A DNA stretch of 61,258 bases, counting the filler, from Dugesia japonica (lineage: Eukaryota), in NCBI GenBank assembly GCA_001938525.1. It is 6 parts of 6 records of this genome, joined end to end, with 100 filler letters (N's around TTAATTAATTAA, not from the genome) between each part and the next. Parts side by side here need not be neighbours in the genome. Positions count along the whole stretch, not along the records: positions 52,574 to 61,258 come from MQRL01579711.1; 5 more parts are not named here. The stretch is one strand, 5' to 3'. The position numbers and the translations under genes are program-made. The notes below the pieces were generated by a model. That model was given only the letters and a program-made list of their open reading frames with translations. It searched no databases and was not told where the DNA came from. Shown here piece after piece: positions 1-61,258 of this stretch. The stretch's first letter is position 1; each line of letters starts with the position of its first letter.

Positions 1-1620
1 CAATTAAAAAGAATTATTTTTATTTTAAATTAATTTTTTAAAAAACAACAATTAAAAGTTTCTTTCAAATTCGTTTTAAAACTTTTATTTTATTTAATTA
101 ATATTATTTCGTTTTATACAAATATATTTATTTTAAACATATTATTTATTGATATTGATATATAGATAATATTTTCTTTGTTACTAATTCTCCTTCAGAA
201 AATATTTTAGAACTAGCCAATATAATTATTGATAACTTCAAATTTACTTTAGAGAAGTAAATCGATTTTCAAATTCTTTTTGTGGACACCTTAATCCAAA
301 AGAAACTTGGCGAAGTATTAACTACTCAGTTATATATGAAACCATTTCACAATGGGCATATATTACCCTGGAGTAGTAATACTGCCATCAGACAGAAAAT
401 TGGAATAATCGAGAGCGAAAGTATAAGACCTAAAAGAATATCTTCAAATGAAGAAATGAGATTGACTTCCCAAAGGTTGATTAAAAATAAATTTCTAAAT
501 AATGGATATCCAAATAGAATTGTATCTAAGTATTTTTCCTCGAATGCAAAATTAAATAAAATCAAACAAAAGACAAATACAGTTATTAAATTACCTTTTA
601 TTTATGAGAAATGTAGCCAAATCATGCAAAATATAATCAAAAAAATCGAAACTCAAACACAATCCAAGAAGTATATTTAAAACTCAAGCACCTTTGTATA
701 TCCAATTACAAAAACCAAGACAGAATTTTTTAGTTCCCAAATGCATTTGTGATGGTAGAAATATGTGCAATAAAAAATATCACTTACAAAATAACATGCA
801 CCTTATGTAAGGATACATATATAGGACAATCATTCAGAACCATCCATACAAGAATTAAAGTACATATCAAACAGAAAGAAAGTGAAGTCTTCCAACACTT
901 TCAAAACAAACATATTGTTTCCAGAAAATCATCATATTATATGGAAAACATAAGGAACAGGCTACATTTCTACATTTCACAGAAAAAAACATGAACAAAT
1001 ATTAATTAAAGAGGATAAATCTAAGATCAATGTGGGGTTCGACAATTACAATAATTAAAAAAATTTGAAAAAAAATCTATGTCAATATCAATAAATAATA
1101 TGTTTAAAGTAAATATGTTTGTAAACAACGAAATAATATTAATTATATAAAAATAATTTTTTAATAGTAATTTGAAAGAAACTTTTAACTGTTTTTTTTA
1201 AAAAGTAATTTTAATATTTTTAAAAAAACAAAATAAATTTTCAAAAAAATACAAAATTTAAAAATTATAACAGAATAATTGTAAAAAATTTTCATAATTC
1301 TAATATAGAAAAATTTTAATGAAAAAAAAACTTTAAAAAATCTCTAATATATGAAAATGATATTAAAACACAACTAAAAATTAAATATGTAAAAGACTTT
1401 TTGATTTAATTAAAAAAAAATTTTGAGAGTAAATTTAAAATAAAAATTAAAATTTATAATTAAAATAAACCAATAAAATTGCGATTAAATCTAAAGAATT
1501 TAGTAACAAAGATCTATTGCGTTGAATCTATCAAGAAGTTCCTGAAGAAGACTATTGTCGAAAATTTGAATTTCTATACAAATAAATTTTATTTTTGATC
1601 GAAGCCTTTTCTCTATTTCA
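1..1620 (+). mobile_element. Penelope-like retroelement (PLE), 5'-truncated, with inverted pseudo-LTR
   Basis: RT thumb (LYMKPFHNGHILPWSS...FLNNGYP, 282-680), Cys-rich linker, and C-terminal GIY-YIG (ITYKITCTLCKDTYIGQSFRTIHTRIKVH, 749-994, frameshifted, ends about 1058). Positions 25-167 are an inverted copy of 1075-1215. Hammerhead at 1534-1575. Confidence 0.9.
1534..1575 (+). ncRNA. Minimal type I hammerhead ribozyme of the PLE pseudo-LTR
   Basis: AGAAGTTC-CTGAAGA-A-GAC(TATT)GTC-GAAA-AT-T-T-GAATTTCT: 8-bp stem I with one GU pair, CUGANGA and GAAA cores, 3-bp stem II, loopless palindromic stem III. Confidence 0.8.
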
Positions 1621-1679
1621 ATGAAATCTCAAACGCGATCAATGTTTAAGCCCAACAATTATTCTCATAATAATTGTAA

Positions 1680-3245
1680 TTATAAAATTCTTTTATTAAT
1701 TTGAAATTTCTTCAATTATTATTACCTAAAGGTTTTATGAAACTTTTCATAAAATTTTAATGTTGGATATTAAAACATCCTAACATCCTTCTTCTTAAAG
1801 AAATTTTAACATTTCAACATTTCTGTAAAATATTCTTCCTTGCCTTTTTCCTACCTTGTACCTTATTTCATAGATCTTTTCTCTTTAAATTTTTTTGGGC
1901 CATCCTATCTTTTCTTTGACGGTATTTTGTTTTTCACCAATATTTGCCGACCAATTTTGTAGGCTCTACGGGTTGGGTTTAATTCCCCACTGATCAACGT
2001 CTTTTCTAGCTTTTCATGATCAATTCATCTTTCTCTTCGAATCTCTCTTCCGTAAACCATGGTTGCTGGGTTAGTTCTAATCGTCTTTTAACACGTTGCA
2101 TTCATCATGAACTCTAATTTTGGAATCTTTTCGTCCCAATTTCCTTTTTAGATGCATTGATGCAGTCATCTATGATTCTGAATTGTCTCTAAACCAAGTC
2201 ATTTGTCCGGTAGTGGTATGGACTCTATTAGCAAGAAAAACGCTATCCTCATCAAAAATTTATTTATAACAAAGTTTCTATAAATTGAAAAAACTGAATT
2301 AGAATAGTTTTAATATATACGCAATAAACTATTCTAACTATGACTATTCTAAATATACAATAATTATTTTAATTATTTTCTTTTACATTTATTTAATGAT
2401 ATATTATAACAAAGTTTGATTTGGCTTTCGAATTTTTAAAGCACTAATACTACAAATAAGTTTTATATCATATAAATAGGTAGTAACTTGAGGAATTTCA
2501 AGCAAATATATAAACAATTCTGCAAAAAAGAGGATATACTATTATTTTTTTAAATGATAGGATATGTTTTAAAATTTTAAAATTTCAAAAATTTTTTAAA
2601 TTTCAAAAACTTTATAAATATTTTAATTGCGCATAAAAATTTGAATATCATTCTCCCATCTCCCTTCGTTAAAAAATCTTCTGATCTTTTCAACGTTTTT
2701 TTCCATTGTCCGACCCAGATCATCTCGAATCAGACATCTTCGGTCATGTATCTTTTTTACTACTAAGAATGACATTGTGGAAGAATACATCATTATCGGT
2801 ATCATCCTGCATGTAACGAATGAATTCTTCTATGTCTTCAAAAACGTCTCTTGGTCTTTACACCAGTAGTCGTAACCTAGCTTAAGAACCTTTACTTTGT
2901 TCTCTGATGCTTCATATCTTTCTTCAAGATTCGCTTCAATCATCTAACCGATAACAATCCCTTGTAAATCTTTGGAAATTTTGGCCAATTTGAAGAATCG
3001 ACTGACGTCCCTCAAGAATATGTCAAGATTGTCACCTAATTTGAAAGGTCTCGGGTGAACAAATCTGTTACTAAGTTTGAATCTGACGTGCATGCCATAT
3101 TAGCAAAAAAACCTATTCTCATCAAACATTTATTTACGACAAAGTTTTTATAAATTGAAAAAACTGAATTAGAATAGTTTTCCTTTACGACTTATTTTTC
3201 TTTGAAGAATAAACGTTTTTAGTCTATCTTTATTTCGGTACCAGG
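1680..3245 (-). mobile_element. Scrambled Ty3/Gypsy relic: PBS-like TGGTACCG (about 3243), gag start (about 3098-2623), duplicated leader fused to integrase C-terminus (about 2225-1860), PPT and LTR start (about 1786)
   Basis: Minus-strand PRPFKLGDNLDIFLRDVSRFF (gag-like). WDEKIPKLEFMMNAT..KTIRTNPATMVYGREIRRE resembles the integrase end at about 23.2 kb. Confidence 0.7.
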
Positions 3246-3559
3246 TTAAAGTTCAGCCCAGTTTTTTGTGGTGGGGTTGGGAGGTTGTTTGACTCATGCG
3301 CTACTACATTTAAATATATCGTAGATTTGAAATGGTAATGTCTTAGTTAATATAACAACATTAGACTAGAGTAAAACATATCTTATCATTTAAAAAAATT
3401 ATTATATATCCTCTTTTTTGCAGAATTGTTTATATATTTGCTTGAAATTCTTTAAGTTACTACCTATTTATATGATATAAAACTTATTTATAGTATTAGT
3501 GCTTTAAAAATTCGAAAGCCAAATCAAACTTTGTTATAATATATCATTAAATAAATGTA
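2384..3559. repeat. 188-bp near-perfect inverted repeat (2384-2571 / 3372-3559) with 800-bp spacer
   Basis: The arms are reverse complements with only a few mismatches (TACATTTATTTAATGATATATTATAACAAAGTTTGATTTGGCTTTCGAA...). Confidence 0.9.
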
Positions 3560-5969
3560 TATCGATTAGTTGTAACTGCAAACTATGGGAGGAAAATAAT
3601 GACCAGACCCTTCAGCAAAATATAATATATTCAGGGTATTCCTATATTAGAATAGCTACTAATTCAAAATCATGATCTCATTTTTGCGTAAAAACGATTT
3701 TTTGAAACATCTCCTCCCCAACCCATAAGCTTTCATACACAAATGATTCACTCATGACAAGCCCCCTTCACCCCTTGGTGCGTACAAAATATATGGATGA
3801 CACTTAATTTGAAAAAATACTTTTACTTAGTTTAAATTTATTACAATGGCTGTGTACTTATTTTCGAAAATAAGTAATAATATTTAATTAAAGTTTTAGA
3901 AAAATTTAAAATATTTTCAATTTTTAAAAAATAACTTTTCGTGCTTTTTTGTAATTAATTAATTAATTTCATTTAAAGCAATATTTAAATACTTTTTATT
4001 TTTGATTTCCTAAACTAAAAATGTCTTAACATTTTATAACTATTTTAATTTATATTTAATAAAATTAAAAAAGATTATATATTAAAGTTTTAATTATGAA
4101 TGTTTTATAAACACTATTTAACATCTATTTTACCAAAGAATATGCAAAAATCAAGTTTTTTGAAAAATTTTTAAAGTAAATTTTAAAATAATTTCATACT
4201 TCATTTTTAACATATCGTGTTTTTAAAAAATTATTTATTGTTCAAGAAATACATTAAGTTCTGCTTACAATAATTTGTTTAAATATTTAGTTTATAATCT
4301 TGCCAAAAAGTTACTTTTTCGAAAAGAATACTTTTTGCACGATGAAATTTATTTTCTGTATTTCTAATTAATTTGAATTTTTCTTCTATATTTTCAAAAA
4401 CTTTTGAGTTTATAGAAAGTTTTCCTTTATTATATAGCAATGGTTTAGTTTTCAGATACAATTTCTAAATAGTAAACAAAAGAATTGACATATAGAGAAT
4501 ATACAGTAGTTGAAAATCTAATGTACATGAAAACATTTTATCTAATTATATTAAAAATCAAGAAATAAATTTCATTCTATATTCATCAATGAAACTTACT
4601 GAAAATTATTTTGAAGTAAATATGAAATTTTTCACATTAGCTAAAGATTTGAAGTTAGCAATTCTACGTTTTGAAAGTTCAGAAAAATTAAAAAACAAAA
4701 TGATATTTTAATCTTACACTAATTACAGTGAATATGCACTGTTAATCCAAATTATTTCGATTTTAATTAATAACCATCTTTAATTCAAAAATAAAAAAGA
4801 TAACATTGAAATAAAGAAAACTGAAATGTTATCAAATATTACAATTATTGGTAAATAAAACTAATGAAATAATAAAATGGGCTGTATTAAATGTCAGACT
4901 AAATCTGGAAATATTACAATCACTTGAAAATATAAAGGGTTTGTGAGAAATGATTTGGTTATCAACGATGAAATCATCCGCAAAATTAACAATGATAACG
5001 ACGATCCTTATAAATATCCTGGTATTATTATAAAATAAAAGGTGACCATATTCTACATGAGTAAATTAATAGACGCTGCACTAAACCCGTGCTAGAAAAT
5101 ATTTTGCGGCTAAAATTTGATTGGTCTTATACATGTTTCCAGCGATTTGTTTCGGGCGAAAATTTGATTATGTAATTGGTATGTAAATTCTGCAATTAGA
5201 TTAGTCGAGTTTTTGTATGTATGTTGTTTACGTAACAATGACTGCATGTTTATGTAACGATTACGTAGTCAATATGTCATAATTAGGGCAATTTTTGTCA
5301 ATAAAGTCAATTGAATCTTAAATTACTCAAAACTTGTTAATAATATGTAAAAAAATCTTTGACTATATAAAAGTATCTTATTTTAAAATTATTAAGTCAA
5401 AAATTCAAAAATTTTATCAAAAAGTTCAAATTGTCAAAAATTATTTCAAAAGGTCAAAAAAGAATCTTATTTTAAAATTTTTAAAGTCAAAATTTCAAAA
5501 AATTATCAAATTAATCTACGTCATACGATAAAAAATCAACACTTTAATTATATACACTCAATTATTTTTAATAAATACTTTCATTAATTATCATTGGTAA
5601 TTCTTAGATACTGAAATAATACCAAAAACCATTTTTAAAAAATGAATAAATGCTTTATTTTTGATTTTATAATAAAGCATGTATTTTTAGATAACTTCTT
5701 TAAACAATATATATGCAGCTTTTAATTCTCTATCTCCTGGTATCAAAATATTATCTAATATATGAATATTTCGCGCCTGTACCGGGTTTTTAAAATTTAA
5801 AAGTTCAAATCCTTAACAACTCGTCATCAATACGTTAGATTGAACTTCTGAGATAGCAGTAATGTCCGTCATCTGATTACGAGTCCATCGATACAAAGTT
5901 TTACATCATAGCATGTATATACTCGTTTAAAATTTAATTTTTTAATATGAAAGTCTTTGTTACAGTGTT

Positions 5970-6330
5970 TCTGAGAAGTAAGTCACATTACAATGATGTG
6001 GACTGCTTGATTGCAACCTTAACAGCTTCTCAAGCAAAGAACCACACAAAACATGAACTGTTTAAAGGTATTGGAATGCCACCCCAGCCTGTTGTTACAA
6101 GATGGGCAAGTTAGTTGAATGTTGTGAAGTACTATGCTGACGACTTTGTGACGATCAGCATGATTGAAGATTTTTAAAGCAAGAAAAAGAAATTGTTTCA
6201 AATTCAACAGTAGCCAAAAGTTTTTGTAAGATTGTCAAAACTAAATTGTTTTGGCTGAAATTATTATTCCGGCTGAGAGTAAAGATTACACTATCGAGTC
6301 TGTCGAAGGAAGTTTTTGAATTGAAATTCA
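5970..6330 (+). mobile_element. hAT-superfamily transposase fragment (decayed)
   Basis: FKGIGMPPQPVVTRWAS*LNVVKYYADDF: TRW motif in a PPxPVxTRW context. Confidence 0.65.
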
Positions 6331-9029
6331 TTGAAGATTCATGTAATATATCAAAAAGTAAATAAAAGGAGGATTCATGAAAAATGGAGTAATGAGTAAA
6401 ACATATGCATTATAAAGTCAGAATTTTGGTCAAAAAAGTCAAATTTTTCTTTTTAACATGATAAATAAAAGATTGCACTAATAATGACAATAAGGGATTA
6501 AAAAAAGGAATCAATTTCACCATTGGAATATGTTTTTAATGAAATTTCAGCCTTTTTCAACTTGTGTCAAAAGAAGATTTTCTATTTTGAATAAACCTTT
6601 AGCAAAAGACCGAAACTTTGCCCCTGAAATTTGGTAATAAAATTATGTTGTTATAATGTTCAATAAAATGTAAACTCTTGATATATTTTTTATATACAAA
6701 CCTAAATTTTCATAAATTTTAAGACTACTAAGCAATGATAATTGTTTAAAAAAAGAAAAATAAAGTCTTGTTTTTATAAAATTGTTTTTATATAATTTTG
6801 TATATTGGATGAAAAATCTATAAACCAAAGTTCAAGTGATCCAGTGCTGACATATCTTTATTTCGAGCCAAACATTTTTCAAAAAAAGTAAAGAACAACC
6901 GTTTTTAATTCTGTGTTAAACGGTACTAAATTTGAAACCAAAACACCGATTTTCGACCTTCCAGAGCAAAAATTCAACCAATAAATATAAAAAAATCGAA
7001 AACTGTTTTTACCTAATTTTAACGACCAGTCAAAATGCTTAATTTATAAAATAATCAAAACTCCTGGATCACTATGTCGACGGGGGAGATGATCCAGTGC
7101 TGACGTATCTAACTATTAAAGTATATGCAGTTTTTAATACTGAGTCTAATAATATCAAATTTTTAAAGAATTATTATTATTATTTATGAGCATAATTGGA
7201 GCCTTTAAAAGCAAATTTGGATTCAACTTTAATGCTAACATGCCTCGATTTTGTATGCATTTTTTCAATATTTTCATTTCCACTATGTGCAGTCCGTTTC
7301 AAAAGTCTGTTTGCACCAATGTAAATTACAAAAATTACAGACAAGTCGTTTGAAAGGGCAATGGAAAAGGAAGAAACATTATATTTACAAATATTAGTAA
7401 GTTTATTAATATTTTGTTGGGTATTCTTTCATCTTGATAATAGAGGGCACTCTTCGTAGCATGGAATCAACGAGTCTGCAACATAAGGAAGTGGGTATAT
7501 TATACCATATCTTTTGTAACTCGCACGCATTTCATCGGCATGTATATTTATAAACCAATAATTGCTATCTTAAAAAAAATTAATTTTTTCAAATAATTTT
7601 TTAAAATTTTTTTAACACAACAGACTATGCTATTTCCAATCACAACCCCGATGCTACCACATTCCCCTGTGGGAGACTCCTTCCTCTGAAGAAATTTATT
7701 GAAATCAAGGAGTTGTATTGAGTTCCCATCAAAGTGAACTTACAATACTGTATTCCACGCTTAAGTTCCCTCACCGCATTTGTGAAGTTGGTCTTTGGAC
7801 ATCTAGTTCTAACTGCTGAACAAGTTGAAAATGATCATCAGTTGAAAAATCTTGAAAAATATTTAGAAAAACTATTTTGTACCAGAACTTAAAATATTAC
7901 AAACAATTGAAAAAGGTAATTAAAAAAATACGTTTAAAATAAAACAAATGTTGATTCAATGAGATTTATTAACACATTAAAAAACAACACATAAAATTGC
8001 AATAATATGTTCACGACATTTAACAATAAACAGTAAAATAAAGGCTTACACAACGAAGAAATATAGTTTTGGTTTAAAACTTTGGCATTGCACATCGGAT
8101 ATAAACTAAGAATTAATAAGTTTACATAAATAAAAAAATATTATCGCTATTTTTCTTCCTTTCCACATGACATTGTCTTTGCTTCCTCAAAGCAATGAAT
8201 AGAGCTTGCATTTTGATATTTGTTTTAGTTATACTGGTTATCTTTGGACTCTAATATTGTATGTCCATGCTCAATTTATTAGCAGTTTTTACTTTTTCTT
8301 TTTTATAGATCTCAATAGCTGCTGTTGGCGAAACAAATTGAAATAACCTTACCAAGTTTTTCATCAAAAATATCATATTTTCAATCACCTTTGAATTTAA
8401 TTTGATTTTTTTCATACTTTCTTCTTTTCTTAATACCCAATTAATTAAAAAATTTTGTACTAATATTAATAATATTATTACCACCAAACTATCCAGAAAT
8501 TGAATGTATATTAATGCATGGAGACCCTTTGTAGTTTTTCTCCAACTTATACCGATATAATAGAATTTCATTGTTGGATATTTATGTCATCGGATTCATA
8601 AACTGCTCCAGATTGTATTCTCTCTTCAAAGCTTCTGTTTTATTAACTTTACACCTAGTTAAATTATTCATATAGTTCAGTATATATGTTTGATTAATGA
8701 TTGAAAATTGTTTGTATCCATCAATTTCTGGATAATCTTCATTGTTTTTGTTACATATCCATATCTACTTGATCATTTCATATTGCTTGTGAGATGAACT
8801 GCAAATATCTACTGTTTTGAAAATAATGAAATATTTAAAAGAATTTCGATTTATATTCTTGTTTTGTGTGAATGTATACTATTTTTGGTTGTAGAACGGG
8901 TAGAAAAAATTAAAGAAGAAAAAGAAAACTTGTTGTAATAATAAATGTAATTGTAATTAATTTTGTAATTATTGTAATTAAATTATTAAATTAAACAAAT
9001 TATTGTAATTAATTTTTATTAATGATTAC

Positions 9030-10021
9030 AATAGGTATGCAATAGACATACGATAAGGATGCAACACAGCCTGTGAATTTTAAACTTCCCAAAACATACC
9101 AAGACTGTCCCATCTCTTAGAAAAATTTAAGACTGCCAATCTTCTGCAAAAAATATAAAACTGCCTCATCTAATATATAAATATCAAGACTGCTCAAATG
9201 TACATATATTTTTCATAAAAAATCAATTTAAATAAAATCATCATTTTTATTAAAAAACATTAATTTTCAAAAAATCATTACACCGCCCTCACCCCACAGA
9301 AAAGATTAATTTAAATCTTATAATCACCATCAAATAATTTCCTTTCTACCCATATACTTTTCCCCCAAAGAAAAATTATTTTAACAACTTTATACTACTT
9401 ACAAAAATAAACCAAACAAGTTCTCGATGAATAAATCTTCAATTCCCTTCCATTCCACAACCATCAAACTCAACACCACATTACATCTTCAACAAGCCAT
9501 CACTAACCAAAATCCAACAACTACCAATAAACTTATACCAATATAAAAAATAAGCGAGCGATAACTCATCAGCTGTGCTTATGCGCTACCACCACTTGTA
9601 AAGAGAACCATCCATTCTACTTAATAAGTTTTTAGACCATATATAGACAGTATTTTGGTTCCAATGCACTCATATCATAAAACCCCTCAAAAAGTTAAAA
9701 TCAATACCCCCACACCTTTCTCGAGTTCACTTTTACTCTTACACACACTCACACACACCCTCTTTATTAAACCAAATTTAAATTACCCACCACAATATTC
9801 CAAACTCACACAAATTTTGAAAATTAAAATCCCCCCAACTTCTAGAATCAAAAATTCATGATCCCGATCAAAGAAAATTGATCCAATAAAAAATCTGATC
9901 ATCCCTACATTTTTTTAAATCTACACGATAACTCATACCAAATTTAAAGCAGTGTTATGATTTTTCTCTAGGAGGGAGCTTGATATTTCATACTGTGCTT
10001 ATGCATGAAATACGTACTACT
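9030..10021. mobile_element. Right terminal region (TIR) of a Polinton/Maverick-like element
   Basis: Diverged inverted homologue of 58415-59760 (shared TAAATATCAAGACTGCTCAAA, CGATAACTCAT, AACCATCCAT, CTCGAG..CTTACACACA, GATCAAA..TTGATCC). Ends ...TACTACT, i.e. AGTAGTA on the minus strand. Confidence 0.65.
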
Positions 10022-10870
10022 AAAATAAATCGAAATGATGATGATAGAAGAGAGATGTTAGAAAAAGATGGGCGAGAGTGAAGTAGAGTAAATGTTGATG
10101 GAGTAATTTTAGAGATGTTGTTAGATTCAGGAGCTTCGTGACAGTCATGAGTGAAAACTATTGAAAAACCGTTTTTGTTGATGTGCAATATCCGATTAAA
10201 TATAGAATTTTTATAAGGACGGAGAAAAAACCGTTGGGTATAGCAGAATTCAGTATACAGTGGTTAGAAGAAAGTCAGGAAAATTAAAATCATAGTTAAA
10301 CAAATTCTCCTCAAATTAATAGGTTGTATTGATACAATGAAAAGTTTTAGAGTGAAATTAACAGAAATAAATAACATCGAAAATGAGTCTGAAGATAACT
10401 CATTCTGACGAAGATAGAAAAAATAACGCGTTGAAGTTGTTTAAAGGAATAGGTAACAGAAAAATCGTTCAGTTGATCCAGAATCTGGGTGAGATAATCA
10501 TGGCTACGATATTTGATATCGGGTATACGAGAAAAGAATTACATGAAATAAAAATTAAAGGAGATCCAATAATACAGCACCCTAGAAGACAGCGATGTAC
10601 TTTGAAAAGAAAATTGAAGATATCATTAAAGAATTAGCAAAGATTTGTGGGATCAGCACGTGTAATAGTTCAAAAAAATCTTTTTTAGTAATTGTGGGTA
10701 AAAATGACAGCTCGATAATAATGTGTGTGGATTTTAGGTCAGAAAAAGTCTTTTTTCCAATGCCAGACATTAAGTTATTATAAGATTGTTTATCTGGCTC
10801 GAAATTATTTTAGCGGAAAAGTCAAAGGATGTCACTGCTTTCAGTATAAAGGAAGGTCAATTACAAATGA
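10022..10870 (+). mobile_element. Ty3/Gypsy protease and N-terminal RT fragment
   Basis: VDGVILEMLLDSGAS, HEIKIKGDPIIQHPRRQ, VIVGKNDSSIIMCVDFR; frameshifted. Confidence 0.8.
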
Positions 10871-10985
10871 ATTTCTATTATTAAAAATCAAAAAACTATC
10901 TAAATACTATTAGTATTTAACTATACTAATATTTAACCATTAGTATTCAACAGTATATCTGTCAACTTCAGGCACTATTTAAAAC

Positions 10986-11532
10986 TGTGAGTGGTTTAAA
11001 AGCGAGTTGAAATTTTTATGCTCTGGTTGAAAATTGTGTTTTGTAAAATTCTTTTTTAAAAAAATCGAAATCACTAATTAATTAAGAAATTAAAATAAAT
11101 TAAAATTTTTGGAAATGACAATTTTTTTTTGAAAGTTCAGAAGATTTTAAAATGATAATTTTATAGCAGGTGATTTTGTTTTGAAAATTTTATGAAAGTT
11201 TTTGAGAAAATTTTAAAGGATATGTTACAAGTAAATAATCATTTTTTTGTTTTGAAATTTTATTAAAATTTTATTAACAAAAGGATCAATCTTTTGTTTA
11301 AAAATTTGTGAAAATTCTAAAGAATGTGTTATTAAAAAATAATTATTTTCTGTAAATTTTCAAATTAATTTAAATCAAGTTTTAAATTTGTGAAAAATAA
11401 TTTCCGATTAGAGTATGAAGTTTTAATTTGTTCGAATAAACAAATAATGATGGTTTTAGTTTTTATTTGGAAATAAATTTTATGGAGTTGAATTTTATTT
11501 TGATAATCCGGGTTCTCAAAACTCATCTAACA
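10986..11532 (+). repeat. Dispersed repeat, probable solo LTR (family copy at 45592-45952)
   Basis: Shared blocks AAAAGCGAGTTGAAA and GAATAAACAAATA...GAAATAAATTTTATG.AGTTGAATTTT...CAAAACTCATCTA.CA; TG...CA ends. Confidence 0.55.
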
Positions 11533-11664
11533 AAAACTATGAATAGAGTATATATACAAAGTTCTGATTTATTCGATCAATTATATTATGATTAATGTTA
11601 TTGATTAAATTTTAAACATAATGAAATGTCATTTTTTATTTATAATTGCTTTAATTATTTCAAA

Positions 11665-11850
11665 ACTTTGAGCCTTCATCTTATATAAATTCAAACTGAA
11701 TCATAATGTAAGGGCTGCAAGTCGCCCCATGAAATCGAGATGGTTGAGGATAGTGTATAAAATTCTACACTCAAGATTTGGTTCAAAAGGTTTCGCGCAG
11801 GTGAGCTGAAATCTGTAAACAAATATCGCGAAGTACCAGAATCAAAGGAA
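11665..11850 (+). mobile_element. mariner transposase N-terminal HTH remnant
   Basis: ILYKFKLNHN...STLKIWFKRFRAGE resembles mariner WFxRFxxG. Confidence 0.6.
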
Positions 11851-13339
11851 AAGGAAGATTAATTAGATTAGAAAGGTAGTTATTTTAATTAATATTATTG
11901 CTATTTATATTTTATTTATTAGAAATTTTGACACTATTGGTTAATGAGTGGAAGAAAGCCTTGGAGAAATTAAAAGGAAGATATTATCCGCTTTTAAAAA
12001 TCAATATATCAACAATATAGTTGTGAATTCAACTGCTAATAGATATTTGCTTTTGAAGAAGCTTGTTTTAAATATTTATCAATAAATTTATATTATTATT
12101 TATTATTATTCTCTTTTATTACCAATATTTTTCCAAATTATTATGAAATGTTGTAAGAGTTAATTTACATGGTTTTGTAGATTTTTTGTCCATAAAGGAT
12201 ATCTGAAAATTCCAAGGCATGATAGAAGAATTATCAAAAGGTAATAAAGGGCTGCGAAATTATCTACACAGATATCTAGAAATAAAAATAAAAAATCAAA
12301 TAAAATTGTTTAGGAAGTATTGAATGATGTAAAGATTTTCTGTCAACTAAATATTTTGATGTAAAACGATAATAATTCATGATCAAGTTAATGTTTTGTT
12401 TTAATCCTCTGATTCCCGAAATTTCGAGAAATCTTTAAAAATTAAAGTTTTTTCAACTTCAAGAAACCGTTATGCAATCAAAAAGATTATCGAATTTTCT
12501 CTCAAGTTAGAAAAAGACCATGTCTCCAGACTTTTCCAACACAATGAAAGTGTCTACCATAAAGGCCTTGATTCATCAGACTGATTATAATCAGGGTTAT
12601 GGAGGAATCACCACGTAACATGGTTTTATCCATTAATTTTAATTCAATAATTAATGAAATTGCAAATCCTTTTAATGGCAGGAACCGAGCACCAAGTATG
12701 TCTTCGGTACCGCCACTCATTCAAAGCACCAAGGTCAGCAAGTCTGAGAGAGAGATTTTGGTACCTCCAGCAACAAAGATAACCAAGAGTTGAAAAAATC
12801 ATCAAATAAAGGTGCTACTAGAAAATTAATGACAGAAAAAAGATCTTTTGTTACATATGATCAACATCAGGAAAAGAGCTATTATCCTTTATTCTGTCCT
12901 TGAAAATGCATAAAGATGAAAATTATGGATTTCGTCAAAAGCTATGGTTTGCTAGTTTCAAAATACCGGAAGAATTCTTAAAGCATTGCAGGGAATCATA
13001 TTCATTAATAAATTTGAGACACCTGCACGAATCAAATATCTTTCTTCTAAAAATCTAAGGAATTCTGCAAACTGGAAATTATTTTCCTCAAAATGATGAA
13101 ATCTTCAAACTTCTCTATCTAGCAACAAAAAAGATCAAAAAATTGCATTGGATTTAGTAATGTGTGCTAAGTTAAAAGTTTCACCTAATCAATTAATAAC
13201 TCTTCCTAATACTAAATGTGATGTCATATCTGGACCAGTAAAAAATCTAATTTAAATCCAGGCAATTCAAACTAAATAGTTGCACTATAATTCAACTTTA
13301 GCTCAGAAATCGAAAGACGATTGGAAGCAAAATAAAAAT

Positions 13340-13439
13340 NNNNNNNNNNNNNNNNNNNNNNNNNNNNNNNNNNNNNNNNNNNNTTAATTAATTAANNNNN
13401 NNNNNNNNNNNNNNNNNNNNNNNNNNNNNNNNNNNNNNN
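13340..13439. other. Artificial contig spacer 44N-TTAATTAATTAA-44N (also 24278-24377, 33286-33385, 43265-43364, 52474-52573)
   Basis: Five identical 100-nt spacers containing a palindromic six-frame stop. Confidence 0.97.
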
Positions 13440-14949
13440 AATAAACAAACAGTCTTGTTTTTGGTTTTTTATAGACCCCACACACGTTTCTTTAATTCTT
13501 TAAATACTATTCTTCAATATTGAAAGTTATTTTGCTGTTTCTAATACCAGTTTTGTGGAACTTCCATATTTCTGCTGAGTAAGCTATGTTTGATTTGGAG
13601 CAATCTTTTAATATTCTTTTAGTTATATTTTATTTTCGATAATTATTTCCAGAATTCGGATGATTGTTCATAGGATAACCTAAACTACCAAAAATTTCTT
13701 CTGATTAACTAATGAAGTAATTATATAATTATTAACTATTACAATAAAACTTTGACAAATATACTTTTAAACAGATTAATAAATATCAAAGAATTAACAA
13801 TTTAATACAAAAGTTTATTTAAATAAATGCTAACCTGCTTCAATAAAATTGAATAAAAAATTGAATACAACTGCAATAACAAAAAAATAAAATTTTCAAA
13901 AAATTTCCCTAAAATCAAAAATCTTCTTCCACACCGAAACACAAAATACAAAATTTAAACAAACCGAAAATTCCTAAAAAATTCTCTATCATAAATTCCT
14001 TACGGTTGTGGTTGGAATTGAGCCAAGTGATCCAATTATGCAAGTATCTATTTCTACTTCAAATTCAGGCTTCGCTATTTTTACATTATTTTTTTAGTAG
14101 ATCATATTTTTCTAAATTCCTTTTGTTACACTAATCAAAATTCTTTTTGGAGTCTATTGGGCACTTGACATCAATTAAATATATTGTTTTTTTCCACATT
14201 ATTTACTGTAACATCCATTCTTTCTCTAGAATCCAAAATATATTTATTTATTCTATTAACCTCAACAATAGCATTTGAGGTCTTAGGTTTGCTGACAATA
14301 ATATCAAGGCAAGTATTATGTCTTTCATCATGTCTTAATTCTCTTATCACTGGTATGCAGATTCCGTCAAACAAACTTGTAGACTTTGCTAGTGGTCTGA
14401 TTTCTAAACATAATCATCTTATTGTGGATCCAGGATTGTCCTTGGGTTGTAGTTATCCAGATAACGACTATATCTCAGAAACAGTGTCCTGTAAATCTTT
14501 TAGGAATCGTGAGATTATTTTTTGTACATTTTTTATTTCAGGTAAGAGATGGGTCCTTTTTGTTTTTAACGTTGTTGAAAAAATTCTTTTTTTCTTGACT
14601 TTGGTGCTTTTGAATGTGATGTAGTTTTAGATGCTCACATTATTAGGCTACATAATTGCATGTCTGAATTCTGCCGGAATAAAGACATTTGCTTAATAAA
14701 ATCACCCTTTAACATTCCTACCTTCCAGAAAAACTATGGTGAGAGAGGCTTTCTAGTTTGTGGCTACATTCATTCTTCAATCTGTTGTGAAGAGTGAATT
14801 TTGGTCTAAATAAATCCAAATTTAATAATTTTTCTAAAATTCAATTAAATTTAAATAAAAACAAGAATGGCACTCAATTTAATAAAATCACGGAAACAGA
14901 AAAAGAAACTAAATTTAATATTCTATTACAATTAATTGACAGTAGTGAC

Positions 14950-17860
14950 ATCATCATTTCTGTGTAATCTTTCTAAAGTTTTGTTCACTCTGTCCGCAAT
15001 ATTAAATCTAAAAATATTAATTTTAAAATTAAAGACGAGGGAAAAAAACAAACGAGTTGAGATAGATCTGAATTNAAGAGACCGTTTCAAATTCTCACAA
15101 AAGATAGATTTCAAGCTGATAACCAATAAGCTTACTGCTGATTTCTATCTTTCTCAAGCTGGGCTTGAGTCCTACTTTCAGTCTTAATCTGTAAATGATC
15201 CCCTCACTGATTGAAGACAGGTCTCCATAAAAAGTCCAATGATGAAACGTTTGTGTTTGTTTGTCCTGATGCTGCTACCATTAGACACATTCTTCTTAAT
15301 CTGTCTGTTTCTGCTCCTGTCATAAAAAACAATTACTTACCAGGATTTTAAATCAACAGATCCAAATTATCTGTTGATACACAAAATTTTTTCCGACATA
15401 CTTTCAAGTGGAATCACTCCTGAGATTTGGGGAGTTTACAAAGCCCCTATAATTCTGAAGTCTGGTAAATCTGGGTCTTGTCACTTTGTCTCTTCTTGGT
15501 GACCGATTGCTATGCTGGTTTGTCTTTACAAGCTTTTCATGGCTTGTCTTGCCTCTAAACTTTCGAATTAAGCTAAAAAACTCACCTGGTTCATAATCTT
15601 CGAATCTAAAGGGTGCTCTGAGCCCAATTTCTTGATTCGCTAAGTCCTTGAGGGAAAAAGTCTATATAATAGTTTCAACTTACCTGTTTATAGATATTGC
15701 TGACGCTTTTGGCAGCATCACCATCGAATATATCCATGGTTAACCTGATAAAATGTTAATGTCAAAAGCGGCCTCTGATTTGATTAGGAGCTTTTATACT
15801 GATTGCTCAAGCTACTATATTTGTAATGGGACTTCAACAGATTCTATTGCAAACAGACAAGGGGTCCGACAAGGTTGTCCATTGTCAATGTTACTTTTTA
15901 ACATAGGCATTGACCAGTCATTAAGGAAATCTCAAGGACTCCGGAAGGTGGAGTTAATTGTGTTGGTCATCAAATCTCTGTCTTAGCTTATGCGGATGAT
16001 CTTGCGTTGGTTGCTTCTTTAAAGGCCTCACTTTAGAACATGATTAACGTTGACGTTAACTTGGCTGACCAGTCTTTCTTAGAGTTCCGTCCGAATAAGG
16101 GTGCTTACCTCCCTTATCCGGAAAATAGTTTACTTGTTCAGATTAATATCAGATGCGAAAGCATTTCTAAACTCTTAAATAAAGATTCTTATTGTTATCT
16201 TGGGGTTGGTTTCGGACGTGATCAGTTTCAGACTCCATCAGACATGCTTGAAAAATCTGTCAGAGATTTAAAAAAGATCACTAAATCTATTTCCCATCCT
16301 TGGCAGAAGATCCAGGCATATAAAACCTGCATTCATTTGAGGTTTACTTTGCCTTTAGGAACTTCAACATTACAATCATTAAGTTTAATGCTTCAGCCTT
16401 CACTAAAAATGGAGTGATGGTTAGACCGAAAACTATTGATAGAAATATCAGGGAACAGGTTAGACCAATTCTATCTATGCCACATAACGCTGCTTCTAAA
16501 TACTTATACAGCTCCATAAAACATGGAGTGGTTCGGTTAAGTGAGGCCACGGATAAGTATGCTATACAATCAATCATTCATAAGTTCAAGATGCTTGTTT
16601 GTCGAGATGTAATAGTTAGAGATATTGCTAAAAAAGACTTTATTCATGCTGCATTCAAACAGCTTAATCATCCAAAGCTATGCTCAATTGATGAGGCACT
16701 CAACAGGCTTTAGACGCATGTCACTCGCACAATTTCGAAATGCTGGTGGTCAAAAATTCAAATGTTAATAACTGATCTAAAGAAAATATTTGATTTTCAT
16801 GTAAGATTTCAGCGCAATGAGCTCGGAATCTTCAAATTAATGATAATCTTTCTACAAGAAATTATCTTGTTTCTTTAAAGAAACAAGGGTACAGTGACTA
16901 AACTTTTACACAACATTCTGCCAAATTAAACTTAGTCCCATTTCAATTTCAGTTGGAGCGTCCCCACTCTAAAATAGGCCACTCTATAACGGGTCTATTT
17001 CTCAATATTGTTGGCATTTCATACATGCACTTGTTCTGTAGGATCTAATTTCGGTCTAGAAAATAAAGTCTCCAGAAAATGTGTCCTTTATGCTGAAACC
17101 CAAACCCATGTCCTTTGTCACTGTGGTTCATCTTTGACTTTTTGCATTGGGAGTCACAATGATGTTCTGGAACTTCTTGCGAATGTTGTCCGCCTTAATA
17201 CGAGTTTAAAAGTTATTGTTGACCGGTTATGCGAATTTGTGAACCACACTGATTGGGTTGATTTACAACTAATCAATGTGGAAAGGAGAAAGATTATATT
17301 GCTGGATGTGAAAGTTTCTAATGACACTTCTAACAATATCAAATTAACTAGAGACAACAATATCAGGAAATACATACCGCTCAAGGAAGACATAAACGTA
17401 GTCTTCCAAATTTGAATGTCTACCTTGAGATGATTTCAGTTGATTGTCTGGGATCATGGTGTGTTGAAAATGAGTCTGTCCTGAAACATGTTGTTCTCAA
17501 TGTCAATGTTATAAGGAAATTTGCACTTGCCAGTATAAGAATCTGCATTGCCTGGTCTACAAAGAACTGGCAATTTCACTATGGACAAGCTAATTGTGCT
17601 TACTTTGATATATCTATTATAAAGGATATCAGCAATAGTGAGTCCATTATGGATAATTAAATTGATAGAGTTACCCTTCCAAGGTTGGTTCTTCGCGCCA
17701 TTTCTTAGAAATGTCTTTCGTTTTGTTGCTTTTCTACAGCGATCTGCTGTCCAACCGAGATGTAAAGTCTTGGGAAGAATTTTCTGGCTTAAAAGACAGC
17801 CTTTGTTTATCTTTGCACAATTTGCGTGTAGTTCCCCAAACTGGTAAATAATAAAAAGAA
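14950..17860 (+). mobile_element. Non-LTR retrotransposon with RT and restriction-like endonuclease (NeSL/Utopia/R5-like), decayed
   Basis: *RPIAML, DIADAFGSI, GVRQGCPLSMLLFNIGID, LAYADDL, YCYLGV, HPWQKIQAYKT, CCHC-like ETQTHVLCHC, HNDVL, DLQL..IILLDVKV, KY.PL, LGSW. Confidence 0.9.
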
Positions 17861-18191
17861 CTTACATTACATTATTTGATTGTATTATGTTATATGATCA
17901 TTTTAGTTGAAAGAAATTCTAAAATTTTTAATTAATATAAAAATTATATTAAAACCCAAGTAATAATTATACATTTAAAAGATTTTTTGATTTAATTTCA
18001 TATAGAATTGTATACATTTAGAATGGTTAATTTCATACTATTATTCAAATATGATTTTCGTTCTTATATNNNNNNNNNNNNNNNNNNNNNNNNNNNNNNN
18101 NNNNNNNNNNNNNNNNNNNNNNNNNNNNNNNNNNNNNNNNNNNNNNNNNNNNNNNNNNNNNNNNNNNNNNNNNNNNNNNNNATAAGATGAA

Positions 18192-18789
18192 ATGATATCA
18201 ATAACAAAGCTTAATAATTTTCAAAAATGTCAAATTGTGGCATATGTAGATTGCGTAATATTTGGTAAGCTCAGTCGAGAGTCACTAAATTTCTTCAAGA
18301 TTACAAGTCAACTTCAATTTATGAACTTAAAGTTGGTTGTGAAAAAAGGAAAATTAACCAATACTGATGATCAAAATTTTGTGTCTGTGGCAATAAATGT
18401 TCGTACTATTTCAGCGAAACCAACAACAATCTGAAACACAAAGCGAAAGTTTTTCAAAATTATTTGAAAAGGAAAAATAAATATAATTTTGGACAAGCCA
18501 TCTGAAAGTCAAGATTTAAATCCTATTGAAAACGTATGGATTGTTCCGGATAAACAAGTGACAGACAGATATCAACAAAATAAAAATGAATTATTTAAAA
18601 TTTAAGGAGTTGTGTGGAAAATCTTATCTACAAATTTTCTCATTAACCTTGTTGAAAGCATACCACGCAGATATCAAGCTGTTATTAACAATGACGGAAT
18701 GCCAACGAAATATTGACATCTATTTTTAATAAATTATTTCAAGATTATTGTCTTATTATAAAAGTGATCGGAATTATTTTTGCGCATTG
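18192..18789 (+). mobile_element. Internally deleted Tc1-like DNA transposon
   Basis: N-terminal KLNNFQKCQIVAY; C-terminal PSESQDLNPIENVW and LVESIPRRYQAVINNDGMPTKY*; degenerate right end before TA. Confidence 0.8.
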
Positions 18790-18914
18790 TATATGGTTGT
18801 TATATTAACATTGAAATTCGTAGAATATAATACTAAAATGTATTTTAAAATATTGTAAGATAGTTTTTAAAAGCAGATTTGAAATTTTTGTAATTTGAAG
18901 CAGAATATATTGAA

Positions 18915-21900
18915 ATTAGATTTGTTAAAGATTTAAATTTTTATCATAAAAATGATTTGTAAAATAAATTATGAAATTTAATTTTGTACTGCTAAGGTAG
19001 ACATCGAGTAGACATCAATAATCATCGAGACAAATGAACTTGCAACATAGGATTTAAATAAGATTTAAATTTTATCATAAAAATAATTTGTAAAATAAAT
19101 TATGAAATTTAATTTTGTACTGCTAGGGAATGTGAAATTTATTATTTGTGTTGAATAAAAAAATTTAATTTACTATGTCTATTAAAAATTTTTTTTAGGC
19201 TTCTTATAATTTGTAAAACTATCAAATTTGTGATTGTCAATGAAATATATTTTTTTACTGTATTTTCAAAATTTTACATTATTGAAATTTTAAATAAAAT
19301 AAAATTAAATGTATAAAATTTTAAATAAAATAAAGTATAAATTATTGTCAATAAAATATGTTTATTTTACCTTATTTTTAATTTTACATTAGTAAAATTT
19401 CAAATAAAATATTTTATAAAATCCTGATATTTGAAATTTCCGTTTCGAATATCAATTTTGAAATTGGTTTGATGAAAGCACATTTTTATTTATAGTTTTG
19501 TTGTGTGAATAAGTCTTTTATGGAAACGAGTTTTGATATTAATTATCCAACGAGTGCTTCAAACTTATCTAACATGGTTGCAGCGATAAATACCGATTAT
19601 ATCACAGAGATGTTGTTGTCAAAAATATTTTGCAGATGCGATTATCTAGAGATGTTTATTAAACAGTGGGATATATACTTCGAGTCGAAGAAAATTGTTA
19701 TTAAGAAAGATCAGGATAACATATATGCTTGATGAATAATTAATAGAGACATATGTGAAAACATTAAAAAAAGTTGATGGATATCAAGAGAGATTGCGAT
19801 TATTTTTTGAGAACAAGAGATTTGTAGAATCTTGTAGGCTATCGACGTGGTAGTGAATACCTTGAGGATTCTTTAAAAAAGTGAAAAACTTGGCCAATAA
19901 ATCTTTAGCAAACATAGAGCTTACGTAAGAAAAACCTTTTTCAGAAATGCTAATAATTTATACAGTTAGTAAAAAAGCAGAAGAAGAGATTATCATGCGA
20001 AAATTGTAAAAAGTAGAAGATGTAAAAGAAACGCCATAATTAGTTAAAAAATAGAAAGAAGAGAACTCATTAACATAGTAAAGAGTTAGGGGATTGTAAC
20101 ACATAGAGAAGGTACCTAAGACAGAAGACGTAAGATCAAGAGAGTTACGAAAAGAACAGAACATGGGTATGCCAGAGTTATGGGCACACAAAAAGAGAGT
20201 GTCCCAAAAATTATCATGTGGAATGTTGGACTTGCCACAAGAATAGACATTTAAGTAAAAATTGTTCAGACAAGACGCCAAATAAATGTTTTGAGTAGGG
20301 TAAGATTGATTACATCAGAAGGATGTAAGCAGAAATTATATGTGGTAGATGAAAAAGACCAGGTCACAGAGCAGAAAAATTTTATTCAAACACTCACAAA
20401 CCAAGACTAGAAGAGAGAAGATACAATTTTAAAAGCGAGCAACAAACAAAAGATTTGAATCGGACCAAAAGAATTCATACAATTTGAGAGAAAAACGATG
20501 ATGAAAGTAAAGAAATATTTTTTGGGAACATAGTAGAAGATTAAGATCCGAGAAGAGAATACCCAAAAGGCATGGCTTTATCAGTAAACAAGATAATTTT
20601 TGATTATACTTAGGAGACCGAGAAATAGAATGAGATGAGTATAGGGAGAGAAAAAGTTTAAAAATTCCTAAAATGGAAAAGTTTCGACGATACGGAAATT
20701 AACAAAGCAGAAGTAATATTAACAATAGAAGAAAAACAAAACGTAGAAATTTGGTATGATAAGATGCAAAGGAGACCTAACATTTCATTGATGATCAAAG
20801 GTGAACAATGTAATTGTTTGTTAGATATGGGAGCACGAAAGAATGTAATGAGCATAAAAAGATTCAATAGACTCAGAGGAACAATGTTGGAGAAAAGCAA
20901 GGAACGATTGCATTGCGCGAATAACAGCTCATTAAAGGCAAGTAGAATGATACGTGTGGAAGTTGTAGTTTCAGAGGTAACAGTTATAGTAGTAGAGAAA
21001 TTAATACCAGATCTAATTGGTGGAGTGGAATTTTAGATTGGTTTTGGTTATCATCTTCTAAATAAGTGCAGAGTATACATCAATAATCATCGAGACAAAT
21101 GAGCTTGCAACATAAAGCCAAATTTTGGAAGGCAAATACAGACGGGCGAGCGATTGAGACATGTAATGGAGATTCTAGAAATTAACAAAAATCAAAGATT
21201 GCCTGTGATTATTCAAAATAATGAAGATGTATATGTGGCAAACAAATAGACATTAGACGCACACACTTAACGAAAGATCGAAAAATCACCAAAGAAGGTC
21301 CAATCAACATAAAACCGTATTGTCAACCAATAAATTTAAAGGAGAAGATTGAAGAGGCCATCAAGAATATTTATGATAACGATATCATCCTGAAGTGTAA
21401 TTCTCAATGGAATACGTCATTAATCTGCGTTTGGAAAAAGAAAAAAAGAATATACGATTATACTTAGACTTTAGATAACTCAATGTAATAACAGAAAGAC
21501 AAGCTTTACATATGTCAAATATGGACAAAATGCTAGATGCTTTTAAAAGTATACAGTATTTTAGCTCAATAGCCTTGGAAAATGCGTACTATTCTGCGGA
21601 ACGGGTAGAAAATTCTCAAGAGAAGACGTCTTTTTCAGACAAACAAGGGCAATTTTGTTTCAATAGAATGCTTTTTGGAATTGCGGCAGCACCAGGTTTG
21701 TTCCAGGAAATGATGAATAAAGTATTCAGGAAAATAAAAGGAGCGATGATTTATCTAGATGACATTCTCATATTTACCGAAACAAACGATGAACACTGAA
21801 ATAATCAATAAAGTATTGGTAGAAATTAAGAATGTTGATCTAAGGTTAATCTTGAGAAATGTCAATTTCTGAGAAAGGAGATGAAATTTTTCGGACACGT

Positions 21901-23790
21901 TATCAGTAAAGAAGGTGTTAAAACAGATCCAACAGTAGAAATTAAGAATTGTGTCAAACCAAAATGCGTTAGGAAGATAAGAAGACTTCTAAGATTTTGC
22001 AATTACCATTGCATGTTTATAAAGGATCATTCGACAAACGCTAGATTGCTGGAACAACTGTATAGTGGACCGAGTAATAAGAAAATTGACTAGACAAATG
22101 AATTAGAAGAAGTTTTTAATGAAATGAAAGAAACACTAATGATGTCTCCAATAATATGTTTTTAGATATAAATAGAGAATTTATTTTGAACACAGATGTG
22201 AGTTTCGACCCAATTGGTTTATTTCTATCTCAAAGGGATAATAGTGGACAAGAAAGAGTAATTGCATATGGGTCACACACAATTACGAGTCATAAAAAGG
22301 ATATCGTACTACGCGAAAGGAATTACTTGTAATTTATTAGATTTGTATTCATTTCAAACATTACTTATATGGGAAAAGATTTACCCTCAGAACAGACCAT
22401 AAAGCTATCATTTTTATGTTAAATACCAAGAAACTGATCACATCACAGTTTCAAACTTGGATTAATTATTTATGCAGTTTAGATATAAAATCAGAATATA
22501 GAAAATGATCGCTTCATACAAATGATGATATGTTGTCAAGAAGTAAATGCGATACATATGTACAATTTCTAATGTAACATGATGATCTGAAGAGTGGAAA
22601 ATTAAAAACAAGGATGTTAAATACAGTAGATATCCAAGAGAAGCAAGGAAATTTTCGAGACAATGATCAAGGAACATGGATAACTGGTAATAAGATAAAA
22701 GAGGTTATATGTCATACTAGAGCAGAAAATGTAGCTGAGTATATAAAGCATAAATATAACACAAAAAATGTGTGGACCAAAGTACAAGAGATTGTCCGAA
22801 GCTGTATAACATGCCAGAAAGCTAAAGTGTTAGCAACAAAAACGAAGGAAGAAACGAAAATGACACAGCCAGCCAAAATATTTGAGTCGTTATTTATGGA
22901 TGTGTGTGGACCACAGAAGAAGACAAGAATATGTTCTCGGTATAATAGACGAATGCAGTAAGTATGTAGCTTTGATATTAATGGCAAGACAAGACGAAGA
23001 TACCATGCTGAAGGCGATAATAGAGACGTGGATATTAAAGTTCGGGTGTCAAATAGAAATTAGTGTTGATTGAGGAAGAGCATTTGAACATGAAATTACC
23101 CTCAAGTTTTCAAGTCTATATAAACATAAGCCAAATAGACAAATCGAGAGACAGTTTAGAACTACGCGAGATATGATACATGGAACACTTAAAGAAGGAA
23201 AAACCTCAGATTGAGCTGATGTATTGCCAGAGATAGAATTTACTTTGAATGCTACAAAACAGAAGACCACCGGGAAAAGCCCTGCTGAAATCGTATTTAG
23301 GAAGAGAATAAGCAGAGAAAATTGGTTGGGAAAAAAATACTTAAAAAGTGCACATAGAGCAAGATGAAGTGATACTAACCAATTAGAGATACTAAGACAA
23401 TTCTCGGTCGTTGATGAGGTCCTACTGAAATTTGAAACAAGAACCAAGATCGTTATGAAGGACTCTATAAGATCAAGAAGAAAATTCACGACAGACGTTC
23501 CATCCTAGAAGATACAAAATGTAAAACGTCTTGAAAGAAAAGTAGAGAAAATCAGATTTGTTAAATATTAAAATTTTTATCAAAAAAATAATTTTATAAA
23601 ATAAATTTTAAAATATAATTTTGTACAACTAGAGAATGTGAAATTTATAATTTGTGTTGAATATAAAATTTTAATTTACAATGTGTATTAAAATTTTTCT
23701 AATTTTGTTATAATTTGTAAAATTATCAAATTTGTGATTGTTAAAAAAAAAAATATTTTTTTATTGTATTTTTAAAATTTTACATTATTA
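18915..23790 (+). mobile_element. Near full-length decayed Ty3/Gypsy LTR retrotransposon (gag-PR-RT-RH-IN) with diverged LTR-like repeats (about 18915-19285 / 23551-23790)
   Basis: CWTCHKNRH knuckle, LLDMGA protease, IYLDDILIF RT, RNase H KHYLYGKRFTLRTDHKA, integrase CITCQK and FMDVCGP, purine tract before the 3' repeat. Many stops and frameshifts. Confidence 0.93.
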
Positions 23791-24525
23791 ATTACACTAT
23801 AAATCCTTATTTAAATGGTATGTTGCATAATTAATATTTTAATTCAAGTTCAGATATTTTTTTTGTTGCATAACAGTTCAATGTTGGTTTGCTGATTGAG
23901 GTATGTAGATTGCTCAAATCAAATTTACATATATTTTTATTCGACCTTTTCTAGTATTTCATTAATAAATATTATGGTAATGAAAGAGACTTCTAAGAAA
24001 TATAAATATAATTTCAAGCAATGAAATGTTTATAATTTTAAAATAACAAATTTTAATATTATTATTTCTATATATTTTTATAAAAGAAATTTTAAATAGC
24101 ATAAATAAATAATAATTATTTAGTGATTTTTACTTAAAGTCTGTATAAAATTGTGTCTGTGGCGTAAATGCGTCTGTATAGGAAAAAAACAAGAATTTAT
24201 TAATGAATTATTAATGTTTCTCAAATGTTTTCTAATATGAATATAAATCTTAAAATTTCTAATTATATATATATATANNNNNNNNNNNNNNNNNNNNNNN
24301 NNNNNNNNNNNNNNNNNNNNNTTAATTAATTAANNNNNNNNNNNNNNNNNNNNNNNNNNNNNNNNNNNNNNNNNNNNTTATCGTTGTTTAACTGAATCAG
24401 TTTAATTTCCTTGTGTAATTTTCGCTTTCTATAGTTATTAAATAATATATTAGGTAAACATTGTTTTGTATATATTAACGGTTTTTCATTTATTTATCAT
24501 TTCTGAAATAAATTTTTTATTTTAG

Positions 24526-24671
24526 ATGGCTGATATAACTCTACCAAAGGAAATTAAAATATTAGAAACTCCAGAAGATATCCAAGAAAGACGTGAGCAA
24601 GTATTAAACCGCTATTCTGCATTCAAAGAAGCTACTGAGGAAAGACGTAAAAAATTAGAAGATGCCAAGAA
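24526..24671 (+). CDS. SPTAN1: Alpha-spectrin exon 1 (absent from ORF track)
   Basis: ATG at 24526, 48 codons + 2 nt, then a 40-bp GT..AG intron (24672-24711) giving ...[19 protein letters not shown]. Confidence 0.93.
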
Positions 24672-27600
24672 GTTCAATTCTTTATTTTTAATAATATAAT
24701 GTAGTATTTAGATATCAATATTTCAAACGAGATGCAGATGAACTAGAAAGTTGGATTTTGGAAAAAATCCAAACTTATTCCGATGAAAATTTTAAAGATT
24801 TGACCAATCTCCAAAGTAAAAACCAAAAACATCAAGCATTAGAGTTGGAAATCGCCGCTCAATCTGAAAATTTAAATGCCTTAGACAAAAGTGGCAATGA
24901 AATGATTGGAACTCATCATTATGCATCAGAAATTATTCAAACAAGGCTTGATCAATTACATGCACTATGGGAAAAATTATTGAATATGTTCAAAGAAAAA
25001 TCTCGGCTACTAAAATTAACTTTAGATTATGTTCAATTTTTACGTAGAGTTGATGAAATATTATTTTGGACGAAAGAAAAAGAAACATTCGTAACTTCTG
25101 AAGAATTCGGACAAGATTTGGAACATGTTGAAGTATTACAAAAGAAATTTAATGAATTCATGAAAGATTTAGAATATCAAGAAGAGAAAGCAGCGGAAAT
25201 TTATTCAAAAGCTGATCATTTGTTACAAGAAGATTTCCCTGAACAAGAATCTTTGATTAATAAGAAAAAAGATGTGGAAGATGCGCTTGACAGATTAAAG
25301 AGCTTGGCAAAAAAACGTCAACAAAAGTTATTTGAAGCTCATGAAATTCAAAAGTTTTTCCGTGATACTGATAAAACTATTTCATGGGTTAACGAGAAAT
25401 CAATTCCTCTCTCTAGTGAAGATTTTGGACGGGATTTGGCATCAGTTCAAGCTCTTAAAAGAAAACATGAAGCTCTTGATCGAGATTTAATTGCACTTGA
25501 AGAAAAAGTAAATCAGCTTACCAAGGATGCTGATGAATTGTCTGATAAACATCCAGATTCCAAAGAGACTATTCAAGATAAGAAAGACGCATTGTTATCA
25601 GCTTGGAGTCATTTAACAAAGAAATCTATTGAACGAAATAAGCAGCTTGATGTATCATATTTACTACATAGATTTTTATCTGATTACAGAGATTTATTGT
25701 CATGGTTAACCGATATGAAAGCTGTGATATCTGCAGATGAATTAGCTAAAGATGTAGCAGGTGTTGAGGCATTAATGGAAAGACATAGCGAACACAAAAG
25801 CGAAATCGATTCTCGTGATGAAAGCTTCAAAAGCTGTCAAAACGAAGGTGAACAACTTATGAATATGAATCACCCACTTAGTGAAGATATTAATAATAAA
25901 ATTGAACGCTTATCTAAGGAAAGAAGAGTTTTAATTGAGTTGTGGAATGAACGCAGATTTCTTTATGAACAAAATATGGATCTACAATTGTTTTATCGTG
26001 ATACCGAGCAAGCTGAAGCATGGATTGCTAAGCAAGAAGCTTTCCTGGAAAATAATGATGTCGGTGATTCCTTAGACTCTGTTGAAGCTTTAATTCGAAA
26101 GCATGAAGATTTTGAAAAGTCATTAGCAGCACAAGAAGAAAAAACACAGAGACTTGATGATATTGCCAATAAATTAGTTGAAAATGGACATTATGCTGCT
26201 GCAGATGTTAATAAGAAACGTGATGATTTATTGATAAGAAAAGCTAATTTAGAGGACAAGGCAAAATTACGAAAAGGAAGTTTAGAGGATTCTCACAATT
26301 ATCAATTGTTTGATCGCGATGCAGATGAAATCAAAGCTTGGATTGTTGAAAAGTTGAAAACAGCATCAGATGAAAATTATAAAGAACCAACAAATCTTCA
26401 ATCTAAAGTTCAAAAGCATCAAAACTTTTTAGCTGAAATATCTGCAAATGAAGGTAGAATAGATGATGTGAAAAGTAGAGGACAAAGCTTATTAGATTCA
26501 GATCATAATAAATCAGATGATATTCAACAAAGAATAGAGGAATTAGATAGATTATGGAATGATCTTGTTTTAGCATCAAAAGTTAAAGAAAAAAATCTCG
26601 GCCAAGCAAGTGGACAGCAGCAATTTATTAGAAATGTTGAAGATATGGAAATATGGTTAGCTGAAGTAGAATCACAGTTGGCTTCAGACGATTGTGGAAA
26701 AGATCTTAACAGTGTTACCAATTTACAGAAAAAACATAATTTATTGGAATCCGATATATCTTCTCATCAGGATCGTATTGACTCTTTCTCACAGCAAGCA
26801 GATCAATTTGTAAATGAAGACCATTTTGATGCAGATGCAATTAAAAAGAAACAAATTGAAGTCTGCAATCGGTACTCAAAATTACAAGAGCCTCTTGAAA
26901 AAAGAAAAAATAAGCTTAATGATGCCTATAAATTACACCAATTTTATCGAGATGCAGATGACGAAGAAGATTGGATTCACGAAAAAGAACCTATTGCTGG
27001 ATCAACTAACGTAGGACGAGACCTTATCGGAGTACAAAATCTAATTAAAAAGCATCAAGCCATTCAAGCAGAAGTTACTGGTCATGAGCCCAGAATTGTT
27101 GAAGTTTGTAATGAAGGTCAGAAAATGATTGATGGAAATCATTATGCTAATAGAGATATTGAAAAAAAAATTGATGACATGAAAAATTTGTGGTCAGATT
27201 TGAAAAACAAATCTGATAAGAGACGACAACTTTTAGATGATTCTCTTGAAGCTCAACAATATTTGGCTGATGCTAGTGAGGCAGAAAGTTGGATGAGAGA
27301 GAAGGAACCTCTTGTTGGAAGTACAGAATTTGGTAAGGATGAGGATTCCACTGAAGCCTTATTAAAGAAGCATGATGCATTGATGGCTGATATTGAAGCT
27401 TATAGATCAACTATAGATTCTCTTAGAACTCAAGCTGATGCATGCAAAATGCAAGAAGCTCCTGTTAGTGATAGTTATGGCAAAGAAACGGTTATGGCAT
27501 TATATGATTACCAAGAAAAAAATCCCCGTGAAGTTTCTATGAGAAAAGGTGATGTTCTTACTCTTTTAAATAGTAATCATAAGGATTGGTGGAAAGTAGA

Positions 27601-30600
27601 AATTAATGACCGTCAGGGTCATGTTCCAGCAGCATATGTGAAAAAAGTTGATGCAATGATGTCTGATATTGATCCAAATGCACCAGAGCAAATTACCGTA
27701 GCATCTCAACAAAAGAATTTAGAAAATCAATATGAAAATTTACTTAGTCTTGGCAAAGACAGAAGAGATCGATTGAAGGATTCTGTTCAAGCTTATCAAT
27801 TAGTAAGAGAAGCAAATGATCTCCATCAATGGGTTGTTGAAAAGGAATTGGTAGCGGTTACGGAAGTCATAACTCCAGGTCATCTTGAAGCAGTTCAAAG
27901 CGAAAAGAAGAAGATTGATGAATTTGTTACTGAGCAAAAAGAAAAAGAAGAAAAAATTAAAGAATTAAAAGATAAGGCAAATAAATTGAAGCGAAGTGGT
28001 CAAACAGAAGCAGTAGAAAAAATAGAAGGAATAATTACTCAATTACAAAAGAAATATGAGCAATTAGAAGAAGTTACGACTAGAAAAGTAAAGGATCTAG
28101 AAGATTGTTACGCTGTNNNNNNNNNNNNNNNNNNNNNNNNNGAGGCCAAAGAATGGATTGAAGAGAAGGATGCTAGACTTAATACAAATGATGTTGGTAA
28201 AGATCTTACATCTGTGCAAAGATTATTTCGTAAACACGATGCTCTTGAAAGAGATTTGGTTGCATTAGGTGAAAGAGTTAAGTTATTAGATACCAAGGCT
28301 GCTGAATTAGTGCAAACACATCCAAACGAAGCAGAAGGTATATGTCAACATCAAGAAGAAATAAATGAAATGTGGAATAATCTAACTAAGAAAGCTGAAG
28401 ACTATAAAGGNAAATTATTCAATTCAATTGATTTACAGAAATTTTTGGCAGATTACAGGTACTCAAAAGTAGTATTATAAAATTTTTAAAACAATTTTAG
28501 AGATTTAATGTCTTGGATCAACACTATGAATGCATTAGTATCCTCAGATGAATTAGCTAAAGATGTAACTGGAGCGGAGGCTCTTTTGGAACGACATCGG
28601 GTAATTTTATTTAATTTAAATCAATAGTTTTATTTGAAATACTTTAACATTACTAATTACTTATAAAATTTGGCGTTAAAATTGAATATTTTTGGTAAAT
28701 TAAGGATTTAGCAGATGAAATCGCTAATCGTACTGGGGATTTTGGTGTTGGCCAGGAACCAATTGGCGAGGTAGTTAAGAGTGGCATGCAGTTGTNTCAA
28801 TATATTGTCTTTGTGAATGTACATATTTAGAGAGAATTTGAATTGTTTTAATAAATATTATATATTTCGGCATGTCGTACACTTAAAATTAATATCGAAT
28901 ATCATAAAACTGTTATTTTACAAGAATACAAATTGTAATATAATCGATTTAGGAACATCATGCTGAAATTGATGCTCGATCGGGTACTTTCCAAAATTTC
29001 GAGGATTTCGGAAAAGAATTATTGAAAACAGGTCATTATGCTGAAGATGAAATTAAAGAAAAGCTGCAGAATATCGCAGATGCTAAAGAACAATTAAATG
29101 AGTAAATAAATGAGTTAATTAATAAAAAATTATTTATTTATGTTTACAGTGAATGGCTTAATCGCAAAAAGCAACTTGATCAGTGTTTGGAATTGCAACT
29201 CTATTTGAGAGATTGTGAACAAGCAGAGGACTGGATGACAATTAGAGAATCTTCTTTGCTCGGGGAAGATGTTGATGACAAAACTGTTGATTCATTAATC
29301 AAGAAGCATGAAGATTTTAATAGAGCAATTAATATGCAAGAAGATAAAATGCAAGCACTGAAAGAATTTGCTGATCAATTAGTTGAGCATGAACATTATG
29401 ATAAAGACGGTGTTAAAGAAAAATGTAATGAAGTTCTCGCTAGATGGGGCAGTCTCAAAGAAAATATGATAGCTAATCGCAGTAGATTAGGTGACGTTCA
29501 AACATTACAAGCGTTCATCAGAGATGCTGATGAAATGGAAATATGGATTAATGAAAAATTACAAAATACTCTCGATGAATCATATAAAGATCCAACTACT
29601 AATATTCAAGCAAAGCATCAGAAACACCAGGCTTTTGAAGCAGAATTAGCAGCTAATGCAGAACGATTACAAAGTATTTTGGGATCGGGTCAAAGATTAA
29701 AAGAAAAAGGTACGTCTTTTGTGAATTTAATTAATTAATTTTTTGATATTAAAATTTTAAAATATAGTTTAATAAATTTTGTAAATTAAAAAATTACATT
29801 TCAATCTAGTGTGTTAGAATTTTTGTGATTATATAAATATCGATTAAATTCAGAATGTGATTAATTTTGCTTAGTGTGTGTATTTACATTAGTTTCGGTG
29901 CCAAATACTGAAATTCTACATTATAGTTACATAATTTCAAGTTATTTTATCAATGTGTTTTATTCAGGTCAATGTATGGGTCAAGAGCAAGCAGTTGAGG
30001 AACGCGTCAATAAATTGGCTGATCAATGGGACTATTTGGTAAACAAATCAAAGGATAAATCGGAAAAATTACAAGAGGCTAACCGACAAGCTGTGTATAA
30101 TGCTGGATTAAAAGATATTGAATTTTGGCTGGGAGAAGTAGAACATTCATTATCCAGTCCTGATTACGGTAAAGATTCAGCATCAGTTGACAGCTTATTG
30201 TCAAAGCATCAAGTATTAGGAACTGATATACATGCCCACGAAGATCGAATTAAGGATCTCAATGAACGCGCTGATGAATTTATTGAATCTGGTACATGTG
30301 ATTCTGATACAATTCGAGAAAGAAAAAAAATGATTAATGAACGTTATGAAAAAGTTAAGCAACTTGCGGAAAATAGAGCCGTGACATTAGGTAAAGCGAA
30401 GAAATTACATGATTTCTATAGAACCATTGACGATGAAGAAGCCTGGATTAGAGAGAAAAAAATTCTTGTTAGTTCAGAAGATTATGGAAGAGATTTAATA
30501 GGTGTTAGAAATTTGAAGAAAAAGCATCAAAGATTAGAAAATGAAATTCATGCTCACGAACCAGTTATACAAAGTGTTGAAAAACAAGGTCATGAATTGA

Positions 30601-32093
30601 TGAACGAATCTCAGTTAGCTAATCCTGATGAAATTAGGAAAAAATTAGAGCATCTGGAAACAGCATGGGTTGAACTGCAACAGCTATCATCTGTTCGTAA
30701 GACAAAATTAGAAGAGTCATCAGAATATCAAAAATTCTTGGATACTGTTGAAGAAGAGGAAGCTTGGATTTTAGAAAAGCAGCATTTATTGAGTAGTACT
30801 GATTATGGAGATACTTTAGCGGCTGTTCAGGGATTATTAAAAAAACACGATGCTTTTGAAACCGACATGAAAGTATAAATATTTTTAAATACTATTTTTA
30901 TTTGTAACATTATCTTTAAGGTCCACGAAGAAAAGTGCAATGACATTTGCAATGAAGGTCAAAAACTGATTGATGATAATAACCACAATGCCAAGGCTAT
31001 TGAACAACGTTGTGAAGGTCTACGTGAAAAGTTAGATGTGCTACGAAAAGCTGCGTTGAGGCGAAAACGTTGTCTTGAAGATAATTCCGCTTTCCTCCAA
31101 TTTATGTGGAAAACAGATGTTGTTGAATCATGGATAGCTGATAAAGAGACGCAGGTATGATTAAATAACTGATTTCAATGAAATTTTACCATTTTATAGG
31201 TAAAAAGTGATGATTACGGACGAGATTTAAGCAGCGTTCAAACTTTGTTGACAAAGCATGAAACATTTGACACTGGATTAGAATCTTTCAGAATTGAAGG
31301 AATCGAAGTTATAACGGCTTTACATAATCAATTGATTGAATCTAATCACGCACAAAGTGATGCTATAAAGAATAGATATCAAAATCTAATGGATCGATGG
31401 GATAAATTGCAAAGAGAATCTAAGAGACGAAAGGATCATTTATTAAAACTTCAAGAACGATACAAAAAAGTTGAGGAGCTTTATCTTACATTTGCAAAGA
31501 AAGCATCTGCATTTAATTCTTGGTTTGAAAATGCTGAAGAAGATTTAACAGATCCGGTTCGTTGTAATTCATTAGAAGAAATTAGAGCTCTCTGTGAAGC
31601 TCATTCTAATTTTAAAGATTCGTTGAAGGCTGCTGAAGACGATTTTGTGCATTTGGGACAACTAGACAAAGAAATTCAGAGTTATGGAGTAAAAATATTT
31701 ATTCATTAAGGGGGGAAATTTATATAATTTTAGGTTGGCGGAAACCCGTATACTTGGTTCACTATGGAAGCTTTAGAGGAGACATGGAAAAATCTGCAGA
31801 GAATAATTCAAGAGCGTGATGCGGAATTAGTTCGAGAAACCAAGCGACAAGAAGAAAATGATATTTTAAGACAAGAATTTGCACAAATGGCAGATAAATT
31901 CCACCAGTGGCTTCAAGGTGTTCGATCTGCGTTAATGGAAGGTATTGGAACATTAGAGGAGCAATTAGAAGCAACTAAAGCTAAGTCAAAAGAAGTCAAA
32001 GACCGTAAGATTGATTTGAAACAAATCGAAGAAAAAGGTGCAATTCTTGAAGAAAGATTAATTCTCGATAATCGACATACTGAGCATAGCACT
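24526..32093 (+). CDS. SPTAN1: Alpha-spectrin (non-erythroid type), multi-exon, 3'-incomplete. Exons: 24526-24671, 24712-28458, 28501-28600, [28705-28770 candidate cassette], 28953-29101, 29150-29709, 29968-30872, 30921-31154, 31200-31688, 31734-32093
   Basis: N-terminus [30 protein letters not shown] is the alpha-spectrin tetramerisation helix. It is followed by tandem spectrin repeats, an SH3 insert, and the late repeats [36 protein letters not shown] and [15 protein letters not shown]. All junctions are GT..AG and keep frame (introns 40, 42, 352, 48, 258, 48, 45, 45 bp). Confidence 0.97.
24712..28458 (+). CDS. SPTAN1: Alpha-spectrin exon 2 (3.7 kb; spectrin repeats plus SH3 at about 27485-27649)
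   Basis: ORF 24758-28480; SH3 [48 protein letters not shown]; donor TACAG|GTACT. Confidence 0.97.
28501..28600 (+). CDS. SPTAN1: Alpha-spectrin exon 3
   Basis: TTTTAG|[34 protein letters not shown], |GTAATT. Confidence 0.93.
28705..28770 (+). CDS. SPTAN1: Candidate in-frame 22-aa cassette exon of alpha-spectrin ([22 protein letters not shown])
   Basis: TAAG| acceptor, GAG|GTAGTT donor, 66 nt, phase 0/0 matching the neighbours, stop-free, more GC-rich than the flanking intron. Confidence 0.65.
28953..29101 (+). CDS. SPTAN1: Alpha-spectrin exon 4
   Basis: TTTAG|[24 protein letters not shown]...KEQLN|GTAAAT. Confidence 0.93.
29150..29709 (+). CDS. SPTAN1: Alpha-spectrin exon 5
   Basis: TACAG| [28 protein letters not shown]...RLKEK G|GTACGT; ORF 29187-29738. 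Confidence 0.95.
29968..30872 (+). CDS. SPTAN1: Alpha-spectrin exon 6
   Basis: TTCAG| [13 protein letters not shown]...[11 protein letters not shown] |GTATAA; ORF 29874-30878. Confidence 0.95.
30921..31154 (+). CDS. SPTAN1: Alpha-spectrin exon 7
   Basis: TTAAG| [10 protein letters not shown]...[25 protein letters not shown] |GTATGA; 78 codons. Confidence 0.94.
31200..31688 (+). CDS. SPTAN1: Alpha-spectrin exon 8
   Basis: TATAG| [24 protein letters not shown]...EIQSYG |GTAAAA. Confidence 0.95.
31734..32093 (+). CDS. SPTAN1: Alpha-spectrin exon 9 (last visible)
   Basis: TTTAG| [18 protein letters not shown]...[11 protein letters not shown] |GTAAGC donor. Confidence 0.94.
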
Positions 32094-33129
32094 GTAAGCT
32101 TTTATATTAATTATGAATCGTTAACTGTATAAGTGTAACAATAATTTAAATTTTGACACATCTAATAATATTTTCAGTAGCATATTGTGCCATGTTTATT
32201 TAAAATTAATAATTCCTTAGATATTGAGAATAATCAAATTGGGTGGCTTAAATTTTATTTCTACACTCTTTCTGAGTTTGTTCTAGTTAAATACCNNNNN
32301 NNNNNNNNNNNNNNNNNNNNNNNNNNNNNNNNNNNNNNNNNNNNNTAATTTTTTTCTAAATAAAAAAATATCTATTATTTTAAAATTTATTCGAGCTCCA
32401 CTTATTTGATAGGTTGAATTTGAACAAGAGTAACAATTGATAAAAATTAGAAGGCGACGATTTGAATGTGCCATTCTTTGAGAGACTAACTAAATATCTA
32501 TAATTNTTCACATGCATTGATGTACATTAGTAAAATTTACAAATAAAAATTTTCCAAATAACAAAATTTCAAATAATAAAATTCCAAATAAGACTCCTCT
32601 ACACCATATTAATACCTCTTACATATGACACTTTAAATTTGATATTCTAGTGGGTGCTTTTGGTTCAGAAAGCACTTATTCTTTTTACCACAGCTTTGAG
32701 TTTCTGAATTTTCATTGGCTTGACACAAAAAAGTATTCTACAACCGCATATTTCTTTGATAATCCGTCTGAATTTAAAAGGTGTTCAATTTTTATTTTGA
32801 CTAAAAAATAATAACTGTACATTTGTAATAACAGCACTTTATCAATTACTGTTGGTAATTTACTGATTACGCGTATAAATTACCTTAATATCAAGTGTTA
32901 CATGGATTAATGTATTAAATTCGATGAAAACAGTTGAGTTTTAATTGGTCAGTTGTTGAAATGAAGTACACCAATGTCGCCCACGTGTAAACCGCTTTCT
33001 GTTAGATAGTAGTTATAGTATAGTGTTATGTCGGTTGGCCCTAAGATGATGGCAGAGGCGATACTATGGACTCTTGTTTGAATACACATTAAGTACTTTT
33101 TTAAAAAATTGGTCGTAGTCGTAATATTT

Positions 33130-33179
33130 TTACGATTCCGATTCCGGAAAAATCACCCGACTCTGACTCCACAGCCCTG
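33130..33179. mobile_element. Isolated terminus of an hAT-type MITE
   Basis: CCGACTCTGACTCCACAGCCCTG is the reverse of the widespread CAGGGCTGTGGAGTCGG-type terminus; partner end not seen. Confidence 0.5.
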
Positions 33180-33539
33180 GTATTGTTATGTGTAACTAAA
33201 TCAATTGTAAAATATATAATCTTTGTCATTTTATATTATATATAAACAATAATTTACTTGGTACATTTTAAATCGGCATTCAAACNNNNNNNNNNNNNNN
33301 NNNNNNNNNNNNNNNNNNNNNNNNNNNNNTTAATTAATTAANNNNNNNNNNNNNNNNNNNNNNNNNNNNNNNNNNNNNNNNNNNNTTGAATAAATTTGAT
33401 AAAAATATACTGAATTCGGCTCCTGATGCCTTGTTAATGACAAATTACTAAAATAATATTTATTCAAATAAAACAGGTTCAAATTATCTTTTTCCAAAAT
33501 CTGAATATTTAAACACTTTCTTTTATATTATATCACACA

Positions 33540-34122
33540 AATTAATTCAATAAACACATTATACAATATTTACCAACAATTTCTGCTTCCACTATTACTC
33601 AAAAATGTTCCACCTATTATAAGAAGAAAAATGTGTTTCATCTAAGATGGATGTTCATCTCACTGAGCTAAGGTGCTGACAAATTATTTGGATGTGCACT
33701 TTCAAAGACGTTGGATTGGAATAAATGGACCTGTGGAGTATGGGGCCTCGTAAAATTCAAAGCTTATGAAATTGGAAAACCAGAAATAAAGAGGAATTGG
33801 TCGATAGGATTTTTGCGGCATTTGAAACATTGAAATCAAACATTGAAAACAACAGTTGGTAGAAGGAGCTTTTGAATCGTTTGGAATCGTTTGGAACTTT
33901 GTGACAAAGTTGAAGGAAGTCACATTAAACAGTTGTAAATTCTTTTATGTTGTAAATACAATGTTTATACTTCTAAATACGATGTTTGTCTTTGTCCTCT
34001 TTTGAAACTCAATATCTTGTAAATGATTGAAAATCAGACCCAAGTTTATAAAACATTTTTTGCTTATAATTACTCAAGGAAGCTAACTTCAAAGTCCTGT
34101 ACATTCCTCCCTGAATACCCTG
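33540..34122 (+). mobile_element. rosa/Tc3-like (Tc1/mariner superfamily) remnant with right TIR
   Basis: NVPPIIRRKMCFI*DGCSSH...YLDVHFQRRWIGINGPVE; ends TGAATACCCTG|TA. Confidence 0.7.
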
Positions 34123-34417
34123 TATAAAAATCTATTATAATGTTGCATAAATCCAAAAAAATGTTTCAATTAAAAATATCCTTCAAATATTTTAATTGTA
34201 TTATGATTGTTTTTTCTTTGATAATAACCCATATTTGCATCCCATACTGTTTCATCATTACCTACATTATTATCAGCTGGTATCCAACCAATTAATTGAC
34301 CATATTCTCTTTTATATNNNNNNNNNNNNNNNNNNNNNNNNNNNNNNNNNNNNTTTGTTAATGGATTGTTTATACATTCTACTTCTATTGATCCTTATTT
34401 AAATCTTATTGATTTAA

Positions 34418-34830
34418 CCCTTAGACTAATGCATTTCTTAAACCAACGGTAATTACGGCGCGGGGTCCTTTTAGGACCCCAGCTAAAAATATTAAAACGT
34501 TTTGTAACAAATGTTACGTATTGTAACATTTGAAAAGGTGTTTATAATGGTAAAATATATTGAAAATTAACACATTACAAATATAAAAAATAATAACAAC
34601 GGAATTCTTATAAATTAAAGAAAACGTATAATATATTGTCAATTTTCAACGTGATCGATGCAATTCGCTGTGTATACAATTTCTTTTCGATGTTCCTTGC
34701 AAACAAAGAATTGACATTGTGAACATCTTATATTTATTTTTTTTATCGGATGCTCGTGTACAAAGTCTGCATCTTCCCCATTTTGCTTGTTGCCGTGCCG
34801 GTGCAGCTGGCTTCTCTTCTCGACATTTCT
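34418..34830 (-). mobile_element. piggyBac 3' remnant (C-terminal Cys-rich domain and terminus)
   Basis: TTAA|CCCTT terminus, subterminal palindrome GGGGTCCTTTTAGGACCCC, minus-strand GRCRLCTRA..IRCSQCQFFVCKEH. Confidence 0.75.
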
Positions 34831-37800
34831 GTTATCTACAGAGAGAGCCAAAAAACCACAATCAAAATACTCACAAAAATTACTTTCGATACATTTACAC
34901 AAGTACAAAATACTTATAAAACTTACTCGATATAGTATTGTTGCACAAGTACAAGTAACCAAAAATAGTAAACTAAACAGCAATGTTAACTTCTCAATTC
35001 AAGAGTGTGTTTTGAGATAATACACACGCGTTCAGATAAGTGAATAAACAAGTTAAAATATCAGAATTATTTGTTGCAAAATAATGTCCTCGTTGTCGTC
35101 GTAAAACACAGAAAACTGGCATTAACTTATTGGTTTATAGAAAAACATGAAAAAAATTTATGGAAACCAATTATTTTCTAAAGTTGTTTTTGATGCGTCC
35201 GTAAAGATTTATTCAACTCTATAATATAATTTTGCATTACAAATATCTAATGGTAGTTTCTTCAACATTTAACTTTATTTGTTTGTTTGTTTCAGAGAGT
35301 TGTTTGAATGCAGGTTAAAATTTCACTGTTAACATATTTATTTCTATTTATTCAAAATAATTTAGAAAAAAACGTCAGAAATTCATCTTATTATTATTTT
35401 CAGTGATCTTGACATCTTTAGAGCTTTAGTTGATAAAGTAAAAGAATTAAACGAAAATTAAATTCAATTAAAAGGTAACAGTTTAGCATTTCATTTAACG
35501 TTTTGTCAGAGAACTTATGATAATATGTTATATCATAATTACAGAATTCGTATTATTCTACACATAAATATTCATTTTTCGAGTTATTAATGTCAAGTTC
35601 AAATAGTCACGTGGTATTTGAACAATTATTTAAAAACATATATTGTAAAATATTTTACTGATCACAGAAATCCACAACAAAACACGGAAAAAAACTAAAG
35701 AATATTATTTAAATTTTTAAAGAAACAATATTTACCCGAACCGTAAACGAAATTTTGTTTACTAAAGTGTAAGAACAGTAAATAAAACAAATAAATTTTT
35801 TTTGTTAGATTAATAAATTAACTACTAGTCTGATGGATTTTTTTATCTTTTCTTCCGAGAAAATGCCAGTTTCTGTATTTCTTCATTCCCATCACATACT
35901 TATGACCAGCAAAATATTCTATATTAATTTTAACTTAAAAAATCTTGAAATTAAAAGTAGATTTCAGTAAGGAGCGTCGATCCATTTCTGACAGGTCAGT
36001 GATTAACAAAATAATTAATTAATTTGATGTTTTTTAAGAAGATTCAATAATTTTGCAAAGTGTTAAACAAAAAAGCAATACATTTACTATTTTAACAATA
36101 ACTGAAAATATTAAATAATAAAAAATTTCTTACTGTCTGTATAAACAAAGAACCTCTGTTGGACCATTAACAGCGTAAATATTGGCCGTTCGTTTACCGC
36201 CTCTAGATAATAAAACAATTTTAAAATACGTGTTTGAATATTAATGTAAATAGAAATTTCAGTTTTTTTATTTAGAAAATTACAAAATTTTCAGAGTTTT
36301 ATTAAATTTCCATTGTGATAATAGTAGGTAGACATTACCGTACAGGATTAGAATATTCTATAGATTACTCATAAGTATATTGAAAACCCAGTGGTGTGTG
36401 TGTGTTTATTTGTGAGTGATGCTCAAAATTATTCAAAAATTTTAAAAATCATATTTTATTATAGGTTTAAAAATTTTTAATTAATATATTAAAAACCCAG
36501 TAGCGTATGTTTTTTGCTTGTTTTTGGGTAATGCTCAATATTATTCAACAAATTTCAAAAATTGTGAATTTTTATTATAGCTTTTAAAATTTTCAATTTA
36601 TACATTAAAAATCCAATGGAGTTTGTTTACTTGGTTGTTAGTGCGTGATTCTCAAAATTTTAAACTAAAGCTAAGACAAAAACGTGCAGAGTGAATATGA
36701 TCAAGCAACTTCGGCCAAAATTACCTTGGAAAATATGCCATTTGAAAATTTTTTTAAAAGATAATATTTTCTTAAAAACTAAAATCTTAAATATTTTTAT
36801 TTTACTTTAAATAAATATAATTAAATTGGTCAATAATTGAATTAATTTCATCAGATACGATTTGTTGACTTCGCCAAATCCCAAAGGCATCTCAACAAAA
36901 TTGGTACCCCCAGTGAGCAGCCAATTCATTTAAGATATCCAATTTTATTCAAGTATTTAAGTTTTAATGATTAAAACAAAACCTGATTTTGAATAGGTTT
37001 AAAGATTNNNNNNNTAAACAAAATCCGAATTTCGAAAAAAGTTTTAAGAGTAATAATATATTGTTTTAAAAAGTTGAAACGAAACCTGATTTTTGAAAAT
37101 AAATTTTTGAAATGTGAATTTTAACGAAATTCACAGCATAGTTCCTAAAACAGCGAATAAAGTTTAAAATTAAAGAAGTCCAAACCGGCGGACATTTTGA
37201 GAATTTAAAAATTAAAACGTGACTCTACGGATAAATAATTTACAAACGATAACGATTTTAAATTGTATAAAGATTTTTCGGACAGTCTTGTATTTGATAT
37301 TTTTACAAATAAATAAAAAATTCACACCAACACAAATATTTAAAAGTAAAATAAATATAACAAATAATACAAAGAATTACAGGGTCTTGAATAAAATTAT
37401 TAATAGAGATTATTGTTAAATAATAAATAGGTCTTGGAAAGTAGACATGATTAGTTTCTTGAAGAAACCCATTTCATATTCCAGAAGGTTCTGAGGTTTT
37501 TCACATTTGCTAAACATTGAAGAAGCATTTTCATTTGTGAGAGTTTTGTCCTTTTACCGCGTACGCGCATTAAATACATAGGCAATTTAACTGTGTACGC
37601 ATCTTTTGCGTACTTATTTGTTTTTAAAAAGTTTGTTTTTTAATTTTAATCGGGGATAAAGTTGACTTATTTTTAATCCTGATATTTATACTCAGCGCAA
37701 AGTTCTCTATCGAATAGAGGATCGATCGTCAAAATTTGAGAAGTAAAGGTTTTTCGAAAAAATAAAGTTTTGACAAAAAATCATCCCGAAGTCATTATCA

Positions 37801-37868
37801 GCAGATTGGTATGATCGGACAAAAATAATTATTTTTGAGAAAATTGAAGAATTTTGATTAATCTAAAC

Positions 37869-38156
37869 CAGTGTTGTCCAAACTTTTTTGAGCCACGGCA
37901 CATTTGTCTGAATTAAAAATTTTCATGGCACACTAATTTTCTGCTTCAATAGCAATTTCTTATTGCACTTTTATTAAAGGTTTAAAATATTATTGCAAAC
38001 AAATAAATTTTGCACTTAATTGACCAATTAATATTTAAAATTTAAACAACCGTCAAAATATCCCTTATTCAACTTCCTTTAATTAAGTTGTCAGAAAAAC
38101 AGGTTATTTTTGACTTTATTTGAAAATTTTCGCGGCACACGGTTTGGACAACGCTG
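37869..38156. mobile_element. Buster/Charlie-type hAT MITE, 288 bp
   Basis: TIRs CAGTGTTGTCCAAAC / GTTTGGACAACGCTG; perfect 8-bp TSD ATCTAAAC (37861-37868, 38157-38164) with central TA. Confidence 0.92.
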
Positions 38157-40417
38157 ATCTAAACAGAAATTAGCTTTTCAACCGAATTTCCTATAAGATT
38201 TTCGAATAATTACGCAATATATGACATAATTATGGCGTAATTATGGTGAAATAATCATTATTGTGTAACTACTATTTAGTGGTTACGAAATAATATATGG
38301 TGGCATGATTATGTATTGATTATATAATAAACTGTATGTGAAAATCCGAAACAATGCATGACCACTGTATATTATCCAGTCAGTGTGGGAGTGGTGTTAA
38401 CGTGCTTTCCAATACTTTAAATTTAAATTTTAACTCGATAGTAATATCCGTAGTATCATTCCACATCTAACGATAAGAAATATGTCATGAAAACATGTAT
38501 TCTTCCTTTAAAAAGTCTAAATTACAAATTTTTATGCGTCTTTATGCCAGTGTGCTAGTATTTACCTACTGTAAACATACGTATTTTTTCACCACGAAGA
38601 AAGCGTTTTTCGATATGGGTTTTTAATATTGGTTTTGAGTCGAAAAATTAAAACTGACTTTCTAAGTAGATTTTCTCAATTTGTTGATCATATCGAAGGA
38701 GAAGTGCTTAATTAATGTATAGTCATTTTTTAATTCTTTATCGAATAGTTTCAAAACGGTATATTAAATATTGTNNGCTGCGTGTGGATTTTGTAAATTT
38801 TAGAACTTGAAAAATTTTTGTTTATGCATCCGACTCGTCACTAATGCGTATCATTTGATTCCGCATTCAGCGATACTAAGTTGATTGTCATTGCATTTCT
38901 CTATCTATCAGCTAAGAGTGGGGAAATTTCCCCAATGTCTTTATTATGAGAAGGAAGTATTTTTCGACAGTAGTCTTTTAAACATATATGTAATTTTTTA
39001 TTCTGATTAGAATAATACCAAATTCAAACCAATACAATAGTCATTGTCAAAAAAAATTCCATGTCAAAATTCGAAACTTCTGTGCTAATTTTCGACCCAT
39101 CAAAATCGCAATCAAATTTATTTTCTACTGAAATCTGTCGACCAATAAAATGCAAAACTATCAAGCCATTTTGCTGGAGGAGATAGGGGTTTGCTTAGTC
39201 CTGCACTGTCTACCTATGCCTAGCACAGGTTTTTTCTTATAAATAATGACTAAAATAATCAAGTTTGCTTTCTATAGATTTATTTTGAATAGTTACCTAA
39301 AATCATGATACCTCATGATATCATCTTTTGTCTGCAGAAAACAATAAACATTTTTGTAATCATTTATTTGTTTCGATCGACGTTTTAAATTGATCTTTTG
39401 GACTAAAGTCTTATTTTCCTATTATTTCTAGTGTATGCAGTATATTTTTAAAGTGATTTCTAGTTTAAAATGTAAATATATTATCATTGTCCTGTATTAC
39501 ACCTTTAAAATTAGCTGTTTAGTTTTCTCAGACTAATCTTAACAATTTGAAAATTTATTTTCATTTATTATCAAGCAACGTAATAAAATATTGGGATTCT
39601 ATTTATTGATACATACATAGTTATCGTTATTTATAATCTTTCCATAGATTATGTTTGTTTGGATATTTATTGCAAATTTATAACTAAAATGTTTAACTAG
39701 TTTGTGTTGAATAAATTTGTCCGAACGAACCTCTGAAAATCGATATCAGTGCATGCACTTAATGAAATATTTCTCAACCAAATCTAATTTTTTTTTTGTA
39801 ATTTAATACAATAAATTCAATAATTGAAAAGTAATAAACTTTTACTACAATTTCATATTATATCATTTGTTTAAATTGGCGCGTAATTGAAAATAAGATT
39901 TTTGAATTTTGCTCGTAAAAATATTCCATTGTGATACTTTTTAAACATTTTATCTCATTGAAATTCTATATATCGAAAAGCTATAATATCTCACTGAGAA
40001 AATTTGTCATGTCTTCATATTTTTTACAGTAAAAATGCAAATTTTCTACATAGTCAGTTAAAAAATGTAAGGTTTTCTTGTCAANNNNNNNNNNNNNNNN
40101 NNNNNNNNNNNNNNNNNNNNNAAAAAAACTATTAAATTTGATTAATGAATCAAATTCCATTACTTGATTTTATCTGGAGTAAATTATAGAAAAAAAATAG
40201 TACAGTGAACACCAACGAAATTAACATTAAAATTTATTTATCAATGACGTAATCTTTAACTGTTTATCACATTGAAGGCCGCTCTGTAAAATCGTATTTC
40301 TACATATGGACCGGCATATTTTTATTGTGAATTACTTATATTATTTTTTAATATTTTTTTAGTGTGCAATAATTTGAAGTAGACATTATTTAACCCCTTG
40401 ATTTATTTTAATTAAAA

Positions 40418-40592
40418 TGCTCACGGATGGTCACCTGGTTCCAACTTGGGGTACAAGCGGTCCTCAAGTAAAACATGTTCTGTGCCCACCCGTGAGCACG
40501 CGGGCCGGTAATGTTTTAGAGGAGTGACCCACCTGTGGGCGTGCTGTCTTCAACGTGTTACTCATGTTAGAACGTCAACCTTCTATTTTTTT
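40418..40592. other. GC-rich double-hairpin island, candidate structured RNA or small mobile element
   Basis: Stems TGCTCACGGATGGTCAC/GTGCCCACCCGTGAGCA, ACTTGGGG/CCTCAAGT, ATGTTTTAG/TTAGAACGT, GAGTGAC/GTTACTC; followed by a T-run. Confidence 0.45.
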
Positions 40593-41554
40593 GTTTAATT
40601 AAATGATCAATAAAAATTAAAACATTTTTTTAAAAATTGAGTTGTTACACAAAGTATTTATGTCTTTATGAGTACTTTTGGATTCATTTCGTATTACATA
40701 ATTATTTTCGATTTTGGTAAAAGAGTAAAAATCTTGGTGAAAATTTGAGTTTCCACTNNNNNNNNNNNNNNNNNNNNNNNNNNNNNNNNNNNNNNNNNNN
40801 NNNNNNNNNNNNNNNNNNNNNNNNNNNNNNNNNNNNNNNNNNNNNNNNNNNNATTGTCAATGGAAGCTGCTTATTGTGATCACTTTGGGTACCTGTAACT
40901 TATAATTTTGTAACCAATAACCAACTGATCCATTAAAAGAAAGAGAGAATTATTATCCAATACTAAAGATTATATTATTGTCTTTATTAAAACAAAATTT
41001 ATTTGAAAAAATCATGATTCTATATATGTTATGTGTTTGTTGGTTTGAGATATTTTAAACATTGCGATTTTTTAGTTCATTATATTATTTGTGATTTTTA
41101 ATATAAAAAGTTATTTATTTAAATTTATTAAAAATCGCTACTTTTTTGTAAATCCATGTTTGTTTAAATATTTCTGAATTTCAAATTTCAAACTATTTTG
41201 TGTATTTGTTAGTTTTTAAATAAAATTGTTGGGCTGGAAAACCGAAATTACTCGAGGTAATAAAGGAATAGAGAGTAGCGAAAATGGGTAAAATGACAAA
41301 GGATAGACACAAAATTGATGAACTGGACCAAAAATATTATCAAGAGAATCGTTGTAATTATTATTATTATTATGTAATTATTATTATTATATTTATGAGG
41401 AGAGTATTATAAAATAACGAAACAAATTGGTCAGGAAAGACCCAAATTTTATGTTACAAAACTGAAAATAATATCAGAAGGAAGGAAAAGAAGAACGTAA
41501 TAATTAAAATAAACTACAATATTATAATATTATATTAAAAAGGTCTCTACGACC

Positions 41555-42183
41555 TGTTATATTTATTATATTAATGGATATTATCCATTTGATATTAATT
41601 ATTATTATAATTCCGACTGGTCCAGTCATCAGTCCTTGTCTAGCTGATGAAAAATAACACGGAAATAATCAGCAAATTAGCTGAATTATCCCTTGCTAGA
41701 CAAGGACTTTCTCTTAGTAACAAGCAGAGGTCACACGAGGTGACTGGAAAATAATTCAGTGCAAAAAGTTGGTGTACACCAACTATTGATGACGCAGTGT
41801 AAAGAGAAGATGGCACACAAACTACACCAATCATCTAATCGCATTGAGTGAAAATTGCAGATGATTGGCCGGCTAATGAGAAGTCACATCTGGAGAGAGA
41901 AAAGTCGAATAAAAGGGAGTTCACTTGTAAAAATGGGCAGAGTTTTAGTTTTATTTTGAAAAATTTAAAAGGCTAATTATTGTTCCGGAAGTTTTATTTT
42001 GCAAAATTTAAAAGGATAATTATTGTTTGAAAATATTTTATTAACAAAAAGGAAAATTCTTTCTAAAGAATATTTTGCGGAGACAATTGCTTAAAATTCT
42101 AAAGAACGACACTTTTGGAGAAACCAGATCGATCAATTGGAAAAGAAAAACACAATCGAAGTAAAAATTATTTATATTTTTCA
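41555..42183 (+). repeat. Probable LTR (TG...CA followed by TTGG), sharing blocks with the 11.0-11.5 kb repeat
   Basis: TGTTATATT start; AATAAA; TTTTATTAACAAAA.GG and AAAATTCTAAAGAA are shared with about 11270-11325. Confidence 0.35.
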
Positions 42184-45099
42184 TTGGTAATAATTATAAT
42201 AATCGAGTGCCATTCCCAGAAATTGTCTCCTCGAATGACCGGGCTCTTGGAAAAATATCCAAATATTATACGAGAAATAAAGTTGGGATAATGACAGTTA
42301 ATTCAGCCTGGACGAAATAAGCGAAAAGTTATGAAGATGTTGAGTGTAGTAGACACAAGTTAGGTGGATGTTAAGTTATATGTGGATATGAGAGATATCT
42401 GGGCAGAAAAGAAGCCAATATGCTGATAATGATAAGCTCGGAAGGAAAAGGAAGGTGAATTGGGTTACAATTTAGCAGAGAGTAGGCGAATGTTCAAAAG
42501 AGGAACAGTGGAAGAGCTCGGTCAGTCATGCGGAGTTGGATAATAATGACTTTGCAGATTTTATGAATTATGTTCTGCTCGTTTCGTTACAGTTAAATTT
42601 GTTTTGGTTCCTTAATTATAAAACTTTATTAAACTTTATATTAAGGAATTATATCTATTTGAAGAATTTTTAGCTATATTTTTCTCGTTACAGTTAATTT
42701 TGTTTTGGTTCTTTACTTATGAAACTTTATTAAACTTTATATTAATAAGTTATATCTTTTATGCAATCTGAAGAATTTTCAGCTGTATCTTTTCGTTATA
42801 GTTGGATTTTTCTTTTGTATTAAAGTTATTAATGTCCATGTCAGGAAGTAGTCATTTTGAATCATACATGAATCAAATTAACTTGCTGTGGATTATATTT
42901 TTGAGCAGTCTGGAAAGTTAGGCTATAGCTTTTCGTTATAGAGAAAATTTTGAGAATGCCATTTTATTAACGTCCGTATTACGTACTAATTATTCAGACT
43001 TATAAATCTTCAATCTAATTTGTAGTGGCTTATATTTTAAATCCAATTTAATAGATAATTTTTGCAACTAAGTATTATCGTTGCTCAGTGATTCAATATA
43101 TTTTACGCTATTCATATAGGAAGTAAAGTCAAGTTAGCCATTTAGGGAAGTCTTAACAGAGCTTGAAGGTGACGGGAACGAGAAAAGATGCTTGCGAATA
43201 TTGGTCATCTCTGGTTCGCGTCATGAAGCGGGGGAGAGGTAATGATAGGCCACAGGCCGAAGAANNNNNNNNNNNNNNNNNNNNNNNNNNNNNNNNNNNN
43301 NNNNNNNNTTAATTAATTAANNNNNNNNNNNNNNNNNNNNNNNNNNNNNNNNNNNNNNNNNNNNTAAAAATCTTCTCGTAAAATTTTATTTTAATCTACT
43401 ATTATTAATTCTGATATTTATTCTAAATTATTATTCTTCCCCGACTCAATCTGTCTATTTAATTTACCTCACAATCATAAAGAAAGTTGAAAATCCAACG
43501 AATACAAGTGTATGGATCGATGAGAAATGTTTTAATAAGAAGCATAATTGAAATTTAATCGAGAAACAGAAATGCTAAAATATAAAAAGCAGAATTTAAA
43601 TTAAAAATGAGAAATAGAAGTGAGATAGATTAACATACGAAATCGATTAAAATTGAAAGGAGCAAGGCGAAGTTAAGGAGCTCTGACATAGTTGCGGGTT
43701 TTATGAAGTTGCTATCAACCTTGTGTTTTGTATTTCTTTTTATTTTTTTACATAGATGTTATTTATTTAAATGCTCTAAATCTAAAAATATGTATTATTT
43801 TATTGATCAGTTCGTTATGTATGGCCAGTGAATCTGCAAATTGAATGTCAAATTGTTGACAAGTCAGTTATACTGGACAAGACAAATGTTGTCCAAAAAC
43901 ATCCGAAGAGTGTAAAACGCGATTCCGCAATAAACGGATGACTTAATAATATTATATAATACAAAATAATAATAACGGACAACCCTTGTATCTTTCAATA
44001 CTTTTGTAAATTTTACATTTTTAATAGCATTATGCAGTGTTGAAGCCTATCAATTGTTTTGTTATGAATCATTCAGACTGGTTGATGAGTTGTACGATGA
44101 GTAATTAATTGGCGTAATTTTTATTATAATTATACTTATTTTATTATTTTAATGAATAATTATTTTATTATACATTATAATTCACGTGGTGAAGAAAACA
44201 TTCAGAATATTTCTCTAAAAAAATATTTTTTAATGATTTTTTATTTTCTAAATAGCCATATTTATTTTTTAAATGCCACATTTAAAGGTTAATAAGTGAG
44301 AAAAATGGACCACCCTAATAATTAATAAAAATACAATTCAAAATCTATGGAAATCTCTAAATCTTCAAGTAAAAATGATAAAATTAATTATCACACTGCT
44401 GCTCCTGCTTCTATTGAAAGACAAATGACCCTAGACGATTATTTAGGAGTCCAGATATCTAAAGATCTATTATTAAAGAAAATGATGAATACTTCCTTCA
44501 ATATAATGTAAATAGCGCAAAAAAACTATTTTCTTTTATATTTCCTAAGAAACAGAAAACTTAGTAGTAAGAACAGCAAACCCAATCAAATTCTGAAAAT
44601 CGAGCAGTCAAAATCGAAATTAGGTTAAATTTTATGGATTCTCCTCTGGGAAATGTGGCTTAAAAATAATAGCCCTATGTACAATGCTTTCAATGAAATA
44701 CATCACTATGATATAGGTGGAAAACATCAACTTATGGTTAACAATCAATTGACTGATAACAAGAAACTCTAAGCAACCTTTTAGTTGAAGAGAAGCTTTC
44801 TGAATTTGAATTAAAATCTTCCTCTGAATATTGGACTAAGCTTGGCATGTCTCGATCAATGCCATCAGCGAGCCGCTCCGTATTTTTTCCTCGCTTCAAG
44901 AAGATGCTGGTTTATTTATTCTTGTCTTTTCTTTGGATATTTGTCTGATTCTATGTAGCATGTATAATCTTTCTGATTGATTATTCTTGGGGTTTTTTTT
45001 ACAAATTTGCCATTCCGATGGCTTATTTTCTCATTTTTCATATTGTTTCAACTCTGCCGACATCCCTTGGGGCAATTTAAGACTCGGTTTCCAACTTTT

Positions 45100-45560
45100 C
45101 TTCATTTTAATTCAATCATAGTTTACCCTTAATCACAATATTCTTAACTTAATTTTGTTATTNTTTGCTTCAATCACAATTTCTTAATTTACCTTTAATC
45201 ATAATATTCCTCATTTACTTTATTCCATATTCTTAATGCATTTTAATTTTATTATTTTTAATCTATTTTACTTCCAATATTTTTAAATTACTTTAATTTA
45301 CTTTCAATCACAATATCATTAATTTAATTTTATTGTAATCATAATAACCTTAATTTACTTTAATCTAATCATAATGTTCTTAATTTGCTTTAATTTTATT
45401 CTTATATTCTTTCTTTAGCTTAATTTCGTTATTATTTAATTTATTTTAATTCCAGCATTTTTGATTCGCTTTAATCACAGTATTCTTAGTTTACTTTAAT
45501 TTCATTATTTCATTACTCTTTTTCTTAAGTTATTTTAATTCGCAAATTCTTAATTTACAT
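45100..45560. repeat. Degenerate AT-rich minisatellite
   Basis: Repeated TTAATCA(C/T)AATATTCTTAATTTACTT-like units. Confidence 0.6.
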
Positions 45561-45591
45561 TACTTTCATTGATTCTAATTTTTTTCAAGTT

Positions 45592-45952
45592 TGTGTGAGT
45601 ATGTTTTGAAAAGCGAGTTGAAACTTTTGTGTGATTGGTGATCATTTTTTATATTTTATTTAAAAATGTTTTAAATTATAAATGTAAATTTTAAATAACG
45701 AAAATTTAGTTTAAAATTTAATTGACAGTTAATTAAAAAATAGGATTTCGAAATAAACGAAAATTTAGTTAAATTATTTTTTTAAAATAACTTAATGAAT
45801 TTTAAATAATTTGAAAAATGATCACCAATTAAAACACGGGGTTATAACTTGTTTGAATAAACAAATAGTGTTGGATATAGTCTTTATTTGAAATAAATTT
45901 TATGCAGTTGAATTTTGATGTTAATAATCTGAGTTTTCAAAACTCATCTATC
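45592..45952 (+). repeat. Dispersed repeat, probable solo LTR (family copy at 10986-11532)
   Basis: Same conserved blocks as 10986-11532. Confidence 0.55.
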
Positions 45953-46019
45953 AATTTGTTTAATCGTTATAATTTAATATTTTTAGTTTCGTTTATGAGC
46001 CTTACTAACGATCGAACGA

Positions 46020-46397
46020 CACGTGCGCAACATATGGCCCGCAAACCAGATGTATTTAGATATTCTATCAAGCCCGCGAAGTCTGAAAATTTTCCATTAT
46101 TTCTTTAACAAATTATATTTTATAATATCTTGAGAATAATAAATGTTTTTATATAAACACGTGTCTATTTGTACTTGATTTATACATAGGTCTTTGTTAT
46201 AATTACTTTGAAACATTTATGTTAAAATAAATATTTCATCGTTTAATAAAATTAACTAAAATTTTAATGTCAACTCTTAGATCTGCACTATAAAATATTA
46301 AGCTAATTATGTAAATATAATACATATAAAAACGTTTTTTTGTAAGTGAAAAATAAGCTCAATTTTATCCCGCAAGATGTAAACGTTGTCCACACTG
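46020..46397. mobile_element. Degenerate hAT MITE
   Basis: Right end AACGTTGTCCACACTG; left region has GGCCCGC subterminal motifs; no clean TSD. Confidence 0.45.
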
Positions 46398-48209
46398 GTT
46401 TTATACAATCGAACCCAATATGTTTCTGACAGCAACTTTTTCTAAATTTACACCGTTCATTTCTCCCGCTTTTTCGAAAAAGAAGACTTCACATGCGAAT
46501 TTGGCAACAAGTTCATAAACTGCGATATTTCTTTCCTTCCTGACATTCCCTGTCAAAACTTTCTTAGACATTAAGAAGATTGCGTAGCATCTTTCTGGAG
46601 AAGGATAAAATGTTGGGTTTACATAAAGCAAATAAAACAATCAAATTCGATATATGTAATGCAATGTCATTACAAGTCCCCAGAGGCAATATCCAACAAA
46701 TCTAATAATTAAAAACGTCCATTTTGTGTAAAATATTTATCAAACTTTTTGTTTTTTTGAAAACATTATGAACATGATTATTGATCTTATAGACATCGAC
46801 GATTACCATTGAGAGTTTATATTATCATTATATATTACTATTTCATCTTTTTGTACATTACTTTATTTTTTAGTTTAAAATTTTATTCTAATTGAATAAG
46901 AATTTGTAATTATAAATTTTGATTATGGATTATAATTATGATTATAGTTTATGATTAATTTAAGTTAATCTATAATTAATTTATAATTATTTTCGAATTA
47001 GGTTAATTACATTATCTTTAATCAAGATGAATTTGAAATTTATCACTATATTATAAATTTTTCGACATCTACTATTATGAAAACTCCAGGGCAAATACAG
47101 AGGCGTTGGTCGCCATATTAGGTAAATTAAACATATCACAAGTTTCCATTCAAAATTTATTTAATATTACAAAGTTGTGTTAAATTTACAAATTTTAAAA
47201 ATGTTAAATTATTTAATTTAATTAATTTAAAGGTTAACTACAAATTTCAAAATTTTAATTTGATTTATGTAGGTACAACCTACATCAATTTTGATCAATA
47301 NNNNNNNNNNNNNNNNNNNNNNNNNNNNNNNNNNNNNNNNNNNNNNNNNNNNNNNNNNNNNNNNNNNNNNNNNNNNNNNNNNNNNNNNNNNNNNNNNNNN
47401 NNNNNNNNNNNNNNNNNNNNNNNNNNNNNNNNNAATTTTGTTTTTATTTTTTTAACGTTTTACAAAGTCGATATTCCAATTTTTCAACAAATTTAGAAAT
47501 CAATTATCAATTTTTTTTAATAGTGATATAATAATTTGTCAAAGATTACATTATTACTTGTTGTTTTAAAATTATGATTTTTCAAATTTAGACATTTTAT
47601 TGCAGTAATTTCCAATTGTAACATATTTAGAAATTACTTGTTTTTTGTGAAAAAATTTACGCGCCTTTGAATCAATTTTTATTACTTCTTTTTTATACGT
47701 GGTGAGAAACCATTAGACTCATCATTAGTTATCTTTGACGGCGGTATTGTATTACCGATTATACTTATGTATAAACGGTTATCGTTTGGAGAAACAGTAA
47801 AAACTTACGCACCTCGAGTTATTTTATTGTAATTTTTATCTAAAACCAGCAGCTGTAAATTTCATTATTTATTNAAGTTTTTTATAAAAGCAAAGGATTA
47901 TTTTTGTTACTCAATTTATTGTTGATATTTTAAAATCATTTAAACGTTTACTAATTTATATTTAATATTTTTTCTAAACAAAGTAAATCTTATTCTCACT
48001 AGGATTCAAACAAAATGATGATAATCCATAATATTCATACAAAATAATTCATACCTTTAAAAATAAAATAAATTTTATAAATATCATTTTTAAAAATCTG
48101 TAATAGGATAAATTTTAACAAAACATATTTAATATATTTTAATAAATTTCAAATTAAATTTTAATACACTTAAATAAATTTCAATAAAAATTTATATACA
48201 CCCTATTAT

Positions 48210-48526
48210 ACGCTCGATATAACACCCTTGGATTTTTTCTTGTGAGGGTATGTCAAAGATACTGTATATCGGACTAAGTTAATGGATATAACTGATCTGA
48301 AACGAAGATTAACTAACGCTATGGACGTCATCTATGAAGACATGCTAAGAACATGAGTAGAGATTGCTTATCGCTTAGATATCACCCGTGCAACAAATGG
48401 GGAACATATAGAAATTTTAAATGGACTAAAAACTTTATTAATCAATGTTTCTACACAATATATTTCAAGAGTATTCTAGTATATATCCAACCTTAGTAAA
48501 TTGTCTAAAGACTTTTTGAACACCCA
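48210..48526 (+). mobile_element. rosa/Tc3-like transposase C-terminal remnant
   Basis: DITPLDFFL*GYVKDTVY...ITDLKRR...RLDITRATNGEHIE; TIR-like TTTTGAACACCC. Confidence 0.75.
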
Positions 48527-51500
48527 ATTAATTTTCATACACATTTTACTGTTGCTTCATCGGCAAATAATGAAATGCACTTTATTTCAATTCATCTACT
48601 GATTACCAATTGGAGCACGACCATCTACTGTCACGCAACATAGTAATAACTTCATAATAACTTGAATTATGAAGATTTACAAGTTATTTAGCAAATTACA
48701 AATGAATAACCAAAGTTACTTTTAAAAATTTTTGTTGCTTTTCTACTGGGGAAAATTTATTTATTAAAATTTATTAATCAACTATATTAGCTTTAACGTA
48801 AAAGCTTTAAAGATTTGTAAAATTTATCTTCTGCCTATTTTTTCTTTGCATTCGCGTTTTATCATTTCACGATTATTGATGAACGTACTTTCATTAGTCT
48901 GCCAATCATTTTCGTTTATACCGAATTTTATTAATTACTTTTATATATATATATATATATATATATACTTTGAAACGTCATTTAAATATATTTTTGTATA
49001 ACATTTTATGACAGAATAACTGTCCTCTTCGGATACAATAATTTAATTCTTTTTTGAAAATTCTTTATTGAAACAATATTTATTTCATTTTTATAAATAA
49101 AAAAATTGTGATTATGTAAACAATTATGCAATCTCACCAATAAATCAAATTAATTAAAAACATTCAAGAAAGATTTGGAAATGTTGGGGAAGATGCAAAC
49201 CAAAATTAATTATACATACACATGCACGCATTCACAACAAAACATAAAACACATAATAATCAATTCAATATTCTAATGAATCAACCAACTCAAAACCAAG
49301 CCGAATCAATCCAATTCAACTAGACTTAATTAAATAATTGCAAGAACATTATCCTTATTATTTGATTTTGATCACATCCATTTTTCTGATCTTGAACTCT
49401 TATTTTGATTTGTATTTATTAACTATTATGATTCAATTCTCTAATTTCTTTTTACAACTATCTGTTAACATATTGATTTATTTTAAACGAAAGAAAATTG
49501 TCTTAATAAATATGTACTTGATTTATTTTATTGTCAGTAGAATTTATTGATTTTCTACAATTCTATGTTTATTTTCTGGATTTTATTTTATGCGAATATA
49601 TAAAAGAACTTTATTGATTTTCTTTAACACATTTTTATCAAAAAATGTTTTATTTAATTTTTATAAATGACACACAGGCCTTAGAATAAATTAAAAACAT
49701 TAATTAAGGCAATGTATTTTAGTTGATTTTCGCCTTCTAAATTCTGTATAAAAGTATGTTTCCTATGTAGAAACACAACTTAAGGAAAACTTTTCTTTGT
49801 ATAACGCAATTATATATTTAAAAAATAAAAACATTTTAATAATATACAATTTACTAAAATAATTTAAAAATAAAGTTTAAAAAAAACATTCCCAACATTA
49901 GCACGGATAATCGAAAGTGCACTGTATAACTATTTCTCACCACGGATATTAATTAATGTAATATTATTCATTATTTCTTCTAAACAAGGAAATATAAACA
50001 ATTATTGCTTGTTCGAAATGTTATAGAAAGAATAAAATAAACAGTTAATTTCTCCTTTATAATATTTTGTTTTGTTTTCTTACAAGGTTTTTAATGTTTT
50101 ATTGTTACATATACATACTACTTAAAGTATAGTAACTCATTACTAGCTAGACCACCAAAGATGTTGGAAAATATAAAAGAAATCATTTTTAATTGTTTTG
50201 ATGTACATAGAATTGGTTCAGAAGTTGAAGCAATACGGTACAACATAGTTGATTTTTTTTATTGATTTATCTTATTAGTAAATTGAACAGATATGTATCT
50301 TAATTATAAGAAAATTATCCTCTGATAAAATAATATTATTATAGAAGCAATTCGGAGCACTTTATAGATTTAAAAAAAATAATATCAACCTTCGAATGAA
50401 AAGGATATTTTCCAAAAAAAGTTCGTTCGTTGCTGAAATGAACGACTAATTTTTTAATAACTAAATACGGGCAAAAACGTGGATGAGTGTTATAAATGAA
50501 AAATAAATTTGAAAGTTCAGTCTACATTGAAAAATATCAGTGAAAATTTGGTTTTGTACAAAATCGAATGAAACTGAAAATTTTGTTTCAGTCATGGAGA
50601 ATCTGTGAATTTAGAATATAAAAAACAAAAAAATATTGTAAAAATTCAGATAACTAACTTTTAAATAAATAAAGATGTCAAATGTACAATACTTCAGCAT
50701 AAAAATTTGTTTACAATTTTTTTTGTATTACATGCTTGATTAATGAAATATGTAAAGATAAATGTAAAAAAATTGAATTAAAAAAAAATTTTTTTTAACG
50801 ATTTCAGTAATATCTTAATAAAAAAATACTTCGTCAGCACTTTATTCAGAATGTATTAGTTAATAAAAATAAAGATATTTTACGAAACTGTACTAAAGGA
50901 ATAGAAAAGAAAAAATGAACATGGTATGAAAATAACCTCGAAGTACAAAATTTTTGTTGAGAAGACGACCTTAGAATGAAGTTTTATATTTTCGAAATTA
51001 ATTCCTGGAATTAACTTTTTCTCGGTCAATGAAGAAGAAACCAGATTACATATATTAAAAGGTAAAATTACAATAAAACGCAGCGACAATAATTAGAAAG
51101 TTTTCGTAGTGGAGAATCTTAAAGAGTGGTTTGACATCTTTAGTTCGTATGGAAAAGAGAGTGAGTCTAGGGTAAAAAACAAACCATACATAAATTATCA
51201 ATTCAAGTAGCAGAGTGATCAATAGTCCAACATCAATACAAGCAAGCAGATCAGTTACCCAATTTGATCTGATTTTATATTTTATTATTTCGGCTTACAA
51301 TATATAATTAAATTTTATCGATTACTCGTATAAATGTTTATAACTGTAATATAATATGACGGATATTCAACGGAAATAATAATATTGTGTATTTTGTTTA
51401 ATGGATTATTTTGGTAAAGCTTAATTGATTACTCCGGTCATTTTATTAAATTGATAAATCTCTGATTAGAAAAGTATATTTTGTTTAATTAATTATTGAT

Positions 51501-53519
51501 CATTTCGGTAATTTCATTTAATTGATAAATTTTAAATGTAAATAACGGAATATTTTAGAAATTTTTATGATTTAAATGTAAAATTTTATAATTTCAATGT
51601 AAATAAAGGAAATTTATATTATGCATACGTTAATATCACTAGTAAAAACAGTGATATTAAAATCAGTATTTTTACTCTTCGTCTAAATTTGAAAAATAAT
51701 CTAAATCCTGTGTGGTTAAAGATTATCAGATCAAAATAATAACTTGAACATAGTAAAAAAAATTTGTATTGCAATAAATATTCATAAAGTAATATTTTAA
51801 TTGATTACAAAGTGCCACTTTAGCTTACCTATAATCATTATCTTATTTATATTAAACATATTAGGCTATACAGTCCGATATATACAACACTATACATTTT
51901 CGAATTATTTGAACACTTAAAATATAATAACTAACTCAACTGTTGATTTGTCAAAATACATTACATACACACGTTTTTGTATGTATGTACTTGTATCTGC
52001 ATGTATTATTAAAGAAATATTACAATAATTATAAAAATATAGACACGAAATGACAAAATTAAATTTCAAGTTTAAAAATGCATTTTTTTCAAATGAAATA
52101 AAAAAAAGCAGAATTAAGTAATAATCGAATTAAAAATTTAAGAAACAAAGTAGAGATTAAATAGGAATTTCAAAATAATTAAAATCTTTGCAACGATCAA
52201 AAAAGAAAATTAAATATGAACTCGGCAATGTCAACAAAATAATCCAAAGATACACTATTTCTACTTTTAAAATAAACCTTAATTAATAAACGAAATTAAT
52301 CGAAAAAAAATATAAAACTACGTTAATATTCAAATCCACAGAAAACCAACACAGCTCCTGATAAAAAAACAATAACTTATTTAATTTAGTTTTATCGTTA
52401 TGTTGAGATTTAGATATAGGTATATAACATGCAAACATTCAAATATAACAGAAACATGCAGACATTCAACATANNNNNNNNNNNNNNNNNNNNNNNNNNN
52501 NNNNNNNNNNNNNNNNNTTAATTAATTAANNNNNNNNNNNNNNNNNNNNNNNNNNNNNNNNNNNNNNNNNNNNGAGCACTTAATTAAGATGCACAACGAA
52601 AATAAAATAAATAGTTTATTTTATTTAAATAAAATAAATCATAAGAAATAAAAAGATTTATTTTAAATAGAAAATTAAATTTTCCACAAAAACTAAGAAA
52701 ATTAGGACTTCTAGTGCTGTCAAAATTATCAATCTAGAAAATTCTGGTCGAGAAAATTTCGGTGAATTCAAAAATCAAACTTAGAAAATCATGGCATGGA
52801 AGGGAGAAAAGTTATAAGGGTTTGAAGGTTGACCAATAGTTTCTAAGTCCAAAAATAACCGCCAATGAAAAGAAAGCATGTAACCATCTGGCCAATAAAA
52901 GTGTCGAGAATTTATATCNNNNNNNNNNNNNNNNNNNNNNNNNNNNNNNNNNNNNNNNNNNNNNNNNNAGAAAAAACCGGTATAAATACCGATGAAAATT
53001 TCACAAAAGATAACACTTTTAACCAGACAAATATCGAGTTTATCGGAAAAAATTCTATTATCAAAGGTTAATAGATTATTTTTCGTAAATTCATGGTGCA
53101 ACGATTTCCGATTACTAGAACTAATTATTTCTAAGAACCTCTGGAGTCACTTTTGAACGAATAGATGTTATGCTCTTGTGCTTGCTCCAAATCGGTGTCC
53201 AGGTCACGTTAGTGTTGTTATTTTTCCTAATTATTAATTTATGTATAACAAGTTAAGATTTGGATAATAGAATATATTTTTCACTTGTTAAATTTTTGTT
53301 TTCTTGATAACTTTAAAACTTAAGGTATTGATTTTAATATTAAAGTAGTAATTAAAGGAACTCAGCTAAATATGCGTAAAAAATTTTTTTTTATATTTAG
53401 GATTCAACTGGCTGATAATAAAAATTCGTTAATAAAATCCGTTATAAACTAAAGTCGAATAAAATAATGATTAATAAGTAGGATTTAAATCAAGCGATTG
53501 GTCATGGCAGTTTGGTTTT

Positions 53520-54790
53520 TTGGTCTTGAAGGAAATCAGATAGTTTCCTTCATTGACGCTATCAATCATTATTATGCAGACTCCTAGCTCGTTACGCTTG
53601 AATCTGACTTTCAGTTAAAGCATTTTGTAGAGATAAAAAATCGCGTCATGAACCTTAGACCACCAGTATTTGAGTTTTGAATTTGTGGTATCAGTGGAAA
53701 GCTAGTCCAGAGCTTCATCAATTGAGAAAAACTTGAAGTACTTTAGGTGTTTTGTGGCTGCATGAATCAAATCGTGGCTAGCTACATCCCGTAAAATCTT
53801 ATCTGAACATACAAGCATTTTAAATGGCTGGACCAGAGATTGTACCGAGTATTCTCTCCTTGCAGATTTTAAGCCGACCCCCTTATTTTCGGGAAACTTA
53901 AAGATAGCCAGAGAGTGCCCAAAAGGGAACAGAGAGGATTTCCTAATATTTGTGCAGATATGCTTATCGATACACCGGAACCATTAAGTTACAACATTTT
54001 CGAAGTGACCGCTGCAATCGAATTTACTCAACGGAATGTTGAAATTCTTGAACGCGAACTTTGTAAGGTCCCTGATAGATTTTTCAAACTTTGCCGTGGG
54101 AGTTTAGAAATTATTGCAACTAAAATCAACCTCTAGGTACTTATAGGAATCTCGATGAAGAAGATTAGGGACTGGTTCTCCTATGATTGTAATTTGAACA
54201 AGTTCACTGTTGACAAGGCAAGTTAAATACACGAACTTTACTCGTTCGAAAATCCAGAGAGAACCAGTCAGCGAATTTCACAGCTACATCAAGCATGTCT
54301 AGTAGGCTTTCTTTCGATTAGCCTACAAGTGCGATGTCGTCCGCATATGCTAAGCTAAAAATAGGATGGCCTTCACAAGAGACACCAGGCCCCGGAGTTT
54401 TGGTTAACTCGCTTTTGATAGGGTTGACTTTAATGTTGAAAAACAGCATCGATAAGGGACAGCTTGTCGGACGCCTATTTTGTTTGCAATAGGACTAATG
54501 GAAATTCCATTGCAAGTATAGTAACTGGAGCATTCGGAGTACAGTGCTCTAATTAGTTTGATGGATTTTTCATTGACACCCAGTGAGCAGGCCAAGAATG
54601 TGTTCTATGGTAATGCTTCCGAAAGATTCCGCAATGTCAAGGAAGTCGATATGCACGTTAAATTTAGTTTATTGGCTCTGGTTGTCCAGTAGACATCGCA
54701 GCAGAAAATTGTATTCTGATCAACCCTCCGACTCACCAGCACTTTTCTGGATGTTGTATAGCAGTTTGATTTCATCAACAAACTTGACAA
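53520..54790 (-). mobile_element. Second NeSL/Utopia-like RT fragment, same family as 14950-17860
   Basis: FLDIAESFGSI, LIRALYSECSSYYTCNG..IANKIGVRQ and LAYADDIALVG are collinear with the first copy. Confidence 0.87.
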
Positions 54791-55019
54791 CTGAGATACT
54801 GAAACAACAAACTACACCGTTTCAACTCCTGCATGACATAATAATTTGTGTATTTCTTCTGTTGTTTCATGTAGGTTGTCATCCGGAATTTTCATTTTCT
54901 TGATCAAATCTGTTTCCTCAGAAATGTTTAAATGATCTTCTTTTCATTTTCAATTATGTTCAGTTCTCGTTTTAATCTTCTCTTTCATGGCATCTTCATG
55001 TGACATTCGACACTGCACA

Positions 55020-57200
55020 TGTCAGGATAAGTAAATGAATATTTTAAGTTTCATTTGAATAAATAAAGAAGTGGTTTGATAATTCAGAGGGCTTGGCAGA
55101 AGATCAAAAAATCAAAGAGAAGCAGATAATTATTAAAAGCCGGAATTTATTAACTTTTGGTGAAATAAATATTTTATATGATGACGTACTCTTTTCTAAA
55201 TGAGCACGTATGCTTTGTTTCTAATATTGTGGCAGTGGTTAATACAGATAGTATTGCGGACTGTCCTATTTGTGATATCTACAGAAGACACGATGACGTG
55301 GAAAATTTTATATTCAAGTGTGAAATGTATTTTGGCGTCAAAGGAATTAACAATAAAAAGATCAGGAGCGGTTGGTAACGTGTCTGATAGAAGAGGAACT
55401 AGTTGGTAAGTATGTTGAAACATTTAAAAAAAACAGAGGATTCCAGGATCGACTTCGCGTAGCATTTGAAAATGAAAGAAGCTTGATACGGGATTTCAAA
55501 GAATTATTAGATTTCAAACGAAATCATGAAGATGTGGAAACTTATATTGCCAAAGTAGAAGAACTGTTAAATAACTTATTTTCAAATAAAAATTTTACAC
55601 AGGAAAACACTGTGCAGGCGATAGAATGTGCAGTAATGGAGAATCCAAGAAGTATTTTTGTAATGTAGAAGCTAATTTCTGGAAACAAGTTAAAACAGAT
55701 GAACGATGGAGGAAAGCGGGCAGTACGATAAATTGGAAAGGAGATGATCGGTTGAGGGACGTTTGTAGACAGAGAGGTGGAGTATTTATCGCAGACAAAT
55801 GGGATGTGGGTCGAACAGATATTGTTAAACACAAGATTATTACAAAAGGAGATCCAATTAAAACGAAACCCTATAGACAACCGATAAATTTGGAGAGCAA
55901 AATTAACGAAACAATTAAAAACCTGTTTGAAAAGGAAATAATAAGGCGATTCAATTTTCAATTTAATTCACCATTAATATGCGTATGGAACAAAGATAAA
56001 CAGGACATGCGTTTATGTTTAGATTTCAGGAAGCTGAACGCTATTACAGAGAGACAAGCGTTCTTAATGCTTAATATCGAAGAGATGCTACATATGTTGA
56101 ATGGGATGACTTACTTCAGCACGATAGACCTTGGTAATGCTTATTACCAAATAGAATTAGACAGCGAATCGCAAGAAAAGACAGAATTCCCGACTAATAA
56201 GGGCCAGTACTGTTTCAACTGAATGCCGTTTGGCATAGCAGCAGCACCAGGTACGTATCAGGAGCTGATGGTAAAGGTGACGAAAGACATCAAGGGATCT
56301 ATTGTATATTTAAATGATATATTAATTTTTCCTAAGACATGAGAGGAACATTATGGAATTGTAAAAAGAGTGTTGGACAGCATTAGTGAAGCAGATCTCT
56401 GTATTAACCCAGAAGAAGGCATTTTCCTTCAGAAAGAAATTAAATTCCTTGGACACATCAGTTTAAAAGCAATTCGTACAAATTCGGTGTTTTCGCTGAG
56501 GGATGAAGACGGAAACGAAAGAGTGATAGCGTGTGGGTGTCACGTGATGTCTACCCACGAACAAGGATACTGCATAACTCGTAAGGAACTCCTGGCAGTA
56601 TATTACTTTTGTTTAAACTTTAAACATTATTTATATGGTTACAAAGCGATCACGTTTATGTTGCATATAAAAAAGCAATCACAACGCAGTTCCAAACCTG
56701 GATTAATTTCCTTAGTTGTTTGGACATGAAATTGGAATTCAGGATAGGTGAGAATCACGGCAATGCAGATGCATTAAGTTAATATAACTGTGATAAATGC
56801 ACAGTGCCAATTGATACATGAGGAGGCAAAATGGGAAAATTGAAGACCAGGAGACTGGGAGACACTGAGGGAATAAACGAGTTGGATATTGACATGAATC
56901 GAAATAGAATGTCGAAGAAAATTTGGCTATCAGAGGAGACAATTGAGCAGAAGATTTTGGAGATTCATAAATCATTATGTCATGCATTTATAGAAAAATC
57001 GGAGGAATATGTCTGCTCATGATACGAATGGAAACAGTTAAGATCAAGAATAAGAGAGATTATAAGAAGCTGTATTTTCTGCCAAAAAGCCAAANNNNNN
57101 NNNNNNNNNNNNNNNNNNNNNNNNNNNNNNNNNNACAGTTACGCTCCGTTCGAAGTGGCCCATTTAAGGAGACGAAAAATAGGAAAAAATGCATCCTTTA
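55020..57200 (+). mobile_element. Ty3/Gypsy relic related to the 19-23.8 kb element, with protease and part of RT/RH deleted
   Basis: gag start VSNIVAVVNTDSI is homologous to the 19505 ORF; RT LCLDFRKLNAIT..FSTIDLGNAYYQI; RH ITRKELLAVYYF. Confidence 0.88.
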
Positions 57201-57650
57201 CATGGGTTTATGCAATAATTTCCCCCTAGAAATAATATCCCCTTAGAAATAATTTCCCCTGGAAATAATTTTAATTGTTTTATACATGGTTTTCATGAAA
57301 TTAATGGGAATTATGCGGATTTTGTGATTATTAATGGATATATGTGATTTTTGACAATTTTTAGTTGTTTAATAGGGATTTATATAATTTATTGGTATTT
57401 TTCGGTAATGTTAAGAAAATTGTGAGGTCTTTCGTGAATTTTAAGAGTATTGTGGATCTTCATGAAATTTAAGGATTCATAGAGATTTCATGAAAATTTA
57501 AGGGGTTTATGGGGTTTCATAAAATGTAAAGATTCATGGATATTTCATGAATTTTATGAATTTCAGGGTATTTATTTTGGTTTATAAGAGATTTATAAGG
57601 GTTTTATAATGGTATTTTATATTATATTATAATAAAGTAATCCAGCAGAG

Positions 57651-58414
57651 TTAGTATTTAGGAGACAGTTGTACGGTGTGATCCATAAGCAAAAACTCGT
57701 TCTCTTCCTTCTTATCTCCATGTGACAGTACTGCTCCAATTATATTAAAACTGGCATCCATATCTAATATAAATTCTCTGTTTATGTCCGGAAAACACAA
57801 TATTGGTGCAGTCATAAGAGATTTTTTCGGACCCTCAAAAGTATCTTTTATTTCATCTGTCCATTCTAATTTCTTGTTGCTTGGTCCGCTACACAACTGC
57901 TCTAATATGTTTGATTTTCTTCCGTAGTTTTTTATAAACTTCCTGTAATAATTACAAATTACTAAAAATCTTCACAGCTGCTTCACACAGTTAGCTTTGC
58001 CAAATGTTCTTATTGCTTCTATTTTAGACGAATCAGTTCTAACACCATCCCTGCTAATTATGTGTCCAAGAAACTTGATTTCGTTTTGAAGAAACTGAAA
58101 ATTTTCCGGATTATTTATTAAACCAGCCTTCATTATTTCCGTCAGTACTTTTTCAAATACCTCTTAGTGTTGATCTTTATTGTTCATAAATATCAAGATG
58201 TCATCAAGATAAAACATGGCTTCATTGATTCCGCCTACCATTTTGTCATCATCTTCTGAAATATCCCTGGTGCCACTGCGATGCCAAATGGCATACTATT
58301 AAAACAATATTGTTCGTGCTCCGTTGAAAACACCGCTTTTTCTTGAGATTCTTCTTCAAGCTCTACATGATAGTATGTATTTCCCAAATCTATTGAACTA
58401 AAATATTTTACTCC
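57651..58414 (-). mobile_element. Ty3/Gypsy RT-RNase H fragment
   Basis: Minus strand GVKYFSSIDLGN, FYLDDILIF, KFLGHII, APILCFPDINREFILDMDAS. Confidence 0.88.
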
Positions 58415-61158
58415 TAGGGGGATTAGTAGCGCATAAGCACAAGCTAAAACACAAACTTTTTAAGCAAATATCGTGCCCCCCTACCCCATTCCCTTGCGAG
58501 TGCTCAGAAACACATTACGATTGTGCTATGGTTTTTGTGCTATGATATTTTAGTTAGTTTTTTTCAAAGATTCTTTAGGATCAAAAATCTTTTGATCGCA
58601 TCCAATTTTTTTTTGATCCTGGGGATGTGTGTGTGAATTTAAAATTTTTTAAATTTATGTGTTTGGGTTGCTAAGAGGATTTTTAAAAATTAGGTCAAGT
58701 TGAGCTTGTTTGTGTGTAAGAATGAATTTAGGCTCGAGGAGGAGCTGGAGATCTTGGAAATAATTTTTTTGTAGTTTTAAAGATTTGGTTGTGGTTGGAC
58801 AAAACATCGGTCTATTTATTGTTTAAAGGACATGTGAGGTTGGATGGATGGTTTGTCCTAGAAGTGTGGTGGCACACTGCCTAAGGCGTATGAGTTATCG
58901 TGAGGTGTTTTTTGGGAGGGTGTAGGTTTGTATAAGATTATTGGATTTGGATGGTTGGTAGGTTGTTGTAAAGGTAATGTGATGGAGAATATTTTGTATG
59001 TCGAATGTACTTTGATTTTTTATTTTAAGGCCTTTAATTTGATTGGTTGATATTTGTAAGTAGTATAAGTGTGTTAAAAAAAATTTCAAGAGAAGGAGAG
59101 TGGTATAGGGGGTTATGACGTCATAATATTTTGAAATCTTTATTTGGAGTAAAAATGCTGTATTTTGCTTAAAATGATGAATTATTAGAAAGTAATGGTA
59201 TTTTTGAGTATTTTTGAGTGGGAAGGGTTGTTTTTAATATTTGTCGATGTATGAAGAGGGGAGTCTTGATATTTTTGAAAGCTTTTTTGGTGGGAAATTA
59301 AAAAATTTATTTTTGCATGGGAAATTAAATTTTTTCTTTGAGCAGTCTTGATATTTATGCATGGTATGGACAGTCTTGATATTATTGCATGGTATGGGCA
59401 GTCTTGATATTTTGTAAGATATTTTTAAAAGATATTGAACAGTCACGTTATTTAGCATGGAATGACACAGACTTGATATTTTGCAAGGGATGGGGCAGTC
59501 AAAATTCATAGGAATGTGATTTTCAGTTAATGCGTGCTGCATCTGAGTTTCATACATATTGCATTTATATTAAAAATACAAAAACGCGGCTATGTTGAGT
59601 TTTAAAAAATTGTTTTAGTGGGAAATTTAAAAAATCAATAAAAATTACCAGGCACGTGATTTTCATTGTATATGTGTTGCATATGAGTTGCATTTGAGTT
59701 GCATCCCTATTGCATTTATTAAAATTCCCAGGCACGTGTTGCTGTATTGCATTCATATTGCATTCATATTGCATTCATTATTAAAACATTGAGGTAGTCT
59801 TCAAATTTTTTGATATTTTTGCAAAATATGGGGTAGTCTAAAATTAACATGATAAAATATTCAAAGAGGAGAGTCTTAGTGATATTTACACGATAAAAAC
59901 CTTTCTTTATAAGATGATAAAAACATAGAACTTTTTTCTTAAAAACATATTAGTTAAGTAATTTTCTTTAAAAACATATTAACGATGCAATTTTAAACAA
60001 AAAATCATATTAGCGTTGCAATTTTAATTAATTAGTCTCATAATGTTGTTGCAATTTTTAATAAAAGTATCATTAGTGTTGCAATTTTTAATAAAAACAT
60101 ATATGTGGTGAGGATATTCTATACAATTATGATAAAATCATAGAACTTTTTCATAAAAACATATTAGCTCGGAATTTGTATATACGAAATATTAAAAACA
60201 GAATTTTTCAATATATTTAAATAGATAATAAGTCTATATTAAAAAGACTCATAAATAAATATTTTGATATCAATAGGGTTAATGAATGTATAAGTTAAAT
60301 GAGTGTATACGTTTTATGAGTATACTATTTGCATAGTTACCCTGTATTATAGGGTTTATGAGTGTATTATTTGTATAGTTACCTTGTTTTATTTACATAG
60401 CAACCATGTATTAAAAGGATTATGAGTGTATTATATACTTAGCAACCGTTTATTATTTACATAGCAACCGTGTAATATAGGGTTTATATTTATTTTATTT
60501 ACATAATTACCCTGTATTATCTTGAGTATATATTTCTCGATAATCAATGTTTTTCGTCAAGGAAACGGAAACAGCATCTAGATTTTTAAATGTTGAACTC
60601 GAGCTTTTATAACTACCGTTATATTGTTCACCACTTTGAAACGTAACCAGAATAAAGCTAGGTAATCGACGATCACCAAAGATTTGTTCCTTAACTATCT
60701 TTACTTATTGAAAATGCAACGACTTCCTTGGTTCTTATTGGATAAACAGCATTTTGCTTTTTTAGGCTCAATTGGCGAGCAACTAGTTCTAAGGGTTAAA
60801 TGCGTACACGTCTAACCCTTAATTTTGCATCTAGTAATACATATTTAGGTTGATTGGCTGCAGATTCCAAACAAATATCAGCATCTTCTCGTTTCAATCG
60901 AATATGAACATTGACATCCGGAATAAGGTATTTCGGTTGATCCATGAAATCGAGTTGCAAAAAATTACATAGAGTTAATTGTTTTGATTTTGCAATAGAA
61001 TTTTTTCTATCTGCTTCTGATCCATATCCCATTGCTGTAAGACATATATTCTTACTATCACCATTATAATTAATTTTAGTTTCCATCATAGCTTTATGAA
61101 TATGAGATCCGTTTCTACTTTCAATTTTGAAATTATTAAACGAAAGTATTACATCCTT
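58415..61158. mobile_element. Deleted Polinton/Maverick-like element: left terminus, repeat-rich terminal region and major capsid gene fragment
   Basis: Terminus TAGGGGGATTAGTAGCGCATAAGCACAA matches 61159; MCP-like coding sequence at 60535-61158 (-). Confidence 0.7.
60535..61158 (-). pseudogene. Polinton/Maverick major capsid protein (double jelly-roll, F54H12.2-like) fragment
   Basis: LQLDFMDQPKYLIPDVNVHIRLKR...LLDAKLRVRRVRI*P...NAVYPIRTKEVVAFSI, then frameshifted LPSFILVTFQ..YNGSY..TFKNLD. This fits the family pattern LxxDxFxQxKxLxxxVxxRxRL..A.L.VR+V+...A.YP..+..+..F.I..LP..I.+.F..FNG as recalled. Confidence 0.75.
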
Positions 61159-61258
61159 AGTAGGGGGATAGTGGCGCACGGTCACAACATGCATGGCACT
61201 GAGCGGACCCCCTCCCCGGGGGGGCTCGAAAACACATTAAGATTGTGACCGTTTTTTT
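61159..61258. mobile_element. Left terminus of a younger Polinton/Maverick-like element (runs out of window)
   Basis: Starts AGTAG (Polinton-type terminus). AGTAGGGGGATAGTGGCGCACGGTCACAA...AAACACATTAAGATTGTG parallels 58415-58530. Interrupts the MCP reading frame. Confidence 0.7.

Follow-up and report, generated by a model that had tools for sequence, protein, structure and literature searches.

Polintons (Mavericks) are replicated by a protein-primed polymerase and inserted by a retrovirus-like integrase, according to the accessible text of PMC6431247. In the accounts of animal Polintons accessible in part (PMC8097293, PMC4028283, PMC6431247), the elements are described with terminal inverted repeats, a 6-bp duplication and a double jelly-roll capsid protein (PY), together with an rve integrase, a P-loop ATPase, an adenain-type protease and pPolB, and most copies are degraded. 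We found the Polinton family of the window, by which we mean the whole analysed stretch of 61,258 nucleotides from Dugesia japonica (assembly GCA_001938525.1), to be alike in all of these traits. Compared with the vertebrate Mavericks covered by the accessible text of PMC8097293, which have a tip of (AGT)2 or (AG)3 and an arm of 46-1,447 bp, the window family had the tip AGTAG(G/A) and an arm of approximately 2.1 kb. Its core genes (ATPase, integrase, penton-like, capsid, protease and polymerase) lay on one strand with a divergent mini TATA-binding protein (mini-TBP) gene, a layout in which it differed from the animal Polintons in these accounts; a one-strand Maverick layout is reported there only for Xenopus tropicalis (PMC8097293). 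A further difference from animal Polintons was a large subfamily without the polymerase. Adintoviruses and MELD viruses are, in the accessible text of PMC8502044, likewise animal Polintons with virion genes and degraded germline copies, and a figure legend of that paper names TBP for MELD viruses of non-animal datasets; unlike adintoviruses, the window family is known here from its genomic copies.

For Dugesia itself, a Maverick expansion beside Gypsy elements has been described (bioRxiv 10.64898/2025.12.11.693146), and planarian Polintons are silenced by piRNAs (PMC8532177), both sources being accessible in part. Like the Mavericks of these accounts, the window family was present at a very high copy number alongside Gypsy elements, in an animal genome rich in AT, although element anatomy, nesting and subfamilies are absent from their accessible portions. 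By title or the start of the abstract, none of the publications found in our searches dealt with nested Polintons or with a polymerase-less subfamily that keeps its capsid gene, which is weak evidence of absence.

The part of the window at 52574-61258 (MQRL01579711.1) is contig C579711, whose last base is window position 61258; the assembly is very fragmented, with 854 Mb spread across 648,594 contigs. With a probability of roughly 0.88, this locus holds a young Polinton/Maverick, bordered by a 6-bp duplication, in the middle of a broken capsid gene of the double jelly-roll type; that gene belongs to an older member of the same family, and the 2.1-kb repeat of this older Polinton in turn interrupts a Gypsy reverse transcriptase (RT) gene, with both insertions likely made by the family integrase and the nesting likely due to chance. 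The features are listed in Table 1.

Table 1. Features of the nested insertions, in window coordinates
Feature	Position	Strand	Basis or remark
Pseudogene fragment with RT / RNase H of a Gypsy (Ty3-type) element	57651..58414	-	truncated by the terminus of the older Polinton, at 58414; profile matches and sister copies
Terminal inverted repeat arm of the older Polinton, ~2.1 kb, with internal tandem arrays	58415..60518	.	colinear with the L243 left arm; sister ends
Major capsid protein (MCP) pseudogene fragment, residues ~92-308 of 406	60519..61158	-	three-frame translation; homologue P0002; sister copies
6-bp target-site duplication ATCCTT	61153..61158	+	repeated directly after the partner end on C289881 (L012:197-202)
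Tip of the young Polinton terminal inverted repeat	61159..61258	+	contig stops at 61258; holds the false ATG at 61194 (minus strand)

A Pfam search of the minus-strand frames at 57651-58414 revealed RVT_1 (E 6e-10) followed by RT_RNaseH_2 (E 1e-11), which is the Ty3/Gypsy arrangement of RT and then RNase H. The first-pass annotation, made from the sequence alone, had the Gypsy RT on the minus strand stop exactly at 58414, and this position stood: when 58150-58440 was searched against the genome, all 39 non-self matches ended at or before query position 266, which corresponds to 58414/58415, and the RT continued past the equivalent position in 14 of 14 sister RT copies examined, so that the gene is cut precisely there. 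Additionally, the junction was bridged without differences by at least one contig in each of two of the four sequencing runs, from two studies, although one of these runs may be the source of the assembly itself. A second Gypsy RT/RNase H pseudogene, approximately 65% alike, faced the first one at 55590-56729 (plus strand); between the two lay a scaffold gap (57095-57134) and short tandem arrays (57214-57609).

The terminus that had been read at 58415 does start there, with the sequence as written. Its tip lacked the first AG of the usual AGTAG, which was present in 11 of 14 sister ends counted by hand. Of the description of the following DNA as approximately 2 kb of repeats, the length was correct, but the notion of separate repeat DNA was not, as the alignment with contig L243 revealed the whole to be a single terminal inverted repeat arm. 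In particular, 58502-60478 was colinear with the L243 left arm, the right arm of the same contig being its inverted counterpart, and the older arm matched both L243 arms in the inverted sense, a trait of terminal inverted repeats. The termini at 58415 and 61159 are related beyond chance (alignment score of 58, compared with a maximum of 39 in 2000 shuffles). An exact-pattern search for the far end of the older element with its 6-bp duplication gave 0 matches, which is a weak test, since an exact match is unlikely at approximately 12% decay. Because this far end and duplication were not found and the first AG was missing from the tip, a small deletion could instead have joined the older Polinton tip to the Gypsy gene. 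At approximately 9000-9890, in another part of the window, we also observed a piece of this Polinton terminal arm in diverged form (approximately 65%).

As had been noted from the sequence, the 2-kb repeat is followed by an MCP-like pseudogene on the minus strand. Three-frame translation of the fragment revealed one in-frame stop near 60797 and a frameshift near 60693, and comparison with sister copies indicated that its 3' part was deleted from approximately residue 308 into the terminal array. With a longer sister capsid frame as the query, 101 database homologues were found, mostly of 405-430 aa, and 90 of them were aligned with the window fragment after 11 short ones had been dropped. The closest, P0002, was intact with 406 aa, and over 120 aa (residues 92-211) it shared 74% identity with the window fragment. 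The predicted structure of P0002 (pLDDT 92, pTM 0.89) had its best PDB matches in the double jelly-roll capsid proteins of iridovirus, PBCV-1, Sputnik and mavirus (E down to 9e-16, TM 0.5-0.7), and adomavirus, virophage and MELD-virus proteins matched among viral structure models. The Pfam searches with the window capsid fragments, the longer sister frames and five intact homologues matched no capsid family. The structure prediction that had been proposed as a check, in which a failure to match Polinton capsids was to count against the reading, thus returned a double jelly-roll fold for the homologue, and this model, linked to the window by the 74% identity, supports the placement of the older capsid gene in the double jelly-roll family. 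The fold agrees with the role of PY as the Polinton capsid in the accessible text of PMC4028283. The best viral structure match of P0002 was BFVD R9XLG5 (E 3e-26, 25% identity), which is an uncharacterised protein of a Cotesia bracovirus; PMC4028283, a source accessible in part, cites a work whose title concerns a Maverick transferred into a bracovirus. Genome-wide, there were 11,907 first-look capsid candidates, and the gene was of full length without a stop in only one of the 102 that were scored.

Among the non-self matches to 60500-61258, 37 of 39 ended at query position 659-660 (61158-61159) and none extended beyond. This result, together with the relatedness of the two termini, bore out the claim that the capsid frame is cut at 61158 by a related terminus, and an ATG at 61194 that had been dismissed as the start of the gene does fall inside the young terminus. 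With 61159-61258 as the query, we obtained 790 first-look candidates, and all 40 that were scored matched. The sequence AGTAGGGGGATAG started 34 of the 35 young ends examined, whose flanks were unrelated and whose duplicated 6-mers were varied, with no common motif.

The first-pass annotation had further predicted an inverted right end followed by ATCCTT and the upstream half of the MCP gene, and all three were found on one contig, C289881. There, ATCCTT comes directly after the partner end (L012:1-196, inverted), and next come capsid residues 1-93 together with the preceding gene. It was the best non-self match of the young tip and the best of the 34 other ends; between 61159-61258 and this end, we found two substitutions and one gap in 100 bases (97% alike), and both begin with AGTAG. 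The duplication was exactly 6 bp long, and C579711 and C289881 were the sole pair with complementary flanks among the 35 ends. The upstream capsid half on C289881 did not have the usual start methionine. The gene upstream of the older capsid gene was itself cut again by an unrelated repeat at L012:664-975, and for this reason the left part of the older element could not be followed. L041 and L042 also matched the pattern of end plus duplication, which had three matches in total, and were rejected as partners, being ends of another subfamily with non-capsid flanks.

Given an assembly in 648,594 contigs in which scaffolds of this family are at times muddled (L160, and L060, whose flanks mismatch), we considered whether the junctions are chimeras between repeats. 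However, a chimera would not yield a complementary 6-bp duplication and an in-register split of the capsid gene on two separate contigs, and the Gypsy junction was bridged in runs of two studies; we therefore regard an assembly artefact as extremely unlikely. Loose ends at 61159 were present in three of the four sequencing runs, which would fit an empty allele or sister copies alike.

Regarding the size of the young element, its assembled sequence amounts to 100 bases on C579711 and 196 on C289881, after which both contigs end. We found it nearly an even question whether this element is a short non-autonomous derivative, reduced to its ends or heavily deleted, and not a full or intact Polinton. 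A second young copy (L017/L077) had both tips and a perfect duplication, AATATA, with the tips approximately 435 bp apart in the scaffold across a 50-N gap; deletions or breaks affect most of the family's assembled copies, and the single stop-free, full-length capsid gene among 102 scored matches is in line with a short form. Against this, gap sizes in scaffolds are unreliable, the two ends of the window element lie on separate contigs as a long insert predicts, and near-identical interiors of young copies would probably collapse in this assembly. Moreover, the young-type tips of L110 and L151 run into the same sub-terminal sequence as the older Polinton arms.

Returning to the nested-insertion reading, the order of events would be the Gypsy element first, then the older Polinton into the Gypsy gene, then decay and an internal deletion, and finally the young Polinton. 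In favour of this reading, the young ends were 97% alike, whereas the older capsid copy agreed with its closest sisters at 86-90%. Both insertions would likely be the work of the family's retrovirus-like integrase, with a target choice that appears to be near random. A different possibility is that the family prefers to integrate into older Polintons, so that the nesting is directed. Such a preference could be read from further young ends in a capsid gene (L156, C452416) and an integrase gene (L160, C595516) and from AGTAG ends inside older copies in L072, L115, L116, L119 and L120. However, only 2 of 33 other young ends abutted family DNA, compared with 7 of 124 random tiles (Fisher p=1.0), and 5 of 33 had any family match within 300 bp, compared with 10 of 124 tiles (p=0.31). 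The tiles were 300 bases each from 40 arbitrarily picked contigs. This test was small and missed the young end in the integrase gene of L160, so 3 of the 33 ends may in fact be nested. The 35 duplicated 6-mers also had no motif in common, which speaks against directed insertion, and we consider self-targeting very unlikely. Family DNA made up 2,290 of the 37,200 bases in the random tiles (approximately 6%), from which frequent nesting is to be expected, and the nesting is likely a matter of chance in a Polinton-rich genome.

To describe the family beyond the window, we compared sister contigs. The gene order assembled within single contigs was arm, mini-TBP (opposite strand), ATPase, small ORF, integrase, penton-like gene, small ORF, capsid, protease, intergenic stretch, polymerase and arm. 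The Polinton genes sought in other genomic copies were present there, namely the integrase, P-loop ATPase, adenain-type protease and pPolB. The retrovirus-like integrase was identified on the capsid-bearing contig L073 (rve, E 1.6e-11), and a 144-aa piece of the P-loop ATPase matched Pox_A32 at E 3e-4, below the cut-off. The protease domain (PF00770) was found in three of four homologues of a degraded copy at L063:6496-6906, although direct Pfam and PDB searches with this copy itself gave no match. All nine capsid-bearing contigs chosen matched the PF03175-positive polymerase of L081 (E 4e-11 to 5e-71). A conserved ORF between the integrase and the capsid gene matched no Pfam family; it is a putative single jelly-roll penton gene, 'penton' being a working name, as are 'PZ' and 'PW'. 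The mini-TBP was 150 aa long (L115:9185-9634, minus strand, contig C619617; PF00352, E 3e-14) and divergent from the ATPase gene. A genome search with it matched in 150 of 150 scored candidates, which corresponds to at least 150 copies; the ATPase gene adjoined it in 5 of the 12 top loci, the other seven being short or ending near the gene. Its 115 database homologues were nearly all 100-200 aa long.

A second, distant Polinton group was also observed (L093-L108, 14 contigs), in which polymerase frames ran stop-free for 1,000-1,500 codons in several contigs. This group had a PF21738 capsid, for which the window's family gave no match, as well as an A32 ATPase and a PLA2-like domain carried by the integrase, and it is likely the more recently active one. 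Long stop-free PF03175 frames had been considered as evidence on the young element and were set aside: the 17 stretches came from 14 contigs without a match to the window capsid type and, since they belong to the second group, are uninformative on that point. A further subfamily, with a more distant capsid and protease pair, was seen at L119:474-1710, with an element of the window family inside or beside the pair. The first-pass annotation had spoken of two waves of one capsid-encoding family; repeated insertion was upheld, whereas the simplicity of two waves was not, given several subfamilies and a distant second group.

In the window copy, the polymerase was absent between the capsid gene and the arm. 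Across 49 non-redundant loci with a capsid 3' end, a sample biased by the retrieval route, 16 had a form with a 0.8-kb spacer, 12 had the full form, 12 were too short and 9 were other. A search with the spacer matched in all 40 scored candidates at 82-100%. By hand count, 20 of 46 spacer contigs reached the outer terminal-repeat arm without a polymerase in between, and the other 26 ended too soon. One of the 20, L235, had a polymerase fragment past a short piece of arm, and L200 had one on the opposite strand. In particular, L059, L064 and L243 were gap-free from left arm to right arm and had no polymerase match. One scaffold with both tips of a spacer-type copy (L060 and L109) had flanks that did not match and four gaps. 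Measured on the 225-aa query, the integrase ended at or before residue 110 in all six spacer contigs that had one, while it reached residue 225 in three of four full-type contigs. The spacer subfamily kept the ATPase, penton-like, capsid and mini-TBP genes, and the polymerase, integrase and protease were lost or cut; further deletions of the same capsid-module genes varied among its copies.

The window capsid copy clustered with six spacer copies (FastTree support 0.955). In a larger capsid tree, the full-type L005 fell next to the window copy, and the spacer copy L200 lay among full-type ones. The subfamily assignment of the window copy rests on this star-like tree because the copy has itself lost the spacer; judged from these sequences, the older element likely belongs to the non-autonomous subfamily without a polymerase. 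As an established model, non-autonomous DNA transposons are copied in trans through recognition of their ends. Ds and MITEs are such deletion derivatives, which kept their ends, lost their enzymes and are copied in trans. In the same manner, the spacer subfamily, comprising the capsid gene, a protease remnant, the 0.8-kb spacer, the terminal repeat and a cut integrase, was probably copied by full-length elements that recognise only its ends. In contrast to Ds and MITEs, its copies are several kb long and still contain the capsid-module genes.

Other rearrangements were also present in the family. An internal AT-rich array ahead of the polymerase (L118:1811-2045, similar in L113-L130) resembled the inner terminal repeat in direct orientation, and in L117 this array ran straight into a terminal arm with no polymerase. 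Recombination between such arrays could delete the polymerase, as L117 suggests in an alignment of AT-rich sequence that carries no shuffle control; it was rejected as the origin of the spacer subfamily, which it does not explain. In a single example, L126 (C635576), the left arm was joined directly to the pre-polymerase region and the polymerase, with the capsid module missing, and this contig is possibly a polymerase-only derivative.

The retained genes of the spacer subfamily are also what would be expected if its capsid genes had stayed functional and it had complemented full-length elements, much as a segment does in a two-part virus. The older element would then lie in a segment of capsid-module genes only (mini-TBP, ATPase, penton-like and capsid), multiplied to thousands of germline copies by complementation with full-length or polymerase-only partners. 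In 35 spacer copies, capsid variants shared by at least three copies comprised 52 nonsynonymous (N) and 44 synonymous (S) changes, compared with 437 and 124 among singletons (p=3e-6), which at first appeared to indicate selection. However, this silent excess lay in variants that also occurred among full-type copies (12 N : 26 S). Shared variants private to the subfamily (39 N : 18 S, and five shared stops) resembled singletons, so the signal of selection on the capsid after polymerase loss (p=3e-6) was gone in this control (p=0.14). The partial agreement between the capsid and spacer trees points to recombination with full-length elements, and the varied extra deletions of capsid-module genes also speak against a maintained segment. 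Pairwise capsid dN/dS was 0.62 within the spacer subfamily and 0.46 within full-type copies, values that carry no neutral calibration. Because the silent excess comes from variants shared with full-type copies, recombination with full-length elements is the better explanation; we consider complementation by working capsid genes improbable, and membership of the older element in such a segment equally so.

Taken together, the nesting orders the insertions in time and matters little beyond that; it is well proven here, but it is ordinary transposon nesting. It proves that the family integrated repeatedly, into its own dead copies and probably into Gypsy elements as well, with a clean 6-bp duplication at the young insertion. 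Had the polymerase-less subfamily provided capsids, it would illustrate the origin of segmented viruses derived from Polintons, although the control speaks against this. More useful are the side results, which describe an animal Polinton family of very high abundance, with terminal repeats of 2 kb, a one-strand layout, a mini-TBP of its own and, likely, a non-autonomous subfamily that keeps its capsid gene but has lost its enzymes.
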